Below are positions 1 through 64,000 of a stretch of 64,000 nt of DNA, piece by piece; position 1 is the first letter of the stretch; each line of letters starts with the position of its first letter. A model generated the notes under the pieces. It searched no databases. It had not been told where the DNA came from and worked only from the letters and a program-made list of their open reading frames with translations. Source of the stretch: Candidatus Wolfebacteria bacterium GW2011_GWE2_44_13 (GTDB lineage Bacteria; Patescibacteriota; Minisyncoccia; UBA6257; UBA9933). The DNA is taken from positions 69,310 through 133,309 of the forward strand of contig LCHW01000002.1 in the NCBI GenBank assembly GCA_001000675.1, written 5' to 3'. The position numbers were made by a program, and so were the translations under genes.

Positions 1-1876
1 TGGAGCAACCGAAGATCGCATCAGCATGATCGAGCTCGCAGGAAACGAAGCAACTGAAGAAGAAGTTGCGGAAGGGTTTGCCGAAGCACATGAAGCCATA
101 AAGAAAATGTGTGCATTCCAGAAGGAAGTGCAGGCAAAGATTGGTAAAAAGAAGTTAGAAGGCATCCTTGTTGAAACCAACGAAGCACTTGTAAAAGCAG
201 TGCACGATTTTTTGGAAGGAAAATTGGAAGCAGGAGTATATGGAACCGATAAGGCAGAATTAGGGCGCAAGATGCACGGTATTAAGACGGACTTAATTGA
301 GCACCTTAAAGAAGCGGGACATGAAGATTTAGGAAAAGTAGATGCAATACTTGAAGTGGAAGTTGATGCATTAATGCACAAAAACATTTTGGAGCAGAGC
401 CGCCGACCGGATGGACGCGCAATGGACGAAGTACGCGCACTCTATGGAGAAGTGGGTATGTTTAAACGACTGCACGGAACAGGATTGTTTATGCGTGGAG
501 CAACACAGGCACTCGCAGTAACAACATTGGGAGCCCCTGGAGACGAACAACTCGTAGAAACAATAGAAACATCAGGAAAAAAACGTTTTATGTTGCACTA
601 CAACTTCCCGCCGTATTCAACGGGTGAAGTAAAGCGCATGGGAGGAGTAGGACGACGCGAGCTCGGACATGGTGCATTGGCAAAAAAGGCCATCGAATGG
701 ATGCTTCCAACGCAGGAACAATTCCCGTATGTTATCCGCGTAGTTTCTGAAGTACTCGGATCAAACGGTTCTTCTTCAATGGCAACAACGTGCGCAACAA
801 CATTGTCGTTAATGGACGCGGGCGTACCATTAAAGAAAATGGTTGGCGGTATCGCAATGGGACTTGTTATGGATCACGCCGGAAATTATAAGGTGCTAAC
901 TGATATCCAAGGACCAGAAGATCATTATGGCGATATGGATTGTAAGGTAGCGGGGACGACCGACGGTATTACCGCCATGCAAATGGATGTAAAAATTGAA
1001 GGAATCACAATTCAAATCTTGAAAGATACATTAGCTGCTTCAAAGAAAGCGCGATTGCACATTCTCGATGTGATGCAGAATGTAATCGCAGAGCCACGCA
1101 AAGAGTTGTCTCCATTTGCTCCATCAATCATCTCTATGAAGATTGATCCAGAGCGCATTGGTGCAGTTATTGGTTCAGGAGGTAAGGTGATCAACGGTAT
1201 TATTGCCGACACTGGTGTTATTACAATAAATATCGAAGAGGATGGCATGATATCGATTGCAGCAATCGGTCATGAAAAAGCAGAAGCCGCAAGAAAGATT
1301 ATTGAAAGCATTTTGAAGGAATATGAAATAGGAGAAGTAGTACACGGTAAAATCGTGAAGCTGCTCGACTTTGGAGCTGTTGTTGATCTTGGGGGAGGAC
1401 GCGATGGCATGGTGCACATTTCTGAATTCAAAAACGGATTTGTGGAAAAGATTAATGATGTTGCAAAGATTGGTGATGAAGTAGTTGCGCAGGTTATCCG
1501 TGCAGAGCAGGGTAAGCTTTCGCTTTCCATTAAGGCAATGTTGCCAAAAGATGATCGTGCCCCAAAGCATGATGAGCTCTCACAGTCTGAGCACCAAGGA
1601 GGTGGGAGATCTGAAGGAGCGCGTCCATCGCATAGCGGAGGACCACGCGGAGGGCATGGTGGTGGACACACAGGAGGACGAGGTGATCGCCCAGGAGGAG
1701 GCGGAGGACATCAAGGAGGATTCGGTGGAAGCCGCAGACCACGCAACGAAGAACAAGAGCCGTATCGACCAGCTGAAATAAAGCCAGCCGAGTGGCCTCA
1801 TTCTGGAGGAAAAGACATAAAAGGAAAATCACTTGAAGAAGTGCTTAAAGAGTTAGAGGGCGGAATCTCGAACTAA
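1..1876 (+). CDS. pnp: Polynucleotide phosphorylase (PNPase). The 5' end is cut by the window edge (reading frame from position 2). KH and S1 domains are followed by a Gly/His-rich low-complexity C-terminal tail.
   Basis: Translation carries PNPase second-core motifs (RPDGR..., GTGLFMRGATQAL, FMLHYNFPPYSTGE, GSNGSSSMA, MDCKVAGT). A KH motif (VIGSGGKVI) and S1-like domain follow, then a GGHGGGHTGGRGDRPGGGGGHQGG tail. Confidence 0.9.
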   Translation, partial: GATEDRISMIELAGNEATEEEVAEGFAEAHEAIKKMCAFQKEVQAKIGKKKLEGILVETNEALVKAVHDFLEGKLEAGVYGTDKAELGRKMHGIKTDLIEHLKEAGHEDLGKVDAILEVEVDALMHKNILEQSRRPDGRAMDEVRALYGEVGMFKRLHGTGLFMRGATQALAVTTLGAPGDEQLVETIETSGKKRFMLHYNFPPYSTGEVKRMGGVGRRELGHGALAKKAIEWMLPTQEQFPYVIRVVSEVLGSNGSSSMATTCATTLSLMDAGVPLKKMVGGIAMGLVMDHAGNYKVLTDIQGPEDHYGDMDCKVAGTTDGITAMQMDVKIEGITIQILKDTLAASKKARLHILDVMQNVIAEPRKELSPFAPSIISMKIDPERIGAVIGSGGKVINGIIADTGVITINIEEDGMISIAAIGHEKAEAARKIIESILKEYEIGEVVHGKIVKLLDFGAVVDLGGGRDGMVHISEFKNGFVEKINDVAKIGDEVVAQVIRAEQGKLSLSIKAMLPKDDRAPKHDELSQSEHQGGGRSEGARPSHSGGPRGGHGGGHTGGRGDRPGGGGGHQGGFGGSRRPRNEEQEPYRPAEIKPAEWPHSGGKDIKGKSLEEVLKELEGGISN

Positions 1877-1888
1877 ATAGGGAAAACA

Positions 1889-1926
1889 AAAAGGCTCGCT
1901 CGTTGTATAATGAGTGAGCCTTTTTA
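1889..1926 (+). terminator. Intrinsic terminator after pnp: GC hairpin ggctcgctcg...cgagtgagcc followed by a T-run.
   Basis: Inverted repeat followed by TTTTT, seen directly. Confidence 0.6.
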
Positions 1927-2069
1927 TGGAGAACAACAGGTGCTATATATTTCGTCTTGCGATGACGGAATATGTCCAAATGTACGACCGTATATTTGGA
2001 CATAGGTATAAATGGAAGCTAAGTAAAAGTAAAAAAAGAGCGGCGCACATGTGCGTCGCTTTTTTGCGG

Positions 2070-2501
2070 TTATCGAATTCTTACGGGCAAGCCTTCTCGC
2101 GATAACGCTTCCATAGGGAAGCTACCATCGCGCAAGTCGCGGATACTACTGTTGTAGCTACTAGCAGTGATGGCGCGTTCTTTGCGAAGCCAGTGGAGGT
2201 TAGAGAGAATCGCATAATATTCAGCGATAGCACCCTTCGTTTCAAGCGGGCCTGCCTCAATCTGGTCAAGACGTAGTTCTTTCGCTGCAATCTCACTGTC
2301 GAATTTCTGAACAGTTCGTAGTAGCTCCGTAAACGTAGTAACCTGTGATTTCTCAAGTACCTCCGCTTGTGCAGAATCTATCGGCTTAAGGTAAAAAACA
2401 GCTGCAAGCGCAAGAGCAATAATAATGCCACATGCGGCGGCGCCATACGGGTTGCCGATAAAATTGCCAAACCGAGAGGGGATTTCCCTACGTTCAGACA
2501 T
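2070..2501 (-). CDS. Hypothetical small membrane-anchored protein (N-terminal TM helix, charged C-terminal part).
   Basis: ORF with internal ATG at 2501 preceded by a GGAAGG RBS. The longer ORF-track extension lacks an RBS. Hydrophobic stretch GAAACGIIIALALAAVFYL. Confidence 0.45.
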   Translation of the reverse strand: MSERREIPSRFGNFIGNPYGAAACGIIIALALAAVFYLKPIDSAQAEVLEKSQVTTFTELLRTVQKFDSEIAAKELRLDQIEAGPLETKGAIAEYYAILSNLHWLRKERAITASSYNSSIRDLRDGSFPMEALSREGLPVRIR

Positions 2502-2577
2502 GGTGATTCCTTCCGTGTGCAAAGATAAAGATACTGAGTATTGTATACAAATTTGTAAGAGATAAGTCAACAATAAA

Positions 2578-2611
2578 TTAAAACTCCTCCGCCAATTGGC
2601 GGAGGAGTTTT
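2578..2611. terminator. Bidirectional intrinsic terminator (aaaactcctccgccaattggcggaggagtttt) shared by the convergent genes 2070..2501 and rpsT.
   Basis: Perfect 12 bp stem flanked by an A-run and a T-run. Confidence 0.7.
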
Positions 2612-2614
2612 AAT

Positions 2615-2881
2615 TTATTTTGCAGGAGTTGCGATCTTCTTTGAAAGTCGTGACTTTAAGCGGCTTGCCTTGTTCTTCTTGATAATGTTGGTCTTAGCAG
2701 CTTTATCAAGCTTCTTGAACACTGTCGAAAGCTGTTTTTCAGCTGCCTCAGGATTCTTTGCGATAACAAGTTTCTTATATTCCTTGATGGATTCCTTTAA
2801 CGTGTCTTTCTGTTTAACGTTACGGATCTTGCGTCGGATATTCTGGCGATTTGCCTTTTCTGCTGTCTTTGTATTTGGCAT
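2615..2881 (-). CDS. rpsT: 30S ribosomal protein S20.
   Basis: 88 aa, MPNTKTAEKANRQNIRRKIRN... Lys/Arg-rich, typical of S20. Confidence 0.85.
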   Translation of the reverse strand: MPNTKTAEKANRQNIRRKIRNVKQKDTLKESIKEYKKLVIAKNPEAAEKQLSTVFKKLDKAAKTNIIKKNKASRLKSRLSKKIATPAK

Positions 2882-2904
2882 AGTGTCTGATAAATAGTGT
2901 CTCC

Positions 2905-2933
2905 ATACTACATTTTTTGGCCAGGGATGTCAA
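2905..2933 (-). promoter_or_regulatory. Putative rpsT promoter. Minus strand reads TTGACATCCCTGGCC (-35), 17 bp spacer, then TAGTAT (-10).
   Basis: Hexamers read on the minus strand. The extended -35 TTGACATCCCTGSC is shared with the promoter at 3590..3618. Confidence 0.4.
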
Positions 2934-2985
2934 CCGTACGCGCAGGAAACAAAAAACCGACAGATGCCCCTGTCGGTTTAAAGTA

Positions 2986-3525
2986 TTAAGAAGCGCGATT
3001 TTCTCGTTTAGTAAAAATATCAGCGCACTCCGCGCTCCCAAAGTCAACAAACGAATCAAACATTGCATGAAGTTTTAGGTCTGTGTCGCGAAGAAAGGAA
3101 GCTCCTTCAACTCGAACGCCTTGTTCGTGAAGATATTGTACGAGTGGTATGTAATCACCGTCTCCGCCGACAAGTATAGCAACGTCAATTCTAGAGGCGG
3201 TTCTAACCGCTGCAATTGCAAGGTCAAGATCGCAATTGCCCTTCATTACGCCTCCCGAATGTGCTTTAAGGGGCTTAGTGATTACTTGAAAGCCAATGTT
3301 GTGCATTACTTCAAAGAAAGCATTTTTAGAATCATCTTCCAGAGAGACATCGAAAAATTGTGCAGAGTGTAATGTCCTCTTTCCCAGTAATTTTGCAAGA
3401 ATTTTGCGGTAGTTAATATGTCCTGCGGGATAATTGCGCTTGGTGCTCTTGTAGACGTTTGCTGCGTCAACAAAGATAGCAACTCTAGCAAGTTCAGTTC
3501 GGTGAATGTAGGCTTGTGAGCTCAT
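2986..3525 (-). CDS. NYN-domain / LabA-like (PIN-like) protein.
   Basis: VAIFVDAANVY..., ILVGGDGDYIPLV and DLDLAIAAV motifs are typical of the NYN/LabA family. Start set at internal ATG 3525 with a GAGGAG RBS. The promoter motif lies inside the longer ORF-track extension. Confidence 0.65.
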   Translation of the reverse strand: MSSQAYIHRTELARVAIFVDAANVYKSTKRNYPAGHINYRKILAKLLGKRTLHSAQFFDVSLEDDSKNAFFEVMHNIGFQVITKPLKAHSGGVMKGNCDLDLAIAAVRTASRIDVAILVGGDGDYIPLVQYLHEQGVRVEGASFLRDTDLKLHAMFDSFVDFGSAECADIFTKRENRAS

Positions 3526-3589
3526 TCTAAAATACTCCTCTAATGTGGTGTATATCCCGAGGGCATTCGGGTTGGGAAAGAACATCCTC

Positions 3590-3618
3590 ACTATGATGAA
3601 TATTGGCAGGGATGTCAA
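3590..3618 (-). promoter_or_regulatory. Putative promoter of the NYN gene. Minus strand reads TTGACATCCCTGCC (-35), 17 bp spacer, then CATAGT (-10).
   Basis: Same extended -35 as the rpsT promoter, seen directly. Confidence 0.4.
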
Positions 3619-3665
3619 TATAAACAAAAAGGCCGCAACTTAGGGGTCGCGGCCCGAGAACACGC

Positions 3666-4031
3666 TCAATGATTGGTCTTGCAGATAGTGCGCATGAGTG
3701 TGGTTGTAATAAGCTGGTAGTCGAGTAACCACCACCCGCCTCCAGCTAATCCGCCAAAGAGGATGTCGCCAGAGAAATAGCCGACAGTGATGCCAATAGC
3801 AACGTCTCCAACAAAGAGGAGGAGGAAGTCAAAATGGATACAAAGAAAGAGATGCTTAAAGAACAGGAGTGAGATCTTCTTATTATGGCGATAAGCCTCA
3901 AAAAGGCAGAGGGCAAAACGAACGCCAAGAATAATAAGAGCGACGGCACAGATCCACTGAAAGATATGGAAATGTAATGCGATTGCGGAGCCAGTAAGGC
4001 TTGCCGCACATACAGCCAGAAATAGCTTCAC
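3666..4031 (-). CDS. Hypothetical polytopic small membrane protein.
   Basis: 121 aa with 3-4 hydrophobic segments. A hairpin terminator sits at 3628..3660 on the minus strand. Confidence 0.4.
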   Translation of the reverse strand: MKLFLAVCAASLTGSAIALHFHIFQWICAVALIILGVRFALCLFEAYRHNKKISLLFFKHLFLCIHFDFLLLFVGDVAIGITVGYFSGDILFGGLAGGGWWLLDYQLITTTLMRTICKTNH

Positions 4032-4088
4032 GGCAAACCCTCCTATAGTGGTAGCGTTGGATTAAAGGAATCTGATTTAAGTACATCA

Positions 4089-4104
4089 AATATGCCGGCA
4101 TATT
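4089..4104. promoter_or_regulatory. Perfect 16 bp palindrome AATATGCCGGCATATT in the divergent promoter region upstream of ruvA. Candidate operator.
   Basis: Exact reverse-complement symmetry, overlapping a TTGACA on the minus strand. Confidence 0.3.
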
Positions 4105-4149
4105 GTCAATGGCTTTCTATGCAGTAGGGGATTAGGTATACTTAAAAAA

Positions 4150-4731
4150 ATGATCTACTCGCTAAAAGGAAACGTTATCGTAAAAAAAGGGACATGGGCG
4201 GTTATTGAAACGAACGGGATTGGGTTTCGGGTTGCTTTGGCGAGCCGTGATAGCGCTCAGCTTCCAGCTATTGGATCTATTGCGCAAGTATTTTGTTCGA
4301 TGGCTGTTAAAAAAGATGGCATAGAATTGTATGGGTTTTTAAGTGAGCGCGATCTGGACATGTTCGATTTACTAACCACTATTAGTGGGGTTGGTCCTAA
4401 AACAGCACAAACTATTCTTGGCGCAGTGGGGACGGATATGTTATTGGCGACCGTTGAGCAGAAGAAGACAGACACATTAGCAGAATTTCCAGGAATCGGA
4501 AAAAAGAAAGCGGAACGTATTATTTTAGAATTACGAGATAAGATTAAAAAAATGGATGCTGGAGAAGCGATTGAGTTTCACGAGGGAGATAAGGATGTAA
4601 AAGATGCGTTGAAGCAAATTGGATATAAACAAGGAGAAATAGATGAGGCGCTTAAGGCATTGCCGAGTGATTTACAGGGAACGGAGGTGCGCTTAAAAGC
4701 AGCGCTCAAAATAATAGGAAAGCATAAATAA
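4150..4731 (+). CDS. ruvA: Holliday junction DNA helicase subunit RuvA.
   Basis: N-terminal OB domain (IYSLKGNVI...GIGFRV), two HhH motifs (ISGVGPKTAQTIL; FPGIGKKKAERIILEL) and the C-terminal domain III. Confidence 0.88.
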   Translation: MIYSLKGNVIVKKGTWAVIETNGIGFRVALASRDSAQLPAIGSIAQVFCSMAVKKDGIELYGFLSERDLDMFDLLTTISGVGPKTAQTILGAVGTDMLLATVEQKKTDTLAEFPGIGKKKAERIILELRDKIKKMDAGEAIEFHEGDKDVKDALKQIGYKQGEIDEALKALPSDLQGTEVRLKAALKIIGKHK

Positions 4732-4736
4732 GAATC

Positions 4737-6065
4737 ATGGAAAAACTTTTTAAATGGGGGAGAAAAATAATACCAAAATCAATTTTTGAGTTTTTTCAGC
4801 CGGCGTATCATTTTCTCTTGGCGTTTGCAGGCGCAGCGCTGTATTGGTTTCCATCGCGAAAAATGACAGTCATTGGAGTAACAGGAACAAAAGGCAAAAC
4901 AACAGCATGTAATATGATTGCGCATGTCTTGCAGGAAGCAGGACATAAAACAGGGATGACAACCACCGTCAATTTCCGCATCGGCGAAAAGGTGTGGACG
5001 AATGAAGCAAAGCAAACCATGCTCGGGAGATTCCAACTACAGAAAATGCTGCGACGCATGGTAGAGGCAGGATGCGAATATGCGGTAGTGGAAACATCTT
5101 CAGAAGGTATCATGCAATTTAGGCATACGTTTGTTGATTATGACATTGCCGTGTTTCTAAATCTTTCACCTGAGCATTTAGATCGACACAAAGGGTTTGA
5201 AAATTATCGCGCAGCGAAGATGAAGCTGTTTAAAAAAATTGCAAATAAGGGGACGGGTATCGGAATATTTAACCTGGACGATGAACATGTCGAGCACTTC
5301 ATAGGGATTTCACAAGCTGCACAGTATGGATATACCGTATCGCATAAAAAAGCGCATGACGCAGATGCAGTACGACGCATTGTAGAATTAAAAAATATAC
5401 AACTAAGCGGAGCAGGGTCTGAATTTGACGTGAATGATGAGCATTTCATACTGCCACTCGTTGGGGCATTTAATGTGCAAAATGCAGGTGCTGTCATTTG
5501 TGTGGCGCTTTCACAACACATTGCCCTAGACCAAGTGCGAAAAAGTCTGGCAACATTTAAGGGTGTTTCAGGGCGCATGGAAATTGTGCCGAACGATAAG
5601 GGGTTCGCCGTAGTTGTGGATTACGCACACGAACCAAAGAGTCTTGAAGCGGTATATAAGGCAGCCACGGATTGTGATTTGAAACAGGCGGGCGGGAGAT
5701 TGATTGGCGTATTTGGGGCAACGGGTGGTGGGCGAGACAAATGGAAGCGTCCTGTTATGGGTGAGATAGCCGCATATTATTGCGACGAAATAATTCTTAC
5801 CAATGACGACCCATATGATGAAGATCAAAAAAGCATTATTGCCGATATTCGCGCAGGCATCGAACATGCGCCATTTATAAAAGGAAACATCCATGAAATT
5901 GTTGACCGACGGGAAGCTATTCGCACCGCGCTAAGCCTTGCGAAACCAGGAGATGCCATTGTGCTTACCGGCAAAGGAGGGGAGACAGTAATGGTTGTTG
6001 AAAATGAAAAACGAATTCCGTGGGATGAACGGAAGATTGTCGAAGAAGAGCTTGGAAGGTTGTAA
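4737..6065 (+). CDS. murE: Mur ligase family protein, most like UDP-N-acetylmuramoyl-tripeptide ligase MurE.
   Basis: GVTGTKGKTT P-loop, Mur ligase middle-domain motifs (DYDIAVFLNLSPEHLDRH) and C-terminal DYAHEP...TNDDPYDED. Confidence 0.75.
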   Translation: MEKLFKWGRKIIPKSIFEFFQPAYHFLLAFAGAALYWFPSRKMTVIGVTGTKGKTTACNMIAHVLQEAGHKTGMTTTVNFRIGEKVWTNEAKQTMLGRFQLQKMLRRMVEAGCEYAVVETSSEGIMQFRHTFVDYDIAVFLNLSPEHLDRHKGFENYRAAKMKLFKKIANKGTGIGIFNLDDEHVEHFIGISQAAQYGYTVSHKKAHDADAVRRIVELKNIQLSGAGSEFDVNDEHFILPLVGAFNVQNAGAVICVALSQHIALDQVRKSLATFKGVSGRMEIVPNDKGFAVVVDYAHEPKSLEAVYKAATDCDLKQAGGRLIGVFGATGGGRDKWKRPVMGEIAAYYCDEIILTNDDPYDEDQKSIIADIRAGIEHAPFIKGNIHEIVDRREAIRTALSLAKPGDAIVLTGKGGETVMVVENEKRIPWDERKIVEEELGRL

Positions 6066-6150
6066 TAATTACTTTTGACTTTTGAGTTGGCGAATGGTAT
6101 GAAAGAGGTAGTAAATTTACGACAACCCCTTACGTGTGCAAGGAGGCGAC

Positions 6151-6675
6151 ATGAATGGAAAGCAATATGACGCAATCGTGGCTTTCCCGTTTGGGAAAGC
6201 GGTTAGGCACAAGTCGGCCAATTGGCACATAGCCATGAGGGCAATAATACTTGCCTCCATACACAGTGTGCCTGTTGTGGCGCACGAAAGACTTCCCATA
6301 AAGACAATTGCACGCAAGTATGCAGAAGGTGCGAAAGTGCGGGAGTTGTCGATTGAGCTGATCGGCGGGGAAACGATTCTTGATGCGGCAGGCAATTTCT
6401 ATGCGTTTGCTGGGCGTGAGACGTGGAAGAATATCCTGCTCGTTTCGATGCCCTTTGTTTCGGAGCGCTGTGTTCGCGATATCGGGAAGGCGAGCGGGGG
6501 GAGATTTAACGTGACTCCTGAAAGTGAGCTGCAAAGGCTGAGTGTGTCGACTTGGTTTAGTCGCAGCGAAAAAAGGCTTTCTGCTCGACACCCGCTGATC
6601 TTCGGCATGAGCGAGTTTGGTTTACGCATGTTGCCATGGGCTGCCTATGAAGCCTTGGCAAAATCAAAGCCGTGA
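6151..6675 (+). CDS. Hypothetical protein, first gene of a GC-rich island.
   Basis: AAGGAGG RBS before ATG 6151. A hairpin plus T-run terminator follows at 6690..6712. GC content is clearly above its flanks. Confidence 0.5.
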   Translation: MNGKQYDAIVAFPFGKAVRHKSANWHIAMRAIILASIHSVPVVAHERLPIKTIARKYAEGAKVRELSIELIGGETILDAAGNFYAFAGRETWKNILLVSMPFVSERCVRDIGKASGGRFNVTPESELQRLSVSTWFSRSEKRLSARHPLIFGMSEFGLRMLPWAAYEALAKSKP

Positions 6676-6741
6676 GCGCAGGTGACGCACGAGCCCGCCC
6701 TTGAAAAAGGGTGGGCTTTTTTGTGGATAAAAAATGCTCCC

Positions 6742-7143
6742 CTAGAAGGGGAGCTTTTTACCAAACAGGTCGAGTTGCTCAGTCGGCGAAGCCGGCTGAA
6801 CAACAGACTGAGGAATCTCCTTGGTAGTCACTGTGGTAGTGACCGTAACGATGACTTTGTCATCATCAAGAAGATCGACATCGGCATACCGCGGACGCTC
6901 GGCGGAGGGGGGGTGGAGTATAAATTGTGCCATCTTGCGGCACGCTTCGTACTCCGGGTCGGTCAGCCGCTGTGACGGGTTGCGAGCAATCGCTCGGTCC
7001 GACGCATAGCGTGACTCGACCTTGACCCCGCGCCCCATGGGGACGAAGTGGAGGATAAGTTCAACCTCCCCCTCAATCTCCACCCACTCCGGTGGAGTGT
7101 TCTCCGTATCTCGACGGAGCTCTTTCGGGCCGTTGTCGGGCAT
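6742..7143 (-). CDS. Hypothetical protein (GC-rich island).
   Basis: 133 aa ORF with a minus-strand hairpin terminator at 6722..6752. Co-directional with and 25 bp downstream of 7169..7483. Confidence 0.5.
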   Translation of the reverse strand: MPDNGPKELRRDTENTPPEWVEIEGEVELILHFVPMGRGVKVESRYASDRAIARNPSQRLTDPEYEACRKMAQFILHPPSAERPRYADVDLLDDDKVIVTVTTTVTTKEIPQSVVQPASPTEQLDLFGKKLPF

Positions 7144-7168
7144 GAGAGGACCTCCTTTCGGGTGGGGG

Positions 7169-7483
7169 TTAGTGGGCCATTTGCTTGGCGCGCTTGTCTT
7201 CAGCGCGCCAATTGAGCAGGCCGCCGATGCCGAGGATGCAGATACCGAGGTATCCGTTCCCGAATCGCTGGGTGTAGAAAAAGTGCGCCCAGGGGTCGAT
7301 TTCCATGCGTCCTACCGACATCGGCACCTTGAGGACGTCGATGAGGAGGACATGACCCCCTCCTGCGACGAGCAGGAGAAAGCCGGCTATCATGATCCAC
7401 ATGGCACGAATTTCGGCTACCGACAGCTTCGGGGCCAGGGTCGAACGAGTTGAGGTCTTCATAAGGGAAGATCCTCCTTTCAT
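7169..7483 (-). CDS. Hypothetical small membrane protein (GC-rich island).
   Basis: 104 aa with two hydrophobic segments (WIMIAGFLLLVAGG; YLGICILGIGGLL). AGGAGGA RBS before the ATG. Confidence 0.5.
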   Translation of the reverse strand: MKGGSSLMKTSTRSTLAPKLSVAEIRAMWIMIAGFLLLVAGGGHVLLIDVLKVPMSVGRMEIDPWAHFFYTQRFGNGYLGICILGIGGLLNWRAEDKRAKQMAH

Positions 7484-7598
7484 AATTTATTTAGTTGCTA
7501 ACTACTTTATACACTACTTGACATATTTTGTCAATAGTTGCGCAATATGGAGAAAGTGCCTCCTTGTAGCTTGTTATTTACCCCAGTATACTGAATAT

Positions 7599-8153
7599 AT
7601 GACCGAGTATTATACCGAGGCATTTGTGCTCGACAAAGAGGACTTTAAGGAACATGACGGCATGATCCACCTCTATACAGAAGAGCTAGGAAAGGTGTCG
7701 GCACGAGCAAGGGGGCTTAAAAAAATACTTTCGAAATCAAGCGCACACTTGGAACCGCTCAATTTTGTGCGTGTGCGGTTAATGCAGATGAAGAGCGGAT
7801 ACTTTCAAATAATAGACGTATTACCGCACCACGAAGTTTCAGTAACAGAAAAAAAGAAGAGCCAACAGCATTGGGGAATCTTATTCGCCATGGCAACATT
7901 TATTAATAAAATGACCCCTGAGTTACACCCCGATCAATACTTGTGGAATATGATTAAAAAGATTGCGGGAGTTGAGGTGGACGAAGCGACAATGTATCAA
8001 TTTCTATTAAAAGCATTTGGCTTTGATCCGCAGTACGCAGTGTGTAACGCATGCCAGCATTCTGATGTGCATTATTTCTTGCACGATGACCATGGGTTTT
8101 ATTGCAAGGGGTGTGCTTCAAATATAGGTTCAAATGCGGTATTATTAAGGTAG
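7599..8153 (+). CDS. recO: DNA repair protein RecO.
   Basis: N-terminal OB fold (YTEAFVLDKEDFKEHDGMIHLYTEELGKVSARARG) and C-terminal C4 zinc finger (CNACQ...CKGC). Start set at ATG 7599. The ORF-track extension overlaps the divergent promoter. Confidence 0.75.
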   Translation: MTEYYTEAFVLDKEDFKEHDGMIHLYTEELGKVSARARGLKKILSKSSAHLEPLNFVRVRLMQMKSGYFQIIDVLPHHEVSVTEKKKSQQHWGILFAMATFINKMTPELHPDQYLWNMIKKIAGVEVDEATMYQFLLKAFGFDPQYAVCNACQHSDVHYFLHDDHGFYCKGCASNIGSNAVLLR

Positions 8154-8227
8154 AAAACGGAAGAGAGATACGTATTCCCTCCATTGTATTGGTCGGTGCT
8201 TGTTTCTTGTAATCCGTTCTTTACCTT

Positions 8228-10045
8228 ATGTCATTAGAAGAATTGGAAAAAAAATTATACGGAGTTGATAGAAAAGAAGAGTCAGGCGAGCGGCCAGTAG
8301 AGGCGCATGTACCAAAACAAGAAGCTACTGAGGTGCAAACAGGGTGGAATGCAGAAGCTGCCTCGGGGGAGATACAGCCAAAAGGAAAAGCAGTAAAAAT
8401 GACCGTGATTGGGGTCGTTTTGGCACTGCTCGTTATTGGAGGAGTTTCTTATTATTACATTTCAGAATTTTATAAAACAAAAGATTTGCTGTTTGAGGCG
8501 GAAACGGTGGAGAATATTCTTATCGCACGACCGTTCGATGTTACTGTGAATGTAGAAAATAGATCGAGAACAAGATTACGGGATGCAAAGATTTTTGTAA
8601 CACTGCCCGATGGTGTTATTTCTACCGACACGGCAATGAATCGACAAACAATCGAGGAGTCGGTGGGAGATTTAAATGCAGGAGAGATGATCGAGCGAAC
8701 GTACTCGGTTATCGTAGTGAAAGACGAACAGTCGACCAAAAAGATGGACGTCAATTTTTCCTATTTACCCGAGAATATCAATACGCGGTTTGAGCGCGAA
8801 GAAACATTGGAAGTGCGTGTGGGGCAACCAGCAATCACGCTCGATTTTACAACACCGCAAAATGTGTTCAGCACAGAAAACTTTGACATAGGAATGCGCT
8901 ATAGAAACATTTCTGATATTGATTTTAGAAACGTGCAGGTTCGCTTAATTGTTCCGCCAAAAGTTTCAATCAAGAGTGCCTCAGTAAAGGCAACGACTGG
9001 CGATGCAACGTGGAATGTCGACATACTAAAGCCACAAGAAGAGCGGGCAATCGCAGTAAAGGGTGCTTTTGAAGGAGCGAATCAAGAATTCTTTGAGTTG
9101 AAGAGCCAGGTTGTGGTGATGATAAATGGCCAAGAATATATCATAGGAGAAAAAACGGCAAACCTCGGCATCGCAGCATCTCCATTAAGTCTTGCAATCA
9201 CCGCAAACAATAGAACGGATTATGTAGCAAACCTCGGAGAAGCAATTACCTATACATTAACGTATCGCAATAATACGGATGTGGGGTTGAGTGACGTAAT
9301 TATAAAAGCAAAATTAAAGGGAGAGCTGTTTGATATGGTATCGGTGCGAAGTGAGGGGGGATTTGATTCGCGCACAAATACACTTACGTGGAACACTGCA
9401 GGGATTCCCGCATTGAAATTAATTGGTCCTGGTGTTGAGGGAAGTGTTGAATTTACAATACAAACAAAAAAGGTATTTCCGATCAAACGAATGTTTGATA
9501 AGAATTATGTATTGCAGGTAGCGGGTGAAATCAATTCACCAACTGTTCCGTATAATGTAGCAAGTGATAAGACGGTTGGTTTTGCTGACAGTGAAACGAA
9601 AGTAGCGGGTAACATTACTATTGATACGAAAATAGCGCTCGCTTCTGGATCGGCAGCACCACAAGTAAACAAGCCATCAAAATATTTGGTTACGTGGACG
9701 ATTAGAAACTACGCAACCGATATGCGCGATATAAAAATAAATAGTTCTTTGCAGCCAGGAATAGTGTGGACAGGGGTTGCGAAGGGAAGCAACGGGTCGG
9801 TACCAACATACAATGACCGAACAGGAGAAATAGCATGGGCAATCGAAAAGATTGTTGCAACAAAAGGTGTGATCGGTGCCCCTACTGAAGCAACCTTCCA
9901 AGTGGAGATAACACCTAATATTACGCAGATAGGAGGCTCAATAGAAGTTACAAAAGACGGCATAATGACGGCGGTGGATGATTTTACGGGTATGAGCGTG
10001 ACGCGACAAGTTAAAGGGTTGTTAGCGCCTGGCGCATCTCGATAA
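8228..10045 (+). CDS. Large membrane-anchored surface protein with repeated beta-sandwich (DUF11-like) domains.
   Basis: N-terminal TM helix (VIGVVLALLVIGGVSYYYI) followed by ~500 aa of repeated Thr/Asn/Val-rich segments. Confidence 0.5.
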   Translation: MSLEELEKKLYGVDRKEESGERPVEAHVPKQEATEVQTGWNAEAASGEIQPKGKAVKMTVIGVVLALLVIGGVSYYYISEFYKTKDLLFEAETVENILIARPFDVTVNVENRSRTRLRDAKIFVTLPDGVISTDTAMNRQTIEESVGDLNAGEMIERTYSVIVVKDEQSTKKMDVNFSYLPENINTRFEREETLEVRVGQPAITLDFTTPQNVFSTENFDIGMRYRNISDIDFRNVQVRLIVPPKVSIKSASVKATTGDATWNVDILKPQEERAIAVKGAFEGANQEFFELKSQVVVMINGQEYIIGEKTANLGIAASPLSLAITANNRTDYVANLGEAITYTLTYRNNTDVGLSDVIIKAKLKGELFDMVSVRSEGGFDSRTNTLTWNTAGIPALKLIGPGVEGSVEFTIQTKKVFPIKRMFDKNYVLQVAGEINSPTVPYNVASDKTVGFADSETKVAGNITIDTKIALASGSAAPQVNKPSKYLVTWTIRNYATDMRDIKINSSLQPGIVWTGVAKGSNGSVPTYNDRTGEIAWAIEKIVATKGVIGAPTEATFQVEITPNITQIGGSIEVTKDGIMTAVDDFTGMSVTRQVKGLLAPGASR

Positions 10046-10095
10046 ACACAGTAGGCATAGACAAACACAGGTAAAGATTGGTATAAAGAATTACT

Positions 10096-11493
10096 ATGGA
10101 AAAGAAAGAAAACATGATTGATAAGATAGTTTCCTTGGCAAAGCGAAGGGGCTTTGTGTTCCCATCCTCTGAAATTTATGGAGGATTTGCCGCAATCTAT
10201 GACTACGGGCACTATGGCATCTTGTTAAAAAACAATATTCAGGCTGCATGGTGGAAGCATATGGTCCAGCTTCGTGACGATGTGCTTGGGCTTGATAGCG
10301 CCATATTTATGCATCCAACAACATGGGTTGCCTCAGGACATGTAGGCGGTTTTGATGATCCGCAAATCGATTGCCGTAAGTGCAAGAATCGTATGCGTGC
10401 AGACCACGTGTTGGAAGAGTTCGATATTAACGCTGATAAAGCGCCTATCGAATATATTAATGAACAGCTCGACATTCTTAAGGCAGCGGGTAAGGTAAAG
10501 TGTTCAAAGTGTGGCTCTACCGACCTAACGCCAGCAAAGCGTTTTTCATTGATGGTAAAATCGAATGTGGGTTCGCCAACCGATGCGTTGTCAGAAGACA
10601 ATGTTGTGTACTTGCGTCCAGAAACGTGTGGAGGTATTTATTTGGAATATAAAAATACCGTTGATTCATTGCATCCGAAATTGCCGTTTGGTATTGCGCA
10701 GGTAGGAAAGGCATTTCGTAATGAAATTGTTGCGCGACAGTTCATCTTCCGCACCCGTGAATTCGAGCAAATGGAAATGCAGTACTTCTTACACCCAAGC
10801 CAGATGGAAGAGAAATATGAAATGTGGCATCAGACACGGTGGAATTGGTACTTGAAATACGGGATACCAGAAGACAAATTAAAATGGCACAAGCATGATA
10901 AGCTTGCACACTATGCTTCACAGGCGTACGATATCGAATTTAATTTTCGATCACTCGGTGGTTTTAAGGAAGTAGAAGGTGTCCACGCACGAGGAGATTG
11001 GGATCTTTCACAGCACTCGAAGTTTTCTGGTGTAGCGTTGGATTATTACGATCAAGAAAAGAATGAGCGATTTACACCACACATCATGGAAACGTCGGTG
11101 GGGCTTAACCGGCTTGTGCTGATGTTCTTGGATAATGCATATACCGAAGAGGAGGTAGGCGAAGGAGATGTGCGCACCGTGCTTAAGCTCGACAAGCGTC
11201 TTGCGCCGGTAAAGATAGCTGTTTTTCCATTGTTAAAAAATAAGCCCGAGCTAATAGAAAAGGCGCGTGGCTTGTATGAAGCATTGCGCGAAGATTGGAT
11301 GACCGAGTTCGACGACAGCGGCAACATCGGAAAGCGATATCGCCGACAGGATGAAATAGGTACACCGTACTGTGTCACCGTAGACTTCGACACATTGGAA
11401 GACAATACGGTAACGGTGCGCGACCGCGACACCATGGAACAGAAGCGAATTAAAATAGAAGATTTGCAAACATTCTTTAAAGAAAATTTGTAA
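10096..11493 (+). CDS. glyQS: Glycine--tRNA ligase, homodimeric alpha2 type.
   Basis: Class II aaRS motifs (FRNEI..., TREFEQMEMQYF). Insertion domain with a CxxC...CxxC zinc motif. C-terminal anticodon-binding domain. Confidence 0.88.
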   Translation: MEKKENMIDKIVSLAKRRGFVFPSSEIYGGFAAIYDYGHYGILLKNNIQAAWWKHMVQLRDDVLGLDSAIFMHPTTWVASGHVGGFDDPQIDCRKCKNRMRADHVLEEFDINADKAPIEYINEQLDILKAAGKVKCSKCGSTDLTPAKRFSLMVKSNVGSPTDALSEDNVVYLRPETCGGIYLEYKNTVDSLHPKLPFGIAQVGKAFRNEIVARQFIFRTREFEQMEMQYFLHPSQMEEKYEMWHQTRWNWYLKYGIPEDKLKWHKHDKLAHYASQAYDIEFNFRSLGGFKEVEGVHARGDWDLSQHSKFSGVALDYYDQEKNERFTPHIMETSVGLNRLVLMFLDNAYTEEEVGEGDVRTVLKLDKRLAPVKIAVFPLLKNKPELIEKARGLYEALREDWMTEFDDSGNIGKRYRRQDEIGTPYCVTVDFDTLEDNTVTVRDRDTMEQKRIKIEDLQTFFKENL

Positions 11494-11497
11494 GCGT

Positions 11498-11547
11498 GTA
11501 AATTGACAAAGTAGCACCCACGGTGCTACTTTGTTTTTAGTTCGTAA
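11498..11547 (+). repeat. Copy 1 of a perfect 50 bp direct repeat (gtaaattgacaaagtagcacccacggtgctactttgtttttagttcgtaa) containing a terminator hairpin.
   Basis: Identical to 14248..14297. Hairpin gtagcacc/ggtgctac plus T-run, immediately after the glyQS stop. Confidence 0.85.
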
Positions 11548-11576
11548 GATATTCATTTCTCTCATGGGGAGGCAAT

Positions 11577-12122
11577 ATGAGCCGAAGAAAAAAGGCGCGA
11601 AGGCGCATGGAAGACCGTAGTGGAGGAGGGGAAGAAGGTTTCCATTTCAGCAGATACACATTCAGAGCGATGCGGCAGCGGGAAAATACGCATTACTGCT
11701 TTGTCTGTGGCGGTAAATTCGGATTCACGCCTGGAAGACAGGGGGAGGTGGAGAACGAAAAGGATAACAAAGTCACTCTCAGAAATGAGTGGGGCGAAGA
11801 AGTGCTCCTGCGCGACGCGCTTAGGGACGCACGCCTCGAAAAGTATATTGCCCAGGATGTTCGGTTGCATGAGCAGATAGCCGAAAAGGCCGTGTGGCAG
11901 TTAATGCTTAACCACGCTGCCGATTTTGAGCATACTGCTGAATTCGTGCAGTGGTGCAAAGAGAACGGGTACATTGTGCTCCAGCGCAATCCAATGGAGC
12001 ACCACGACCCTATAGCGCATGCCAATGCGGTTGTTGGAGGAGCTGACCAACACATGTTTGTCAGTGATTGGTTGCGGGCAAGGGCTCCGCAGGGCTTCCC
12101 CTATAGGGTTACGATTACATAG
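11577..12122 (+). CDS. Hypothetical protein, GC-rich (possible CxxC zinc-ribbon element).
   Basis: GGGGAGG RBS before ATG. Terminator hairpin at 12130..12157. Composition distinct from neighbours. Confidence 0.5.
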   Translation: MSRRKKARRRMEDRSGGGEEGFHFSRYTFRAMRQRENTHYCFVCGGKFGFTPGRQGEVENEKDNKVTLRNEWGEEVLLRDALRDARLEKYIAQDVRLHEQIAEKAVWQLMLNHAADFEHTAEFVQWCKENGYIVLQRNPMEHHDPIAHANAVVGGADQHMFVSDWLRARAPQGFPYRVTIT

Positions 12123-12225
12123 GGAACAAGCCGCCGATGCAATCGGCGGCTTTTTTGTGAGAGAGGTTTGCATGTAACGACTTGCGATGTCGTTACAGTA
12201 AACCCAAAGATTTACGGATAGGAAA

Positions 12226-13368
12226 TCATTTAATTTCGATAGGCTGCCCATCCTTAATGATACGCATAACAAGGCTTCTCTCCGCCTCGCAATCATTGTT
12301 GAATGTGATTGTTCCACCAATACCATTGTATGTATGTAATGTGTTTATGAGGTAGTTGGAAACGGACTCAGGTGTTTGCTCTGGTGCGTTGGCAAGGCCG
12401 ACGGCTAAGAGACGAATGCCGTCATACGTATTTGCCACAACCGGGGAGGCTGGTTGGTTGTATGTTTCAGTGAAGCGTTTTTTAAACGCAGCGGCTTCAG
12501 CTGAATCGCTAGTGGTCGGCGTAGCTGCCCACGTATAGCCGGCATACGCAATAGCATTAACCAGAGAGCGGGTTTTTATCTGAGCATTTTCAACGGTCCA
12601 GTTATCGCTGACAATAGGTTTAGAGAATTTAAGTTGGGCGATTTGCTTGAGCATTGGCTCTGTTGAGTTACTTGCATTAATCGCAACAAGAAAATCTATT
12701 TGATTTTGGAGCTCTTTGAGACGAGTTGCCTGCGAGCGAAAATCGGTAACGCTTTGCTCGAATAACTCGGTAGAAACGATTGTGCCACCTTGTTGCTTCA
12801 GAATGGCCTCGATAGATTTTTTCATAGAAACCCCGTAGTCGTTGTTAACGGCTAAAAATGCAATGCGTGGATTTTCAACCTGCGCGAGGAGATAGTTCGA
12901 GATTGCCACAGCATAATCTTCTGCCTTTAACGATATACGGCAAGTAAGCGGACTTCCGTCTGTATAAGAGGGGAGAACCGTATTACTGTTCATTGTAAAA
13001 TTTCCATCCTTTACAATAATCGGTGGCAAGATGCCAGATGCAGGCGCCCCCTCAATATCAAAAAATTTGATACTCCGTAGCTTGAGCGCCTCATAGGCAG
13101 GGATGGCTCGCTTTGGATCCCATGCATAATCTTCGACTATCAGTTCAAGCGGCCTGCCGTTAATGCCGCCCTCATTATTGATATCTGCGACAGCCATTTT
13201 GGCTGCGTTGAGCTGGATCTCTCCGAGAGAGGAGAACGCTCCAGTAGGAAAGGCAACAAAGCCGACTTTAACCGAATCTTTCGGAGAAGAATTTTTGTAA
13301 AAAACAGCGCCAGCGATTACTCCCGCCAGCAAAAGAGCCACTATCAGTAGAGTTATTTTTTTATTCAT
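12226..13368 (-). CDS. ABC-transporter substrate-binding protein, type-1 periplasmic-binding fold (Leu/Ile/Val-binding family-like). Membrane-anchored and orphan.
   Basis: N-terminal signal anchor. VKVGFVAFPTGAFSSLGE...GGINGRPLELIVEDYAW is typical of LivJ-like PBP1 proteins. No permease or ATPase genes adjacent. Confidence 0.7.
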   Translation of the reverse strand: MNKKITLLIVALLLAGVIAGAVFYKNSSPKDSVKVGFVAFPTGAFSSLGEIQLNAAKMAVADINNEGGINGRPLELIVEDYAWDPKRAIPAYEALKLRSIKFFDIEGAPASGILPPIIVKDGNFTMNSNTVLPSYTDGSPLTCRISLKAEDYAVAISNYLLAQVENPRIAFLAVNNDYGVSMKKSIEAILKQQGGTIVSTELFEQSVTDFRSQATRLKELQNQIDFLVAINASNSTEPMLKQIAQLKFSKPIVSDNWTVENAQIKTRSLVNAIAYAGYTWAATPTTSDSAEAAAFKKRFTETYNQPASPVVANTYDGIRLLAVGLANAPEQTPESVSNYLINTLHTYNGIGGTITFNNDCEAERSLVMRIIKDGQPIEIK

Positions 13369-13390
13369 ATGCCATAGTATGAAAGAGAGT

Positions 13391-13439
13391 GGTAACTATG
13401 TAAATCTGTTGTTGAAAATAAACAACAGATAGTGTTACC
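13391..13439. promoter_or_regulatory. 49 bp nested palindrome GGTAAC-TATGTAA-ATCTGTTGTT-gaaaata-AACAACAGAT-AGT-GTTACC in the divergent promoter region. Candidate TrmB-regulator operator.
   Basis: Exact inverted repeats seen directly, between the SBP start (13368) and the regulator start (13448). Confidence 0.45.
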
Positions 13440-13447
13440 ATGGGTAT

Positions 13448-14245
13448 ATGATGAAAAATGTATTAAAAGAACTCGGATTCGCAGATAACACAATTAACGT
13501 ATATGTGCGTTTGCTTCAGTTGGGGAGTGCCTCTGCGCGCCAGCTTGCAGAGAATATTGGCATGCCACGCCCCTCGGTGTACGTGCATTTAAATGCGCTT
13601 ATTGAAAAGGGTTTAGTTGTGGAACAAAACGAAGACAATAAGTCACTATTCCAGCCGAGCGATATAAAAAACTTAGAGCATTTAATGGAAGAAAAGATTG
13701 GAGCGCTTGAGGAGGAACGTAAAAAGTTGAGGCAATACGTTCCTGAACAGCAAGCAAAAAGTGTCGAACCAAAAATCAGACATTTTAGGGGATTAGAGCA
13801 AGTGAGAACAATTCTCAACGACCTCTATTGGTATAAGAACACGGAAATATTATCTATATGGCCAATGAAAGAAATGGTTGCTGTGTTTGGCGAAGAATAT
13901 CTTAGCGATTTTAATAGGAAAAGAATTAAAAATAATAATCCATTAAGAGGTATTTGGCCACAAGACAAGGCTGTAGATATAGATAACTATCCCTTCTCGG
14001 GGACAGGAGTAGGACACAAAAGAACAATGCGGGTTGCTCCGCTCCACATTACATGGAATATGGGATATACAATTTACGGAGATAAGGTTGCCTTTGTTTC
14101 TTCCCGAAAAGAGGCGTTCGGATATATTATCCAAAGCAAAGATTTTGCTGAGTTGATGCGCGCGCAGTTCGAAGTTATTTGGAATATATCCAAACCAATA
14201 AAATATAAGGCACCAGCAAAAGATACATTTTTAGAAACGTTGTGA
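13448..14245 (+). CDS. TrmB-family transcriptional regulator (N-terminal winged HTH plus a C-terminal effector domain).
   Basis: N-terminal LKELGFADNTINVYVRLLQLGSASARQLAENIGMPRPSVYVHLNALIEKGLV matches the TrmB HTH pattern. 265 aa. Confidence 0.6.
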   Translation: MMKNVLKELGFADNTINVYVRLLQLGSASARQLAENIGMPRPSVYVHLNALIEKGLVVEQNEDNKSLFQPSDIKNLEHLMEEKIGALEEERKKLRQYVPEQQAKSVEPKIRHFRGLEQVRTILNDLYWYKNTEILSIWPMKEMVAVFGEEYLSDFNRKRIKNNNPLRGIWPQDKAVDIDNYPFSGTGVGHKRTMRVAPLHITWNMGYTIYGDKVAFVSSRKEAFGYIIQSKDFAELMRAQFEVIWNISKPIKYKAPAKDTFLETL

Positions 14246-14247
14246 TA

Positions 14248-14297
14248 GTAAATTGACAAAGTAGCACCCACGGTGCTACTTTGTTTTTAGTTCGTAA
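14248..14297 (+). repeat. Copy 2 of the perfect 50 bp direct repeat with terminator hairpin.
   Basis: Identical to 11498..11547. Immediately after the TrmB-like gene stop. Confidence 0.85.
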
Positions 14298-14326
14298 CCC
14301 AAAAAAACAGAGAGAGGGAGGTGCGC

Positions 14327-14767
14327 ATGGCAGGAAAAATAATTATTATTGGGACGGGACAGATGGTGTCGCCTACGCCTACGCCTCAAGCGGCATGCTC
14401 AGTAATTGCAGTCTGGTTTTATACAGGGATACAGATTGTGCTCAAGTGTGATTCATTTCTATTCTTGTTTGAACATCCGTACGGAGGAAGGCGTATCGAG
14501 AGTGGGTATCGGCGTCGCGCACACTACGAAAACGATCCAAAATTGATAGGGGTGGGAGAGATTTTATTGCCTATCACTGGAATCAGAATGGCGTACGTGC
14601 GGGCCGACGGCATCGTTGCCATATGTGACAATCGGGAGGGGGCATCTGCTGCAGTGGGAGAAGTTGCGGAGTCATTACGAGCCTTGTTTAAAATTGGTGT
14701 CGGCGATGACATCATAATTGATGAGGTCGGTTATACCGCACTCACGCACTTCTTCAAGGTTATGTGA
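14327..14767 (+). CDS. Hypothetical protein.
   Basis: GGGAGGTG RBS, ORF of about 146 aa, hairpin plus T-run terminator at 14786..14812. Confidence 0.45.
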   Translation: MAGKIIIIGTGQMVSPTPTPQAACSVIAVWFYTGIQIVLKCDSFLFLFEHPYGGRRIESGYRRRAHYENDPKLIGVGEILLPITGIRMAYVRADGIVAICDNREGASAAVGEVAESLRALFKIGVGDDIIIDEVGYTALTHFFKVM

Positions 14768-14815
14768 TGGGAAGGTCACAGGTTTTAGGCCCCGACAAAC
14801 GGGGCCTTTTTACGT

Positions 14816-14848
14816 ATACTGGATACCCTATACCTGATACGCTATACT
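14816..14848 (+). repeat. Tandem heptad repeats (ATACCnn-like, 4-5 units) immediately upstream of a start codon.
   Basis: atactgg-ataccct-atacctg-atacgct-atac. Shares a 13 nt core (ataccctatacct) with 18829..18860. Confidence 0.5.
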
Positions 14849-14854
14849 TTGAAT

Positions 14855-15268
14855 ATGGAAATCGACCAAGCAATATTCAGGGCATATGATATACGTGGAA
14901 AATATCCTGCACAGATAAACGCTGAAGTTGTAAAAGCGGTTATTCCGGCGATATTGCGATGTATGGGCCATAAAAGCAATAAGAAGACCCTCGTTTTGGG
15001 CCATGACGCCCGTTTAAGCTCGCCAGAATTGTATAAGGCGTGTATTGAGGCTTTGGAGAAAGAAAAGGGCGTACGGGTCGTTCCCGCAGGGTTAATAACC
15101 ACTCCAATGCTCTATTTCCTAGTAAATAAGCACCAGGCAGCAGGGGGAATTACGGTGACCGCATCGCACAATCCAAAAGAATGCAATGGGCTTAAAATGG
15201 TGCGCGAGCAAGCAATACCAATAAGCGGAAAGGAGGTTTTGGAACAAATGAAGAAACAGAAGAAATGA
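14855..15268 (+). pseudogene. Phosphoglucomutase/phosphomannomutase fragment, N-terminal domain I only. Likely a truncated remnant.
   Basis: YDIRGKYP...TASHNPKECNGLKMV (catalytic-Ser loop) but only ~138 aa. Domains II-IV are missing. The stop overlaps the holB-like start (ATGA). Confidence 0.5.
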
Positions 15269-15954
15269 AAGAACGGCACGCAAAACTGCAAAAAGATTTT
15301 GAGGCACTTATATCTAAGGAGCAGGTATTTCATGCATATGTTTTTTTTGGCGAAGATGAACAGGCGATGGTGGATTTTTCTCGCCAACTTGGACATAGGC
15401 TCGAACACGGAACGTTTGAAAGCGAGGGGAAGTTTTTAAACGATTTTTTGTACGTTGAGCCGGTTGAAAAAGAAAGTATCGGTATCGATGCAGTACGCGC
15501 AGTACAAGAATTTTTATACCGAAAGCCGATTGTTTCAAAAAAACGAACAGCGGTTATTTGTCCTGCAGATGCTATTACCGACGAAGGACAAAGTGCATTA
15601 CTCAAGATAATCGAAGAGCCTCCCAAGGATGCGCTTATTATATTAATCGCACATGCAGCAGACAGCGTAATACAAACAATTAGTTCGCGCGTGCACGAAG
15701 TATATATTCCATCGGACATAGGGAAAAAAGAAGGGGAAGATTTTTTCTCAGAAACGCTTGGGGTGTTGCGAAAGCATCTGGTAAAAAACAGTGCGCTCGC
15801 ACATGAAATTATCAGAAGAAAGATGGCTATGGATCGCTATAATGTAAACAAGCCACTACAAATGCGTTTACTCGAAGGGTATGCAGAGCAATACGGAATA
15901 GCGAAAAAGCCAAAGGCAGTTGTAGAAAAAAGGAGAACAAGAAAGAAGGCATAA
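15265..15954 (+). CDS. holB: DNA polymerase III delta'-like clamp-loader subunit, without a Walker A motif.
   Basis: AAA+-like layout (HAYVFFGEDEQ...; ALLKIIEEPP...; SRV). 229 aa. Confidence 0.5.
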   Translation: MKERHAKLQKDFEALISKEQVFHAYVFFGEDEQAMVDFSRQLGHRLEHGTFESEGKFLNDFLYVEPVEKESIGIDAVRAVQEFLYRKPIVSKKRTAVICPADAITDEGQSALLKIIEEPPKDALIILIAHAADSVIQTISSRVHEVYIPSDIGKKEGEDFFSETLGVLRKHLVKNSALAHEIIRRKMAMDRYNVNKPLQMRLLEGYAEQYGIAKKPKAVVEKRRTRKKA

Positions 15955-15968
15955 GATACGATATACAC

Positions 15969-16541
15969 ATGCAGAGAAGAAATGAAAAAGAAAATAAAGG
16001 GCATGTGTGTAAGTATATTTACGAAACTTCTTGTGAATTATTTCATCAACAAGGAGAAGAAAAGGGAAGCCATATATTGCTTATTGGAGAATCGCCTGCG
16101 GCAAGCGGATGGCACGAAGGAAAAGCATGCAGGGCGGTAAGTGGAAAATTATTAGCATCGGGCAAACGACTCGATGAGTTACTAGAGCCGTTTGGACTAT
16201 CAACAGACATCTGCGGATTTACAGAACTTTCAAAATGCTGTGTGGATGATAGGCGGGATTTAATAGAATGTAGTGAGAAATGTTGGCCTCTGTTTATCGG
16301 ATTACTAGAACAACATAGTTATAAACTGCTTGTATTGTTGGGCGTGCATACAACAACACTTGCAACAAAGCTTTCGGGAATAGCGTTACCTATGGGAGAA
16401 ATAACAAATGCCACGGTAGGTAAAAAGACATACGCAATACTTCCCATCTATCATCCATCTCCAATAAATCCACAGGGAAGAGCGCGAAATAAGGCAATTT
16501 TCCTGAACAAAAAAGAAGCTATTGCAGAAATAATACAATAA
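15969..16541 (+). CDS. Uracil-DNA glycosylase superfamily protein (family 4/5-like).
   Basis: LLIGESPAASG (GE-P motif), Cys cluster and PIYHPSP C-terminal motif. Confidence 0.7.
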   Translation: MQRRNEKENKGHVCKYIYETSCELFHQQGEEKGSHILLIGESPAASGWHEGKACRAVSGKLLASGKRLDELLEPFGLSTDICGFTELSKCCVDDRRDLIECSEKCWPLFIGLLEQHSYKLLVLLGVHTTTLATKLSGIALPMGEITNATVGKKTYAILPIYHPSPINPQGRARNKAIFLNKKEAIAEIIQ

Positions 16542-16560
16542 ATGTGATATTATTATACTA

Positions 16561-17022
16561 ATGGTAGATACGAAAGAAGCCCTTCTTAAATATCTGAGTT
16601 CACAAAAGGTTATGGCTCTCGCAACATTTGGTAATCACGTGGAGTCTTGCACGGTGTATTTTTCTGTAGATAAAGATTTAAATTTTTTCTTTATCAGTAA
16701 TCCAGAAACCGAGCATTGTAAAAATATTGCAATAAATCCTAAGGTTGCTGCTTCTATAGCAGATGACGGGCAAGATGTACTGGATAAAAAGATTGGTGTA
16801 CAAATAAAAGGAATAGCGGAGGAATTATCGAGCATCGAAACAGTGCTTGCAGCACTTACCTTTTGGAACAAGGCAAACTTTATCTCAGACGAGCCAATTA
16901 GTGTTGAGCAAATGAAAAAGAAAGTCATGTCTTCGCGGGCATACAAAATAAAACCAACAGAAATTAAGTTTTTTAATGAAGCATTGTTTAGCCCAGGCGG
17001 ATACGATATTCTTGTGCCGTAA
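16561..17022 (+). CDS. Pyridoxamine 5'-phosphate oxidase-like, FMN-binding split-barrel protein.
   Basis: MALATFGNHVESCTVYFSVD...FFISNPETEHCKNIAINPKVAASIAD pattern typical of the PNPOx-like fold. Confidence 0.55.
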   Translation: MVDTKEALLKYLSSQKVMALATFGNHVESCTVYFSVDKDLNFFFISNPETEHCKNIAINPKVAASIADDGQDVLDKKIGVQIKGIAEELSSIETVLAALTFWNKANFISDEPISVEQMKKKVMSSRAYKIKPTEIKFFNEALFSPGGYDILVP

Positions 17023-17094
17023 AAAGAAATGTGTAGGAATGGAATAAAAAAAGTGGCTCCCCGAAGGGAGCCGTTTTGTTTTGCGCGACAGCGG

Positions 17095-18081
17095 TCACGA
17101 GGCCGGCGTGATGCCGGCGATCTCGCACAGCTTAGTTGTGTGAGATGCTAAAATGCTTTCAATCAACGCTCTCTGCGGGTCATTGTCGCTAAGTCCGGAG
17201 AGTGTGGTTAAAAGATATTCGGGAGAGCGCTCGGCGTATTTTTCGCCAAGCAGGACGAGAAACCATTCAGCTGCGTCGCTTAGCTGCTGACGACTAGCCA
17301 CAACAAGCCAGTAGCTAATTGAGGAGGAAGTGAAGTTGAACTGTCTGATTTTATTTGCGCAGGCCTCACGGATTTGCTCGAATTCCGTCTCCATCAGGAG
17401 ATGGAAAAAGATATCGCTTTGAACATCGACGATTGCATTGATGAAATCAAACTCATGCTGCGGGTCACCCTTAAATTGGGAAAATATCCAGCGCAAGTCA
17501 TCCACATCGATACCCTGGACTCTTCGCGCAGCAGTTTTTGCGAAGAGCAGCATCGAAGCATGATCCCTCGACTGTCGCATTAAATCCTGGATTTTGCTGA
17601 ATGTAAGCGACTGACGAACAATTCCTTCCGCAAGGAGCGGCGCAAGTTCGGGGTTGGCGGGGGCAAAGAACGCTCTGATAAGCGCGCCTTGGCCATCAGG
17701 GGCCTGAGCACATGCTTCGATAATGTAGCACTGGACGTCTTGGTTGACAGCATACTTGAGGTAGTCAGTGAGCCTACCCATGAGGTAGTCGTGGTTCCGC
17801 ACCATTGCACCGCTCAGTATGAGTTGATAATCGGCGTAATGCTTATCGGTGTACAGGGAGAATATGTGTTCGGGTGTAAAATCTTTGTGCCCGAATGCTA
17901 CTCCGAGTGCAGTGCGGACCTGTTTAGGGTCGGTGAGCATGGAAATAATCCAGAGCAAGTCGTCCAGTGGCTCGATACTGCGAAGCGCATTCCGCACCTG
18001 TTTTCTGGCAAGTTTGCCGAGGTTGGTAAGAACTATTAAAGCCATGTACCGCTGAATCTGGGAATGTTCGGCCGTGGTCAT
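17095..18081 (-). CDS. Hypothetical protein, GC-rich and probably alpha-helical.
   Basis: 328 aa ORF with GC markedly above neighbours. Bidirectional terminator at 17053..17083. Confidence 0.5.
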   Translation of the reverse strand: MTTAEHSQIQRYMALIVLTNLGKLARKQVRNALRSIEPLDDLLWIISMLTDPKQVRTALGVAFGHKDFTPEHIFSLYTDKHYADYQLILSGAMVRNHDYLMGRLTDYLKYAVNQDVQCYIIEACAQAPDGQGALIRAFFAPANPELAPLLAEGIVRQSLTFSKIQDLMRQSRDHASMLLFAKTAARRVQGIDVDDLRWIFSQFKGDPQHEFDFINAIVDVQSDIFFHLLMETEFEQIREACANKIRQFNFTSSSISYWLVVASRQQLSDAAEWFLVLLGEKYAERSPEYLLTTLSGLSDNDPQRALIESILASHTTKLCEIAGITPAS

Positions 18082-18200
18082 CTTCGTCTCCTTAAGGCTA
18101 TGGGTTATTGGGAATGATTCTGACTAATAAATACGATAAAATGCCCGCATTGTCAATATTTTTTGAAAGGGTGACTTTGATTTTTAGCTAAAACAACGCT

Positions 18201-18782
18201 ATGATAGGGAAAATAGTAAAGAAACATATGGACATTATAAAAGAATTAGAACAGAAAATGGGAAGTTTGGTGGAGTTTGTGCGGCAGGAGCTTTTGGGTG
18301 TGCGATCAAATAGGCCATCCCCGCGACTCGTAGAAGATATTTCGTTTGAGCTATATGGACAACGCATGACCGTTCGACAAGTAGGCGCAATTAGTATTCA
18401 GCCACCAACATCAATATTGATTTCCGTATGGGATAAGGAAGCGGTTAATGTTGTTGCTAAGGCAATTGAATCATCGAATTTAAATGTAGTCGCAAACGTA
18501 GACGGCACAACGATTCGCATCAATCTTCCAGCACTTACCGATGAGCGACGACAGCAGATTATCAAGATGGTTAAAAAGGAAATCGAAGAAGCAAAAATAA
18601 AGGTGCGTTCCTTGCGTGATGACGAGAACAAACGCGTAGCGCGCGAAGCAGAGGAGGGTAATCTTACTGAAGATGAAAAGTTTAAGCTAAAGGAACAAAT
18701 CCAAGCAGTTGTTGATAAGGGAAATAAAGAGCTCGATCAGTTACTAGAAAAGAAGACGGAGGAAATTATGGATGTGAATTAA
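18201..18782 (+). CDS. frr: Ribosome recycling factor.
   Basis: RRF pattern: LLGVRSNRPSPRLVEDISFELYGQRMTV...; ~190 aa; C-terminal coiled coil. Confidence 0.88.
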   Translation: MIGKIVKKHMDIIKELEQKMGSLVEFVRQELLGVRSNRPSPRLVEDISFELYGQRMTVRQVGAISIQPPTSILISVWDKEAVNVVAKAIESSNLNVVANVDGTTIRINLPALTDERRQQIIKMVKKEIEEAKIKVRSLRDDENKRVAREAEEGNLTEDEKFKLKEQIQAVVDKGNKELDQLLEKKTEEIMDVN

Positions 18783-18828
18783 AACGTATACCGTATGTTA
18801 CATACGGTATATTTAATGCAGACGACAG

Positions 18829-18860
18829 ATACCGTATACCCTATACCTCATACCTACTAC
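18829..18860 (+). repeat. Tandem heptad repeats (atacc-gt-atacc-ct-atacc-tc-atacc) immediately upstream of the rseP start.
   Basis: Four ATACCnn units. Shares the core ataccctatacct with 14816..14848. Preceded by a 23 bp perfect palindrome (ataccgtatgt-t-acatacggtat). Confidence 0.5.
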
Positions 18861-18867
18861 CACCCAC

Positions 18868-19899
18868 ATGCTCACTACTATTATCATCATCGCACTGTTA
18901 TCAATCCTCATTATTGTCCACGAGCTGGGGCATTTTTTGCTCGCGAAGCGGTTTGGGTTGTTTGTGAGTGAATTCGGACTCGGTCTTCCGCCACGCGCAT
19001 GGGGGAAAAAGATTGGGGAAACAATCTATAGCATCAACTGGCTACCCTTTGGAGGATATGTAAATATCGCCGGAGAAAACGGTGAAGAAGAAGTAAAAGG
19101 AGACGTGCCGAAAGAGCGAATATTCGGTAATATCGCACCGTGGAAGCGATTTTGTATATTAGTAGGAGGCGTGGCAATGAACTTTCTCTTAGGGTGGGCA
19201 CTTCTATCTATCGTACTCATGATCGGGGTAGCACCAGGAGTATTTGTAAGCAAGGTGGTAGAAAATGGGCCAGCAAGTGTGGCAGGGTTACAGGCAAATG
19301 ACCGACTACTCGACTTTACCCGCTCGGATGATTTTATAACGTTTACAAAGAGCCACGCAGGGGAGCAAATTGCAGTACGCGTAAGCCGATTGGGAGAAGA
19401 GGTGACGATTAACATGACTCCACGCAAGGATCCACCAGAAGGACAAGGTCCGCTCGGGATTATACTAGGCGATTCAGTGGGACGTGAAAAACAGGGGATA
19501 CTCGGTGCAGTACAAGGCGGGTTTATAGAATCGATTGCTATTGTAAAAGGAACATTTGTGGGTATCGGTAGTTTGATTAGCGCAACGGTAATGGGCAAAG
19601 GAAGTTTGGAAAACATGACTGGTCCAATTGGCATTGTTAAGATTACGGTTGATGCGAGCGAAGCAGGATTTATTTATGTGTTAAGTCTTATCGCATTAAT
19701 ATCGGTAAATCTTGCCGCGTTTAACGTGTTGCCATTTCCAGCCTTAGACGGAGGAAGAATATTATTCTTAGCCATAGAAAAGATAAAAGGTTCCCCCTTG
19801 CCGAAAAAGTTTGAACAGTATGCAAACGGCATAGGACTCTTGCTGTTGCTGGGCTTAATTTTGGTGATTAGTGTGAAGGATGTGATAAGGATATTTTAA
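18868..19899 (+). CDS. rseP: RIP (site-2) zinc metalloprotease RseP, M50 family with PDZ domain.
   Basis: HELGHFLLAKRFG (HExxH) in TM1, a PDZ-like middle region and C-terminal LDGG. Confidence 0.85.
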   Translation: MLTTIIIIALLSILIIVHELGHFLLAKRFGLFVSEFGLGLPPRAWGKKIGETIYSINWLPFGGYVNIAGENGEEEVKGDVPKERIFGNIAPWKRFCILVGGVAMNFLLGWALLSIVLMIGVAPGVFVSKVVENGPASVAGLQANDRLLDFTRSDDFITFTKSHAGEQIAVRVSRLGEEVTINMTPRKDPPEGQGPLGIILGDSVGREKQGILGAVQGGFIESIAIVKGTFVGIGSLISATVMGKGSLENMTGPIGIVKITVDASEAGFIYVLSLIALISVNLAAFNVLPFPALDGGRILFLAIEKIKGSPLPKKFEQYANGIGLLLLLGLILVISVKDVIRIF

Positions 19900-19908
19900 A
19901 TAAAAGAA

Positions 19909-20601
19909 ATGGAAGGACTGCCTAAAAACACAAAGGAAGGGGCGGGAGGAAGAGAAGCTCGTTTAAAAGAGGCTATTGAGCATTTTAAAAACGTAGGAGA
20001 TAGGTTAGGGCTAGAAATAGACAGGAATATCATTGAATGCGTCGCTGTTTTAAATGCACTAAAGATAAATACAGCAAGTTCGTGTGGAGGGCATACTGAA
20101 GAAGGTAAGGGGCGATTGGCATTCCCCTACCTCTACTTTGAAGCCCCAGAGAGTCCGATGTATAGGTTCGAAGGGGAGATGGAGGTGAGAGAGGAGGTTG
20201 CTAAAAAGCACAGTATAGCGCCAGAAGATGTTTTACGAGAAGATCCTTCGATAGCGAAAGAATTTTATAAAGCAATTGAAGAGAGGGGGAGCGGGGAGAG
20301 TATTGAATGGAAAGAGTGGATGATGAAAAATAAAGAATTGAAAGAGCGTGTTATGAAACTTCTTGTCGAGTTTAATACGAGAAGATCTGAAGAAGACGGC
20401 GTATACCTACGCTTCGAGAGAATCTTTCCAGGCTCTAGAATTGAGACAATAGAAAGGGAAGAAGATGAGCGGTTAAAAAGAGGGGTAAAAAAACAAGAAA
20501 TACCAAGAGTCGTTGTAGTAGAAAAGGTATTGTCGGCTCAGAAAGAGATGAAAGCATTTGAAGAATTTTTAAAAAGAAAGTATCTTTCTGAAAAGGAGTA
20601 G
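19909..20601 (+). CDS. Hypothetical highly charged protein.
   Basis: 230 aa ORF. Bidirectional terminator at 20606..20641. Confidence 0.45.
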   Translation: MEGLPKNTKEGAGGREARLKEAIEHFKNVGDRLGLEIDRNIIECVAVLNALKINTASSCGGHTEEGKGRLAFPYLYFEAPESPMYRFEGEMEVREEVAKKHSIAPEDVLREDPSIAKEFYKAIEERGSGESIEWKEWMMKNKELKERVMKLLVEFNTRRSEEDGVYLRFERIFPGSRIETIEREEDERLKRGVKKQEIPRVVVVEKVLSAQKEMKAFEEFLKRKYLSEKE

Positions 20602-20647
20602 TGTATAAAAAATCCCGACCAAATGGTCGGGATTTTTTATTACAGCA

Positions 20648-21846
20648 TTAGTAGATTAATAATCCAATAAGCTGAATGGCTTCGTAGATGATGCCTCCTG
20701 CAAACACGACAAGGAGAAGATTAATAATAAATGAAGGGATGGCAGCAACGATTGAGTACGTATGCCCTGAAACATAAAACGTTGAGAATTTAACGCTCGG
20801 AAGATGTACGCGTATAGCTTTTTTCCATGCAAGGATAATAAGAATACCCCAAATACTAAACAAGATGCCACCAATTGCGCTTACGAGGGTAATAAAATTT
20901 TGGAAGCCAAGAAAGTAAAGAATAAGAGGCGTGCTTGCGACAATAACAAGAGCATTTGCAGGAGTAACGAGCCATTCATATTCGAGAAGCTTGTTAATAT
21001 CTCGACCAACAGCAGAATAAGAATCCCACAGTGAAACAAAACCAAGAATACTTAGGGTAATTAAAATCGAAAAGGGAACGGTATCGACGAGGCCAGAAAG
21101 AGAATCAGGAGAAACAGAAGAAGACAGTCCCCAAATTGAAACAGTATAAAGAAAATAAAAGAATGCAGGGAGAAGGGAGCCCCAAATAATAGCACGCTTC
21201 ATGTGCACAAAAGAAACAGATTCTTTTCGCGTATAGGCAACAAGTGCGGGTATGGCAGAAAAGCCAATAAGAGAAAAGAGGACTGGGCCAAAGGGGAGAA
21301 ATGCATGCTCGAAATTAACAATAGGGAATAGGGATGCTTCAAACGGAAATGCGATTCCCCAATAGGCGAAGATTGTGCCAATTGCAATAATGGTTATGGC
21401 AGCTGTAATAGTATCGAAAATAGCGGTGTGCTTGATACTAATAAATATAGTAATTGTAGCAAGCGCCCAAAAAAGAAACATCGCAACAAGGGGCGAAAGC
21501 GCGGGGATAATAATATGAAGAAAGCTGGACGAAAGAACAAGATATGCGGTGAGTGTAAATAAAAGCGTTATGCAAACAAGTATGCTGGAAAAGAACCCCG
21601 CGTTCTTTCCGAGGTATTTTTTGATATAACCTGGGAATTGTAGGCGCGTTTCATTGGTACGGAGAACAATGTCAGCATAGAGAAGATGGATAATAGCAGC
21701 CAAAACGCCAAAGAAGACGAGATAAAAAATTCCCACAACAAGCCCCGATTGTTGGAATACAAAAGGCAATGCAAACATACCTGCGCCGATGATATTAGAA
21801 ACAAGGAAGCTTATAGGAAGAATAAGATTTTTTAAAAAGGTGATCA
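20648..21846 (-). CDS. Polytopic membrane transporter, amino-acid permease-like (APC/AAAP-like).
   Basis: ~11 predicted TM segments and an N-terminal SNIIGAGMFALPFVF motif typical of amino-acid transporters. Start moved to internal ATG 21846 (MITFLKNL). The 61-aa ORF-track extension looks non-coding. Confidence 0.55.
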
Positions 21847-21929
21847 TAGAATATATATAAGTATATACCGATTGTATTGTTTCGAAAACAAAAAGTCCGC
21901 CGAGTGGCGGACTTTTTAAAAGAATTCCT

Positions 21930-22544
21930 TTATCGGTTAAGTGTGTGGCTCTCGTGGGTGAGCTTTTTCTCAGCATCGAGGATGGCGCACAATTTATCAA
22001 GCAATTCCTTTGGGTCAGAAGAGAATACAATCTTGTCCTTCATTTCTTCTGCGCGATGGGATTTTTCAATCATCGTTCGCAATACTTCATCGGTTTCCCA
22101 ATCACCTTCGAGAATTCCAATCGGCTTACTGTCTTCAAATGCAATAGTAAATTCGTTCATCGTACCCATACGGCCACAGCCGATGATTACGGCATCGCAC
22201 GAGCGGGTTAAGATAAGGTTTCGTCCACTGTAGTGGAATCCAGTATAGACAATCATATCGTGATTATCGATTGGCAGGTTAAATCGGTCGATGTGCTCCT
22301 TTTCTGTAGAAGCAGGGGAGAATCCAAGAACAAAACCTCCCTCGAGCTTTGCACCCTTTGCAGCCCAATAAGGAAATCCTGTTGTTGCGCCAGTAACACA
22401 AACTGCATTGTGGCGGGTAATTTCGCGACCGATTTCTTGGCCCATTTCAAATGCCTTGTCTCCGCAGTGGCGAGTTTCTGCAGCTCCAGAAACGCAAATC
22501 TTATAGGATAGGTTTGTATGGCAAACTTGAGTTTCGTCAATCAT
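21930..22544 (-). CDS. LOG / TIGR00725-type Rossmann-fold nucleotide-binding protein.
   Basis: VCVTGATTGFPYWAAKGA... and IIGCGRMGTMNEF are typical of the LOG/SLOG family. Confidence 0.55.
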   Translation of the reverse strand: MIDETQVCHTNLSYKICVSGAAETRHCGDKAFEMGQEIGREITRHNAVCVTGATTGFPYWAAKGAKLEGGFVLGFSPASTEKEHIDRFNLPIDNHDMIVYTGFHYSGRNLILTRSCDAVIIGCGRMGTMNEFTIAFEDSKPIGILEGDWETDEVLRTMIEKSHRAEEMKDKIVFSSDPKELLDKLCAILDAEKKLTHESHTLNR

Positions 22545-22580
22545 AAGGGTGGATAATGAACAGTGTGGCTCTTCGAAGAA

Positions 22581-23621
22581 TCACAGTGTAGTTATTTTAA
22601 TTTTTAATTTTTTCCACCTCGGATTTTTCTCGAGCTGGCTTTTGGTTAGTATACCATGTTTTGCGCCAATATGCTCAACAACAGAGGCGCTATTTGCGGA
22701 GGCGGCACGTATCGCTTCGCGGATAGTTTCTTCTGAAAAGGTAGTTTCTTTTTTGACTTTTTGAGCGTGGATAAGTGTGCTTACAAATGCACTTCCATAC
22801 GCATCTCCTGCGCCAGTCGCATCAGCGACGACTTTTTTCGGGAATACAGTACAGTCATACCGATGATTTGGCGTTATCACATATGCCCCTGCGGGGCCGT
22901 CCGTTACAACAGCGATGCCCGCGTATGATGTATGTAATGTAGAAAGAATGCGTTCAATAGAATCGTATTGAATACCCGTTAGTATGGAAGCCTCTTCTCG
23001 ATTCATAAGAAGAACATCTATTTTTTTTAATAATGGAGCAAGCGCAAGGAGTCCTTTTTCAACAACGTGTTTAGATGGATTAAAGGCAACCATACTACCG
23101 TTTTTAGTAAAGATATTTACTGCGTGCATAATGGTCGGAAAAGGAATATTTCCAGGGACGATATACACCCACTTGCTTTTAGTGGCGACGCGCGTAATAT
23201 CAGCGGGTTTTAACTTATCCGAAGCGCCGCGATGCGCAAGAATGGTGCGTTCGCCTGCCACAGGAACAAGAATAACGGAGTATGCAGTAGAAAGCGCTTT
23301 ATCGCTGATGATAAGCGATTTAATACCCTCAGTCCTACATTCGGCAAGGATACGATCGCCACCGTCATCGATACCAATCTTGCCAATGATCCCAACGTGT
23401 AAGCCCATGCGAGCAAACGTAGTAGCGGTATTAGTTGCCCCACCTCCTGTTGCGAAAACAGGTTTTTCGATTTCAAGCTTTGCTCCGGGCATAAAGCACG
23501 TTGCATCGCCATCGAGAAAGCCAAGTTTTTTTAAATGTTTAGGATCATGCACATTTGTAAAGAGTGCACTCTTGATGAACACGTCTCGCGTTGCTGTTCC
23601 TATGGTTATGATGTCGTACAT
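22581..23621 (-). CDS. PfkB-family carbohydrate/nucleoside kinase (ribokinase-like).
   Basis: N-terminal GG motif (FATGGGATNTATTFARMG) and C-terminal DATGAGDAYGSAF anion-hole motif. Confidence 0.8.
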   Translation of the reverse strand: MYDIITIGTATRDVFIKSALFTNVHDPKHLKKLGFLDGDATCFMPGAKLEIEKPVFATGGGATNTATTFARMGLHVGIIGKIGIDDGGDRILAECRTEGIKSLIISDKALSTAYSVILVPVAGERTILAHRGASDKLKPADITRVATKSKWVYIVPGNIPFPTIMHAVNIFTKNGSMVAFNPSKHVVEKGLLALAPLLKKIDVLLMNREEASILTGIQYDSIERILSTLHTSYAGIAVVTDGPAGAYVITPNHRYDCTVFPKKVVADATGAGDAYGSAFVSTLIHAQKVKKETTFSEETIREAIRAASANSASVVEHIGAKHGILTKSQLEKNPRWKKLKIKITTL

Positions 23622-23749
23622 ATGTATAGTATAAAAGTTCTAATGACAAATTACTAATTTCTAATTATTGAGATTGGAGGCAGTAATTTTTAAAGTAAAA
23701 AACACCCTCCCGTATGAGGGAGGGTGAACTGATAAAGGTAGGCAATATA

Positions 23750-24052
23750 TTAATAGACCGTAACTACTTTTGCGGTAATCAGTGCCAGTGGCTCATTAAC
23801 TGCCTTCGTAATAACCCCGTGTGCTTGCAGGAGACGGCGCACAATCGGCCAAGCTCGGTGGGGCATTAAAGGGGTGTTGATGCAGATTGTGTCGTCGCAG
23901 CCTTCTCTAAGAGAAAGAAGAGTGCCTTCCCTAGCGACGGAGACATTGATAGTGTTGTTAGATCTGTAAACGTACACAGTGTCCCCGACCATAAATGAAG
24001 TTATCCGTGGCGGCCCATCTCCTTCAGGCCCAATGTTAACGATTGTAATCAC
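23750..24052 (-). CDS. Hypothetical small protein.
   Basis: 100 aa ORF. Hairpin terminator at 23698..23728. Confidence 0.4.
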   Translation of the reverse strand: MITIVNIGPEGDGPPRITSFMVGDTVYVYRSNNTINVSVAREGTLLSLREGCDDTICINTPLMPHRAWPIVRRLLQAHGVITKAVNEPLALITAKVVTVY

Positions 24053-24143
24053 GGCAGAATCCCTTCCTTGGGTGGGTTGATTGATAATAGCTAACTTTCT
24101 TATACCCTAGCGGAGGCGCAGAGTTAATGTAGGAAATGAACAG

Positions 24144-24884
24144 TTAATTTTCGATGTAGCCCTTAGATCTTTTCCAAATAATTTCAAATAAGGCAGACAG
24201 GGATTTTTTTATTTTTACATTTTCGATAACAATACAAAGGTTGTCTGCGGGAATTATGATAATTACTTTATTTGAAAAAAGATACAGCATAATTTTGAAA
24301 TCATTTAACATAGTACTGGTCCTCATTTGAATGTTATGATCATGAATAACAAACTCATTCTTTTCATTGGACGGAATAATAGTTCTTGATTGTATACCCA
24401 ACCTTTTCTTTTCAGCTAATAAATCTTTCCAAAAATCATAGCCGAGCTTAAAAGAAGAGCGAATATCGCCCTCAATCGTCAAAAGCTCTTCTTTTGTATC
24501 ATTAAGAGCAACCAATTCTTTGAACGTTTCTTTCATGCCGGCAATCGTATCATAGAAGCGTATTTTACTGGCAGCCGATTTTTGTTCAAAAATATCCTCC
24601 AGCTGTGGCATGAGTGCGTCGAGAAGATAATATTGTTCCCTAATTTGCGACAGAAGTGTCTTCGGATTTTTGATATAATATTTCTTCCGCTTCTCCTTAA
24701 TCTCAATATTGATTAAATTTTTCTCCAACATTCGCTCTATAATCAAATAAAGGGTTGTTCTCTTAATCCCAGTACTTTTGGATATCTCTTGAATAAATTG
24801 CGGCCCATTTTTTAATAAGGAGAGGTAAATATCGGCTTGTTGTTCCGGCAAGCCGATTTTTTCTAGCTGTTCTTTTGCTATCAT
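24144..24884 (-). CDS. TrmB-family-like transcriptional regulator (second paralogue in the window).
   Basis: N-terminal LEKIGLPEQQADIYLSLLKNGPQFIQEISKSTGIKRTTLYLIIERMLEKNLI has the same HTH layout as 13448..14245. Confidence 0.55.
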   Translation of the reverse strand: MIAKEQLEKIGLPEQQADIYLSLLKNGPQFIQEISKSTGIKRTTLYLIIERMLEKNLINIEIKEKRKKYYIKNPKTLLSQIREQYYLLDALMPQLEDIFEQKSAASKIRFYDTIAGMKETFKELVALNDTKEELLTIEGDIRSSFKLGYDFWKDLLAEKKRLGIQSRTIIPSNEKNEFVIHDHNIQMRTSTMLNDFKIMLYLFSNKVIIIIPADNLCIVIENVKIKKSLSALFEIIWKRSKGYIEN

Positions 24885-24966
24885 ATATGTGACGTCAAAA
24901 ATGACACTTAAAATGGATTATTTTCATATAAACCTTTCATTTAAGCTATGTTATATTGTTTAGTTT

Positions 24967-24981
24967 GTCAAATAGTTTGAC
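24967..24981. promoter_or_regulatory. Perfect palindrome GTCAAA-tag-TTTGAC in the divergent intergenic region. Candidate operator.
   Basis: Exact symmetry. Lies between the regulator start (24884) and the zinc-finger gene (25052). A TGACGTCA palindrome also sits at 24890..24897. Confidence 0.3.
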
Positions 24982-25051
24982 TTAACTCGTAAATATTGCA
25001 AACTAAGACCAGAAGTGGACCTTAATAACAAAATAAAGGGAGGAAAGGGCT

Positions 25052-25495
25052 ATGATTAAAACCGAGGCTTGTCCCTGCTGTGCAGGGAAAAAGAAAGTGG
25101 AGCGTAATGTATACGGTTTACCACCAAATGAAGATATGGTGACCACGACAGTCGAGGTTGGTTGCGAAATGTGCAGCAACCAAGGGACAATTCCAGTAAT
25201 GGAAATGTGCTTTACCTGCGGTGGGGAGAAAAAGTTTTTTATAGATCCCAGTTCATCTATTTGCAGTTGTGAAGTTAAATGTCCGACATGCAAAGGAAAT
25301 GGCTATGTTGAAAGAGGTGCGCGTAACAAAGAAGGGGGCTTATTGAACAGAATTCATAAAGACGCTCTTTCCATAGAATTGCTCCGAGAGCATACTACTC
25401 TTAGATGCAGAAGATGCGACAATGCAATATCGAAAAGGGAGGACTATAACTACAGGTACTCGAATGACAATCCTTCTTGGTGGAACTGGGACTAA
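25052..25495 (+). CDS. DnaJ-type zinc-finger protein with 4x CxxCxGxG-like motifs. No J domain.
   Basis: CPCCAGKK, CEMCSNQG, CFTCGGEK and CPTCKGNG. AAGGGAGG RBS before ATG. Confidence 0.6.
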   Translation: MIKTEACPCCAGKKKVERNVYGLPPNEDMVTTTVEVGCEMCSNQGTIPVMEMCFTCGGEKKFFIDPSSSICSCEVKCPTCKGNGYVERGARNKEGGLLNRIHKDALSIELLREHTTLRCRRCDNAISKREDYNYRYSNDNPSWWNWD

Positions 25496-25533
25496 TGGGG
25501 GATTAGTAAATAAAATCAAGAAAGGAGAAGGCT

Positions 25534-25674
25534 ATGGGATCGATGGCGGGAAGCAAAGGCGGAGTTTCTGAGGAGACAAGAGAGCAGGTAAAAGATTTAC
25601 GCAAACCTAAGAGTGCAGAGATAGCACAACCGAAGGAGGGCGTCTCTCCTCAGAAAACCAAAATTAAAAAGTGA
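25534..25674 (+). CDS. Candidate 46-aa small protein (Lys-rich), not in the ORF track.
   Basis: AAAGGAGAAGG RBS 5 nt before ATG. Intrinsic terminator follows at 25697..25732. Confidence 0.35.
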   Translation: MGSMAGSKGGVSEETREQVKDLRKPKSAEIAQPKEGVSPQKTKIKK

Positions 25675-25913
25675 CCCAGCACTATTTCAGGCAACCAGGC
25701 CGCGCTAAGTTTATTAGCGCGGCTTTTTTTCTAAAATTTGGAAAGGGTTAAAAATCAAATAAAAATACCAGCTACAGCTGGTATTTTTAGAGAAGTCCGT
25801 GTTTGGATGAAATACAAGGCGCGGGGAGGTTGTAGAGGAAGACGTGCTAATTGTACGGCGACCGAGGCAACGGGGACCCGCAACACAGTAGTTCGCCAAA
25901 CAGGGAATTCTCC

Positions 25914-26912
25914 TTATTTCTTGCGCGCAATAACTTTCTTCACTGCATCTGCAATCGCATTTTTATCAAGCTTATATTTTTTAAATAGTTCAGCCGATGT
26001 TCCACTTTCTCCAAACGTATCTTGCATACCAATAAATTCAATCGGGGTTGGCTGATGCTTTGCAAGGCATTCGGCAACTGCACCACCAAGCCCACCGAGA
26101 ACGCTATGCTCTTCGACGGTTACGACTGCTCCGTATTTTTTGGCCAGCGCCACAATTTTCTTTTCATCCAGTGGCTTTACGGTATGGCTGTTGAGTACAA
26201 GTGTGCCAATCTTTTCTTTTTCTAGTTCTTGTGCAGCAAGAAGTGCTTGATGGAGAAGAGGACCACACCCGATAATAACAACCTGTGGTTTTTTTGATTC
26301 CCAAAGCGTGTACGCTTTATCAGGAATAAACGGCGTTTCTTGTGTAGTTACAAGAGGAGACTTTTCGCGAGTAAAACGAAGATAGATTGGCCCCCAAATT
26401 TGTGATGCTGCAACAGTAGCTTTATGTGCCTCAAGGGCATCTACGGGAACGATAACACGCATATTGGGCATGGAGCGCATGGTGGCGATATCTTCGATTG
26501 CCTGATGTGTTGCTCCATCGGGGCCGGTTGAGATGCCTGCATGGTGGCCAGCTATTTTCACGTTTGCATCATTATATGCAATGGTTGTGCGAATTTGCTC
26601 CCAGTTTCTTCCTGGGGAAAATACTGCATACGATGCGGCGAAAGGAATTTTATTAGAAACTCCAAAGCCGGCCGCAAGGGTGATCATATTTTGCTCAGCA
26701 ACACCACACTCAAAAAAGCGTTTTGGATATTTAGTGGCGAATGCTTCGCAACGAGTGGATTCTTTTAGGTCAGCCGAAAGGACAACAACATCGGGGTTAG
26801 TTTCTCCGAGTTGCACCAAGCCAGTTCCAAATCCATCACGAGTTGCTTTTTGTTCAACGTCAGATTCAAACGTTTTTTCTGAAATAAAATTTTCTACGGA
26901 TAACATATGCAT
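25914..26912 (-). CDS. Transketolase C-terminal subunit (pyrimidine-binding plus C-terminal domains), as in split transketolases.
   Basis: ECGVAEQNMITLAAGFG and later motifs. 332 aa. No N-terminal (TPP-binding) subunit gene is adjacent. Confidence 0.75.
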   Translation of the reverse strand: MHMLSVENFISEKTFESDVEQKATRDGFGTGLVQLGETNPDVVVLSADLKESTRCEAFATKYPKRFFECGVAEQNMITLAAGFGVSNKIPFAASYAVFSPGRNWEQIRTTIAYNDANVKIAGHHAGISTGPDGATHQAIEDIATMRSMPNMRVIVPVDALEAHKATVAASQIWGPIYLRFTREKSPLVTTQETPFIPDKAYTLWESKKPQVVIIGCGPLLHQALLAAQELEKEKIGTLVLNSHTVKPLDEKKIVALAKKYGAVVTVEEHSVLGGLGGAVAECLAKHQPTPIEFIGMQDTFGESGTSAELFKKYKLDKNAIADAVKKVIARKK

Positions 26913-27037
26913 TATTATAAAAGATTTAAGAGAGAATTACGAATTACCACGTAAAGTCTTCTACGAGAGGCCCCGTGGCGCGTAAAAAAGCCCCTCGGTA
27001 AGCCGAGGGGGCAGGGGGTAAACGGGTAAAAACAGAT

Positions 27038-27310
27038 TCACCCGTCAATAGTAAACGCGAAGACGGCGTGTCCAGGAGAATAGTTCGTCTCCACATCAAC
27101 GAAACCGTTTTCACGCAAGAAGGTGCGAATCCGATCCGCGACCTGCTTCACGCTCTCTGCGGGCGTTTTCTGAAGAAAGTCCAGCTGTTTTGCAGAGAGG
27201 ACGGCAACTCCAGTGCCTGAGACGGTGGCTTTTTCCGAGGTCCCGTCGATCGAAATGCGACGAGCATTTTTCTCTGTGGTGTTGGCGCCTTTTTCAACAA
27301 TGATGTCCAT
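27038..27310 (-). CDS. Hypothetical small protein.
   Basis: 90 aa from internal ATG 27310 with an AGGAAAGGAAG RBS. Terminators flank it on both sides. Confidence 0.4.
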   Translation of the reverse strand: MDIIVEKGANTTEKNARRISIDGTSEKATVSGTGVAVLSAKQLDFLQKTPAESVKQVADRIRTFLRENGFVDVETNYSPGHAVFAFTIDG

Positions 27311-27443
27311 AGAGACACACTTCCTTTCCTGATAAGAGGTTATGAGAACTGAATAGATTATGCAACATTTCATAAAAAAGTCAAGGGGACAATAAAGACC
27401 GCTTCGGCGGTCTTTATAAACTATGTATTTGATTGTGCAATCG

Positions 27444-28808
27444 TTAATCGAGCGTAACTTTCATACCATGCTTTGGAATGATGGTATCGATAGCAAATTC
27501 ATCGCGTACCTTTTGAGCAAATGGTGTCATTTGGTCTACATCACCGTGGACGACGAATATCTTTTTAAGGGATTGTCGCATTGGATGAATCCATTGCAAG
27601 AGTAATGGCTGGTCTGCGTGCGCAGAGTATCCGGAGATAGTCGCCATCTTGCAGCGAACCGGAATTTCTTCGCCCATAATGCGAACAACCGGTGCTCCAT
27701 CAAGGATAGCACGACCCATGGTGCCACGTGCCTGATAGCCGATAAAGAGGATGGTGGTATTAGGGTCAGGAAGGTAGCGAAGTTCGTGATGGAGAATACG
27801 TCCACCGTTGGACATTCCCGATCCGGCGATGATTATCTTAGGTAACGATGCTTCGTTAATAGACTTAGATTGTTCGGAGGTTAGCGTAAAGCGAAGACGC
27901 GGGAAGTCGAATATTTCGCCACCTTGTTTTGCTTTTTCGATTGCCTCTGCATCGAAATACATCGGGTCTTGTGAGTATTTCTTGTAGAGAGCAGTAAGCT
28001 TAATCGCGAGCGGACTATCAACATACACAGGAGCACCTGGGATGCGACCCTTTTCTACGAGTTCGTCCATCTCGTACAATAATTCCTGTGTACGTTCCAT
28101 AGCAAAGGCAGGAATTAGGAGAACACCGTTAAGCATCATCGCATCTTCAATAACGTCTTCAAGGCGATCTCGGCGAGTGCCTGGGTTGTCGTGAACGCGA
28201 TCGCCATAGGTGGATTCAATAAGAAGATAATCAACATCCGCTAACTGCTCAGTATCTTTTACAAGAGGAGCAGGCTGGTTGCCGAGGTCTCCGGAAAAGG
28301 CAACGCTTTTGCCAGTAGCTTTTTCAGTAACCACAATAAATGCAGATCCAAGAATATGTCCCGCATCAAAAAATTCAACAGAAAAATCTTTCATGTCGAT
28401 TTTTTGGTGATAGCTGATGCCCTCCCACATTTTGAGAGTTGCGGTGATGTCGTTTAGATCATAGATAGGGGCACGGCCTTGTTCCAGGGAATCTTTATAA
28501 AGAAGATGCTCTGAATCGACAAGAAGTTGTTCTGCAAAATCCTTTGTAGGAGATGTTGAATAAATCTTACCGCGAAAGCCCTCCTTGTAGAGTTTAGGAA
28601 TTTTTCCCGTGTGGTCGATGTGTGCGTGGGTAACAAATAATGCGTCGATATTCTTTACGTCATAAGGGAATGGTTCGTAGTTTTCAGGATTAACAAAACG
28701 ACCACCCTGAATCAACCCGCAATCGATAAGAATCTTGGTATTAGGTGTTTCGAGCAGAAAGTTCGAACCGGTAACCTCTTCAGAGGCACCAAAAAAGGTA
28801 AGTTCCAT
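27444..28808 (-). CDS. Metallo-beta-lactamase / beta-CASP family ribonuclease (RNase J / CPSF-like).
   Basis: HAHIDHTG motif, beta-CASP motifs A-C, ESTYGD. Start set at internal ATG 28808 (MELTFFG). The 63-aa upstream extension is non-coding-like. Confidence 0.75.
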   Translation of the reverse strand: MELTFFGASEEVTGSNFLLETPNTKILIDCGLIQGGRFVNPENYEPFPYDVKNIDALFVTHAHIDHTGKIPKLYKEGFRGKIYSTSPTKDFAEQLLVDSEHLLYKDSLEQGRAPIYDLNDITATLKMWEGISYHQKIDMKDFSVEFFDAGHILGSAFIVVTEKATGKSVAFSGDLGNQPAPLVKDTEQLADVDYLLIESTYGDRVHDNPGTRRDRLEDVIEDAMMLNGVLLIPAFAMERTQELLYEMDELVEKGRIPGAPVYVDSPLAIKLTALYKKYSQDPMYFDAEAIEKAKQGGEIFDFPRLRFTLTSEQSKSINEASLPKIIIAGSGMSNGGRILHHELRYLPDPNTTILFIGYQARGTMGRAILDGAPVVRIMGEEIPVRCKMATISGYSAHADQPLLLQWIHPMRQSLKKIFVVHGDVDQMTPFAQKVRDEFAIDTIIPKHGMKVTLD

Positions 28809-28955
28809 GGCGTGATATAAATTAAGAATACGTATTACTCTATAGTATAGAGAAAAAGCGAGACAATGTGAAATAAACGCATTGACAGGGTATAGGGGTA
28901 GTGTTATATAGAAGATAGATACTATAAAAATCCATACAGAAAGAAGGTGATTTGC

Positions 28956-29498
28956 ATGGCGATGTTCCCGCAACGGGAAAAAGAAAAAGAGCAGCAAGAA
29001 CTTCCACTTATCTTTTCGCAGAGTCTGATTAGCGTAAGTGCTGACTTGTACAACGCATTGACGCGAGCAGCTGTCCGTAAAATGGGCGAGAAGCAGGTGA
29101 AAAATTTGCAGCTCAGTCTGTTACATCGGGTCGAACAGGAATTCATCCAGGAAAATCCCGAAGCAACGACGTTTGTCGTGCCACGGAAAGCGAGTGAGGT
29201 GTATCTACACCTCGTTGTGCTCGCAGTGGAAGATTGTCTGGATGCGTGGGAGCGACAAGCGCGCATAAAAGTACTCTTTCCGATTCACGGCACCACCGCA
29301 GTACAGAAAGAAGGTGAGCAGGATAGATTCCTGAGTGCTGTTCAGGAGGCAAGCGGAATCTACGGCCATATAAATGGCGGAGGCCTGCACCTCAAGGTGT
29401 CGTTATTCGGTGGAGATATTCCCGCCGAGCAAGTGAATCCCGACGAGCGACGGGGGAGATTGTACAAATATTTCGCCCGAAAAGGAGAAATACCATAA
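28956..29498 (+). CDS. Hypothetical protein, GC-rich.
   Basis: GAAGGTG RBS before ATG 28956. Terminator hairpin at 29500..29526. Confidence 0.45.
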   Translation: MAMFPQREKEKEQQELPLIFSQSLISVSADLYNALTRAAVRKMGEKQVKNLQLSLLHRVEQEFIQENPEATTFVVPRKASEVYLHLVVLAVEDCLDAWERQARIKVLFPIHGTTAVQKEGEQDRFLSAVQEASGIYGHINGGGLHLKVSLFGGDIPAEQVNPDERRGRLYKYFARKGEIP

Positions 29499-29616
29499 GG
29501 CCGCCCCAAAAGGCGGCCATTTTATTAGGGTTTTTAGGGTGTTGACAAAGTTTATTTTTCCTATATAGTGAAAAGGCTTCGCTTTGACATATAAGAGATG
29601 AGTGTGTTATAGCCTC

Positions 29617-29644
29617 TTGACAAATAAAATTTATCTGTTATAAT
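29617..29644 (+). promoter_or_regulatory. Near-consensus sigma70-type promoter TTGACA-N16-TATAAT driving the candidate ncRNA.
   Basis: ttgaca at 29617..29622 and tataat at 29639..29644, seen directly. Confidence 0.5.
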
Positions 29645-29650
29645 AAATTT

Positions 29651-29867
29651 ATAACGATAAGGAAATAGAGAGAAAGACTATTTGGTTCTGTGGGTTCTTA
29701 AGGAATTTCTTTTAGGCTCAGGATGTTCTGGTTCCGGCTGGGGCACTCCTCGAAGAAATTCTAAATTTCTTACTGGTGTAAGATTTCAAAAAATTTTTAC
29801 ACCCACAGAACCAAGGAGTGTTTCTCCGGTGAAAGTAACTAAAACCCCCGCGCAAGCGGGGGTTTTA
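29651..29867 (+). ncRNA. Candidate structured small RNA (~215 nt). A 13 bp closing helix encloses a multi-stem domain and is followed by an intrinsic terminator. Identity unknown.
   Basis: Perfect 13 bp helix (tggttctgtgggt at 29683..29695 pairing with acccacagaacca at 29801..29813). Internal 10 bp helix (ggaatttctt/aagaaattct) and a 6 bp hairpin (tcttac-tggt-gtaaga). Terminator cccccgcgcaagcggggg plus T-run at 29845..29866. No credible ORF. Confidence 0.4.
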
Positions 29868-29874
29868 GTATATA

Positions 29875-30273
29875 ATGAAGAATATGAAAAAGGAAAATAT
29901 CCCGCAGATCATAAAAGATGTCGGCTTTGATTTTAGCTGGGATGAGAAAAAAGTTTGGGCGTTGAACATACCGATAACGGAAATGGATATTTCCGAATTA
30001 GAGTGGCACTTTGATATACCGTTTCATTGGCATGGAGACGAAGTATATAATTTATCTTCACGTGAGATATTAGGCGACCCCGCGAGATACAAGAAAGAGT
30101 ATGATCGGACAATGAACGCCGATCTACAATACCCGATCGATATTATGCAGAATAAAGGAAGATGGCTGATATTGGACGGTCTGCATCGATTGATGAAAGC
30201 ATCAATTCTGGGAATGGGAAAAGTGAATGTCCGTATCGTTCCAAGAGAAAAAATATCCGAGATCGCGAAATAA
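29875..30273 (+). CDS. Hypothetical protein with a ParB/sulfiredoxin-like nuclease motif.
   Basis: LILDGLHRL resembles the ParB/Srx DGxHR motif. 132 aa. Bidirectional terminator at 30281..30318. Confidence 0.45.
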   Translation: MKNMKKENIPQIIKDVGFDFSWDEKKVWALNIPITEMDISELEWHFDIPFHWHGDEVYNLSSREILGDPARYKKEYDRTMNADLQYPIDIMQNKGRWLILDGLHRLMKASILGMGKVNVRIVPREKISEIAK

Positions 30274-30406
30274 ATTTACAAAATACCCGGTCCTATTAAT
30301 AGGACCGGGTATTTTGTTTGAATTCTGGTATAAACTATTGCGTGAGAATACTGGATTCCGACCTGCGCCGGAATGACAGATGCATTCTTCCTGTCGCATG
30401 TCGCTT

Positions 30407-32083
30407 TTACCCTGTCGCTGTCGTTGGCCATTCCACCGGTCCCGTAACTCCTTCTACTTCTTCAAACGTAGTCATACCGGCAATAACTTTTAAGATGCCA
30501 TCTTCTTGCATAGTAGTCATGCCATGCTCTCGTGCAAATTTTAAGAATACTTCTTCGCCAGCCATGCTCGCAATCAAATCTTCAAGTCCAGGCTGTTTGG
30601 TGAATAGCTCGTAGATAGCGACACGTCCTTTATATCCAGTGTTGTTACATACTGCGCAACCAACAGGAGCGAAAAGTGTTGGCGTCTTATACGTTTCACG
30701 ATTCACGCGTGCCGGCAATGCATTGATGAACGTGGTAAACTTTGTTTTTAAGTCATTATCAAGCGGCATAGGGACTTTGCATTCTTTGCACAGGCGGCGA
30801 ATAAGACGCTGTGCAATAACGAGGGTAAGTGCTGGCCCAATAGATTGTGGCTTTACGTTAAGATCGAGAAGGCGGGGAATAGCTCCAGCTGCCGAGTTCG
30901 TGTGGAGCGTAGAGAAGACCAAGTGTCCGGTGAGTGCTGCTTGAATAGCAATCTCAGCAGTTTCTTGGTCGCGGATTTCTCCGACAAGAATAATATCTGG
31001 ATCTTGTCGCATAAGTGAACGAAGTCCACTTGCAAACGTATACCCACTTCCTGTGTTAATCTGGGTTTGTTCAATGCCCTCGAGGTGGTATTCGATAGGA
31101 TCTTCAATGGTGATAATCTTTTCTTCTGGGTCCGCCTTTGCGCCAAGGAAGGTATAGAGCGTTGTCGTTTTACCAGAACCAGTAGGACCAGTATTGAGAA
31201 TCATACCGTTTGGGCGGTTAAGTTCAACATTAATAATTGCCAAGTCGTCCTCACGCAATCCTAGTTGGGGGAGGGTAATTTTAATCGAGTCTGGATCAAG
31301 AAGACGCATAACCGCTACTTCGCCAAATTGTGCTGGCGCAATGGCAACACGAACTTCCACATCTTTCTGTGGGAAACGGATAGTAAAACGACCATCCTGG
31401 GCTTCTTTTGTAACGTTCAGTTTTAAATTGGAAAGCAATTTAATACGGGTAAGAAGATACGGATAAAATTCTTTTGTGAACGTAAAAATGTCGTGCAGGT
31501 TGCCGTCAATGCGGAAGCGAAGCTTCCCGTCGTGTTCGCTCGGCTCTAAGTGGATATCCGAAGCACGTGTGCCCATGGCGCCACGCGAAATAATTTCAAG
31601 AATTCCCCCTGCCTTACTAGGGGAGAATTCTTCAGCGGCAAAAACTTCTTTTATACCATCGATAGAATTGAGCTTATCGGCAAGATCAATAATGCGTTGC
31701 TCGATTTGTACTTTTCCAGTAATTTTTTCAGTTGTTTTTGCTGTGTAGCGATAATAGCTCAGCGCGTATTCCATGCTAGCTGGACCTACAATATAATCGG
31801 TGACGGCATAGCCTTGTGCAGCTAGGTCATCAATGGCTTTCTTTGCGTTAGGAGTCGTCGGGTCAAGAGCTACGACAGCAACTTTGCTTGCTTTTCGTTC
31901 AATAGCAGCAACATGAGCGGCGCGTGCGATTTCTTCTGGAATCAATGAAAGCGCCTCGATACTAATAGGCGTTTTTGAAAGCGTGATATATTTTTTCCCG
32001 AGTGCAATTGCGCGATGTTGCGCTTCGCGCTCCTGTGCCTCCTTTCGTATGCGAGCAAGTTTTTGGGTTAGCGTTTCTTCCAT
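30407..32083 (-). CDS. pilB: Type IV pilus assembly ATPase PilB (GspE family).
   Basis: Walker A GPTGSGKTTT, Asp box, Walker B, His box and a tetracysteine motif (CKEC...CAVC). Confidence 0.9.
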   Translation of the reverse strand: MEETLTQKLARIRKEAQEREAQHRAIALGKKYITLSKTPISIEALSLIPEEIARAAHVAAIERKASKVAVVALDPTTPNAKKAIDDLAAQGYAVTDYIVGPASMEYALSYYRYTAKTTEKITGKVQIEQRIIDLADKLNSIDGIKEVFAAEEFSPSKAGGILEIISRGAMGTRASDIHLEPSEHDGKLRFRIDGNLHDIFTFTKEFYPYLLTRIKLLSNLKLNVTKEAQDGRFTIRFPQKDVEVRVAIAPAQFGEVAVMRLLDPDSIKITLPQLGLREDDLAIINVELNRPNGMILNTGPTGSGKTTTLYTFLGAKADPEEKIITIEDPIEYHLEGIEQTQINTGSGYTFASGLRSLMRQDPDIILVGEIRDQETAEIAIQAALTGHLVFSTLHTNSAAGAIPRLLDLNVKPQSIGPALTLVIAQRLIRRLCKECKVPMPLDNDLKTKFTTFINALPARVNRETYKTPTLFAPVGCAVCNNTGYKGRVAIYELFTKQPGLEDLIASMAGEEVFLKFAREHGMTTMQEDGILKVIAGMTTFEEVEGVTGPVEWPTTATG

Positions 32084-32184
32084 ATAAGTAAGTCAAATGT
32101 AATAACTCTATTGTATAGAATTTTATGCATCTTTGCGAGATGAGTAATATAAAACCGCTTCAGCGATGAAGCGGTTTTATGAGG

Positions 32185-32469
32185 TCACATTTCGGGCGAC
32201 TCTTGCGGGGCTCTTGTCGATCCTTCTGGCTCGACAATTTTGAGGTTTACTCGTGCGTGGTTTTTTACACCAACGATGCGGAGCAATGATCGAATCGCTT
32301 TTGCGGTAGATCCTTGTCGTCCAACGATTTGCCCCATGTCGAGCGGGTTCACTCGCAAACTAAGGAGGACACCCATCTCGTCAACTTTTCGTTCGATGAC
32401 CACCTCTTCTGGGTGATCAACAATTGCTTTGACGAGGAACTCGAGAAATATTTGGTCTTTTTCTATCAT
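32185..32469 (-). CDS. KH-domain RNA-binding protein (KhpA/YlqC-like).
   Basis: GQIVGRQGSTAKAIRSLL (GxxG KH motif). 94 aa. Upstream of rpsP as in rpsP-khpA operons. Confidence 0.7.
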   Translation of the reverse strand: MIEKDQIFLEFLVKAIVDHPEEVVIERKVDEMGVLLSLRVNPLDMGQIVGRQGSTAKAIRSLLRIVGVKNHARVNLKIVEPEGSTRAPQESPEM

Positions 32470-32649
32470 GTCTCTGATTACTTTTCTTGTACTTCGTGTG
32501 CGCTCTGCGACCTTTTATTTTTTATATAGATAAGTATACGGGCTATTGCAGGGGATTACAATGAACATGTAATAAGAGGTGCGAGATGTGAGAAAGAAAA
32601 AAGAAATAAAAAATTCTCCATCAAACGATGGAGAATTTTTATAAGAACG

Positions 32650-33108
32650 TTATTCAGCTGGAGTAGCTTCTTCTGCAGGAGCTGCTTCGGTTTCAGCCTC
32701 GGCTGCTTTTGCTGCCTCTGCTGCTTCTTTTGCTGCAGCTGCCTCTGCCTCCTTAGCTGCCTTTGCCGCTACAGCTGCTTCTTCATCGGCCTTTGCCTTT
32801 GCTTCAGCTGCTTTGCGAGGAGCATCAAGTGCTTCTGCGTGGGCTTTGATATCATGCGAAGACTTTTTCTTTGCTTTGATAACCTGATCCTTTACAAGAA
32901 TATTGTGAACAGTATCAGTTGCCTGAGCGCCTACGCTAATCCAGTAAGCTGCGCGTTCCTTGTTTACGGAATGCGTTTTTTCACGAGGATTCCAGAATCC
33001 AAGGTCTTCAACGTATTTTCCACCCATTTTAGATCGCTTTTCTGCGACTACGATACGGAAAGTTGGCTGGTTCTTCTTTCCTATTCGGTTTAACTTTATT
33101 GCTAACAT
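32650..33108 (-). CDS. rpsP: 30S ribosomal protein S16 with an Ala/Glu/Lys-rich C-terminal extension.
   Basis: MLAIKLNRIGKKNQPTFRIVVAEKRSK... S16 core (~80 aa) plus a ~70 aa AEAKAK low-complexity tail. Confidence 0.88.
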   Translation of the reverse strand: MLAIKLNRIGKKNQPTFRIVVAEKRSKMGGKYVEDLGFWNPREKTHSVNKERAAYWISVGAQATDTVHNILVKDQVIKAKKKSSHDIKAHAEALDAPRKAAEAKAKADEEAAVAAKAAKEAEAAAAKEAAEAAKAAEAETEAAPAEEATPAE

Positions 33109-33254
33109 AGTTGTAGTATAGTACTGAATAACGCCAGAAAATGCAAGGGCTAATCAGGCACTAGGGGAAATCAGCTAATTAGGTTGACGCAGAGGTATAA
33201 AGGTGGTATTTATGGGGTAGATCATACAATAATAAATAAGAGAGAGGACTGCAG

Positions 33255-33683
33255 ATGGAGACGCCGAAGAGAAAGAGAATTCTATTGATTGAGGGGACAG
33301 AATTACCGAGCAATACGGTGATTGAGCTGGTAAAGGCGGGGTACGTGCTCGAGTGGAATCTGCTCGACGAAACTACACCCGGGCGAATCAAACAGCAGTA
33401 TTCTCTGTACGATGTAATTGTCATCGGAGGAAGCGTAGAACGAGAAAAGCAGCACGAGCTGTTGCGAGCAATCTCGATTGTCGAGGGCGATGCCGTGAGA
33501 TTGCTTGTACCCGTGGTTTGCGTGGACCTTCGCGTTCCAAGGATAATTCGGCTCCAGGACCTCGTGTTGGTGCCGGATCAATTCGACGCCATTGCCGATG
33601 GAGTCAAAAGGGCGTTAGCCGATTTGGCTGGCGTAATGCGGCGCATGATGGAGCGCACTGCTGCGCGGGAGGCGAAGACATGA
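33255..33683 (+). CDS. Stand-alone pseudo-receiver (REC-fold) protein, array member 1. Phospho-acceptor positions degenerate.
   Basis: REC-like beta/alpha pattern: RILLIEG (beta1, DD replaced by EG), YDVIVIGG (beta3, Asp replaced by Gly), LLVPVVCVD (beta4). GC-rich. The overlapping frame 33353.. is Arg-rich off-frame. Confidence 0.55.
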   Translation: METPKRKRILLIEGTELPSNTVIELVKAGYVLEWNLLDETTPGRIKQQYSLYDVIVIGGSVEREKQHELLRAISIVEGDAVRLLVPVVCVDLRVPRIIRLQDLVLVPDQFDAIADGVKRALADLAGVMRRMMERTAAREAKT

Positions 33684-34024
33684 TAAAAAAGAAAACGCCC
33701 ACCATACCCGTATTGCTCGTCGGCAGCCGGGTGCTCGCAGAAATGTACAGGGAGCTGCTTGAAGTGCACAGCATTCAAGCCGATTGGGTGCGAAGCGATT
33801 TGACGGCATTTTCGATGCTTGAAATCGAAGGCGAGTACGACATTATCGTCGTGGACGGGTCGGCAATCTGCGGAGACTTCCTCGTCTTCATAGAAAGGTT
33901 GTACGAGGAAGTGCCTCCCTGGACATGGGTCGTTGGGTCGACGCAGATAAATGATGACACGCGTACGCAGCTTGTGCAGATGATAGTTGAAGATCTCGCT
34001 GCGCGAGGAAAAGTAATGCCATAG
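33680..34024 (+). CDS. Stand-alone REC-fold protein, array member 2 (retains Asp in the beta3 position).
   Basis: PVLLVGS (beta1), YDIIVVDGS (beta3), ATGA overlap with member 1, terminator gtggcggaccgaggtccgccac plus T-run at 34036..34066. Confidence 0.5.
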   Translation: MIKKKTPTIPVLLVGSRVLAEMYRELLEVHSIQADWVRSDLTAFSMLEIEGEYDIIVVDGSAICGDFLVFIERLYEEVPPWTWVVGSTQINDDTRTQLVQMIVEDLAARGKVMP

Positions 34025-34204
34025 TGCGAGCTACGAGTGGCGGACCGAGGTCCGCCACTTTTTTGTAAAAAGAAAATAATATGCAGCTTAAAAGATGCGT
34101 AAGATAGAAAAGTAGTATTCGATTGACAAAAGCTGACTGAAGCTGTATTAGATAATTAGTAAATAAAATCTCCGCACTACGCGGATCATAGAAAGGAGCA
34201 ACCC

Positions 34205-34555
34205 ATGAGGCGACTGCATATTTTGTTGATAACGAATCTGGAATGTGAGACGGAAATTGCCCAGCACCTACTTAAGGCGATGGGGCATGATCTTGATGAG
34301 GTGTATGATGCGATATGGGCGATTGAAAAAATTTCCCATAAAACATTTGACGCCATTATCGTTGCAGAATTTTCAGTAGAAGAGGCGGAGCTGATCGTGT
34401 GCGATATCAGGATGCAAACACAACAAAACATGTATAGTATTATCCTTAACAAGGAGGCTCAGCACAAAGAGCATAATGACTATGCTGATGAAGTGATTCC
34501 GTTAACTCGCCCGGCGCTGCGGGACGCATTGGCGCGCAAATTTAGCGGAGTGTAG
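34205..34555 (+). CDS. Stand-alone pseudo-receiver protein, array member 3.
   Basis: HILLITN (beta1), FDAIIVAEF (beta3, Asp replaced by Ala/Glu). Own TTGACA promoter. Terminator gtggcgagcccaggctcgccac at 34558..34587. Confidence 0.5.
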   Translation: MRRLHILLITNLECETEIAQHLLKAMGHDLDEVYDAIWAIEKISHKTFDAIIVAEFSVEEAELIVCDIRMQTQQNMYSIILNKEAQHKEHNDYADEVIPLTRPALRDALARKFSGV

Positions 34556-34663
34556 TAAGTGGCGAGCCCAGGCTCGCCACTTTTTTGTAGAAAATTTGAC
34601 CAACGCTTAGCTTTGTGTTATGAGTAATACAGTTCAAGTAAAATTCAATACAGAAGGGGAAGG

Positions 34664-35107
34664 GTGAAAATGAAAATTTTAGTTGTGGATGACGCGATGG
34701 CGAGTAAATACGTGGAAGCACTCATACTTGCCGGATACATGGTTGAGAGTGTACCAAGCGGAGAACAGGCATTGCGCAAAATTATGCAAGAGGGAGGGTA
34801 CGATCTGATGATTGTTACCCCGCGCATCTCTGACATGGAACCGGTTAAGCTTGTGAAGAAATGCCTAATGCCTTTACGAAGCAGGATGAAAACCATCGTG
34901 CCAATCATTTTGGCAGAGCGGCATGGCGACCGAATTACGCAAAATTGGTTTGTGATTGCTCCTGATGAAGTTGAGTCAGTGAAGCAAGCGATGAGAGATT
35001 GCCTTAACTTGCATCCGCCACAAAAAGAGAAGCCGGTGGAACAGCGAGAAGGGTTCTTTCATTGCTGGTTTAAAGATGTTTGGTGGCAACTGGGAATATC
35101 CTGGTAA
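34664..35107 (+). CDS. Stand-alone pseudo-receiver protein, array member 4 (keeps the beta1 Asp-Asp pair but lacks the phospho-acceptor Asp).
   Basis: KILVVDDAMAS (beta1), YDLMIVTPRISDMEPVKLVKK (beta3-alpha3, Asp replaced by Thr). Terminator gcggcgagcttaggctcgccg at 35130..35159. Confidence 0.55.
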   Translation: MKMKILVVDDAMASKYVEALILAGYMVESVPSGEQALRKIMQEGGYDLMIVTPRISDMEPVKLVKKCLMPLRSRMKTIVPIILAERHGDRITQNWFVIAPDEVESVKQAMRDCLNLHPPQKEKPVEQREGFFHCWFKDVWWQLGISW

Positions 35108-35257
35108 CCCCTCCTCCTTAATAAGAATGTGCGGCGAGCTTAGGCTCGCCGTTTTTTTAATAAATAAATCAGAAGGCTAACTTGACCGGATAAGAGATGA
35201 CGTGGTATGTATAAGATAGTTATTCAATTAAATAAATAGAGGGAAGGAGCTGAGCGG

Positions 35258-35659
35258 ATGCGTGCAAACGTGAAAAAGCCAAGGATCCTTATGGTGTGTC
35301 GAGGTATACGAGGATCACGACACAGGGAACATGCAACAGACCTGCGTAAGCGCGGATATATTGTCGAGTTTGTGGGTGATGTTAATAATCCGGAGGACCT
35401 ACTTGCAAGTGATTGGTATGAGGCAATCATAATCAATCGCGAAGTGGGATCCTTGTCTTGCAGAAAGGGTGATGGGTATGCATTTGCGAGGGAGGTTCGG
35501 GAAATCTATCCAGCGTTACCCATAATCGTAATTGATCGTAACTTAGCAAAAACACACGTCTACTCAGAAGACACACTGATGCAGATTGTGTGGGATGAGG
35601 CGGGATGGATTACAAATGCATTAGCAAAAATATTTCACCAAGAACCTTCTTTTGCATAA
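35258..35659 (+). CDS. Stand-alone pseudo-receiver protein, array member 5.
   Basis: RILMVCRG (beta1), YEAIIINRE...GDGYAFAREVREIYPALPIIVID (Asp replaced by Asn, then alpha3-beta4). GGAAGGAG RBS. Confidence 0.55.
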   Translation: MRANVKKPRILMVCRGIRGSRHREHATDLRKRGYIVEFVGDVNNPEDLLASDWYEAIIINREVGSLSCRKGDGYAFAREVREIYPALPIIVIDRNLAKTHVYSEDTLMQIVWDEAGWITNALAKIFHQEPSFA

Positions 35660-35684
35660 CATCGGTACGAAAGGATCTGAACGA

Positions 35685-36125
35685 ATGAGTGCGAGCGTGA
35701 AAAAGCCAAAGATTCTAATAGTATATCCAGTTCTGACGGAAGCCGAGAATGATCGATTCTGTATTGATTTGCGAGTTTTGGGGTACGACACGTACCTTAT
35801 GACAAGCGTGAGAGGTCTCGACAGAGATCTCGGCGCAACGAGATACGCCGCAGTTATTATTAGCAAGGCGATGCGCGACCCGCACCATGCGGGTAGCGAT
35901 GGCTATTCACTGGCCAGTCGCATCAAGAAAAGCAAACTTGCTATGCCGGTGATCGTGTTGGATCCGACGTGCGGGAATGCAGAAGATTGTATGCGGCTAG
36001 ACACGGGAGTGCGGGTCATCCCTGACACAGCGAGGAACCTCGAATACGTACTTGCAGAGTTATTCTACCCCGAGCGGGTAGAGCGTTTACGCATACATGC
36101 GGGCGCGATAGTCAAAGAGGGATAG
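35685..36125 (+). CDS. Stand-alone pseudo-receiver protein, array member 6 (closest paralogue of member 5).
   Basis: MSASVKKPKILIVYPVL resembles MRANVKKPRILMVCRGI. YAAVIISKAM...GSDGYSLASRIKKSKLAMPVIVLD (Asp replaced by Ser). Terminator at 36130..36163. Confidence 0.55.
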   Translation: MSASVKKPKILIVYPVLTEAENDRFCIDLRVLGYDTYLMTSVRGLDRDLGATRYAAVIISKAMRDPHHAGSDGYSLASRIKKSKLAMPVIVLDPTCGNAEDCMRLDTGVRVIPDTARNLEYVLAELFYPERVERLRIHAGAIVKEG

Positions 36126-36160
36126 TCGCAAAAAAGGCGCACCATACGGTGCGCCCCTTT

Positions 36161-38362
36161 TTATATCGTAGCGAGTGTTGGTGAATCAAACTTCACAGAC
36201 AATAATTTGGAAGTACCATCGTCATTCATGGTCACGCCGTAGAGTACGTCAGCTGTTTCCATAACGGTACGGTTATGCGTAACGACGATGAACTGCACTT
36301 TGTGTGCGAACTCTTTGATAAGGTGTGCAAATCGTTCCGAATTGCGTTCATCAAGCGGAGCGTCAATTTCATCAAGTACGAGAAATGGGGGAGGGCTTAC
36401 AGAAATAAGTGCAAAGAGTGCTGCGATAGAAACAAGACTCTTTTCTCCACCCGAGAGCACGTCAAGGCTGTTGATGCGTTTCTTCGGGAGGCTGAGTTCT
36501 ATTTCGATACCCGATTGCAATGGCTCTTCCGCCTGTTTCTGTTCTTCAAATTCAGACGTTTCTCCGCTTAGCTCTTCGACAATATGTTCAATGCTATGTG
36601 TCTTGATTTTCATCTTTGCCGAGCCACCGCCAAACATAAGACGAAAGAAGTGATTGAATTGATCGTTAATGTCTTTGAAGGCAGCATTGAATTTTCCGGT
36701 TACATCGCGCTTCAACTCTTCAACAAGCTCATTCAAGTCGGAAGATGCTTTTTCTAAATCGGCCGATTGAGTTACGAGATGTGCATGATGGGTCTCCACT
36801 TCGTTTGCTTCGGTGATAAGCGATTCATCTACGTCACCGATAGAGAGAAGTTCGGCACGGAGACGAAAAATCTGACGCTCTAAATCGGACAGTTGAAATT
36901 CAGAAAGAGATTCAGTGGAGCGAAGTGAGTCAAGCGCGGATTCTTCGTGTTCGTTTCGCACCCATTCAGCACGTAAATCAGTAAGACGGATAGAAACTTT
37001 TTCATTTTCAAAGGTAAGGTGCTGCACGCGATTTTCTATGGCACGAATTTCTTCGCGTTTAGCCTCTACAAGACTAAATGCTTCACGAAATCGTTGGTTA
37101 AAATCCGTAAGGCCTTGCGATAAAGATTCCTGCGCTTCCCTTACAAACTTAAGATTTTCATCAAGTCCAGCAAGAGCAAAAAGGAGATTATTTTTATCAT
37201 GTTCAATGTCTGCTTGTTCTGCGGAATAGTCAGGCTTTGGCAAATCAAGTTTTGGAGGGTTGAGATACGAATCTATTTTTGTGATAAGGGATTTAATTGT
37301 ATGGGAAAGTTGCGCAACATCATCTGATGAAGCATTTTCTTCAAGTGCATGCTTGATTTGGCGAATCAACGCGAGCATTTCTTCTTTGCGATAAACAACG
37401 CCTTGGTCCGATGTGGTGTCAGTAGAAAATTCAAGCTTCGCTTCGAGGCGGGCAACATCTTTTTGTAATTGAAAGCGCTTTGCGAGTAATGCGGTTTCCT
37501 CTGCCTTTAGCGTCGCAGCTTCCGCGTGTTGATCTTTCGTTGATTCAATTGTTTCGAGGGATTGTTGTAATTGTGAGAGTTCTTGTTGCTTGCGCGTGAT
37601 GTCTTCTTCTAACGCAAGAAGACTTGCTTTGTTTTGGCTTAGCTTGTCTTTAAGCGTAGAAACTTTTGTTCCGAAATACGATTGTTCTGCTGCAATTAAT
37701 TCATCGCGTTTTTGGTCGCGCGTTTGATATTTGGCAACTTGTCGCTTTAACATACGTAAGCGAGGAGTAACTTCTTCTATCATAATGCGGATCTTTTCAA
37801 GATTAAGCGCGGTGTTTTTTAGTTTTCGTTCAGCCTCAAGCTTTTTTAGTTGGTACTCTTTTAGGCCAAGGATTTCCTCAATCATAAAGCGACGCTCTTG
37901 GGGAGTTGCACGCACAAAAAGATCGCTCGAGCCCTGGTTGATGATCGTAAGGCCGCGCGTGCCCAAACGAGAGCGGGCAAAGAAGTCGATAATATCTTTT
38001 GCGCGCACATCAGATTTGTTAAGCCCATAGGTTGAGTTTCCATCGCGAGAGATTTCGCGGCTTACGGTAACCTCATCAAAATCAAGCGGGAAAAATTTAC
38101 CGCTGTTATCGAAGTTGATGCTTACTTGTGCCATGCCAGAGCGGGCGCGCTTAGGAGTGCCGGCAAAAATAAGATCTTCCGCTTTGCCACCGCGGAGATT
38201 CTTTGCCTCGCGTTCGCCGAGAATCCAACGAATCGCATCGATGACGTTTGACTTGCCGCTACCGTTTGGGCCTACGATGGCAGTAATGCCTCCGGGGAAT
38301 TCCAATACGGTTTTTTGTGCGAACGATTTGAATCCGTTCAGTTCGAGTGATTTCAGCAGCAT
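36161..38362 (-). CDS. smc: SMC-family chromosome segregation ATPase, short form (733 aa).
   Basis: N-terminal Walker A (GPNGSGKSN), long coiled-coil, C-terminal signature LSGGEKSL and Walker B/D-loop (FLVLDEIDAPLD). A hinge region is not obvious. Confidence 0.8.
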   Translation of the reverse strand: MLLKSLELNGFKSFAQKTVLEFPGGITAIVGPNGSGKSNVIDAIRWILGEREAKNLRGGKAEDLIFAGTPKRARSGMAQVSINFDNSGKFFPLDFDEVTVSREISRDGNSTYGLNKSDVRAKDIIDFFARSRLGTRGLTIINQGSSDLFVRATPQERRFMIEEILGLKEYQLKKLEAERKLKNTALNLEKIRIMIEEVTPRLRMLKRQVAKYQTRDQKRDELIAAEQSYFGTKVSTLKDKLSQNKASLLALEEDITRKQQELSQLQQSLETIESTKDQHAEAATLKAEETALLAKRFQLQKDVARLEAKLEFSTDTTSDQGVVYRKEEMLALIRQIKHALEENASSDDVAQLSHTIKSLITKIDSYLNPPKLDLPKPDYSAEQADIEHDKNNLLFALAGLDENLKFVREAQESLSQGLTDFNQRFREAFSLVEAKREEIRAIENRVQHLTFENEKVSIRLTDLRAEWVRNEHEESALDSLRSTESLSEFQLSDLERQIFRLRAELLSIGDVDESLITEANEVETHHAHLVTQSADLEKASSDLNELVEELKRDVTGKFNAAFKDINDQFNHFFRLMFGGGSAKMKIKTHSIEHIVEELSGETSEFEEQKQAEEPLQSGIEIELSLPKKRINSLDVLSGGEKSLVSIAALFALISVSPPPFLVLDEIDAPLDERNSERFAHLIKEFAHKVQFIVVTHNRTVMETADVLYGVTMNDDGTSKLLSVKFDSPTLATI

Positions 38363-38410
38363 GATGTTGTTACTATACTATAAAAAATGGCGTATTTCCA
38401 TGGGGAAAAC

Positions 38411-38578
38411 GAGGGAGGGTGTCATTCCCGCGGCCTGCTCCGTGTAAGAATAAATACTCCGCAGGCATTTCGGCACGTTGCACGCTTGCTTCGCTCGCTA
38501 GCAACGCCAAGTCAAGGCGGGAATCCATCCCCGCCAGTAAAATACTGGATTCCCGCCTCCGCGGGAATGACAGTAGGC
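38411..38578. repeat. Cluster of ATTCCC-N8-GGGAAT-type palindromic repeats: half-site at 38421..38433, IR GGCGGGAATCC...GGATTCCCGCC at 38517..38558, full unit at 38548..38574.
   Basis: Inverted repeats seen directly. Same family as 39098..39121, 39138..39160 and 40796..40821. Confidence 0.7.
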
Positions 38579-38707
38579 GGGGAGTTGGCAATATAGGAGG
38601 TTGACAGATTTGCAATATTATAGTAATGTATATAAATACAAATAAGGGTGGTAACGGCATTGTGCCAATAGGACTTTTCAAACCGAATAGTGAAAGGAAA
38701 AAAGAAG

Positions 38708-39043
38708 ATGGATAGCTATACGAAAAAGGTATTGCTGGTGATTGCACTTGCATTCGTGGTAGCAATAGCTTATCGGGTTGCTATTATGAAACCCGAAGCA
38801 GATGTGAAGGTCCAGCCGTATCCGGCGACAGTCCTGACGGATATGCAGATTGACAGGTACGGAAACATTATGTATCCCCTGTACTTTTGCATCGACGGAA
38901 GGTGTCGCACTCGAGTGACGTGCGGGAATGAATCCACCCCGCTATTCGAAAAAGGGAACAGGGTTACAGTGTGGCTTAAAACCAGCCCGCTGGAAGGGTC
39001 TGACTTGCTTTGCCTTGATAAGGTCGAGCTCGTCGGCCGATAA
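38708..39043 (+). CDS. Small membrane-anchored/secreted Cys-containing protein, paralogue A.
   Basis: N-terminal anchor LLVIALAFVVAIAYR. YPLYFCIDGRCRTRVTCGNESTPLFEKGNRVTVWLKTS aligns with paralogue B. Conserved TTGACAGATTTGCA promoter and 5'UTR. Terminator at 39058..39092. Confidence 0.6.
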   Translation: MDSYTKKVLLVIALAFVVAIAYRVAIMKPEADVKVQPYPATVLTDMQIDRYGNIMYPLYFCIDGRCRTRVTCGNESTPLFEKGNRVTVWLKTSPLEGSDLLCLDKVELVGR

Positions 39044-39097
39044 CTATTTCCGAAAAGTTCGTCGGGGCGCCACAAGGCGCCCCATTTTTTGTCCCGT

Positions 39098-39160
39098 GTC
39101 ATTCCCGCGGAGGCGGGAATCTAGTATTCAGCCAAATGGATTCCCACCTGTGCTGGAATG
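39098..39160. repeat. ATTCCC-N8-GGGAAT palindromic repeat (gtcattcccgcggaggcgggaatc) plus a degenerate partner copy.
   Basis: Seen directly. Same arrangement as 38517..38574. Confidence 0.7.
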
Positions 39161-39285
39161 ATAATACAAAAAGAAGAGAGTAATGAGAGATTGACAGATT
39201 TGCATTATTGATGTAATACATATTTATACAAATAGGCTAATGGCATCGTGCCAATAGGACATTTAAAAATCGAGAGGAATTCGAG

Positions 39286-39642
39286 ATGAGCGGTCGTGTG
39301 AAAACGTTTTTGTTAATAACTGCGCTGTTCTTGGTATTGGCGATAGCGTATCGCGATACCAGCCTCAAGCCCAAAGGAAGCTCTATTCACGAATACACGG
39401 TAACGATTATGAACAACGCGCAGATTGTAGATTTTTTCAAGGATAAGCCGTATCTGGCGTACCCTGTCTATGTGTGCGGAGACAGCAAAGAGTGTGCTAT
39501 GCGAATCCTTCCTGCTCGCGCAGTTCCGACTCCGCTCTATCAGGGGAATAAAATTAGTATCAGGACGAGCGAAGATATTAGCCAGACCGAAGGGCTGCTA
39601 TCGGTAGAGGACATTACACTGGTGATTATTGACACCCAGTAA
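39286..39642 (+). CDS. Small membrane-anchored/secreted Cys-containing protein, paralogue B.
   Basis: LLITALFLVLAIAYR anchor and YPVYVCGDSKECAMRILPARAVPTPLYQGNKISIRTS. Same promoter/5'UTR module as paralogue A. Terminator at 39643..39680. Confidence 0.6.
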   Translation: MSGRVKTFLLITALFLVLAIAYRDTSLKPKGSSIHEYTVTIMNNAQIVDFFKDKPYLAYPVYVCGDSKECAMRILPARAVPTPLYQGNKISIRTSEDISQTEGLLSVEDITLVIIDTQ

Positions 39643-39744
39643 AGTGAGGAGGCGCTGCAAGGCGCCTCATTTTTTACGGGGTTGCATTTATATTGCGAAA
39701 GGAGTATTACATATAGCTGTACAGCACATTAACAAAAGGCAAAA

Positions 39745-40177
39745 ATGCCTACTATGGGCCTTGGTGGGCCGTCGAACATACACCGCGCTTTCTTGTGTGA
39801 GAGCAGATGGAGAAAAAGTGGAACACATTATTGTGAGTGCAGTGGGGAATCTTTCGAGGCAATGCACATTTTCGTTTGTGCTGGTTGGCGTACATGGAAC
39901 AACGCCATGGAAGCCGCCGTACACAAAGGCATATGCTGTCATAATCGTACGGGTAAGCGGGCCTCCGAATGAGGTCGCCGCATTTTCAAAAGCGCTAAAA
40001 AGAGAAGCGAGCCGAACAAAGTCCTGTATTACGGTTGGGGCTGACGGTCGCTTCGACGCAGAAAGCGCTGAGAAAACGTACAGCGTCGAAATACTCGTGC
40101 CTGATAACTTTGGAACTCCACAGGAGTTCCTCAGTGGTAAGGCGAGAAAAATCGAAGACGCTTGCAAGAAACCGTAA
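39745..40177 (+). pseudogene. Frameshifted paralogue of 40300..40755. The conserved N-terminal peptide MPTMGLGGPSNIHRAF is in one frame. The homologous body continues in the -1/+2 frame to 40177.
   Basis: N-terminal 16 codons align with MPYLGLGGPSNMHRPF of the intact paralogue, mostly by synonymous differences. After ~39800 the frame with body similarity (LVGVHG..W...KAYAVIIVRVS vs LLGSHEW..KSDMVTVILAFSRS) is the other frame, which has no ATG. Terminator at 40195..40232. Confidence 0.5.
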
Positions 40178-40299
40178 AGGTTTTTGTAAGCATACAGAAT
40201 AAGCCGCGTCCTTGTGACGCGGCCTTTTTTAACTTGATAATTATTTTATGAAGTGGTATGACGTAGATAGTTACCTTATCAAAAGAAGCAAAGGCAGTA

Positions 40300-40755
40300 A
40301 TGCCTTATCTGGGCCTCGGTGGGCCGTCTAATATGCACCGACCCTTCGTAAGAAGGAGAAGAGGAGTTGCTATGACTGAGAAGAGAAGGCCAGGAAAGAA
40401 AGAGCGATTGGAAATGCCCTACAAGAGAATTTTTATCGAGGGCAACGAAGTGGGGCAGCTCTATTTACTAGGGTCTCATGAATGGGACGACAAGTCGGAT
40501 ATGGTCACGGTAATCCTTGCGTTTTCGAGAAGTAAATACGAAGGATATTTCATGGCGCTTATTCTCAGCGAAAATTTCTTTTTTATGAACGGAAGAACCA
40601 TTGAGGACTTCACGGGTAAAAGGAAGATGATGACTGGGACGTTGCGACAATTAGTCCCGCGGCAGGGCGACCAGATAGGGTTTATAGCAAATATTGCCGA
40701 GCGCATAGGGAAGGTCTTGGGAACGCACCTTCCGAGCCTCGAAGAGATGGGATAG
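40300..40755 (+). CDS. Hypothetical protein with conserved N-terminal peptide MPYLGLGGPSNMHRPF (intact paralogue).
   Basis: 151 aa. AAAGG RBS before ATG. Terminator at 40760..40795. Confidence 0.55.
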   Translation: MPYLGLGGPSNMHRPFVRRRRGVAMTEKRRPGKKERLEMPYKRIFIEGNEVGQLYLLGSHEWDDKSDMVTVILAFSRSKYEGYFMALILSENFFFMNGRTIEDFTGKRKMMTGTLRQLVPRQGDQIGFIANIAERIGKVLGTHLPSLEEMG

Positions 40756-40795
40756 TGCAAAAAGCCGCGAGTAATCGCGGCCTTTTTTTGTATTG

Positions 40796-40821
40796 TCATT
40801 CCCGCGGAGGCGGGAATGACA
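40796..40821. repeat. Perfect ATTCCC-N8-GGGAAT palindrome gtcattcccgcggaggcgggaatgac at the 3' end of rnc.
   Basis: Seen directly. Confidence 0.75.
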
Positions 40822-40823
40822 GA

Positions 40824-41531
40824 TTACACCTCAAACTTTTTCAGCGCATTCTTTGCTGATTCAATTTCTGCCTCTTGTTTGGAGAATCCTTTTCCGCGAG
40901 CAGCAAATGTTTCACCAAAGTACACACCAATTTCAAAAATTTTATTATGATCAGGGCCTTCTTCACCGAGTACGACGTAGCGAGGGGTTACCTTATGTTT
41001 TTCTTGCACAATTTCTTGCAGATGACTTTTTGGATCTTTGTGAAGATTGTTTGCAACAATGTCTGCTGAGTGACTAAGTACTTGGTCGGTTATAAATTTA
41101 GCTGCGGCAGCATATCCTTGATCAAGATAAATAGCACCGATAAGGGATTCAAACGCGTTTGCTAAGATAACTTCTTTTGCACGAGCAGTATCCTTTGCTT
41201 CTCCGCGGGAAAGTAAAATAGAGCTGTGCATTTTAATACTATCAGCGATACGTGCCAAAATTTGGTAGTTTACAAGCGCTGCGCGAATACTCGTGAGCTC
41301 TCCCTCAGGAGATTGAGGGTAGGTATGGAAAAGATATTCCGTTACGACAAGTTCAAGTACTGCATCACCTAAAAACTCGAGCCGTTCATTATGAGGAACA
41401 CCCCATTTAGGATTTTCATTAAGATACGAACGATGCGTAAGTGCTTCTTTAAGTAAGTCGAGATTAGTAAATTGAATCCCGATTGTTTGCTGTATTTTTT
41501 CGAAGTGATTCACGGTTGAATCATTATTCAA
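40824..41531 (-). CDS. rnc: Ribonuclease III.
   Basis: RNase III signature ERLEFLGDAVLELVVTEYLF and a C-terminal dsRBD. Confidence 0.9.
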   Translation of the reverse strand: MNNDSTVNHFEKIQQTIGIQFTNLDLLKEALTHRSYLNENPKWGVPHNERLEFLGDAVLELVVTEYLFHTYPQSPEGELTSIRAALVNYQILARIADSIKMHSSILLSRGEAKDTARAKEVILANAFESLIGAIYLDQGYAAAAKFITDQVLSHSADIVANNLHKDPKSHLQEIVQEKHKVTPRYVVLGEEGPDHNKIFEIGVYFGETFAARGKGFSKQEAEIESAKNALKKFEV

Positions 41532-41620
41532 TTACGAATTACGAATTGCGAATAAATATTCGTAATCCGTAATCCGCAATAAAACAATAAATAATGTTTA
41601 TTGAGTATGCGGTAATGGGC

Positions 41621-42106
41621 TTATTCAGCGGCTTCTTCTATAACAACTGGCTCAGCTACAGGTTCTGCAGGTGCTTGTGCCTCTTTTGCGAGTGCAATTT
41701 CCTTGAACACTGTTCCGAGTACACCATTGATAAATTTGCCAGAGTTTGGTCCGCCAAAGTTTTTAGCGAGTTCAATTGCTTCATTAATAGCAACTTTCTC
41801 AGGGATTTCAGCATGGTCTGCGAACAAAAGTTCATAGAGGCCGATACGAAGTACATTGCGATCAATGACAGGAATCTGTTCAAGCGGCCACTGCGGAGCA
41901 GCGCGGCGAATGATATCGTCTATCTCCGGCATGTGCGCAACAACACCGTTGATAAGTTTCCACGCAAATTCTGGTTCATCGATGCCTGCGCCAAATTCGG
42001 CGAGGTTGCGTTCGATAACCGTAGTTAATTCATCGCGTTGTTTGTAAAAATCCCACTCGTATAACGATTGCAATATGATTGATCGGATTAAGTGTCTAGT
42101 TGCCAT
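41621..42106 (-). CDS. nusB: Transcription antitermination factor NusB.
   Basis: [17 protein letters not shown]... all-helical NusB pattern plus an Ala/Glu/Pro-rich C-terminal tail. Confidence 0.8.
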
Positions 42107-42184
42107 AAAAGGTGCTGGTTAATGTACTGACTATATATAGTATAGTATAAAAATTGCCGACAGTAAAAACGGTCGGCAACTTCT

Positions 42185-42394
42185 TTACTGTGCAGTTTCT
42201 TTTTTCGCTGTCTTTAAGCGAGGTGCTTTTACAACCGATCCCTTATAGCTTCCACAGTTCGCGCAATAGCGATGTGGCATAACAGGGGACTGGCAGTTTG
42301 GGCAAACCGCGATCTGGCTTGGCTTAAGAGCCAAGTGTGAGCGACGGCGTCCTACTTTCGATTTAGTATGATGTTTGACTGGTACTCCACCCAT
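42185..42394 (-). CDS. rpmF: 50S ribosomal protein L32.
   Basis: MGGVPVKHHTKSKVGRRRSHLAL...CPNC...CANCG. 69 aa, zinc-ribbon L32. Confidence 0.85.
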   Translation of the reverse strand: MGGVPVKHHTKSKVGRRRSHLALKPSQIAVCPNCQSPVMPHRYCANCGSYKGSVVKAPRLKTAKKETAQ

Positions 42395-42520
42395 GGATAA
42401 TGATGTCTAGTGAATAAATGAGCCGTTAGGCCCGTATCTAGAGAATAATAGATAAATATGGGATAAAAGTCAATGGATAGAATAAAACAAAGCCCCGACG
42501 GAAGTCGGGGTAAAAAAGGG

Positions 42521-42868
42521 CTACAACGGGAGGCGCGAAGGGCCACGGCGCATAAAGGAGTCCTGCAAACAGTATGCGTACATGCAAATGCATGACACAA
42601 AGACGTAAAGGTTTCCAAACCTATGGAATCCGGGCGTTTCAGCAACAAACCACGCCTGCGCCGCGAAGAAAAGAGAAATCCACGCAACGAGAAGGAAATT
42701 TCCACCCGAATGGTGAATCGCATAGTAGCCTTCAGGAACTCGTTTACCCTGACGGTATCGAGAGTCGCAGAACCAAAGGCAACAAACAACTAAAGGGAAA
42801 AACCAGGTAAGAGCGTAGACGAATAGTAAAGCAAACAAATAGATGCTGCTAAGCGTAAGTTCGGACAT
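42521..42868 (-). CDS. Hypothetical small membrane protein.
   Basis: 115 aa with 3 hydrophobic segments. AAAGGGG RBS. Minus-strand hairpin terminator at 42483..42520. Confidence 0.45.
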   Translation of the reverse strand: MSELTLSSIYLFALLFVYALTWFFPLVVCCLWFCDSRYRQGKRVPEGYYAIHHSGGNFLLVAWISLFFAAQAWFVAETPGFHRFGNLYVFVSCICMYAYCLQDSFMRRGPSRLPL

Positions 42869-43037
42869 AGCGCAAACCCCTTTGTAAGATGTTTTTAGAA
42901 TAGTGAACTGGTAAAATAGTGCAATAAAAGAAGGGCTGTGTCAATGGATAGGGTTGACATATATAGCGGGAAAAGGTTATATGAACTCAGTAGCTTTAGT
43001 TGTATAAGAGATCCTCTAACCGAGAAGGAGTGTGAAT

Positions 43038-43439
43038 ATGTCGCAGCAAATACGGGTATATTTGGAGTATCCAGGGCAGACTGGGCCTGTAAGTTTTTGG
43101 AGTAAGGTAGCAAAAAGAAATACCGAGCCGGGGTGGCCAGGAACACACTATGTGGATTTTGACCTTGCACCGTTCTTCGTGGAATGCTCCCCTGTATTCA
43201 GAAAAGGAATCCGAGAGGAGATCGAGAAGAAAACAGAATTTGTTGCGGCGAGTATTGAGACGCCGGTTGATCGTTCGGAAGTTGTCAGGAATAGTAATAC
43301 TGCATATGACCATGGTGTAGGGGTGACGATAGACAGCTCTCAATGGCCATGTGTGGCCACGATATGGGCGCCAACAATGATAAGCGCCATCGAGAAATTG
43401 AGGGAGCTCGCTCCCCCTAAACAGGGGTGCTGCAGGTAA
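43038..43439 (+). CDS. Hypothetical protein.
   Basis: GAAGGAG RBS 8 nt before ATG 43038. Terminator at 43449..43482. Confidence 0.45.
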   Translation: MSQQIRVYLEYPGQTGPVSFWSKVAKRNTEPGWPGTHYVDFDLAPFFVECSPVFRKGIREEIEKKTEFVAASIETPVDRSEVVRNSNTAYDHGVGVTIDSSQWPCVATIWAPTMISAIEKLRELAPPKQGCCR

Positions 43440-43510
43440 AGGTTTAAGTACTGGCCCGTCTTCGACGGGCCAGCTTTTTGTTTTACGGTTGCTATGATAG
43501 GATACAGGAA

Positions 43511-44515
43511 ATGAATGGCGACCCAGCACAATTGAAAAAAGGAGAGGCAGACCTGCAAATAGATTCAGTTCTTCGCCCAGAGCAATGGGATGAATATATC
43601 GGGCAGGAGCGTATTAAGGCAAACGTAAAAATAATGATCGAAGCGGCACAAAAGCGAGGGGAGCGACCAGATCACATGTTGTTTTATGGCCCACAAGGGT
43701 TGGGCAAAACAACAATTGCAAACTTAATCGCGCGAGAGATGGGCGCACAAATGCGCGTGACTTCGGGGGTAAATCTAGAAAAGACAGGGGATTTAGTATC
43801 GACACTCGCAAATTTAGAAGAGGGCGATATTTTATTTGTCGACGAGGCGCATCGCATCAATCGTACGATTGAGGAAATTTTGTATCCAGCCATGGAGAGC
43901 CGCAAGCTGCATATGACGATTGGTAAAGGACCGGCTGCGCGCCAACTTACACTTGACCTTCCGGCATTTACGCTTATTGCGGCAACAACGCGCGTAAACT
44001 TATTGTCCGCTCCGCTCCGCTCGCGATTCGGTGCAATATTTAGCATGGATTATTATGCGCAAGAACATATCGAAGAAATCATTCGACGCTCCGCCCGCAT
44101 TCTCGGATTAACAATAGAACCGGCTGCGGTAACGGCAATTGCACGTGCAGCGCGCTTTACGCCTCGGACAGCGAATAGGCTATTAAAACGCGTGCGTGAC
44201 TATGCACAAGTAAAAGAGATGGCTGTGATTACAGAAGAGGCGGTGCTTGATACGCTTGAGCTGCTTGAGATAGATGAGCTCGGTCTTGAAAAGTGGGATC
44301 GCAAGCTATTGGAGAGCATTATTAAAAAGTTTAATGGTGGTCCGGTTGGTTTAAATACACTCGTCGCAATACTCGGGGAGGACAAGGGTACGGTTGAAGA
44401 AGTGTATGAGCCGTTTCTTATTAAGATGGGGTTACTACAAAAGACATCGTCTGGCCGCGCGGTAACCGAAGAGGCATATGCGCATTTGAATTTGAAGCAG
44501 TTTAAGGTACAATAA
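43511..44515 (+). CDS. ruvB: Holliday junction branch-migration ATPase RuvB.
   Basis: LRPEQWDEYIGQE, Walker A GPQGLGKTT, Walker B LFVDEAHR, sensor motifs and a C-terminal winged helix. Confidence 0.9.
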   Translation: MNGDPAQLKKGEADLQIDSVLRPEQWDEYIGQERIKANVKIMIEAAQKRGERPDHMLFYGPQGLGKTTIANLIAREMGAQMRVTSGVNLEKTGDLVSTLANLEEGDILFVDEAHRINRTIEEILYPAMESRKLHMTIGKGPAARQLTLDLPAFTLIAATTRVNLLSAPLRSRFGAIFSMDYYAQEHIEEIIRRSARILGLTIEPAAVTAIARAARFTPRTANRLLKRVRDYAQVKEMAVITEEAVLDTLELLEIDELGLEKWDRKLLESIIKKFNGGPVGLNTLVAILGEDKGTVEEVYEPFLIKMGLLQKTSSGRAVTEEAYAHLNLKQFKVQ

Positions 44516-44561
44516 CGAGTACGTAATAAGTGCCGATTAAGTTTTTTAAACGAATTTTACT

Positions 44562-45305
44562 ATGTTCTATATTTTTAACACCTACCTCTATCAGCCGCTC
44601 TTCAACGCACTAATCTTCCTATATGATAAGTTTTCTTTTGGCGATCTCGGTATCGCTATTATCGTATTGACAGTGCTTGTGCGCATCGTGCTATACCCAT
44701 TTTTCTATAAAGGAGCACGCGATCAGGCAGTGATGCAAAAGATTGCACCAACCATAAAGGATCTACAAAAAAAGCATAAAGACGACAAGCAAAAGCAGGT
44801 TAACGAGATGATGGCATTGTATAAGGAACATAAAGTGAATCCATTTTCCGCCTTCTTCCTATTGCTTGTAGTGCAGCTACCGATTTTACTTGCGATGTAT
44901 AAGGTATTCACGACTGGGCTTAAGACGATGCCACAGGAATTGCTGTATTCATTTGTTCCCCATGTGGATGCATTGAATTTCTCATTCATCGGGCTTATCG
45001 ATTTATCAGAGAAGAACGTATTATTGATTCTTCTTACTGCAATAGCGCAATATTATCAGGCAAAGCTTACGATTCCGAAGAGTAACAAAGCGTTCAAGGA
45101 TCTTGAAATGGCAGAGATGATGGGGCGGCAGATGATGTACATGGGGCCAATATTGACGGTTGTGGTATTAATGACCATGCCATCAGCGATTGCGTTGTAC
45201 TGGCTTACGACAACCTTGTTTTCCGTCGGACAACAGGTCATAATCAATAAAAAGATTAACATCGTTAAAGATCATGGAAAACTTGTCGTTACCGGAGATA
45301 ATTAA
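44562..45305 (+). CDS. yidC: Membrane protein insertase YidC/Oxa1, short form.
   Basis: Five TM segments and a conserved charged residue in TM1 (GIAIIVLTVLVRIVLYPF). 247 aa. Confidence 0.8.
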   Translation: MFYIFNTYLYQPLFNALIFLYDKFSFGDLGIAIIVLTVLVRIVLYPFFYKGARDQAVMQKIAPTIKDLQKKHKDDKQKQVNEMMALYKEHKVNPFSAFFLLLVVQLPILLAMYKVFTTGLKTMPQELLYSFVPHVDALNFSFIGLIDLSEKNVLLILLTAIAQYYQAKLTIPKSNKAFKDLEMAEMMGRQMMYMGPILTVVVLMTMPSAIALYWLTTTLFSVGQQVIINKKINIVKDHGKLVVTGDN

Positions 45306-45708
45306 AGGGCTAATCGAAAAGATGGGATTTCGCGATTATTCGGTCAGCTATGACGAAGAAGCACGACGATTTAGTATCCTTATTGAAGATGCACAGTTTC
45401 TCGAGAAGAGCTTGGCAAATTTTATTGCCGACCTTAACTATCTTGTAAAGTTAGTTACAAAGAAGTATGACTGGGCTCCCATTACGATCGATGTAAATAA
45501 TTATAGAAAGAAGCGAGAAGAGCTTATCGTTGAATTGGCAAAAGCTGCAGCAAGAAAAGTAGCCGCAACACAACAAGAAATCGTACTGCCTTCAATGAAT
45601 GCGTACGAACGCCGATTGATTCACGCAGAGCTTGCAGAGCGCCCAGACCTTAAAACAGAAAGTAAGGGAGAAGGAAAAGAACGCGCAGTAGTTATAAAAC
45701 CGTTATAA
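45274..45708 (+). CDS. jag: Jag/KhpB RNA-binding protein (Jag-N plus R3H domains).
   Basis: A Jag_N-like N-terminus and an R3H-type C-terminus ...ERRLIHAELAE...GEGKERAVVIKPL. Typical yidC-jag pair. The start may be the downstream ATG at 45319. Confidence 0.7.
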   Translation: MENLSLPEIIKGLIEKMGFRDYSVSYDEEARRFSILIEDAQFLEKSLANFIADLNYLVKLVTKKYDWAPITIDVNNYRKKREELIVELAKAAARKVAATQQEIVLPSMNAYERRLIHAELAERPDLKTESKGEGKERAVVIKPL

Positions 45709-45770
45709 ACATTAAAATGCCCCTGTGGGCATTTTTGGTTTTACGTAATCTTTTACGATAGAATAATACT

Positions 45771-47318
45771 ATGGAACGGCTAACTAAAATAGAAAAACAA
45801 TTTTCAAAACAAGAGTCGGCGGCGGAGCGTGCTACTCTTGCAGAACAGGTTCAAGAAAAAAGGGCGGCTTATTTTGCCCAAAAACGGGAGCAGGAAATGC
45901 GCAATGAGCAAGTTGCAGAAGTGGTGAAAGATGTCGAAGGGCTGCAAAAAAAGATAGAGGCGCATCATGCGAGTGGATTTTTCGAAAAGATAAAGAACGT
46001 AATTGCAATCAAAAAAGTAGAAGCAGAGCTGCGGGAAAAGTCGGGAGAAAAGACGACGTTGGAAGAGGCACTTGCAAAGCCAATGCCAGGAGCGAAGGGA
46101 ATGGAAGAGGCGCGTGAAATGCTGTCTAGTTTTTATCAACAAGAAAAACAAAAATGGGCAGAAGCGCCCTATTCAAAAGAAGACATTGCGAGCCTGTTTA
46201 GCGAAGAGCATTTAGCAAGTCTTTCCTTGGAGGATTATGCGGCGTTGCTGCGACGATTCCCCGGTGAAATGGTGACGCATGTGACGCGCCAAGGAGTGCG
46301 CGATCATGTTGGAATGTACGAGCATATGGCAGGGATGGGAGAGATGCATAATGGATTTAAAGGCATTACACAATCAGGGAGACTTACGACGCGGTTGGGA
46401 GCGGCGATGATGGAAGCACGGACCGCGCATGATATTTGCGAAGCGCTTAATGGTGGAAAGCCTGTAGTAACGGGAAGGGACGTTATGGGCAAACATATGG
46501 TGGAGTCTACAAGTCCGCAAGTATTAGTGGCGCGATTGCGTGGGTACACCGATAGGGCAAAAGAGTTTCACGATTCGACCGCTATTCACCTGGCAATGGG
46601 GAAAGTGCTTGACGAGATTTATGGCGGCGAGCGTGGTAACGAAGTGTTCATTGCGTACCCGGCTGCACATGTTGCATCTCAATATAATTTCTTGAATATT
46701 CAAGGAAAAGGAGTAACAAAAGCGCCGGACGACGATCGGTATAACGATCTGTATGTATGGGCGGAAAATGAATGGAAGGGGATGAATATAGATGCGGGTA
46801 TTGTATTTTTACCCAGTGGTGTGCAGGTAGATAAAATATCCGGTTCGCAATTCGCGCTTGACGAACAAGGCATGCCAATCGAGCGAGAATTTGAAGAGGG
46901 AGAAGATACAGTGAATAGACGTGTATATAAGAGGTCAGAACAGATAGTGGACTCAAAAGAATATTGGGAGGCATATTTTGCAGAACATCCCAACAACCGT
47001 CCATCAAAGATTATATATTATGATGGGCGCATGACACCGACCGAGGCGCTTTGGGAATGGAAAGGAAAAAATGGAATTGTAGATAAGGCGCAAGCGGCAA
47101 CGCTTGGGTTTGATGAATATGAATTGCATGAATTTGATCGGCCAGGCGCCGAAGAAGCTGCATTGCATTTTTATCGAACTGCGGTTGATGCACTAGTAAG
47201 GGAGTATGGGATGGGTATTATGTTGCCGTGTTTTGATCACCAAGTATTTACGAAGCCACAAGATGAATGGCAAAATTCTATCAATGACATGTATAAAGAA
47301 GATGGGATGAAGTGGTAA
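45771..47318 (+). CDS. Hypothetical 515-aa protein, GC-rich. Apparently inserted between jag and its original terminator.
   Basis: Long ORF with distinct composition. A relic jag 3'-end copy lies immediately downstream. Confidence 0.5.
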   Translation: MERLTKIEKQFSKQESAAERATLAEQVQEKRAAYFAQKREQEMRNEQVAEVVKDVEGLQKKIEAHHASGFFEKIKNVIAIKKVEAELREKSGEKTTLEEALAKPMPGAKGMEEAREMLSSFYQQEKQKWAEAPYSKEDIASLFSEEHLASLSLEDYAALLRRFPGEMVTHVTRQGVRDHVGMYEHMAGMGEMHNGFKGITQSGRLTTRLGAAMMEARTAHDICEALNGGKPVVTGRDVMGKHMVESTSPQVLVARLRGYTDRAKEFHDSTAIHLAMGKVLDEIYGGERGNEVFIAYPAAHVASQYNFLNIQGKGVTKAPDDDRYNDLYVWAENEWKGMNIDAGIVFLPSGVQVDKISGSQFALDEQGMPIEREFEEGEDTVNRRVYKRSEQIVDSKEYWEAYFAEHPNNRPSKIIYYDGRMTPTEALWEWKGKNGIVDKAQAATLGFDEYELHEFDRPGAEEAALHFYRTAVDALVREYGMGIMLPCFDHQVFTKPQDEWQNSINDMYKEDGMKW

Positions 47319-47320
47319 TA

Positions 47321-47380
47321 ATGCAAAGCCAAAGGGGCGGAAGCGGGAAAGAACGAGCAGTTGTTATTAAGCCATTATAA
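47321..47380 (+). pseudogene. Relic duplicate of the jag 3' end (encodes MQSQRGGSGKERAVVIKPL*), followed by terminator 47380..47413.
   Basis: The 13 C-terminal codons translate identically to the jag C-terminus (GxGKERAVVIKPL*). DNA identity is roughly 75-80%. Confidence 0.6.
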
Positions 47381-47499
47381 AAAAAGAACCGCCTTTATGC
47401 GGTTCTTTTTTTATAAATACGCAAGAGATATTCGTAATGCGAGTAGATTTATTGTACAATAGCTTTATTAAAAGCATGGTAACAGTAACATATAAAAAT

Positions 47500-49629
47500 A
47501 TGAAGCGTATTAAATTTTTTTTACTAGCAGTTTTATTACTGGCAGCAACGGGACAATCCACGCAAGCTGCGACTACAGAGGAATTGCAAAATCAGCTTGC
47601 ACAATTAATGGCACAACTGAGTGCATTGCAAGCACAAGTATCGACACCAAGCCAAGGATATGTGTTTGAGAGAAATCTTAAAATAGGTATGCGTGGTACC
47701 GACGTGCAAAAGTTGCAAGAGTTTTTAGTGGAGCAAAAATATTTGAAATTAACTAATACAACAACGTATTTTGGTACACAGACGAAGGCGGCGCTTATCG
47801 CGTGGCAAAAAGCAAAAAATATTTCTCCAGCAATAGGATTTTTCGGGCCGCTTACTCGGGCAAAGATGAATGCGCTATTGGCTGCCGTAGTACCCGCTAC
47901 ACCATCATCCGCAATAATGACAGGCTCTTCTGTTGCAATTAAATTTGCGAGTACGGGGGTGCGAAGAGTAAATGTTTATTTGTGTGATTTGCAAAATAAT
48001 TGCAATACGGTTATCGCAGCAAATATCGCAGTGGTTTCAGGGGATAATACAGTTACGTGGGCAGTTCCTGCAAATATTGTTGCAGGAGCATATAAAATAA
48101 AGGTAGAAGATGTTGCGAATTCGAGTTGGGTAGTATACGCGGAAGTGCCTTTAGTTAAGCCAGTTGCGACTGCAACGTCGACTCCTCCTGCAACACAGCC
48201 GACGATAGTTGCTATCTCGTTACAAACGCCAGTAGCGACGAAAGCGGGAGCATCGCTTGCTATTAAATTTGCAAATAACAATGCAAAGAATGTGAGTATC
48301 TCGCTTTGCTCGGATAGCACGTATTGCGATGTAGTTGTTGCGTCGCGATACGCAGTTACCGATGGTGCTAATAGTGTTTCATGGACGATCCCAAGTGCCA
48401 CACTTGCGAGGGAATATTTCGTTAGAATAAAGGATGCTGATGATGTGAATAGTGCCGAATTTAATAGTGGTCGGTTTGCTATTACAGCAGCTACCACCGT
48501 CGTACCGCCAACATCGGCAACATTTTCAGTACAAACGCCCGTGGCAACGAAAGCTGGTGAAGTGCTCTCAGTCGTATTTACAAGCAGTAAAGCGCGAAAC
48601 GCAAGCGTATCATTGTGCGTAGATGCGCAGAATTGTAGCATAGTGCTTGCGCCAAGAGTCTCCGTCGCATTCGGCACAAATAACTTTAAGTGGACGATTC
48701 CAAGTACCACTCCTGCGAAACAGTACTTTATAAAGATAAAAGATGCCGACAATGTAAATGATCCTATTGGGGCAAGTGGGTTGTTTTCAATTACGTTATC
48801 AGGAGCGCCAACTTCAACAACGCCCATTGCAACAACCTCTTCAATAATTGAGGTGGATACACCCCTTGCTGCCTATGTTGGTAGCCCACTTAACATAAAC
48901 TTTACGAGTGCAAATATACGAAATGTGAGTATTGTACTATGTTCCAATAGTGCGACGTGCGCCATAACAGCAGCTTCAAACTTTGCAGTGGTTGTTGACG
49001 GCTTCAATACATATGCATGGGCAGTTCCAACGACAACAAGTGTAGGTCAGTATTTTATAAAAATGAAAGATGTTAATAGTGCGAGTGGCGAAGAGTTTTT
49101 GAGCGATGTCTTTACGATAGGGGCTGCCATACCAGTACCATCAATTACAATAACACAGCCAGCGAATGTAGTTGTAGAAGGAACGTTGATTGTGAAGTTT
49201 ACTACAAGCAATATTGGTAGTGTGGATGTGTACCTTTGTCCAAGTAAGACCCAGTGCGGGAATGCAATAGAAAATGGGCTTCCTACTACGGATGGGGTTA
49301 ATACATTTAAATGGGTAGTCCCAACATCAACAACCCCAGGGGCATATTATATAAAAGTGGCTAAAGCAGGAAGTGTAACTGCGTATACGTTAACAGCAAA
49401 CACATTTTCAATTGTGGCAGCTCCAGTGGCACGCGTATGTCGTGATGTGAGTGGACTAAGTGAATTATATACAGTGTGTGACGAATCAGAGGAAGCAGTT
49501 TCGGGGCGGTGCGTTCTTTCAAAGGCCCCGTATAGAAGCTTCCCTGGAATTCCTACAATATATGAGAATGGAATGGGTATTATTTGTGGCCAATCGGTGG
49601 TATGGGTCGAGCTTCGATGTTGTAAATAA
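47500..49629 (+). CDS. Secreted/anchored surface protein: signal anchor, coiled coil, peptidoglycan-binding-like domain, six ~95-aa Cys-pair Ig-like tandem repeats and a Cys-rich C-terminal module.
   Basis: MKRIKFFLLAVLLLAATGQSTQA signal, a PG_binding_1-like segment (LKIGMRGTDVQKLQEFLVEQKYL) and six repeats of the form ...V.IKF....ARNVSV.LC.D...C..V.A....V..G.N...W.VP.....Y..KV.D. Start set at ATG 47500. Confidence 0.6.
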   Translation: MKRIKFFLLAVLLLAATGQSTQAATTEELQNQLAQLMAQLSALQAQVSTPSQGYVFERNLKIGMRGTDVQKLQEFLVEQKYLKLTNTTTYFGTQTKAALIAWQKAKNISPAIGFFGPLTRAKMNALLAAVVPATPSSAIMTGSSVAIKFASTGVRRVNVYLCDLQNNCNTVIAANIAVVSGDNTVTWAVPANIVAGAYKIKVEDVANSSWVVYAEVPLVKPVATATSTPPATQPTIVAISLQTPVATKAGASLAIKFANNNAKNVSISLCSDSTYCDVVVASRYAVTDGANSVSWTIPSATLAREYFVRIKDADDVNSAEFNSGRFAITAATTVVPPTSATFSVQTPVATKAGEVLSVVFTSSKARNASVSLCVDAQNCSIVLAPRVSVAFGTNNFKWTIPSTTPAKQYFIKIKDADNVNDPIGASGLFSITLSGAPTSTTPIATTSSIIEVDTPLAAYVGSPLNINFTSANIRNVSIVLCSNSATCAITAASNFAVVVDGFNTYAWAVPTTTSVGQYFIKMKDVNSASGEEFLSDVFTIGAAIPVPSITITQPANVVVEGTLIVKFTTSNIGSVDVYLCPSKTQCGNAIENGLPTTDGVNTFKWVVPTSTTPGAYYIKVAKAGSVTAYTLTANTFSIVAAPVARVCRDVSGLSELYTVCDESEEAVSGRCVLSKAPYRSFPGIPTIYENGMGIICGQSVVWVELRCCK

Positions 49630-49697
49630 AATACATAAAAATCCGTACGCCTTGGGCGTACGGATTTTTTGCGCTCGCTATCGAGCCGGTGCGCTTT

Positions 49698-51848
49698 TTA
49701 CAATTCTCCCCAATTGTCGCCAATTTCCAAATTCACCGTTAAGGGAACGTTAAGTGTATAGATAGATTCCATAATATCTTTAATTTCCGTAACAGTAGCT
49801 AGTAATCGATCGGTATCTTTAATTTCAAAAACAAGTTCATCGTGAATAGTAAGCAGCATCTTCACATCCGTACCCCAGATGCCCTTGCTAGAAAAATGTT
49901 CCTTAACTTTTACCATAGCAGATTTTATGATATCCGCGGCAACGCTTTGAATAGGAAAATTGATTGCCATACGCTCAGCCTCAGACTGAAGCATTTTATT
50001 GAACGACATAATTTCAGGAAGTGGGCGCATGCGTCCATTGATGTTTTCGACAAATCCTTGCGTGCGCACGGTCGCGAGTATCGTCTCTTGCCATTGCTTA
50101 ATAGTAGAAAAGTCTGAAAAGTATTCATCGATAAATAACTTTGCTTCCTTAGGGGTAAGGCCACTTTGTTGTGCGAGTGCACGAGCGCCCATACCGTAGA
50201 TCACGCCAAAGTTAAGTGTCTTGGCCACCTTGCGCATTACTGGAGTAACTTCTTCAAGGGAAACGTTATAAATTTTGCTCGCAGTGATTTGGTGAATATC
50301 CGCATTACTCTTGAATGCGCGTAACATTTCAGGATCTTCAGTAAGAGAAGCGAGAATGCGTAATTCGATTTGCGAGTAGTCGAGTGAAACAAGCTTATAG
50401 CCAGAGGAGGCGACGAATATTTCTCGTATCGATGGCGGAATATTTTGCAAGTTTGGATGCTCGCAGGTGATGCGTCCAGTTGCTGCCTTGAGCTGTACAA
50501 ATGTCGGATGAATGCGAGTATCTAATTCGCTCATGCGTTTGATCGGCTCAAGATACGTAGACTTTAATTTAAAAAGTTCACGATACTTAAGAATAAGATC
50601 AATAAATGGAACCGTAGAGCGAAATTGCTCAATTTTATCAATATTTGTCGACTTAATTTTAAGCTTGTACGTAGTCTTAAGTATTTCAAGAAGCTGCTTT
50701 GGAGAATTCGGATTAAAGACATGTCCTGCTTCTCGATACAACTCTTTCACAAGCGCATCAATATCGCGATCAAGAATAACTTCCTTTTCGGCAAGGCGCG
50801 TTCGATCGATCATGATGCCATATTGGTTCATTTCTTCGAGAATAGAAACGAGCGGGAGTTCAACATCATCGAGGAGTTGTTGCGAAAGGGTTGGCTGCGA
50901 AGTGAGAGAAAAAAGTTGCCCTTGGTTTTCTTGTGCTTTTTGTCGTGCAACACGAATTTCATTTTCCGCAGGAACGAGCCGTTTAAGAATACTCGTAAAG
51001 CCCATGTCTTTGAGGTAGGGGATAACGGTTTCAGTAGGAAACGCAGTGTAGGCAATTTCAGAAATAGATTGGATACCAATCGGTGCATCGCGACGAATAG
51101 TGGCGAGCGTTTTTGAAAGCAAGGCAATTTCTTCGTGTTCAATAAGCTTCTTATAGGAAAGCATCTTCTTTCCTGCGTCATCGGAAACCTTAATAGTCGC
51201 AAAAAAGTTTTCTAGTGAACCAAACTCTTGAATGATACCGCTTGCAGTCTTTGGGCCAACGCCGCGAACACCAGAAATATTGTCCGATGCATCGCCAACA
51301 AGGCCTTTGTAATCGGCTAGTTGCGAAGGAGAAATGCCATAACGAGCAACTACAGCAGTCTCGTCGTACGTAATCGTTTCAGAGATACCCTGTTTAAGTG
51401 TTTCAACAACTACTTTATTTCCTTCGACGAGTTGTAGTGCGTCAAGATCGCCCGTAAGAACAACAACCTGCACATCTTTTTCGCCTTTAAATTGTTCTGC
51501 GGCTGTGCCAATTAAATCATCACCTTCGAATCCAGGAATTTCGTAGGTCTTTACGCCGAAGACATCAAATAAGTGGTGCGCCTCGATAATTTGGGAAATA
51601 AGCTCGTCGGGAGCTTTCGGGCGATGTGCTTTATACTCCGCATACATTTCCTTGCGGAAGGTCGGCTCAGGGCGGTCAAAAAAAGCAACGGCATATTCAG
51701 GATGTTCTTCCTTGAATATCTTAATAAGAACGTTGGTTAGACCATAGAGCGCTCCACTTGGGCGTCCATCAGGAGTAGTTAAGTTCGGAATTGCATGAAA
51801 TGCGCGATGAATAAGTGCATTTGCATCAATAAGCAGAAGTTTCTTCAT
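49698..51848 (-). CDS. polA: DNA polymerase I, 5'-3' exonuclease plus polymerase domains. No 3'-5' exonuclease domain (716 aa).
   Basis: N-terminal 5'-nuclease motifs (LLLIDANALIHRAFHA...GFEGDDLIGT). C-terminal pol A motifs (DYSQIELRILA, motif B RRxAKxxNFGxxYG, HDE). Confidence 0.88.
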   Translation of the reverse strand: MKKLLLIDANALIHRAFHAIPNLTTPDGRPSGALYGLTNVLIKIFKEEHPEYAVAFFDRPEPTFRKEMYAEYKAHRPKAPDELISQIIEAHHLFDVFGVKTYEIPGFEGDDLIGTAAEQFKGEKDVQVVVLTGDLDALQLVEGNKVVVETLKQGISETITYDETAVVARYGISPSQLADYKGLVGDASDNISGVRGVGPKTASGIIQEFGSLENFFATIKVSDDAGKKMLSYKKLIEHEEIALLSKTLATIRRDAPIGIQSISEIAYTAFPTETVIPYLKDMGFTSILKRLVPAENEIRVARQKAQENQGQLFSLTSQPTLSQQLLDDVELPLVSILEEMNQYGIMIDRTRLAEKEVILDRDIDALVKELYREAGHVFNPNSPKQLLEILKTTYKLKIKSTNIDKIEQFRSTVPFIDLILKYRELFKLKSTYLEPIKRMSELDTRIHPTFVQLKAATGRITCEHPNLQNIPPSIREIFVASSGYKLVSLDYSQIELRILASLTEDPEMLRAFKSNADIHQITASKIYNVSLEEVTPVMRKVAKTLNFGVIYGMGARALAQQSGLTPKEAKLFIDEYFSDFSTIKQWQETILATVRTQGFVENINGRMRPLPEIMSFNKMLQSEAERMAINFPIQSVAADIIKSAMVKVKEHFSSKGIWGTDVKMLLTIHDELVFEIKDTDRLLATVTEIKDIMESIYTLNVPLTVNLEIGDNWGEL

Positions 51849-51917
51849 AAAAGAAGTATACCATATTTATCGAGAGCAATTATCTGTTTTGTGATTGTGT
51901 GATACAATAGTTATATT

Positions 51918-53831
51918 ATGAAATCAACGCGCGGTTTCTCATTACTCGAAACATTACTTTATATCGCTATCTTCGCCATCGTAGGGGGATCACTTTTCGG
52001 AATTCTTACAAACGTAGTGCGTGTTTCTACGACACAAGTATCCAACGATGAAGTTACGAGCCAATTACAATTCGCAATGGAAACAGTCACACGATTAGTG
52101 CGTGAATCATCTGCAATTGAAATTGCAACCACAACCGCAACAACCACGTTAAAGTTGCGCATGGCTAATCCATTAAAAGACCCAACTTGCATCAGCTTGT
52201 CAGGAGGCGTGTTAAAGCTTGCAGAAGGGCCCGATGCATTTCAGGCACAAAATTGTACTGCCGCGACAACTAACATAACGACAGATAACATTGTTGTGGA
52301 CACTGCATTTTTCAAACGCATTGAATTCCCGGGCGGACACGACCAGGTTGCTGTTGATTTACAGTTTTCTAATTTAGGGACAGGAGCGGGAAAGATATCT
52401 CGCGCATTGCGTTCGGGTATTTCACGTGTTTCTGCAGCAACGTTCGATTCCGACTTATTGCCAAGCACGGACAATAATTATGAAATCGGATTTTCTGGTA
52501 CAAAACGCTGGAAGAATATTTCTGTTTCAAATGTTCTAAATCTCGGCGTCATTGCAAGCGACCCAAGCGGAATTGATGGGTCTGTGTACTACAACTCAAC
52601 GAGCAAGACCTTTCGTGGTAAGGCGAACGGCGCATGGAGCGACCTAGGTTCTTCGCTGTGGATTTCTTCGGGCACAAATATGTATTCCAATGTGACGGGT
52701 AATACGGGGGTTGGGACGCTGGCGCCGGCGTATAAATTTGATGTTACCGGAGACGTTCGTTTGGATGGAAATATCGGCATAGCAAGTTCAACACCAAGCA
52801 CTACAAGAGCAATAAACATCGGCAAGACATATAGTGACACAACGGGGTATGGAATATACAACGCAACAACGATAACAGGAGCGCTAACAGCCGCAAGGAG
52901 TGGCTATGGAATGTATAACATACTTACTAGTACTGCCGACAATACTGCATTTGCAAACACCTTGTATGGAACATATAGCTTGGTAAGTAACTCGAGCGGA
53001 ACGGGTTATAACACGGGCTATGGTTCGTATAACAGGATAAATAATAATGATACAACGCTCACGAACGCAAGCTCCTACGGAGGGTATGACTATGTAAGCA
53101 ATGCATCAACTGGCATTCTTACGAATGCGTACGGCAACAATGGGCTTGTGGTTAATGAAACAACGGGAAGTATAGGAACAGCTCGCGGAGTGTATGGGTA
53201 TGTGCGAAACGACCAAGGGACAATAACAACGGCTCGGGCCGTGGACGGGACGGTTTCGCAAAGCGTGGCGGGGGGTACGATAACAACCGGCGTTGGGGGC
53301 TATTTTGACGTGAATCTTACAGCGGGCACACTTACGACTGGCTATGGCGTTTACATTGCGAGCATTGCGGGAACAACGAACTACGGCATATATCAGTCCG
53401 ACAGTACGAATAAGAATTATTTTGCGGGCAACGTCGGTATAGGAACAACAGCGCCAGGGCAAAAGTTATCAGTTGCGGGGACGGTTGAGTCAACTTCGGG
53501 AGGGTTTAAGTTTCCCGATGGGACAACACAAACGAAGGCGATAGAGCGTTCTGTGGTATGCCCGTTCTCGACGGCCAATAGTTGTAATTTTCAGCCGAAT
53601 GAAGGGGTATATTATTTAGCACTTAAGAAGACTGGGCTTTCATATATATGCACAATGAAAAGAGTGGACTATCTTGAAATGATCAACTTTAATGCATGTG
53701 CCGGATATGATTGGAGGTATAATCAAGATGTCGCAAAGCTACAACTATCTTCAGACAATGGATCCTCGTGGTCTAATGCGGGAGTAACATGGGAGTGGGC
53801 GATATATTATGAGCCATATGATTTTCTATAA
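51918..53831 (+). CDS. Type IV pilin-like protein with a large fibre-like C-terminal domain (pilus-associated adhesin candidate).
   Basis: Prepilin leader/cleavage motif MKSTRG|FSLLETLLYIAIFAIVGG. ~600 aa Gly/Thr/Asn/Tyr-rich repeats including GNVGIGTTAPGQKLSVAG, a motif shared with 55232..57319. Confidence 0.6.
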   Translation: MKSTRGFSLLETLLYIAIFAIVGGSLFGILTNVVRVSTTQVSNDEVTSQLQFAMETVTRLVRESSAIEIATTTATTTLKLRMANPLKDPTCISLSGGVLKLAEGPDAFQAQNCTAATTNITTDNIVVDTAFFKRIEFPGGHDQVAVDLQFSNLGTGAGKISRALRSGISRVSAATFDSDLLPSTDNNYEIGFSGTKRWKNISVSNVLNLGVIASDPSGIDGSVYYNSTSKTFRGKANGAWSDLGSSLWISSGTNMYSNVTGNTGVGTLAPAYKFDVTGDVRLDGNIGIASSTPSTTRAINIGKTYSDTTGYGIYNATTITGALTAARSGYGMYNILTSTADNTAFANTLYGTYSLVSNSSGTGYNTGYGSYNRINNNDTTLTNASSYGGYDYVSNASTGILTNAYGNNGLVVNETTGSIGTARGVYGYVRNDQGTITTARAVDGTVSQSVAGGTITTGVGGYFDVNLTAGTLTTGYGVYIASIAGTTNYGIYQSDSTNKNYFAGNVGIGTTAPGQKLSVAGTVESTSGGFKFPDGTTQTKAIERSVVCPFSTANSCNFQPNEGVYYLALKKTGLSYICTMKRVDYLEMINFNACAGYDWRYNQDVAKLQLSSDNGSSWSNAGVTWEWAIYYEPYDFL

Positions 53832-53937
53832 ATAGAAAGACAACGCGCGAGGAATTTCTAAAAATACAAAACCGCATGCATTTTGCATGCGGTTTTGATA
53901 TAATGGAGGAAAAGCGGGAATACCGCATATCACCTAT

Positions 53938-55167
53938 ATGAAGATACACGATATCATAATCAACATAATAAAGGATTCTCGAGGGCAAGATACGCTTGAA
54001 GCGACCATGTCTTGGGATAATAACGGGCAAAGTATGTCCGCAAGTGCGAGTGCTCCGAGTGGAAAGAGCACAGGATCACATGAAGCGTTTGTACTTGAGC
54101 CAGCCAAGGCGCAGGGAATGTTTGCAAGTATTAAGCAGGATGTGCTTGCTAAAGAATTTGCAGATCAAAAAGAATTTGATGAGTTCTTGATTACACTCGA
54201 CGGAACAGAAAACAAGAGCCGCCTTGGAGGTAATCTTATTCTGGTGTTGTCGTTGGCGTTTGCGCATATAAAGGCACAGCAGGAAGGAAAGGAACTGTTT
54301 CGTTATATCCGCGATATTAGCGGGTTGGAAATAGTAGGAACGCGCATGGTGCGCTATCCAATCTTCAATGTTATTAATGGGGGAGCACATGCAAACAATA
54401 AGCTCGACTTTCAAGAGTTTCAGGTTATTCCGATGGTGGAGAGTTTTGCAGAGGCGCTACGGATAGGAAAAGAATTTTATGAAAAGTTAGGTGAAGCAAT
54501 CCGGCAGAAATTTGGTGCAGAGAATGTCACGCTCGGAGACGAAGCAGGATATTCAGCACCGTTTGAAAGCAACGAAGAAGCAATTGCATTGATGAAGTCG
54601 GTAATCGCGGCAAATAATTACCCATTGCGCATTGGTCTTGATGTTGCAGCGACTGGATTTTTCCAAGACGGAGGATATATGGTAGAAGGAAAGCGCATTT
54701 CGGCACAGGAGCTATTGGGCATGCACTACGACCTAATATTCCGCTATAATATTCTGTCACTCGAAGATCCGTTTGAAGAGGAAGCATTTGGAGATTTTAA
54801 GACACTGTATACACGCATAAACCAAGGCAATTTGGACGCGATGCTTATAACAGATGATCTCACGACTACAAATCATACACGGCTTGAGCGGGCTATTACC
54901 GAACAGGTTGGAAACACAATCCTAATCAAGTTGAACCAAATTGGTTCGTTAACCGAAACGTTGCGGGTTATCCGCATGGCATATAGCAACAACTGGAAAG
55001 TTGTTGTTTCTCATCGCAGCGGAGAAACAATGGACGACTTCATCGCAGACCTTGCGGTGGCTGTGGGTGCATGGGGCTTGAAGTCGGGCGCACCAGGCAA
55101 GCCAGAGCGTCTTGTAAAATACGATCGCGTTATCGCAATCGAAGAAATGATTAAGCAGGGAAAGTAA
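53938..55167 (+). CDS. eno: Enolase (phosphopyruvate hydratase), divergent.
   Basis: SGKSTGSHEA..., SHRSGETMD and IKLNQIGSLTET motifs. 409 aa. Confidence 0.8.
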   Translation: MKIHDIIINIIKDSRGQDTLEATMSWDNNGQSMSASASAPSGKSTGSHEAFVLEPAKAQGMFASIKQDVLAKEFADQKEFDEFLITLDGTENKSRLGGNLILVLSLAFAHIKAQQEGKELFRYIRDISGLEIVGTRMVRYPIFNVINGGAHANNKLDFQEFQVIPMVESFAEALRIGKEFYEKLGEAIRQKFGAENVTLGDEAGYSAPFESNEEAIALMKSVIAANNYPLRIGLDVAATGFFQDGGYMVEGKRISAQELLGMHYDLIFRYNILSLEDPFEEEAFGDFKTLYTRINQGNLDAMLITDDLTTTNHTRLERAITEQVGNTILIKLNQIGSLTETLRVIRMAYSNNWKVVVSHRSGETMDDFIADLAVAVGAWGLKSGAPGKPERLVKYDRVIAIEEMIKQGK

Positions 55168-55231
55168 AAGTAATTTAAAATAGCCCGTCAGCATGCTGAC
55201 GGGCTATTTTTATTGTGATATACTTATACAC

Positions 55232-57319
55232 ATGAATACCCGCACAAGAAAGATTGTATATACATCGACTGGTATTGTAATAATAGTAGTAGGAGTTGTC
55301 GTTACACAACAAGGGTTTGCATGGACAAATCCAGCGAGCAACCCACCACTCGGGACGAACACCATAAACATTTCAGGAAGTAAAGTTGGGATAGGAACAA
55401 CAAATCCATTCGGAGTATTTGAATCGTTTACAAATCTCGATATCCCGGCTGTTCGAGGTAATAGCACGGGTGCTTCGGGCGTGGGGGTAAATGGAGAGAG
55501 TACGGCATCCGGAGCGGGAGCGGGCGTTTCGGCAAAGGGATGGAGGGGTGTATATGCGGAGTCAACTGATTTAGTTAATGGATGGGCAGGATATTTTCTC
55601 GGGAGGGGATATTTTAGTGGCAACGTCGGCGTTGGAACGGCAACACTTGATACAAACTATCGCATTACAACGAGCGGGGGAGGTGTAAAAGCAGGGAACA
55701 GTAGTGCAACCCAACCAGCAGGGTATTTTAGTAACGCGGGAGGAGGTCCTGCTATTACTGTGGGAACAGGGGGTATTACACTAGGCGGAGTAAACCAAAC
55801 CGCATGGCCAGTGAGTGCGAGTCAGTGGACGACTTCAGGAGATGATATCTACAAAGCAAATATAGGGAACGTTGGAATCGGAAAAACAAACCCACAAAAT
55901 GCCCTGCATATTTTCACAACGTTACCTGCGGGAGGTCTTGATATTGACGGGACCGCATCTAATTCTATTGTTCGATTTAAGAACAACGGGACATCAAAGG
56001 CGTTTGTTGGCATTGCTAATAGCGCGGGGGCTATTATAAATGGTTCTACTGCTAATGATACCGCAATTAGATTTGATGGTGGTAATTTATTATTTGGATA
56101 TGGAGCAACTGAAGTGGCACGCATAACATCAGGGGGTGATATGGGAATTGGAACGACAGCACCCGAAGCAAAATTGCATGTCGCGGGGAATATTGTTGTA
56201 AACGGAGTAAATATCGGAACAGGGAGTGGTAATATTTCTTCAAACACTGCCGTAGGACTCTATAGCTTATTTGCGAACAGTGGTGGCTATAGTAATAGTG
56301 CATTTGGATCGTCTGCTCTGTTTTCCAATACGTCGGGTATGTATAATACCGCGCTTGGAGGAGGTGCGTTATATTCAAACACCACGGGAGGTTATAATAC
56401 TGCAGTTGGACCAGATACTCTTCGTTTTAATACAACAGGAACATACAATACTGGAGTTGGTTTGGAAGTACTCACGAGCAATACAATTGGCACGGATAAT
56501 ACTGCGATTGGATCGCGTACGCTTCTTTTAAATACTTCCGGAAACCTAAATACCGCGGTTGGTTCAAGAGCACTCTATGCTAATACAGGGAGCTGGAACA
56601 CCGCGGTCGGTGGGTACGCTTTGGACTCGAATACTACGGGTAATTATAATGTTGCGAGCGGATATAATGCACTTACTGCGAATACATTAGGCAGCTTAAA
56701 TACGGCAGTTGGTCCTGGTGCATTGCAATCTAGCATGACTGGGTTAAGTAATACTGCGATTGGACAGAACTCAAATTCAAGCAATACTACGGGGTCATAT
56801 AACGTTTCACTTGGCGCAAGTTCACTTATGTCCAATAGTACCGGATCCAATAATACCGCAGTTGGTTATTTGGCAAACGTGGCGTCTGGTGCTCTTACGA
56901 ATGCAACGGCAATTGGTTACAATGCAATCGTTAACGCAAGTAATAAAGTTCGCATTGGTGGTACGGCAGTAACAGTTATCGAGGGCCAAGTGGGTTGGTC
57001 TATTGGCTCGGATATTCGCCTAAAGCACGACGTCGTAGATAGCGACCTCGGACTAGGATTTATCAATAAATTGCGTCCCGTTTCCTATAAGTTAAATAAT
57101 GGAGACGGCGGATTAAACTACGGATTTATTGCGCAAGAAGTTGAGGCTGCAGTAGGAAAGAAAACGAATATTGTCATGACAGACAATACTCCTGAGATGA
57201 TGAAGACAATGCGCTACACAGACTTGATTGCCCCAATGGTAAAAGCAATTCAGGAACAGCAATTGCAAATAAAAGAGCAAAAAGAGCGAATAGAAAAACT
57301 CGAAGCGCTCATAAAATAA
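55232..57319 (+). CDS. Membrane-anchored fibre protein with YadA-head/Hep_Hag-like NTAVG repeats and a C-terminal peptidase S74 intramolecular-chaperone domain (phage tail-fibre-like).
   Basis: N-terminal TM helix (IVYTSTGIVIIVVGVVV). More than 20 repeats of ..NTAxG..AL..NT.G. C-terminal SDIRLKHDV...GFIAQEVEAAV...DLIAPMVKAIQEQ typical of the S74 IMC domain. Confidence 0.65.
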   Translation: MNTRTRKIVYTSTGIVIIVVGVVVTQQGFAWTNPASNPPLGTNTINISGSKVGIGTTNPFGVFESFTNLDIPAVRGNSTGASGVGVNGESTASGAGAGVSAKGWRGVYAESTDLVNGWAGYFLGRGYFSGNVGVGTATLDTNYRITTSGGGVKAGNSSATQPAGYFSNAGGGPAITVGTGGITLGGVNQTAWPVSASQWTTSGDDIYKANIGNVGIGKTNPQNALHIFTTLPAGGLDIDGTASNSIVRFKNNGTSKAFVGIANSAGAIINGSTANDTAIRFDGGNLLFGYGATEVARITSGGDMGIGTTAPEAKLHVAGNIVVNGVNIGTGSGNISSNTAVGLYSLFANSGGYSNSAFGSSALFSNTSGMYNTALGGGALYSNTTGGYNTAVGPDTLRFNTTGTYNTGVGLEVLTSNTIGTDNTAIGSRTLLLNTSGNLNTAVGSRALYANTGSWNTAVGGYALDSNTTGNYNVASGYNALTANTLGSLNTAVGPGALQSSMTGLSNTAIGQNSNSSNTTGSYNVSLGASSLMSNSTGSNNTAVGYLANVASGALTNATAIGYNAIVNASNKVRIGGTAVTVIEGQVGWSIGSDIRLKHDVVDSDLGLGFINKLRPVSYKLNNGDGGLNYGFIAQEVEAAVGKKTNIVMTDNTPEMMKTMRYTDLIAPMVKAIQEQQLQIKEQKERIEKLEALIK

Positions 57320-57366
57320 CATTAAAATACCGTCAGCCTTGGGCTGACGGTATTTTTTATGTGCAT

Positions 57367-58920
57367 TTAGTCAACCATCAAATCCACTAAACTTTGCGCG
57401 GTCATTTCTTTTGGCTGCGGGATATGCATTAACTGGAGAATAGTCGGAGCAACATCCGCGAGAATGCCGATTGCGGCTTGCTCTGAAGACCGTACCTCAT
57501 CATCACTGCGCTCTCGTTTGTATTCATTCGCAACAAGATAAATCGGAACGGGATTCGCGTCATGCTTTGTTTCAGCTTCTCCTGTGAGCGGATTAACTAA
57601 GCGTTCCATATTGCCATGATCGGATGTGATAATAAGAATAGAGTCTGAAGCAAGCGTTGCCGTAACGACGCGATTGATCATAGCGTCTACAATCTCAACC
57701 GCCTTAATCGACGCATCCATATTGCCAGTATGTGCGATAATATCCGCGTTCGCATAGTTTGTGAGGATGAAATCATAGGCGCGTTCCTCAATTGCCTCAA
57801 CGAGGCGCGTCGTAATTTCTTCGGCGCGCATCTCTGGATGTTCTGCGGGCTTAAACTCTTGCCGAGAAGGAATAAGTACGCGGTACTCACCCTCAAACGG
57901 CGCTTCACGAAGGCCGTTAAAGAAGTAAGTGATGTGGGCATATTTTTCTGTTTCCGCAGTGCGCCACTGCGATTTATTATTATCCGCGAGTACTTTACCA
58001 AGTGGATTGCCGAGTTCTTCGGGTGGGAAGAGCACGGGGATGGCATAGGTAGGATCGTATTCGATAAACGAGCAACAATATAGATTGGAAAAATGCTTAA
58101 CAGGAAAGGCGGTAAATGTGGTATCAGTAAATGCTTTCACAATTTGCTTCATGCGATCTTCGCGGAAGTTGAAAAAGATAACCGCATCATTGTTGTGTAC
58201 AGGACGAGCTGTTTGTCCAACAAGTGTTGGTGCAATGTATTCGTCGTTAAGACCCTTTGCATAAAATTGTTGCGTGTACGCTGTAAGATCAGTAACAAGA
58301 TTGCCTGACTCAGTGATGGCAGTATAGAAAGGTTGAATGCGATCCCAATGATTGTCGCGATCCATACCATAATAGCGCCCGCCGATACTTGCAAGTTGTT
58401 CAGGGTAGGGGAGGCGAGAAAGAAGATGTATCGCCGATTGTGGAGGGCTGTCGCGTCCGTCTGAAATAAGATGCAGCTGCACGCGCTCTTTAGGAAACTG
58501 AATTTGGTCGGCGTATTTCAAGAGTGCTTCAAGATGCTCGAACGATGAATGTACGTTTGCCTCGCCAAGAAGACCGATAATATTAACCGATGAATTATTG
58601 GTGATTGCATGATCAAACGCAGCCTTTAGTACGGGATTAGTAAAAAATACCTTGTCACGAATAGCGAGGGTAATTTTAGGATAGTTTTGGTACACAACTT
58701 TTCCAGCACCCATATTTAAGTGCCCTACTTCGCTATTGCCCTCTTCTCCCCAAGGAAGACCGACGGAAATACCAGAGGCTTGCAAAGTGCCACTGGGGAA
58801 GTTGTGCTTCAAAAAATCAAACGTTTTCGGATTGACGGTGTGGATAGGGTTTGAAAAATCTTTTCGTCCGACACCCCATCCGTCGATAATAACAAGAATT
58901 ACAGTTCTGCGTGTTTGCAT
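57367..58920 (-). CDS. gpmI: 2,3-bisphosphoglycerate-independent phosphoglycerate mutase.
   Basis: MQTRRTVILVIIDGWG start, metalloenzyme motifs (SDGRDSPP..., TSDHGN). Start set at internal ATG 58920. Confidence 0.85.
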   Translation of the reverse strand: MQTRRTVILVIIDGWGVGRKDFSNPIHTVNPKTFDFLKHNFPSGTLQASGISVGLPWGEEGNSEVGHLNMGAGKVVYQNYPKITLAIRDKVFFTNPVLKAAFDHAITNNSSVNIIGLLGEANVHSSFEHLEALLKYADQIQFPKERVQLHLISDGRDSPPQSAIHLLSRLPYPEQLASIGGRYYGMDRDNHWDRIQPFYTAITESGNLVTDLTAYTQQFYAKGLNDEYIAPTLVGQTARPVHNNDAVIFFNFREDRMKQIVKAFTDTTFTAFPVKHFSNLYCCSFIEYDPTYAIPVLFPPEELGNPLGKVLADNNKSQWRTAETEKYAHITYFFNGLREAPFEGEYRVLIPSRQEFKPAEHPEMRAEEITTRLVEAIEERAYDFILTNYANADIIAHTGNMDASIKAVEIVDAMINRVVTATLASDSILIITSDHGNMERLVNPLTGEAETKHDANPVPIYLVANEYKRERSDDEVRSSEQAAIGILADVAPTILQLMHIPQPKEMTAQSLVDLMVD

Positions 58921-59012
58921 ACTGTTTATTGTAATAGAATGCAATGGAGCTGTCGAATTGTGGAACTAGGCTTTACATGTGGTACAATATAGAAAACTAA
59001 AGAAACGAATGT

Positions 59013-59774
59013 ATGAAAAAAACAATAACAATCACAATTATCGCAATCATTGTATTGGTAGGAGTTGGATATGGTGTATGGATGTGGCAAGGGAATCCCG
59101 ATGTAGCGTTGAATGAACAAGCTAGTACATCAACACAACAGGTGAGTGATGAATATGCTGATTGGAAAGTGTATAAAAACGAAACATACGGATTTGAGTT
59201 CAAATATCCCAAGGACTGGGGAATAAAAGAGGAAATTTACAATAGCAATATGGGGGAGGGAGCGTGTGAGACTATTGAGTCGATAGAGCTAATAAATAAA
59301 TCATTAGGCAAGCAAGTCTACGAAGCAGCCCCTCCTGGAGAAAATGTAAATACGTATGTTGAAAAATATGGGAGTGTGCCGATACTGGCGGTTAATGTTA
59401 GAAAAAATGATTGCAACAATGAGAAAAATTTAGGATCACAGGCGAAGGATATTTTAAGTAAGCTTAAAAATGAAGGCGTTAGCTCTCGGCTTGCGGTTGC
59501 TACGGTGAGTCTGCTCCCAGGGTATGGAGAATTAATTTCAGAGAAGCCTAATGTTTGGGAAATGAGAGATGGTTGTCGAGAGAACAATCTGCTAACAGTA
59601 AACGGCAGCAGGGTAATTAAAAGCATTGGTTGCATAGAGGGGGTGGTTCAGAATACATTTGCAACATTCGTGAGTGAGGATAGGTATATAATTCAAATTA
59701 GGGATAGTGCTTCGGAATACGAACGTAGCGGTTATTTTGATAAGATTCTCGCTACGTTTAAACTAACAAAATAA
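59013..59774 (+). CDS. Hypothetical membrane-anchored secreted protein.
   Basis: N-terminal anchor ITITIIAIIVLVGVGYGVWMW. Terminator at 59786..59816. Confidence 0.45.
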   Translation: MKKTITITIIAIIVLVGVGYGVWMWQGNPDVALNEQASTSTQQVSDEYADWKVYKNETYGFEFKYPKDWGIKEEIYNSNMGEGACETIESIELINKSLGKQVYEAAPPGENVNTYVEKYGSVPILAVNVRKNDCNNEKNLGSQAKDILSKLKNEGVSSRLAVATVSLLPGYGELISEKPNVWEMRDGCRENNLLTVNGSRVIKSIGCIEGVVQNTFATFVSEDRYIIQIRDSASEYERSGYFDKILATFKLTK

Positions 59775-59890
59775 GGTAGTGATAAAAAGGCATCCGGAAG
59801 GATGCCTTTTTTGTTGATTGCGCATATGTGAACTAGTGAGAAGTAAGAAAATTTGTTACTATATACACATATAACTAGTGAGAATATTTT

Positions 59891-61459
59891 ATGGATAAGA
59901 CACCATTGAAAAAAGTAAGAATGATGGATATTGTGCGTAAGCAGCCGCAGTCAGAGCGCAAAGAAATAAATCCGCTTTTGCGGAGTGAACAACGCGTTCC
60001 GTTTTCTATTGAAAAAAAAGAAGAGCCACTACGCGCAGAGTTACATGAAGAGCCTGTGAAAATGCATACACATGCAGCTATATCACATACTTCAACAGAA
60101 ACAATAGGCGAGGAACGGTACGAAAAAGAGCTTGTTACTGAGCACGTTCCACCACGCATATTGGAAGAACGCATACCTGCAGAAGCGTCTTCACTAGAAT
60201 TAGATAGGCCAATCGCGTATATTCCGAAGGAAAAGCCATCAAAAGAAGAGAAGAAGATGTTCGAGCGCATCGAAAAGAGGGAGCGCTCACAACGAAAAGA
60301 AAAAGAAGGCTCACGAGGAAAAGGGAAAAGTATTTTTGTGTGGGCAACGTCATGTATCCTGCTCGGCTTAGGTGCGTACATTGCTCTTGCTGTTTTGCCG
60401 CGCGCAGAGATAATGCTTATTGCTAAAAAAGTAGAGTGGGGCTATGCCAATACAATCGGCGCGAATACAAAAATAGCAGAGGTAGATGTGGCTACTCGAC
60501 AAATTCCCGTTGCAGTATTTTTGGAAAAGAAAACAAACTCGTTTAAATTTCCAGCAACTGGAGCGGGGAAGAGCATTGAACGAAAAGCTACGGGGAAAGT
60601 AACAATTTACAACGAGTTTAGTGAAAGTACGCAGCCACTTGTTGCGGGTACGCGATTAGAAACTCCTGATGGGAAAATATTTCGTTTAGTTGAGCGTATA
60701 GTCGTTCCAGGAGCAAAAAAGACTGGAGGAGAGTTTGTCCCAACAGGCATAGAGGCGGACGTAGTAGCAGATAAGGCGGGTGAATCGTACAACATAAGCG
60801 CAGTAAATAAATTTACGATTCCAGGGTTTGCAGGGACTACGAAATTTGACGGCTTCTACGCAAGCTCAAAAGATGCAATGACGGGCGGGTTTATCGGAGA
60901 AGGTAAGTATCCAACCGCAGAAGATATTAAAACAGCAAAAGAAAGTGCAAAGAGTCAGATGCAGGGAGTGATTGAGTCGTTCTTGCAAACGCTAGTGCTC
61001 GATGGATTCAAAACAATAGAAAGTAGCAAAAGATACGCCGTTACCAAGGAAATGGTAAACGAGGCTGTTGATGCAGAGGGGAATTTCTCTGTATATATAG
61101 AAGCCGAAGGAGGTATTGATGCGCTTAAGGAAGAGCATGTATTAGAGCTCATGACCGCTTTAGCACGACAGGTAAACGGAGAAGAATACGTGATAAAGGA
61201 ACACACACTTTCCTATGGAGATATCGCCATAGATGCAAAAGCGGGGACTATATCACTTCCGGTTGATTTTAAGGGAACATTTTGGAAGCCAGTTAATCTG
61301 GAAGAGTTCAAAAGCGCGGTTATGGGGAAGACGCAGGACGAACTAAAAGCATATATATTCAGCTCAACAAGTATAGAGCGAGCCGATGTCGCCTTGTGGC
61401 CAGGATGGGTGCAAAAAGTCCCAACCGACATTGAACGAGTAAAAGTGGAATTGCAGTAA
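59891..61459 (+). CDS. Hypothetical protein with a charged N-terminal region, one TM helix and a large extracytoplasmic domain.
   Basis: 522 aa ORF with TM segment FVWATSCILLGLGAYIALAVL. Terminator at 61466..61495. Confidence 0.45.
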   Translation: MDKTPLKKVRMMDIVRKQPQSERKEINPLLRSEQRVPFSIEKKEEPLRAELHEEPVKMHTHAAISHTSTETIGEERYEKELVTEHVPPRILEERIPAEASSLELDRPIAYIPKEKPSKEEKKMFERIEKRERSQRKEKEGSRGKGKSIFVWATSCILLGLGAYIALAVLPRAEIMLIAKKVEWGYANTIGANTKIAEVDVATRQIPVAVFLEKKTNSFKFPATGAGKSIERKATGKVTIYNEFSESTQPLVAGTRLETPDGKIFRLVERIVVPGAKKTGGEFVPTGIEADVVADKAGESYNISAVNKFTIPGFAGTTKFDGFYASSKDAMTGGFIGEGKYPTAEDIKTAKESAKSQMQGVIESFLQTLVLDGFKTIESSKRYAVTKEMVNEAVDAEGNFSVYIEAEGGIDALKEEHVLELMTALARQVNGEEYVIKEHTLSYGDIAIDAKAGTISLPVDFKGTFWKPVNLEEFKSAVMGKTQDELKAYIFSSTSIERADVALWPGWVQKVPTDIERVKVELQ

Positions 61460-61712
61460 ATAAAAAATCCGCCAAATGGCGGATTTTTTGATCACGAACG
61501 ACAGCATACAAACTGTTTTCCTCTTGTATTTATCTCAATACAGTGTACTATACCTACATACCGCATCACAGTTGCTGCACGAGAAGGTAGGTATTACATA
61601 AAAACCGTAAAAGCGGTGAATTACAGTTGACTCTACATATCAAACGAATATCAATTCGCTTGATAGAGATGGGTTGACTATTCGGCATTTTTAGTCTAAT
61701 ATCTATATCTAC

Positions 61713-61952
61713 ATGCGACCCAGGATGCAACCGAGACAACCAAAGGATCAAGGCAAGTTACTCGTGAGAGGGATTGTTGTTGAATCGCTGCCCGCGACAA
61801 CCTTCCGCGTCAAACTAGAGAAAGGCGAAGAAATCCTTGCGTATCTATCGGGGAAGATGCGGATGCACTATATCAAGATACTGCCTGGCGACACGGTGAC
61901 GCTCGAATTGAGCGAAGACGGCGCGCGAGGGAGAATCGTGAGGAGATTGTGA
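61713..61952 (+). CDS. infA: Translation initiation factor IF-1.
   Basis: S1-like [48 protein letters not shown]...GRIVRR. The true start may be the second ATG at 61725. Confidence 0.85.
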
Positions 61953-61983
61953 GGAATTTACTATTTAACCAATACATAAAAAG

Positions 61984-62100
61984 ATGAAGGTTCGAGCTTC
62001 AGTTAAAAAAATTTGTAAAGATTGTAAATCCGTACGCCGACAAGGCCGCGTATTTATCATCTGCAAGAAAAATCCAAAGCATAAACAGCGCCAAGGATAA
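61984..62100 (+). CDS. rpmJ: 50S ribosomal protein L36 (not in the ORF track).
   Basis: [38 protein letters not shown]. 38 aa with the L36 zinc-ribbon pattern. Confidence 0.85.
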
Positions 62101-62115
62101 TAATTATTCAATACC

Positions 62116-62499
62116 ATGCGATTAGTCGGTGTAAACATTCCAGATAATAAGAGGGTAGAGTATGCGTTGACATACATTCACGGCATCGGAAAGACTTCCT
62201 CAGATGCTATTTTGGCTGCAACAGGAATCCCTGCTGATAAAAAAGCAAAGGATTTGACGCCAGAAGAGATGAAGAAGATTCAAGAATATGTTGAAAAGAA
62301 CTGCAAGGTCGAAGGTGAATTGCGACAGGTAATCAAAACAAACGTTGCTCGATTGAAGGAAATCAATTGTTACCGAGGAACTCGGCACATGAAGAAGCTT
62401 CCAACACGCGGACAGCGAACGAAAACCAATTCGCGAACAGTACGAGGAAACGTACGTAAGACTGCGGCAAGTGGAAAGCGTAAGTCATCATTGAAGTAA
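62116..62499 (+). CDS. rpsM: 30S ribosomal protein S13.
   Basis: MRLVGVNIPDNKRVEYALTYIHGIG...CYRGTRH..LPTRGQRTKTN. Confidence 0.9.
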   Translation: MRLVGVNIPDNKRVEYALTYIHGIGKTSSDAILAATGIPADKKAKDLTPEEMKKIQEYVEKNCKVEGELRQVIKTNVARLKEINCYRGTRHMKKLPTRGQRTKTNSRTVRGNVRKTAASGKRKSSLK

Positions 62500-62516
62500 T
62501 CTAAACTCCTCTAACT

Positions 62517-62972
62517 ATGGGTAAGAAAAAAGTCATAAAACAAACTGAAGCGCAGGTGTTGAAAGAAAGTGACACCCTTGAGAAGACCATGACCAAGGTC
62601 TCTGGAAAAGGAGGGGGATCACGCAAGATCGAAGCAGGTAAGGTATATATCAATGCTACGTATAACAACACGTTGATTACCGTTACCAATAAAGGTGGCG
62701 ATGTTATCGCATGGGTCTCTGCCGGAAGCCTTGGTTTTGCAGGACCGAAAAAGGCAACCCCGTTTGCTGCCTCAAAAGCAGTTGCAGCGTTGGTTGAAAA
62801 ATTGAAGAAAGTCGGTTTGACCGAAGTCGAAGTAGTTGTAAAGGGTGTTGGTTCGGGTCGCGATTCCGCAATTCGATCATTCGCAACACAAGGGTTCAAC
62901 ATTACATCTGTTAAAGATGTAACACCGATTCCGCACAACGGACCTCGTCCAAAGAAACCGCGCAGAATCTAA
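62517..62972 (+). CDS. rpsK: 30S ribosomal protein S11.
   Basis: ...YINATYNNTLITVTNKGGDVIAWVSAGSLGFAGPKKATPFAA... Confidence 0.9.
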   Translation: MGKKKVIKQTEAQVLKESDTLEKTMTKVSGKGGGSRKIEAGKVYINATYNNTLITVTNKGGDVIAWVSAGSLGFAGPKKATPFAASKAVAALVEKLKKVGLTEVEVVVKGVGSGRDSAIRSFATQGFNITSVKDVTPIPHNGPRPKKPRRI

Positions 62973-63014
62973 TCACTCGCATTTAGCATATAACATTTTA
63001 CTTTTAAAGAACTT

Positions 63015-63629
63015 ATGATGGGTCCAAAAGAAAAAAAAGAACGGGCACTAGGAGTGCACCTCTTCCTCAAGGCAGAGCGATGCAACTCCGAAAAGTGCGC
63101 ATTGATCCGACGACCATATCGTCCGGGTGTGCACGGGAAATCCCGCAGAAAGCAGCTATCCGAATACGGTCTACAGCTCGCTGAAAAGCAAAAAATCATG
63201 TTTAGCTATGGCCTAAGAGAAAAGGCTATGGAACGCATCTTCACCGAAGCGTTGCATAAAAAGGAAGCTATTACGACAACAATCGTAAATCTCCTTGAGC
63301 GACGACTTGATAACGTAGTATTTCGCATGGGGCTTGCTCCATCGCGCATTACCGCAAGACAGTACGTAAGCCATGGTCACATCTTGGTAAATGGACGACG
63401 CGTAACTATCCCGTCTTTTCAGGTAAAAGCGGGGGAGGTGATTGCGGTACGGGAAAAGTCAAAGACTTCACCGTTGTTTAAAGATCTTGCAGAAAATCTT
63501 AAGAAATATGACACTCCAGTTTGGCTTCAGCTCGACAGGGAGAAGCTCGAAGGAAAGGTAAAATCTCTTCCATTCGACGTTGAAATTCCTTTTGATATTA
63601 ACTTGGTCGTTGACTTCTACTCAAAATAA
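63015..63629 (+). CDS. rpsD: 30S ribosomal protein S4.
   Basis: N-terminal zinc-binding region (CNSEKCALIRRPY), S4 domain (LERRLDNVVFRMGLAPSRITARQYVSHGHILVNGRRV). Confidence 0.9.
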   Translation: MMGPKEKKERALGVHLFLKAERCNSEKCALIRRPYRPGVHGKSRRKQLSEYGLQLAEKQKIMFSYGLREKAMERIFTEALHKKEAITTTIVNLLERRLDNVVFRMGLAPSRITARQYVSHGHILVNGRRVTIPSFQVKAGEVIAVREKSKTSPLFKDLAENLKKYDTPVWLQLDREKLEGKVKSLPFDVEIPFDINLVVDFYSK

Positions 63630-63644
63630 TCATTTTTCTTTTCT

Positions 63645-64000
63645 ATGGAATATACACGATTAAGCGAGTCAGTAAAAATCAATACGATATCGGAAACTGA
63701 TACAGAAGGTGTGTTCGAAATCGAAGGGTTGTACTCGGGCTATGGTCTAACCGTTGGAAACTCATTGCGCCGCGTGTTGCTGTCATCGCTTCCAGGTGCG
63801 TGTGTAACACAGATAAAGATCAAGAACGTAAAGCACGAATTTACAACAATCGATGGCGTTATGGAGGACATCGTTGAGCTCGCGCTTAACATGAAGAATG
63901 TACGCTTCGCATTGCACACCGATGAACCACAGTTACTCACCCTCGACGTAAAAGGAGAGAAAGAAGTAACTGCAGGGGATATCAAAACAAACGCACAGGT
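63645..64000 (+). CDS. rpoA: DNA-directed RNA polymerase alpha subunit, N-terminal part (3'-truncated by window edge).
   Basis: MEYTRLSESVKI...GYGLTVGNSLRRVLLSSLPGA. Confidence 0.85.
   Translation, partial: MEYTRLSESVKINTISETDTEGVFEIEGLYSGYGLTVGNSLRRVLLSSLPGACVTQIKIKNVKHEFTTIDGVMEDIVELALNMKNVRFALHTDEPQLLTLDVKGEKEVTAGDIKTNAQ

Follow-up and report, generated by a model that had tools for sequence, protein, structure and literature searches.

A tandem pair of small genes with a shared promoter-leader module in the rnc-smc junction of Candidatus Wolfebacteria

The best-studied example of paralogous genes for exported proteins that keep a conserved upstream DNA while the protein bodies diverge is the erp family (OspE/F-related, "upstream homology box") of Borrelia burgdorferi. 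In this family, conserved 5' promoter/operator DNA allows one set of trans-acting factors to co-express divergent surface proteins, and the paralogues keep conserved leader and N-terminal residues while the rest of each protein differs (PMC9112904). The two small genes described here, A1 and A2, are organised in a comparable way: a module made up of promoter and leader is 81% identical between copies whose synonymous sites are saturated. The likeness to erp is one of organisation and implies no homology. The erp genes are carried by cp32 prophage plasmids at about 10 loci per cell, encode lipoproteins and have a 145-bp operator upstream of the promoter, whereas A1 and A2 are two tandem chromosomal copies, their products have no lipobox, and the conservation runs from the promoter into the transcribed leader.

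A second group of precedents is provided by leader elements that set mRNA stability or translation, such as the 5' stem-loop of E. coli ompA, the B. subtilis aprE leader, the STAB-SD of cryIIIA and the GGA sites of the CsrA type. The leaders of A1 and A2 are similar to these in that a short stem-loop and a purine-rich GGA box lie upstream of the true Shine-Dalgarno sequence, which itself contains a second GGA, 20-27 nt downstream. They differ from leader stability elements in that the stem-loop would lie about 20 nt from the predicted 5' end rather than at the end, and from typical CsrA sites in that the GGA is outside the hairpin loop. Unlike a STAB-SD-type element, the GGAC of the related L007 group described below (present as GGGAC) is a poor match to the anti-16S sequence. 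The bacteria of the Candidate Phyla Radiation (CPR), which include Candidatus Wolfebacteria, are uncultured and, to our knowledge, almost nothing is known of their promoters, leaders or surface proteins.

A1 and A2 lie between smc and rnc in the window, by which we mean the whole 64 kb stretch of DNA that was analysed. The smc-rnc gap measures 2461 nt in this species and holds four small transcription units, all on the plus strand and each with a clear intrinsic terminator. The features of this island are listed in their order along the window.

36161-38362, minus strand: smc, one flank of the island
38420-38572, no strand assigned: MITE-like palindromic repeat element 1, with ends TGTCATTCCCGCGG ... 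CCGCGGGAATGACA, between the smc start and the A1 promoter
38597-38682, plus strand: promoter-plus-leader module of A1, 81% identical to 39187-39268
38601-38629, plus strand: putative A1 promoter, with -35 TTGACA (38601-38606), a 17-nt spacer and -10 TAATGT (38624-38629)
38656-38677, plus strand: A1 leader motif, with the putative stem-loop GGCA-UUG-UGCC (38656-38666), AAUA and GGACUUU (GGAC at 38671-38674)
38695-38698, plus strand: A1 Shine-Dalgarno sequence AGGA, 9 nt 5' of the ATG at 38708
38708-39043, plus strand: A1 coding sequence, 111 aa, with predicted Sec-type helix (3-26), linker and OB-like beta-barrel
39064-39090, plus strand: A1 intrinsic terminator, GGGGCGCC-ACAA-GGCGCCCC, then a T-run
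39097-39163, no strand assigned: second MITE-like repeat element, downstream of the A1 terminator and upstream of the A2 promoter
39187-39268, plus strand: promoter-plus-leader module of A2, counterpart of the A1 module
39191-39219, plus strand: putative A2 promoter, with -35 TTGACA (39191-39196), a 17-nt spacer and -10 TAATAC (39214-39219)
39241-39263, plus strand: A2 leader motif, with the putative stem-loop UGGCA-UCG-UGCCA (39241-39253), AUA and GGACAUU (GGAC at 39257-39260)
39275-39278, plus strand: A2 Shine-Dalgarno sequence AGGA, 7 nt 5' of the ATG at 39286
39286-39642, plus strand: A2 coding sequence, 118 aa, predicted architecture as in A1
39649-39675, plus strand: A2 intrinsic terminator, GAGGCGCT-GCAA-GGCGCCTC, then a T-run
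39735-40755, plus strand: second pair of small transcription units, B1 (about 39745-40177) and B2 (40300-40755)
40203-40223 and 40764-40781, plus strand: terminators of B1 and B2, respectively
40794-40821, no strand assigned: minimal 28-nt copy of the palindromic repeat, adjoining the rnc stop and closing the island
40824-41531, minus strand: rnc, the other flank of the island

The NCBI and JGI gene callers report the same A1 and A2 open reading frames. The layout around them is best explained if each gene forms a self-contained monocistronic unit, with a putative sigma-70-type promoter, a leader of 58-70 nt, a Shine-Dalgarno sequence, the reading frame and an intrinsic terminator. A preliminary description of this DNA had assigned a -35 and a -10 element to both genes. 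The -35 assignment stands, since a perfect TTGACA is found in A1, in A2, in the L007 group and in the L010 lineage, in each case 16-17 nt from a T/A-rich hexamer. The -10 element is weaker: TAATGT and TAATAC match three to four of six consensus positions, and a scan with a consensus promoter made no call at A1 or A2. The hairpin terminators given for both genes are clear. Each consists of a G+C-rich stem of 8 bp, a loop of 4 nt and TTTTTT (39064-39083 and 39649-39668), and the two are 85% alike, with one compensatory stem pair (G-C/A-T). Terminators that resemble each other also recur among other tandem small genes nearby.

A1 and A2 are true paralogues. Their proteins align over the full length with 30-31% identity (E=8e-14), so that the similarity is readily detected, and the residues common to both include YP.Y.C and the second Cys, in keeping with the conserved Cys, Tyr and Pro positions reported earlier. 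The coding DNA is 46% identical; at third codon positions, in a codon alignment, the identity is 27.5%, which is the random level. In the comparison of substitution rates that had been suggested for the two copies, pN (0.45) is below pS (0.83), and since dS is saturated a dN/dS ratio for this pair is not estimable. At 31% protein identity to each other, against 36-37% to the orthologues of other species, the paralogues are as distant as orthologues. The pattern is best explained by an old tandem duplication, apparently restricted to the species of the window, of a lineage-specific gene.

The upstream regions behave differently from the coding sequences, as the preliminary description had noticed when it reported a duplicated module of about 100 nt ahead of two much more divergent proteins. 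Positions 38597-38682 and 39187-39268 share their 81% identity against 59% ± 2.6 in shuffled controls (z=8.6). The conserved stretch contains TTGACA, the 17-nt spacer, TAATGT or TAATAC, an A/T-rich stretch, the stem-loop and AAUAGGAC(U/A)UU; the strings TTGACAGATTTGCA and GGCATYGTGCCAATAGGAC are each found exactly twice in the 64 kb window, and for the 19-mer among these diagnostic strings 0.04 chance matches are expected. The 33-nt promoter taken by itself is 85% identical (z=4.5), and the 17-25 nt next to the Shine-Dalgarno sequence are only 35% alike. Because synonymous sites are saturated, the identity of the module cannot be a residue of the duplication itself; selection or gene conversion, or the two acting together, must have preserved it. 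The conserved hairpin reported in the 5' untranslated region is present as a stem-loop of 4-5 bp, but it does not belong to a larger structured leader: the folding energies of the leaders equal those of shuffled sequence (z about 0), and a riboswitch-like leader was rejected on this ground. None of the Rfam 15 covariance models matched the 64 kb window at its gathering score, and a permissive Rfam search of 38380-40830 returned only matches with E of at least 0.78, none of them in the leaders. A coding uORF in the A leaders was likewise rejected, as the two leaders have neither an ATG nor a reading frame in common and lack three-base periodicity.

Relatives of A1 and A2 were sought through a word index of 5.8 billion proteins and, exhaustively, with HMMER among 1.84 billion representatives. 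The window matches contig DNTT01000008.1 of GCA_003508115.1, and the A1 and A2 proteins are further present in Candidatus Wolfebacteria GW2011_GWC2_39_22 as well as in Rifle-aquifer metagenomes. A look for variation between strains recovered five contigs with A2, each of them 99.9-100% identical to the window. Beyond A1 and A2, the two protein searches found only four further real relatives, three of 119 aa (P0011, P0005 and P0010) in the Wolfebacteria RIFOXYD12_FULL_48_21 group and one of 123 aa (P0006). The family consists of six proteins at 90% clustering, all from Candidatus Wolfebacteria, in three species groups, and a metagenome scan with the closer subset of the family returned only the L007 group. 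No sequence matches were found in Pfam, NCBIfam, PHROGs or the PDB. The HMMER search also reported giant proteins, whose E values of 1e-12 to 3e-4 arose solely from the addition of 3-12 weak stretches. Their repeats are MBG_2 (YGX-type, PF18676), and kinship with them was rejected after an hhalign comparison of the family with the repeats gave a probability of 0.3%. A phage origin was also rejected, the family having no PHROG matches and the leader 19-mer being absent from IMG/VR.

In other species the homologue is always a single copy that lies between smc and rnc and is divergent from smc. Representatives of 42 other related species have rnc and smc on one strand, separated by a median of 48 nt; gaps of 460-2566 nt are found in 10 of the 42, and no homologue occurs at the same position in 44 related species representatives. 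From this comparison the gene appears to be a lineage-specific insertion, in antisense orientation, into an ancestrally tight rnc-smc junction. The palindromic MITE-like repeat has five copies in the 64 kb window, four of which lie within the smc-rnc gap and separate the units, and related genomes carry the same repeat family. An array of integron gene cassettes was considered for the island and rejected: every unit comes with a putative promoter and a terminator of its own, no recombinase domain was found in the genes up to 10 kb away, and the repeat ends, TGTCATTCC...GGAATGACA, are not the GTTRRRY of attC sites. The "leader" of the B pair appears to be coding, unlike that of the A pair. B2 shows no similarity to the Trp-repressor-like gene that neighbours the homologue in L010.

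We then compared the leaders between species by means of a composite motif, drawn up with the three leaders already in view: a G+C-rich stem of 4-5 bp, a loop of 3 nt, 3-4 nt, and GGAC(A/T)TT. In the 64 kb window this motif occurs only at the A1 and A2 leaders, with 0.12 chance matches expected on both strands, and it occurs exactly once per L007-type locus, directly upstream of the orthologue (GGGCG-UAU-CGCCC ACG GGACAUU). Between the window and the L007 type, both partners have changed in two of the five stem pairs (A-U to G-C; U-A to G-C). The changes are suggestive of compensation, in a covariation that is not significant with three independent sequences (61 of 500 shuffles reach it). The L010 lineage has kept the gene and TTGACA but not the stem-loop/GGAC motif. 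In L093, the 3' edge of the hairpin marks the end of a transposase (rve) insertion, which has taken the place of promoter and stem-loop; GGACATT and an intact reading frame remain. As the frame is intact where promoter and hairpin are gone, the leader element is evidently not essential. Over their whole length the leaders of different species are not significantly alike (z 1.2-1.8), nor does the promoter spacer show conservation between the species of the window and the L007 group (z about 0). The spacer and the flanks of the hexamers are thus kept within a genome or clade and not between clades, so that a part may be played either by conversion between the two copies or by co-evolution with a factor particular to the clade. 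For comparison, core genes of the L007 and L010 species share 73-80% DNA identity with those of the window species, and SMC is 81-83% identical in protein, with a saturated pS of 0.81-0.83.

The L007 group permits a comparison at shorter range. L007 and L096 are separated by a dS of 0.20 in the homologue; for smc, over its first 200 codons, the value is 0.245. Over the 85 nt from the -35 element to the end of the GGAC box there is a single difference, and four fall in the 20 nt that precede the start codon. This looks like an independent replicate of what is seen between A1 and A2, with promoter and 5' leader apparently frozen and the Shine-Dalgarno-proximal part free to change. Since the L007 group is single-copy, gene conversion cannot explain its frozen promoter and leader. 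The apparent constraint, which is far above a neutral level, is the strongest argument for a functional constraint on the module, and it agrees with the earlier proposal that the promoter or a regulatory RNA is under selection.

The proteins themselves are predicted to be exported. In all six members of the family the N-terminus carries a charge of +1 to +2 followed by 15-19 uncharged residues, and the maximum 19-residue Kyte-Doolittle hydropathy window (KD19) is 1.96-2.73. In A1 and A2 the positive n-region leads into 15-16 uncharged hydrophobic residues, with AIA at -3 to -1 before YR; a putative signal peptidase I site is also seen in P0011 (AYA before LM), while the sites in P0005 and P0006 are poor. 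A role of this Sec-type N-terminus in directing the family proteins outside the cytoplasmic membrane, either cleaved or as an anchor, is well supported by these features and by the models, and the N-terminal signal anchor of the preliminary description is supported in so far as a Sec-type N-terminus is predicted. Structure prediction, which had been suggested as a check, was carried out with AlphaFold. The models of A1 (pLDDT 81) and A2 (pLDDT 76) both show a helix at residues 3-26, a linker of low confidence and five to six strands. Independently for the two models, the best matches in the PDB were OB-fold proteins (PriB, SSB, CusF, IF1, S12 and RPA); these matches are weak, with E of at least 5e-3 and TM scores of 0.4-0.58. 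They point to an OB-like beta-barrel as the predicted fold of the domain of about 80 residues.

The two invariant cysteines of the family lie at the end of strand 2 and at the start of strand 3, with a loop of 4-9 residues between them. In A1, Cys61 and Cys66 bracket the beta2-beta3 turn, with further cysteines at 72 and 102; in A2, Cys64 and Cys70 bracket the beta2-beta3 loop. The pair probably closes this variable loop as a disulfide, and the closed loop, which would be located on the usual binding face of OB folds, is probably part of a ligand-binding face. The architecture predicted here, with an anchor or signal at the N-terminus and then a single small beta-barrel of five strands outside the cytoplasm, is also that of CcmE, CusF and the YgiW/BOF family, which are membrane-anchored or periplasmic proteins with one OB-fold domain. 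CusF and CcmE are among the Foldseek matches, which are weak (E of at least 5e-3, 7-18% identity). We know of no conserved His or Met in the family that could correspond to the haem-binding His of CcmE or the Met/His/Trp metal site of CusF; the signature of the family is instead the Cys-x4-9-Cys loop.

Taken together, the reading that we prefer is as follows. A duplicated, lineage-specific gene sits antisense in the rnc-smc junction of some Candidatus Wolfebacteria, and its product would present an OB-like barrel outside the cytoplasmic membrane by means of a Sec-type helix and a flexible linker. In both copies the leader over its first 45-50 nt, together with the promoter, has stayed nearly constant while the Shine-Dalgarno-proximal part and the coding sequence drifted to saturation, most likely since both copies must respond to the same control. 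A trans-acting factor would most likely recognise the stem-loop/GGAC(A/U)UU element on the mRNA and set its stability or translation, and gene conversion between the tandem modules possibly reinforces selection. We assign a probability of roughly 0.6 to this reading, that is, to a co-regulated tandem pair with a shared promoter and leader under selection and, most likely, control at the RNA level through the stem-loop/GGAC element by a factor acting in trans. The RNA level is favoured because the changes in the stem appear to be compensatory. Neither a csrA gene nor another candidate for the factor was identified.

The similarity of the two modules could also be the product of concerted evolution only, with short tracts of gene conversion keeping modules and terminators alike and the conserved sequence being simply a promoter. 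Such an exchange would account for a spacer and hexamer flanks that are alike between A1 and A2 and not between the window and the L007 group, and it fits both the protein identities, which place A1 and A2 as far from each other as from the orthologues, and the recurrence of like terminators among the tandem small genes nearby. Gene conversion cannot act between species, however, and yet the motif recurs at the orthologue with apparently compensatory changes; the single-copy L007 group has no partner for exchange and is still nearly invariant; and the fall to 35% identity next to the Shine-Dalgarno sequence would need very precise tract ends. We therefore consider conversion as the sole cause unlikely. 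A serious rival to the RNA-level element is a DNA operator at about +20. Here the palindrome (T)GGCA-N3-TGCC(A), some 20 nt past the presumed transcription start, would bind a dimeric repressor that acts as a roadblock, and control would be transcriptional. The element is a perfect inverted repeat in the DNA, a palindrome bound by a dimer would acquire the same symmetric changes, and the conservation of the whole promoter within a clade, spacer included, is what a protein footprint would leave. The leaders have no unusual RNA stability, and erp, the best-studied analogue, is controlled via operator DNA (PMC9112904). On the other side, the parallel change of the half-sites from GGCA/TGCC to GGCG/CGCC has the signature of base pairing, and an operator would require a co-evolving protein to follow it. 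No gene for a DNA-binding protein accompanies the locus in the window, and the Trp-repressor-like gene is found only in L010, the lineage that has no motif. An operator in place of the RNA element is in our judgement improbable, to about the same degree as conversion alone.

The remaining alternative concerns the proteins and was part of the preliminary description, which took the exported products to be under diversifying selection. According to this explanation the mature proteins are under positive selection, for instance at an interface with host or phage, and the regulatory region is frozen. The family does evolve rapidly, with a dN 4-6 times that of SMC in the same species pairs, and the length of the loop between the cysteines varies from 4 to 9 residues. 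Within the L007 group, which is the only place where dS is unsaturated for this family, dN/dS is 0.5-1.24 over the first 58 codons (anchor, linker and first strand), the value of 1.24 coming from L007 against L096. The barrel core (codons 59-119) has a dN/dS of only 0.03-0.11 in the same group. Thus the core is under purifying selection, and it is only in the N-terminal half that selection is relaxed or positive. Since the fast part is the signal/anchor helix and linker and not the folded core, and since pN is lower than pS between A1 and A2 with dS saturated, the claim of diversifying selection is not upheld, and we regard such selection on the mature proteins as quite unlikely, more so than either of the preceding alternatives.

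A more far-reaching interpretation can be stated as a speculation, to which we attach the lowest probability of all. The stem-loop/GGAC element might be an undescribed cis-regulatory RNA of a CPR lineage with a dedicated trans-acting factor, while the conserved flanks, promoter-leader on one side and terminator on the other, also serve as homology arms by which fast-evolving alleles of a surface OB-fold protein are swapped or duplicated. The rnc-smc junction would then be a hotspot bounded by MITE-like repeats, and the loop closed by cysteines would be the binding determinant, e.g. for a host-cell or DNA ligand of an episymbiont.

The protein family is new and narrowly distributed and the small leader motif is new, in an organisation that is already familiar and has well-known precedents. 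With a family limited to three species groups and with such precedents, the general impact of the finding is limited. For the organisms concerned, the locus offers a small, testable case of a conserved promoter-plus-leader in a CPR bacterium. For its candidate regulatory motif, a putative stem-loop with GGAC(A/U)UU, nature provides one variant by loss and another by insertion. The genes define an unannotated family of mini-proteins with predicted export and a predicted OB-like barrel, and the normally tight rnc-smc junction appears in this group to be a recurrent insertion site for small accessory genes.

A family of MITE-like palindromic repeats, with the ends TGTCATTCCCGCGG...CCGCGGGAATGACA and size classes of about 153, 67 and 28 nt, accompanies the small transcription units found between smc and rnc. 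The copies located are as follows.

Window 38420-38572: MITE-like repeat copy
Window 39097-39163: MITE-like repeat copy
Window 40794-40821: MITE-like repeat copy
Window 30355-30374: weaker MITE-like repeat copy
L007 (a related Wolfebacteria locus) about 934-1008 and 8568-8596: MITE-like repeat copies

Of the five copies in the window, four fall within the smc-rnc gap, set between the small transcription units. The repeat is also present in L096, another related locus, and the family is common to this genome and related Wolfebacteria genomes.

The same gap holds a second tandem pair.

Window about 39745-40177: B1, member of the second tandem pair
Window 40300-40755: B2, member of the second tandem pair

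The two share a 73-nt 5' segment (39735-39807 versus 40290-40362, 74% identity), downstream of which the protein bodies are unrelated. Read from the ATG codons at 39745 and 40300, this segment encodes the peptide MP(T/Y)(M/L)GLGGPSN(I/M)HR(A/P)F; over codons 5-16, five of the six codons that differ are changed at the third position only. Given this codon pattern, a shared N-terminal peptide or a uORF seems a better reading of the segment than an RNA leader. The long ORF of B1 lies in the +1 frame relative to its peptide, which suggests either that the gene is frameshifted or that a uORF overlaps it.

On the other side of smc, window 33255-36125 carries six small plus-strand ORFs, none with a solid family match; three of the six give weak matches to receiver domains. 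The terminators at 34036, 34558 and 35130 are alike, with compensatory changes, and the start regions at 35244 and 35671 resemble each other at 78% across 60 nt. The stretch is missing from L007 and L010, where rpsP adjoins smc. It has the look of a further tandem array of lineage-specific paralogues.

At L093 (244-1619), an rve-family transposase gene lies immediately 5' of the A-family homologue. The match to the normal leader restarts at GGACATTCACAAT, exactly 3' of the stem-loop, so that the promoter and hairpin have been replaced naturally while the A-family ORF stays intact. At L009 (4441-7537, one contig), the A-family homologue P0011, of 119 aa, adjoins a 470-aa minus-strand ORF without a Pfam match, which occupies the place of the 731-aa smc; this contig has no rnc, nusB or rpmF ahead of ruvB. 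L009 comes from a strain with a rearrangement here, or else the contig is misassembled. At L010 (6520-7020), a gene of the Trp-repressor family (127 aa; PF01371, E=2.7e-9) comes after the A-family homologue, with copies of the palindrome GGTCTTAT(T/G)AATAAGACC on either side of this gene. Neither B1 nor B2 is related to it.

In 42 related species (L012-L055), rnc and smc often overlap, and the median gap between them is 48 nt. Ten of these species carry insertions of 460-2566 nt, unrelated to the A family, in this otherwise short gap; insertion at the rnc-smc junction therefore seems to have happened repeatedly.

Follow-up and report, generated by a model that had tools for sequence, protein, structure and literature searches.

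The locus described here lies in a window of 64,000 nucleotides, the whole stretch of DNA that was analysed, in which ruvB, yidC and jag are followed by a gene for a 515-aa protein, designated X, a short open reading frame, a gene for a PG_binding_1 protein (the PG gene) and, in convergent orientation, polA (Table 1). The jag gene is positioned directly 3' of yidC and its product carries a C-terminal R3H domain (residues 85-143; 67.8 bits against a Pfam cut-off of 26.8); 427 homologues of Jag were recovered, the closest of which are Wolfebacteria proteins with 84-90% identity. A hairpin is found immediately after the jag stop codon, as it is directly 3' of jag in every relative too, and a second hairpin, with its stem at 47386-47392 and 47399-47405 and perfect 18-nt arms at 47375-47392 and 47399-47416, separates the short open reading frame from the PG gene. 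Between the first hairpin and X there is a promoter-like TAGAAT box, located 6 nt ahead of the X start codon and overlapping a promoter-scan site (45740-45767), which is the sole motif of the jag-X spacer conserved between the window and a second X-bearing contig, L001; an X mRNA initiated from this box would be nearly leaderless.

Table 1. Features of the jag-polA region, in coordinates of the window.
Feature	Position	Strand	Basis or remark
ruvB	43478-44515		
yidC (247 aa), left flank	44562..45305	+	Pfam 60KD_IMP E = 2e-45; relatives 82-89% identical
jag (144 aa, R3H domain), intact, functional	45274..45708	+	Pfam R3H E = 8e-19; overlaps yidC end
Repeat copy 1, final 13 codons and stop of functional jag (GEGKERAVVIKPL and stop)	45667..45708	+	
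Terminator 1, hairpin AAAATGCCC-CTGT-GGGCATTTT, directly 3' of jag stop	45714..45735	+	Terminator scan; fold -14.5 kcal/mol, z = -3.0
Promoter-like -10 box TAGAAT, putative function	45759..45764	+	Alignment of the jag-X spacers of the window and L001
Gene X (515 aa), inserted cargo	45771..47318	+	Coiled coil and globular alpha/beta domain
Relic of jag 3' end (19-codon ORF), non-coding	47321..47380	+	Core 47339-47380 = GSGKERAVVIKPL and stop
Terminator 2, GAACCGC-CTTTAT-GCGGTTC and U-run, A-tract flanking	47386..47412	+	Fold -22.4 kcal/mol, z = -8.4
PG_binding_1 protein with Ig-like repeats (730 aa), right flank	47437..49629	+	Pfam
polA, convergent; far boundary of variable jag-polA gap	49698..51848	-	Relatives 79-84% identical

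The final 42 nt of jag (45667-45708) are found again after X, at 47339-47380, where 33 of the 42 nucleotides are identical (79%) and the encoded peptides agree in 12 of 13 residues and the stop, i.e., in 13 of 14 codon positions (GEGKERAVVIKPL in jag, GSGKERAVVIKPL after X). The six differences within the final 36 nt are all synonymous third-position changes. The 5' part of the short open reading frame (47321-47338) bears a weak resemblance to jag, with indels, and its 3' part, the last 11 codons, is pristine. The longest exact run shared by the two copies is 9 nt (GAAAGAACG), and a repeat finder left the pair unreported even at a seed of 8; local alignment of the jag end with the spacer following X scored 44, compared with 16.9 +/- 2.3 (maximum 25) for shuffled sequences, a distance of some 12 standard deviations. 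The original prediction, that jag and the 19-codon frame share a C-terminal peptide and that a strong terminator follows the second copy, is thus confirmed in its coordinates, its peptides and its hairpin. A scan for the Jag C-terminus with its stop (at least 7 of 11 residues, all six frames, the window and ~40 related loci, ~0.5 Mb) returned the true jag ends and two relics located after X, that of the window and that of L001, and nothing else. The DNA of the window at this locus recurs with 0-1 differences in eight independent assemblies (NCBI, JGI, ENA, and Logan) from different samples and pipelines, thus excluding misassembly. The repeated jag end is a true homologous remnant linked to X, being confined to the two loci that carry this gene.

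In L030, L031/32, and L033-36, which are the closest relatives (Jag 88-90% identical), the order is yidC, jag, terminator, PG-binding gene and polA, and X is absent, from which it follows that X is an insertion. When 45709-47380 (1,672 nt) are deleted from the window, the arrangement of this empty site is exactly reproduced. Elsewhere the same gap holds other contents: in L007, L008, L009, and L037, which are also close relatives, it is occupied by unrelated genes for secreted or membrane proteins, those of L037 including tandem paralogues whose 3' ends and terminators are duplicated, and in the more distant L010-L016 jag and polA are directly adjacent. From these arrangements the jag-polA gap is best described as a variable island, or hot spot, of which X is one of the cargoes. 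The PG gene itself has 33-59% identity (tblastn) to the gene that follows jag in L030, L031, and L033-36; its nearest relative is that of L033/L036 (50-59%) and the nearest relative of jag is that of L030.

These arrangements, in which a match far above chance is combined with relatives that are not universally X-bearing, uphold the earlier reading of the locus as an insertion beside jag marked by a relic of the jag end, whilst three of its particulars are either incorrect or not established. X had been placed between jag and its terminator; jag, however, has a terminator of its own and the relic has another, and the duplicated unit is therefore a jag end together with a terminator. Comparisons of the terminators across relatives are ambiguous as to which pair of jag end and terminator is the resident one. 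A divergent donor had been invoked to account for the differences between the two copies, but the closest match of the relic is the window's own jag end (6/36 differences), within the range of 4-11 by which orthologous jag ends of the subclade differ. As the exact AVVIKPL terminus with its stop is limited to the closest Jag subclade, the relic would derive from the window's own lineage or from a near relative; a divergent donor is possible, but not required. Finally, X had been called GC-rich, yet its GC content is 45.8%, that of the window being 44.2%, and its GC3 (0.42) is within the range of the neighbouring genes.

The second X-bearing genome is represented by a 1.9-kb Logan contig, L001, in which X is 76% identical to the X of the window and in which the order of features is the same: jag end, hairpin, spacer with the TAGAAT box, X, relic, and hairpin. 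The relic of L001 reads RKERVAVIEPL, with TGA as its stop; it has four amino-acid-changing substitutions, is without a start codon and is in frame with X, whereas that of the window is out of frame with X. Two X-bearing loci with a relic are the only examples, and both relics have AGY (Ser) in place of GAR (Glu), as well as CGA and ATT, states which are absent from every jag end. The L001 relic differs from the window relic at 9/36 positions and from any jag end at 12-15, its own jag end included (14/36). On the basis of these shared derived states and the closeness of the relics to each other, the X-relic joint probably arose once. Judging from the common layout and the decay of the L001 relic, the insertion event is neither recent nor private to the window genome. 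Translation of the relic, as a small open reading frame or as a read-through extension of X, was considered and rejected; L001 has no start codon and its frame relative to X is unlike that of the window, and translation is therefore not conserved. A conserved RNA structure involving the relic was likewise unsupported in L001 (z = 0.1).

At jag, the two genomes with X are not sisters. When the final 71 residues of Jag are compared, L001 is closest to L009 (two differences) and L031 (three), both of which are without X here, and differs from the window by five, whilst the closest to the window are L030 and L033 (four differences each), both also without X. This distribution calls for either repeated loss or lateral spread via the conserved flanks; repeated loss is plausible, since a clean empty site would be regained if the two repeats recombined with each other. 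The GC3 of X in L001 is 0.51 against 0.72 for the jag fragment, the corresponding values in the window being 0.42 and 0.37, a mismatch which hints that X is foreign to L001. A transfer of X later than the split of the hosts was rejected, as the divergence at 4-fold sites (63% for X and 73% for jag) does not differ significantly (P = 0.31). Between the window and L001 the relics differ at 9/36 positions (25%) and the 4-fold sites of X at 101/160 (63%; Fisher P = 4e-5), which a neutral scar as old as the split of X does not predict; adjacent non-coding DNA is 57-60% identical, and the relic is not significantly better conserved. The relic could be younger than the split of X, for example if it had been refreshed by exchanges that used it as a homology arm, or, as an alternative reading of the low divergence, it could be under constraint.

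Gene X is identical to ACD_81C00155G0004 from an uncultured aquifer bacterium, and all the named members among its 198 homologues come from Parcubacteria-type CPR (Moran-, Niyogi-, Kaiser-, Falkow-, and Jorgensenbacteria). The N-terminal coiled coil extends over approximately residues 1-131 and is followed by the globular domain; the AlphaFold (AF2) model has a pLDDT of 87.8 over the whole protein and 92.8 within the domain. Sequence and profile searches of Pfam, PHROG, NCBIfam, and PDB gave no match for X, Foldseek searches with the models gave none in PDB or BFVD, and PADLOC gave only weak matches (E of at least 0.002) to non-recombinase families, all within the coiled coil. Nine residues are invariant in the family (H170, R173, G175, R177, H273, Y284, G285, E287, and N290) and a further three (D178, H179, and H185) are shared by 90% or more of members; the presence of conserved His, Arg, Asp, and Glu residues hints that X may be an enzyme. 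The neighbourhood of X-family genes is not conserved, with 242 neighbouring proteins falling into 191 clusters. No relatives of X were found on viral contigs and a viral origin of X was rejected on these grounds. The 50%-identity homologues L002 and L003 are not followed by relics of the upstream gene. Two other homologues, L056 and L091, are bracketed by direct repeats of 40-57 nt; the notion that target duplications are a general feature of X cassettes was nonetheless rejected, as repeats were equally frequent (3%) around 227 non-X genes taken as a control, where they trace to REP-like palindromes, promoter duplicates and the terminators of tandem paralogues.

On balance, it is probable that the second jag terminus is the scar of a recombination event in which homology at jag served as the anchor, and by which the terminus of jag was either duplicated or displaced as the X unit was inserted in an ancestor. 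The unit would comprise terminator 1, the promoter and gene X (~1.67 kb in all), would be self-contained for transcription, and would have become lodged between jag and the PG-binding gene in the ancestry of the window's Wolfebacteria-like lineage. Two candidate routes could have formed the joint: homology-facilitated illegitimate recombination (HFIR) with linear DNA carrying the 3' part of jag followed by X, or single-crossover integration of a circularised fragment that bore a short patch of the jag end. Either route would give rise to two jag termini, each with a terminator, of which the upstream copy would complete the functional jag and the downstream copy would be left as a non-coding scar. 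The route taken, the identity of the resident copy and the arrival of X in two non-sister lineages are what we infer from the present arrangement. Displaced 3' gene ends have been attributed to HFIR in T6SS and Rhs arrays (PMC5361080), and natural competence has been reported for CPR bacteria (PMC10633639).

The duplication consists of coding sequence and is 42-60 nt in length, and the ends of the inserted block have no terminal inverted repeats; X, the sole gene of the insert, has no recombinase or transposase domain in Pfam, PHROG, or NCBIfam and no fold match. No recombination breakpoint is visible in yidC-jag, along which the sliding identity to L030 is flat (0.76-0.81); there is no shift against any of 10 relatives, a comparison in which synonymous sites are near saturation. 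No donor in which jag is followed by X without a relic was found, and the joint itself (47319-47338) has since diverged, with an 11-nt indel relative to L001.

The same arrangement could have come about without any foreign jag, had the jag end and its terminator been duplicated in tandem in situ, by slippage or unequal crossing-over, and X been inserted later by an unrelated illegitimate event. That the relic is nearest to the window's own jag end would be expected of such an origin, and the all-synonymous pattern fits drift confined to the functional copy, although as evidence this is marginal (P ~0.06 if changes split evenly between the copies); the duplicated 3' ends and terminators of the L037 paralogues occur, moreover, in this very gap. 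It would, however, require two independent events at one spot, no X-less relative with a duplicated jag end was present among the related jag-bearing loci scanned, and the two terminators are not recognisably paralogous; we consider an origin in situ unlikely. Chance similarity or an assembly artefact, to which nothing but the shortness of the match (42 nt) lends itself, is effectively refuted by the alignment score, by a peptide match that is unique in the ~0.5 Mb scanned apart from the orthologous relic, and by the concordance of the eight assemblies.

A minority view, which we think improbable, is that the relic is maintained, either as the right-hand homology arm for exchange of the X block or of the adjacent PG region between Wolfebacteria, with its 3' part refreshed from the real jag end, or as a selected part of the 3' UTR of X. 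It would account for the pristine last 11 codons next to a scrambled 5' part in the window, for relics that have diverged less than the 4-fold sites of X and for the presence of X in non-sister genomes, and the different nearest relatives of the PG gene and jag suggest that exchange is frequent here. Its difficulties are that there are only two examples, that the four amino-acid changes of the L001 relic and its distance from its own jag end fit neutral decay, that conservation is not significantly above that of the flanking spacers and that L001 is without conserved RNA structure. Equally improbable in our opinion is that the X block is a recombination-mobilised cassette, in which the relic would be kept as short right-hand homology for the movement of the block, or of the hypervariable DNA beside it, between Wolfebacteria by homologous recombination, and its 3' half rewritten at each transfer from the jag of the recipient; this would explain why the window has pristine codons, why the relics have diverged little in comparison with 4-fold sites and why X occurs in non-sisters. 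In a bolder variant, X itself would promote the event. It is very unlikely that X represents all or part of a site-specific mobile element of the integrase or transposon type, with the jag ends as attL and attR or as a long target-site duplication. The unconserved neighbourhoods of X-family genes and the direct repeats at L056 and L091 are what such an element might leave, but the non-X control genes have flanking repeats at the same rate, the 50%-identity homologues are without upstream-gene relics, viral contigs yielded no relatives, and the block lacks an integrase or transposase domain, terminal inverted repeats and any exact core of more than 9 nt.

Read as the scar of jag-anchored recombination, the locus is a clean, datable example of the entry of a single gene into very small, poorly syntenic CPR genomes: the insertion lies at the boundary of a housekeeping gene, the empty site is seen in relatives and the scar records the joint. 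It also points to the jag-polA gap as a hot spot in which the cargo, for the most part secreted or membrane proteins, differs from one Wolfebacteria lineage to the next, and draws attention to X as a widespread CPR family whose structure is predicted with confidence and for which no relatives are known. Current views are not overturned by these findings, the value of which is as an anchor for the study of recombination-driven gene flow in uncultivated lineages.

Three known systems invite comparison. Direct repeats of a short patch on both sides of an insert, one of which completes the target gene, are also the product of Campbell-type single-crossover integration, and excision between such repeats restores the empty site, as would be expected here; unlike Campbell-type integration, no circular form and no plasmid or phage functions are seen at this locus, and the repeat is very short (~42-60 nt) and 79% identical. 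In the islands that tyrosine integrases insert at the 3' ends of tRNA or protein genes, a duplicated gene end (attL/attR) likewise flanks the insert and the gene is left intact, whereas the present insert has one cargo gene only, lacks an integrase and an exact core, and is free of phage or conjugation genes. The orphan 3' ends of Vibrio cholerae T6SS effector-immunity arrays and of Rhs/CDI loci (PMC5361080) also resemble the arrangement described here: a conserved gene on the upstream side provides the anchoring homology, new DNA lies downstream of it with the former 3' end of the anchor displaced as a non-functional fragment, and relatives have a simpler, unoccupied arrangement. The differences are that the anchor in our case is the housekeeping gene jag and not a polymorphic toxin, that only 14-19 codons are duplicated, that the cargo is a lone uncharacterised gene instead of an effector-immunity pair, and that there is a single scar and not an array, formed by a mechanism which is here inferred. 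The second jag terminus is real, and is probably an ordinary recombination scar.

The DNA between jag and the convergent polA is, by sequence comparison, a hypervariable island in Wolfebacteria. The cargo of this gap differs from genome to genome, both in the window and in the related jag loci (L007-L009 and L030-L039), and comprises PG-binding/Ig-repeat proteins, a TPR protein and tandem membrane-protein paralogues; in more distant relatives jag abuts polA. Among genomes in which Jag is 88-90% identical, the PG-binding protein is only 33-59% identical. At L037, one of these loci, the gap holds tandem paralogues whose 3' codons and terminators are nearly identical, with compensatory changes in the terminator stems; the paralogues are, as read from these sequences, an in-situ tandem duplication inside the jag-polA island. 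In GC-richer Wolfebacteria relatives, a palindromic REP-like element, TGTCATTCCCGCG(N)AGGCGGGAATC, occurs at dispersed sites and borders ruvB and other genes.

The 515-aa gene inserted after jag, gene X, has a homologue next to a jag fragment on the 1.9-kb contig L001, within which the composition mismatch is strong: GC3 is 0.72 in the jag fragment vs 0.51 in the adjacent X. The mismatch suggests that X came to the L001 lineage relatively late. In the window GC3 is low in both jag (0.37) and X (0.42). A conserved TAGAAT box is common to the window and L001, with 6 nt between its end and the start codon of X in each; neither has a Shine-Dalgarno sequence before X, and this suggests an mRNA which is leaderless or nearly so.

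Coordinates of the features discussed
Locus	Feature	Position
Window	jag-polA gap	45709-49697
Window	gene X	45771-47318 (+)
Window	TAGAAT box	45759-45773 (through the X start codon)
Window	stretch between rpmF and the 135-aa ORF	42395-43030
L001	jag fragment	1-216
L001	TAGAAT box	265-279 (through the X start codon)
L001	gene X	277-1827
L037	paralogue 3' codons and terminators	9873-9922 and 10832-10881
L007	REP-like element	3865-3891 and 5165-5191
L008	REP-like element	3949-3981 and 5209-5238
L038	REP-like element	5321-5345 and 7140-7164
L079	X homologue neighbourhood	2428-5806

Elsewhere in the window, rpmF (L32, minus strand) is separated from a 135-aa ORF by ~640 nt in which no ORF is convincing and the AT skew is strong, reaching 0.39; a search of Rfam gave no hit here, even with the limit at E <= 1, apart from an RsmY match at chance level. 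Across the whole 64-kb window (1-64000), nothing in Rfam, tRNA and tmRNA included, reached gathering threshold.

The X family is CPR-wide on the evidence of homology searches: 198 matches reach E <= 1e-3, and JGI metagenomes contribute 160 relatives. Pfam, NCBIfam and PHROG show no domain in the window's X, and its AlphaFold models, although confident (globular domain pLDDT 92.8), found no match in PDB or BFVD using Foldseek; the modelled globular domain may be a new fold. The invariant H170, R173, R177, H273, E287 and N290, together with the nearly invariant D178 and H179, make X an enzyme candidate, this conservation being suggestive of catalysis. On a distant Parcubacteria contig (L079), an X homologue lies directly after ruvB with a 5'-3' exonuclease (polA-like) gene nearby, a setting broadly like that of the window, though yidC-jag is missing; the likeness may be coincidental.

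Follow-up and report, generated by a model that had tools for sequence, protein, structure and literature searches.

Two fibre-like proteins flanking enolase in a Candidatus Wolfebacteria genome: a probable modular type IV pilin adhesin and its probable S74-capped partner fibre

Two large fibre-like proteins are encoded on either side of the enolase gene of Candidatus Wolfebacteria bacterium GW2011_GWE2_44_13, and the question that this locus raises is what these proteins are and whether they serve in attachment. The window analysed is a stretch of 64,000 nt (contig LCHW01000002.1, positions 69,310 to 133,309 of the forward strand), in which a first-pass annotation had placed two open reading frames flanking enolase. 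Both are present, and the features of the region are as follows.

30407..32083, minus strand: PilB-type assembly ATPase (T2SSE, 386 bits, plus weak MshEN)
51918..53831, plus strand: gene A, type IV pilin of modular build with a fibre module, 637 aa (entire ORF, stop codon included)
53867..53897, no strand: palindromic terminator-like hairpin 3′ of gene A (14-pair stem)
53938..55167, plus strand: eno (enolase), a housekeeping gene between genes A and B (TIGR01060, 332 bits; Enolase_N, Enolase_C)
55177..55210, no strand: terminator-like hairpin 3′ of eno (15-pair stem)
55232..57319, plus strand: gene B, exported fibre of 695 aa with a C-terminal S74 domain (entire ORF, stop codon included)
57324..57356, no strand: terminator-like hairpin between gene B and the convergent gpmI (15-pair stem)

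The enolase gene is incidental to the pair, because a separate terminator hairpin follows each of gene A, eno and gene B. A longer reading frame for gene B would begin at the ATG at 55193, but this codon is spurious, since it falls inside the loop of the eno hairpin; the true start is thus 55232, as first proposed, and gene calls made elsewhere give an identical 695-aa product (P0048). The pilB gene that had been noted in the same window is indeed represented by a PilB-type ATPase, but it lies about 20 kb from gene A and stands alone, no further pilus-machinery gene having been seen in the window. Among the window ORFs, a prepilin motif was found in gene A only. The exact protein A is already in NCBI, labelled 'cell wall surface anchor family protein [uncultured bacterium]'. 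It can be divided into the following parts.

51918..51995, plus strand: class III (prepilin) signal, residues 1-26 (Pfam N_methyl and alignment A1)
51936..52427, plus strand: pilin module (AF2 model, weak Foldseek and NCBIfam matches)
52425..52517, plus strand: junction motif RVSAATFDSDLLPxxDNxYExG...RWKN from pilin module to fibre, residues 170-200 (near-invariant in alignment A1)
52518..52772, plus strand: small beta unit and first GxxGVGTxxPxxKF motif, residues 201-285 (conservation in relatives ends within or just before it)
52773..53417, plus strand: variable shaft, residues 286-500, made of degenerate ~19-residue repeats with YGxY as their mark
53418..53546, plus strand: neck, residues 501-543, YFAGNVGIGTTAPGQKLSVAGTVESTSGGFKFPDGTTQTKA (phmmer match to PDB 8OND)
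53547..53828, plus strand: orphan tip domain, residues 544-637 (94 residues)

The leader of protein A, MKSTRG, is followed by a predicted cleavage site between G6 and F7, by FSLLE with its glutamate at +5 and by the start of the hydrophobic alpha-1 helix. The prepilin N-terminus read in the first-pass annotation is borne out, if marginally, by a Pfam N_methyl match that barely passes (22.4 bits against a cutoff of 21.2, a margin of 1.2 bits; E 8.4e-5), and F7 (F+1), L9 (L+3) and E11 (E+5) are invariant in 26 relatives (alignment A1). In type IV pilins, E+5 matters for filament assembly and not for export. AF2 modelled residues 1-170 as a pilin-like fold with a pLDDT of 80-89, in which an alpha-1 helix (residues 9-63, 55 residues) packs on a beta-sheet (residues 64-169); the module carries Cys91 and Cys113. 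In Foldseek, the module weakly resembled S. sanguinis PilB and two GspJ-type pseudopilins, EpsJ and XcpW; the search against the PDB returned nothing at E <= 0.001 and had GspJ-type pseudopilins as best hits at E ~0.1. NCBIfam gave weak matches to gspJ/ComGE/ComGF, located at the N-terminus. The junction that follows has invariant positions at R170, A173, A174, F176, D177, P182, G191 and W198.

The earlier description of some 600 aa of repeats has to be narrowed: residues 1-170 are modelled as pilin-like, and the compositionally biased part, rich in Gly/Thr/Ser/Asn/Tyr/Ala (G/T/N/Y/S/A make up 65% of its residues), spans residues 171-543. The YGxY marks of the shaft stand at residues 311, 330, 350, 368, 387, 476 and 489, and its autocorrelation peaks at periods of 18-19 and 36. 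The shaft had no match in Pfam or PHROG, and the whole protein no match at all in PHROG. The neck matched the trimeric Bdellovibrio fibre Bd2133 (PDB 8OND) at E 2e-10 in phmmer; by our mapping of residue numbers onto the published construct (PMC10769870), it would lie where the second beta-helix domain of Bd2133 ends, just before the stalk and tip. The tip of protein A contains four cysteines (548, 556, 578, 594) and an Asp-box-like SSDNGSSW. A search of 1.84 billion representative proteins returned only the tip itself, apart from three hits that are sums of weak repeat matches, and the AF2 single-sequence model of the tip had a pLDDT of 36.

Gene B is built differently at its N-terminus, and its parts are listed below.

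55232..55348, plus strand: N-terminus with basic n-region, hydrophobic segment, AXA-like site (GFA before W) and A-W-T-x-P-x-x-x-P-P at residues 30-39 (alignment A2)
55349..56236, plus strand: N-terminal beta-rich region with several GxxG[IV]G motifs, residues 40-335
56243..56911, plus strand: about 13 repeats of 17 residues (NTAVGxxALxxNTTGxY), residues 338-560
57008..57154, plus strand: Peptidase_S74 intramolecular chaperone, residues 593-641 (Pfam, 45.4 bits against a cutoff of 22)
57155..57316, plus strand: C-terminal rest of the chaperone region, with a charged heptad-like tail at its end (QQLQIKEQKERIEKLEALIK)

A30, W31, T32, P34, P38 and P39 are invariant in alignment A2, and the N-terminal pattern had more than 600 matches in metagenome contigs. 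This N-terminus, which by inspection would be cleaved between GFA and W, marks a second carrier module, new here. The region of residues 40-335 has few relatives, mostly Wolfebacteria-like, and a weak match to Bd2133 (E 0.0022). The remainder of the protein is widely shared: homologues number more than 7,600, and the best 120 listed align only to residues ~336-693, that is, to the repeats and S74. Rather than the more than 20 repeats first counted, there are 13 successive motifs spaced 16-17 residues apart (autocorrelation 0.40 at period 17), and the likeness to YadA heads or Hep_Hag drew no Pfam match listed at E <= 0.1. The S74 chaperone recognised at the C-terminus is confirmed by the Pfam match and by the catalytic SDxxxK motif (S593-D-I-R-L-K598); judged by eye, the tail behind it has coiled-coil character. 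PHROG matches of protein B were to tail spike, virion structural and tail fibre families, at 1e-59 to 3e-4.

The two proteins were said to share a GIGTTAP-type motif, and the strict pattern GxxGIGTxxPxxKL does occur twice in A and twice in B. However, three copies are found in Bd2133, so the motif is generic to the fibre class and is no proof that A and B are specific paralogues; overall, the two proteins resemble each other weakly (BLASTP, E 4e-6, 30% identity), and the sequence concerned is biased in composition. What is supported is the wider form of the claim: A and B draw on one class of fibre elements, each behind an N-terminal carrier of a different kind.

Used as a search pattern, the junction motif retrieved 133 genomic relatives, so that the A module stands at 133 places among species-representative genomes, almost all of them labelled Patescibacteria. 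Synteny around eno, also raised by the first-pass annotation, proved informative: the polA-A-eno slot is conserved, and polA, eno and gpmI show 71-77% DNA identity to Wolfebacteria loci, whereas gene A is similar over its first 530-800 nt only. The DNA similarity of gene A stops at 52447-52718, and with most relatives the alignment of the proteins runs no further than residues ~200-280; the C-terminal ends of A-type relatives are S74, Kelch or unknown. Orthologues in the polA-X-eno slot of four loci (L007, L008, L085, L095) end in Peptidase_S74, and 31-45 nt at the gene A hairpin recur behind the A-type genes in L005 and L006. Judging from these sequence comparisons, gene A beyond about residue 180-280 behaves as an exchangeable cassette, with relatives at the slot carrying short S74-capped versions or other ends.

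A link between A and B, suspected from the single locus, finds support in closer relatives, where B-type genes are adjacent to or one gene away from A-type genes (L005/L089, L007/L095, L008/L085, L017, L025). Of the 80 A-type loci retrieved, only 5, which all come from close relatives, showed this linkage, and it may thus reflect shared ancestry and not function. Each type also occurs in pilus operons: A-type genes adjoin PilM_2, PilN, PilO and T2SSE in L061 and L046 and lie inside a pilB-pilC-prepilin cluster in L022 and L040, and a B-type gene sits within a Pfam-confirmed pilus operon in L105.

Taken together, we favour, with a probability of roughly two in three, the reading that A is a modular minor type IV pilin, probably a trimeric adhesin, and B a partner fibre, acting in host attachment. 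Attachment, which had been offered as a candidate role, is the most reasonable function for both, and a recurring A-B pair tied to pilus genes and bearing swappable ends fits a role in host-cell recognition. Type IV pili have been reported to drive episymbiosis in Saccharibacteria. Beyond the domain content, family distribution, synteny, conservation breakpoint, A-B linkage and pilus-operon context given above, we infer the following course of processing, trimer formation, placement in the pilus and ligand binding. Residues 1-170 of A, comprising the class III signal peptide and the pilin fold, would act as a carrier, which the invariant junction would link to a beta-rich shaft resembling those of phage tail fibres and of Bdellovibrio mosaic adhesive trimer (MAT) fibres, then to the neck and to the lineage-unique, Cys-containing tip. 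Prepilin peptidase would cleave A between G6 and F7, and A would enter a type IV pilus through its alpha-1 helix, most likely at the pilus tip, as a homotrimer like CofB and TcpB. Because A itself has no S74 domain, its trimeric state is predicted from the homology of the 43-residue neck and from its orthologues. As the tip has neither homologues nor a usable model, we purely infer that it would bind a surface ligand on the organism to which the Wolfebacteria-like episymbiont attaches. Protein B, a fibre exported by Sec on this reading, is a chimera: a lineage-restricted N-terminal module (signal, AXA-like site with WTxPxxxPP, beta-rich region) precedes a repeat shaft with S74 that is shared widely. 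By analogy with characterised S74 proteins, its chaperone would first promote the folding of the trimer and afterwards cut itself off at S593; S74 is known as a chaperone ensuring productive trimerisation, and the crystal structure of Bd2133 is a trimer (PMC10769870).

It is unlikely, but worth weighing, that the prepilin N-terminus of A is an export signal and membrane anchor only, with a trimeric fibre passing through the wall and never entering a pilus, and with B anchored separately. Gene A lies among housekeeping genes, with its own terminator and outside any pilus operon in this window, which speaks against the pilus reading; class III signal peptides serve likewise on non-pilus surface proteins, the source record carries a surface-anchor label, and three alpha-1 helices of a C3 trimer would, as we see it, not readily fit a helical filament. 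The hydrophobic segment of B, taken for a TM anchor in the first-pass annotation, could be an uncleaved signal-anchor. Nevertheless, E+5 is invariant across the family, family members sit between prepilins and pilM/N/O or pilB/C in several genomes, and the homotrimeric minor pilins CofB and TcpB are documented to enter pili.

We regard as rather improbable a two-part device like CofB/CofJ or TcpB/TcpF, in which trimeric A at the pilus tip captures or exports trimeric B, docked via WTxPxxxPP. The proximity of A-type and B-type genes in closer relatives agrees with it, as do the B-type gene of the L105 pilus operon, which holds the position of the A-type genes of L022 and L040, the invariance of the B N-terminus while the remainder of B varies, and the precedent for an N-terminal peptide docking onto a trimeric minor pilin. 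However, an A-B interaction is a conjecture from gene context, 75 of the 80 A-type loci have no B-type neighbour within 6 kb, and the conserved peptide of B could equally be a wall-spanning or processing element; moreover, because the C-terminal part of A is variable, the peptide would have to bind the conserved N-terminal half of A, unlike in CofB and TcpB. Very improbable is an origin of B and the fibre part of A as remnants of a prophage tail fibre or tail spike instead of cellular adhesins, to which the PHROG matches of B and the frequency of S74 in phage fibres and endosialidases might point. No other phage gene lies near genes A and B, their neighbours (polA, eno, gpmI and ribosomal protein genes) keep the Wolfebacteria-like order, GC content is unremarkable, nothing in PHROG matches A, B starts with an export signal and an N-terminal module of cellular type that recurs at the same slot in relatives, and cellular S74 fibres are established in Bdellovibrio.

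A and B belong to kinds of protein already described, and the architecture is not unusual, contrary to what was first thought. In modular type IV pilins, likewise, a functional module is grafted onto a pilin module at the N-terminus, and prepilin-S74 (IPR012902-IPR030392) is the sixth commonest such architecture, with 29 proteins and 4 and 3 further ones with intervening IPR008640 domains (Raynaud et al. 2021, PNAS, PMC8179133). Candidate phyla radiation bacteria commonly have modular pilins, and the 15 representative proteins of that survey include one from Ca. Wolfebacteria (PMC8179133). The orthologues of A at the same locus have exactly this prepilin plus S74 architecture; A itself, with an orphan tip and an unannotated shaft, has no database-recognisable module and would therefore be missed by a domain-based survey. 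The survey read S74 as 'peptidase activity' and did not treat the proteins as tail-fibre-like, and the fixed-locus cassette exchange and pilus-operon context are described here and not there.

The MAT fibres of Bdellovibrio (Caulton et al. 2024, Nat Microbiol, PMC10769870, PDB 8OND), which fall into S74 and non-S74 subfamilies, are likewise composite: behind a conserved carrier at the N-terminus comes a trimeric, beta-rich shaft bearing GxxGIGTxxPxxKL-type motifs, and the end is formed either by an S74 chaperone or by another tip that folds independently. 'Tip swapping' has been proposed for these fibres (PMC10769870). A shares the generic label 'cell wall surface anchor' under which MAT proteins were annotated. 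However, MAT proteins have a Sec signal and a beta-rich N-domain of ~130 aa, whereas A has a type IV pilin module and B a different, lineage-restricted N-module; their host is a predatory diderm, and here it is a Wolfebacteria-like ultrasmall bacterium. The 'Tail fiber domain-containing protein' family, whose thousands of members in many phyla and phages end in Peptidase_S74, an intramolecular chaperone of the phage endosialidase/tail-spike type, aligns with residues 336-695 of B, and the first ~335 residues of B, including AWTxPxxxPP, are not common to it.

CofB of ETEC CFA/III and TcpB of the V. cholerae TCP are homotrimeric, tip-located minor pilins with the secreted partners CofJ and TcpF. 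As is proposed for A, they are large minor pilins with a pilin module, followed by beta-rich domains that trimerise at the pilus tip, and the separately encoded CofJ or TcpF docks by its flexible N-terminus. No sequence similarity of A to them was detected, a PDB sequence search with A having returned Bd2133 alone; they belong to type IVb systems of diderms, and the domains by which they trimerise (beta-repeat, H-type lectin) have no relation to tail-fibre shafts or S74. For A and B, trimer formation is predicted and docking would be possible; the CofB and TcpB systems offer the best mechanistic model for the display of a trimeric pilin fusion and for a possible A-B partnership.

The window carries two large open reading frames for fibre-like proteins, gene A (a 637-aa prepilin-type fibre protein) and gene B (a 695-aa exported fibre protein ending in a Peptidase_S74 intramolecular chaperone domain, PF13884, hereafter S74), with the enolase gene eno (TIGR01060, 332 bits) in between, exactly as the first-pass annotation had placed them. 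Base composition is even over the whole A-eno-B region, and a long palindromic hairpin follows each of the three genes:

51918-53831: gene A
53867-53897: long palindromic hairpin after gene A
55177-55210: long palindromic hairpin after eno
55232-57319: gene B
57324-57356: long palindromic hairpin after gene B

Since A, eno and B each have their own 3′ hairpin, they look like three separate transcription units. An alternative start for B at 55193 falls inside the loop of the eno terminator, and 55232 is therefore taken as the real start. Inspection by eye of the short stretch upstream of either start codon showed no obvious ribosome-binding site, so the two genes may be transcribed as leaderless or nearly leaderless mRNAs. 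An extended −10-like element, similar in the two cases, lies 7-9 nt ahead of each fibre gene (51889-51917 for A, TGTGATACAAT; 55196-55231 for B, TGTGATATACT).

Over their whole length, polA, eno and gpmI share 71-77% nucleotide identity with Candidatus Wolfebacteria genomes, in the same gene order, which assigns the window to a Wolfebacteria-like member of the Patescibacteria. The order conserved in those genomes is polA (minus strand), an A-type gene (one carrying the pilin and junction module of A), eno and gpmI (minus strand), so the surroundings of eno, a point raised in the first reading, are syntenic among relatives. The DNA of A resembles the Wolfebacteria loci over its first 530-800 nt only (about 69% identity); beyond this, similarity was not detectable at the DNA level. 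Two neighbouring genes also deserve mention. Just upstream of polA, positions 47437-49629 (plus strand) encode an exported protein of 730 aa that combines a PG_binding_1 domain with about five Ig-like repeats in tandem (about 100 residues each) and a cysteine-rich C-terminus; Wolfebacteria relatives have different, shorter proteins at that position. At 59891-61459 (plus strand) lies the gene of a 522-aa protein with a weak GlxA beta-barrel match, whose relatives, recorded as 'Baseplate_J (faint)', are found downstream of gpmI in loci L001-L003, L085 and L095; between it and gpmI, the window has a PsbP_2-like ORF of 253 aa (59013-59774).

The N-terminus of A reads as a class III signal (MKSTRG/FSLLETLLYIAIFAIVGG, the slash marking the predicted cleavage point), with a short basic leader, F at +1, E at +5 and a hydrophobic stretch. 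Against the Pfam family N_methyl (PF07963) it passes narrowly, with 22.4 bits for a cutoff of 21.2, and NCBIfam gave weak N-terminal matches only, to GspJ, ComGE and ComGF. Relatives of A score up to 27.7 bits for N_methyl, and F7, L9 and E11 (F+1, L+3 and E+5) are invariant across 26 aligned relatives; at the family level, the prepilin signal recognized at first pass is convincing. A may be a substrate for cleavage and N-methylation by a prepilin peptidase and for entry into a filament. An AlphaFold model of residues 1-300, with the relatives' alignment as input, sets a 55-residue helix (9-63) on a beta-sheet (64-169) at pLDDT 80-89, a shape typical of pilins. Foldseek found nothing significant in the PDB for the pilin-module model; among the non-significant matches, those ranked highest by probability were two GspJ-type pseudopilins, EpsJ and XcpW, and a modular pilin, PilB of S. 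sanguinis. For this reason, we treat residues 1-170 of A as a pilin-like fold, not a proven one.

Beyond the pilin module, A has 467 residues of fibre and tip. A near-invariant junction at residues 170-200 (RVSAATFDSDLLP...RWKN) leads into a stretch in which Gly, Thr, Asn, Tyr, Ser and Ala make up 65% of the residues and in which YGxY marks degenerate repeats, each about 19 residues long. Pfam found nothing in the shaft alone, nor in the protein P0033, and A contains neither an S74 domain nor an SDxxxK motif. Residues 501-543 (YFAGNVGIGTTAPGQKLSVAGTVESTSGGFKFPDGTTQTKA) match Bd2133 (PDB 8OND), a solved trimeric mosaic adhesive trimer (MAT) fibre of Bdellovibrio, with an E value of 2e-10. When the chain numbering is mapped onto the crystallized construct, this match would sit at the end of the second beta-helix of Bd2133, and residues 544-637 of A therefore stand where Bd2133 has its tip. 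This putative tip has four cysteines, and an exhaustive phmmer search of residues 541-637 against 1.84 billion representative proteins returned no relative other than A itself. The three other hits, P0168-P0170, were rejected as artefacts, each being a sum of matches of at most 13.5 bits to PKD/Calx-beta repeat proteins; in P0169, a giant Calx-beta/BNR protein, the spurious matching of repeats is due to an Asp-box-like motif of the tip, SSDNGSSW (S-x-D-x-G-x-x-W), at residues 604-611 (window 53727-53750). The AF2 single-sequence model of residues 495-637 was unusable (pLDDT 35.8).

Forty-six homologues share the first 200-280 or so residues of A (identity up to 79%) and are divergent beyond. 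Their C-termini carry S74, in one case a Kelch propeller, and in many cases no annotation, which gives N_methyl + Peptidase_S74 and N_methyl + Kelch architectures among the orthologues; in some, S74 comes directly after the carrier and the total length is 386-435 aa. Scanning one genome per species confirmed 133 A-type copies, with ORFs of 233-1675 aa, and the listed loci are nearly all labelled Patescibacteria (Wolfe-, Colwell-, Harrison-, Lipton- and Brennerbacteria, Paceibacterota and others). In the syntenic loci, one slot is occupied by different versions: pilin-S74 proteins of 396 and 421 aa in L007/L095 and L008/L085, respectively, in L006 a 491-aa protein that lacks S74 and has an rve-type insertion sequence behind it, and the 637-aa version with an orphan tip in the window. 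The insertion sequence (L006 7546-8622, equal to L001 11546-12622) lies between the A-type gene and eno of Wolfebacteria RIFOXYD12_FULL_48_21. As mechanisms of variation, a diversity-generating retroelement and a shufflon were rejected, because neither template/variable repeat pairs nor inverted cassettes are present in the window for A or B; the only repeats found were terminator palindromes and weak internal repeats in B. Given that no repeat structure of the retroelement or invertase type is present in the window, recombination is the likeliest route by which cassettes would be exchanged at the slot.

The S74 domain that had been read at the end of B scored 45.4 bits against a cutoff of 22 (residues 593-641), with the catalytic motif SDxxxK present as S593-D-I-R-L-K598. 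By analogy, B may be autoproteolytic, releasing the chaperone once the trimer has folded. Its repeats were a different matter: residues 338-560 hold about 13 repeats with a 17-residue period, not the more than 20 NTAVG-type repeats that had been counted and likened to YadA-head or Hep_Hag repeats, and PF05658 (YadA head/Hep_Hag) was not among the Pfam matches of B at E ≤ 0.1. PF05658 is present in two distant homologues (P0049 and P0056), and the repeats of B may therefore be remotely related to Hep_Hag. Trimeric autotransporter adhesins are defined as a class by their C-terminal outer-membrane anchor; S74 was the sole Pfam family found in B, so an anchor domain was not detected either.

More than 7,600 homologues of B exist; their sources call them 'tail fiber domain-containing protein' or 'trimeric autotransporter adhesin', and many have a precomputed PF26696 match. 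The best 120 listed align to residues ~336-693 only, and the N-terminus of B is found in none of the 120, so B is a chimera. Residues 279-344 match Bd2133 (E = 0.0022), and Pfam found nothing in the N-terminal 333 residues. The first ~335 residues of B open with the N-terminus shared by B-type genes, which consists of a basic segment, a hydrophobic segment, an AXA-type site (GFA/W), at which cleavage is predicted, and an invariant A-W-T-x-P-x-x-x-P-P. A homology search with the N-module of B retrieved a small set of relatives, mostly Wolfebacteria-like, and the B-type motif occurs in 8 of the 120 hits listed. Four homologues of B with 945-986 aa (P0059, P0098, P0112 and P0153) combine a different prepilin N-terminus (e.g., GFSLLEMAIAVGVSG) with B-like repeats; three of them have a precomputed S74 match, and P0153 has the Pfam match and no listed BLASTP alignment to B. 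It seems that more than one pilin carrier has given rise to pilin-fibre-S74 fusions.

B-type genes lie 3′ of eno in L007/L095 (440 aa), L008 (671 aa) and L085 (1016 aa). L006 is the sole syntenic locus without one after eno, and the same genome has an adjacent A-type/B-type pair elsewhere (L005); in L005/L089 the B-type gene adjoins a second A-type gene, and in L017 and L025 it lies near an A-type gene. This linkage was found in 5 of 80 A-type loci, all of them from closer relatives. The B-type N-terminal pattern gave more than 600 matches in metagenomes, where chance would yield, by a rough estimate, of the order of ten, and 23 of the matches were confirmed; several of the confirmed matches with enough flanking DNA are the same syntenic loci. 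B-type C-termini vary, with cysteine-rich ends, a weak collagen-like match or S74. L085 (1-4411) and L008 (5665-10075) are 99.9% identical from the A-type gene through eno and 1.4 kb into the B-type gene; all similarity then ends abruptly within the shaft of the latter, and different genes follow downstream. Recent strain-level recombination within the shaft would account for this divergence, as would a break in the assembly at a repeat.

The window itself has a PilB-type ATPase gene (T2SSE, 386 bits; 30407-32083, minus strand), as had been reported, though a lone one, 20 kb from A, flanked by a beta-CASP RNase-like gene and KH/S16 ribosomal-protein genes, with no pilC, pilM or pilin gene beside it. 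The window proteins scanned included no recognizable prepilin peptidase; the window covers 64 kb of a contig that is at least 789 kb long. In two relatives (L061 and L046), an A-type gene lies directly upstream of genes for PilM_2, PilN, PilO and a T2SSE ATPase, and in two others (L022 and L040) within a pilB-pilC-prepilin cluster; in L022, where pilC is a T2SSF match, it sits beside another modular pilin, N_methyl with an NHL propeller. A B-type gene is found inside a Pfam-confirmed pilus operon in L105 (three N_methyl proteins, T2SSE, T2SSF and PilM_2), and that of L092 is probably in a pilus operon too.

Two further groups of proteins were noted. One, an unannotated family without a Pfam match, has the motif AATNIDSTYR[YW]AWND.IGWIDF (in L106 the related GWAYNDAIGWISFD) and occurs at L092 5229-6107, L105 6870-7733 and L106 153-791, immediately upstream of the B-type genes in L105 and L106 and near a truncated B-type match in L092; the L105 locus is a pilus operon and the L092 locus probably one. 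The other comprises small pilus-operon proteins (L022 9172-9699 and L040 4016-4654) with a hydrophobic segment followed by AITFTGPTEDPSGGNP or ALSAFIPPTSSPPTANP, a looser form of the B-type N-terminus, and the B-type motif family may extend beyond fibre proteins.

The following course of events is the most likely. A would be exported and cleaved as a prepilin, trimerize through its fibre part and be displayed by a type IV pilus, with a probable position at the tip, and would there bind a host-surface ligand by its unique end; B would be exported via Sec, folded into a trimer by its S74 chaperone and freed by self-cleavage at S593. The main rival explanation is that the prepilin N-terminus of A is an anchor only and that A never enters a pilus. 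The invariant E+5 argues against it, and so does the pilus-operon context of the family, which is the strongest evidence that A-type proteins are real pilus subunits. As for the source of the two genes, B gave strong PHROG matches to tail spike, virion structural and tail fibre families, and A gave none; a prophage origin was rejected as very unlikely on gene context.

A more far-reaching reading is unlikely, with a probability of about 12%: Wolfebacteria-like episymbionts would mount trimeric receptor-binding modules of the phage tail-fibre type on retractile type IV pili and reset their host range by swapping C-terminal cassettes at a fixed slot. In this full reading, the neighbouring B-type fibre would serve the trimeric pilin as a dedicated partner, and the invariant mature N-terminal peptide WTxPxxxPP would be the means by which it docks onto the pilin or is exported by it. 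The pair would then be a monoderm counterpart of CofB/CofJ and TcpB/TcpF, assembled from unrelated parts. The first-pass observation is largely right, and the attachment function that it suggested is reasonable. Type IV pili have been shown to drive episymbiosis in cultivated Saccharibacteria, and the A and B genes are concrete candidates for the specificity determinants by which ultrasmall candidate phyla radiation bacteria find and hold their hosts, here in uncultivated Wolfebacteria/Paceibacteria and in the form of a pilin carrier with exchangeable fibre ends and a linked second fibre type.

CofB and TcpB are homotrimeric minor pilins at the pilus tip, to which the secreted proteins CofJ and TcpF bind through their flexible N-termini. 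They show that a pilus can accommodate a trimeric pilin fusion and provide a model for an A-B partnership. The resemblance to A is functional and architectural only: no sequence relationship was found, a PDB sequence search with A returned only Bd2133, and neither protein was among the top 50 Foldseek matches listed for A.

Raynaud et al. (2021; PMC8179133) catalogued more than 1,200 pilins that carry grafted modules and sorted them into 264 architectures, and A is likewise a pilin module (1-170) with an extra module that is not specific to pilus biology. Their Dataset S1 contains 29 proteins of the prepilin + S74 architecture (IPR012902-IPR030392), with four and three further ones having one or two intervening IPR008640 domains, so the architecture, which the first-pass annotation had called unusual, is already known. 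These authors read S74 on pilins as 'peptidase activity'; most simply, it is the trimer-folding chaperone of a fibre and not a peptidase effector, which corrects the database-level reading. In the literature searched, no paper united pilins, S74, intramolecular chaperones and Patescibacteria, or even any three of them. Relative to that literature, three points may be new: cassette exchange at a fixed slot, the N-terminal module of B-type genes, and the recurrent linkage between A and B and with pilus operons.

The MAT fibres of Bdellovibrio (13 S74 and 8 non-S74 members; PMC10769870) have a conserved N-domain after the signal peptide, a trimeric shaft and interchangeable tips, Bd2133 being a trimer built of two beta-helix domains, a stalk that is short, and a tip with a beta-sandwich fold. 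A resembles the non-S74 and B the S74 members, whereas the carriers differ: MAT fibres have a conserved beta-rich N-domain of about 130 aa after the Sec signal, where A has its pilin module. The shaft homology to Bd2133 (residues 501-543 of A and 279-344 of B) is at the sequence level only; together with the S74-bearing orthologues, it suggests that A may form a homotrimer. A and B are thus further examples of protein kinds already described, and they do not overturn current views; they add members, genomic context and testable predictions to these kinds, and they link the modular-pilin and MAT-fibre literatures, which have so far been treated separately.
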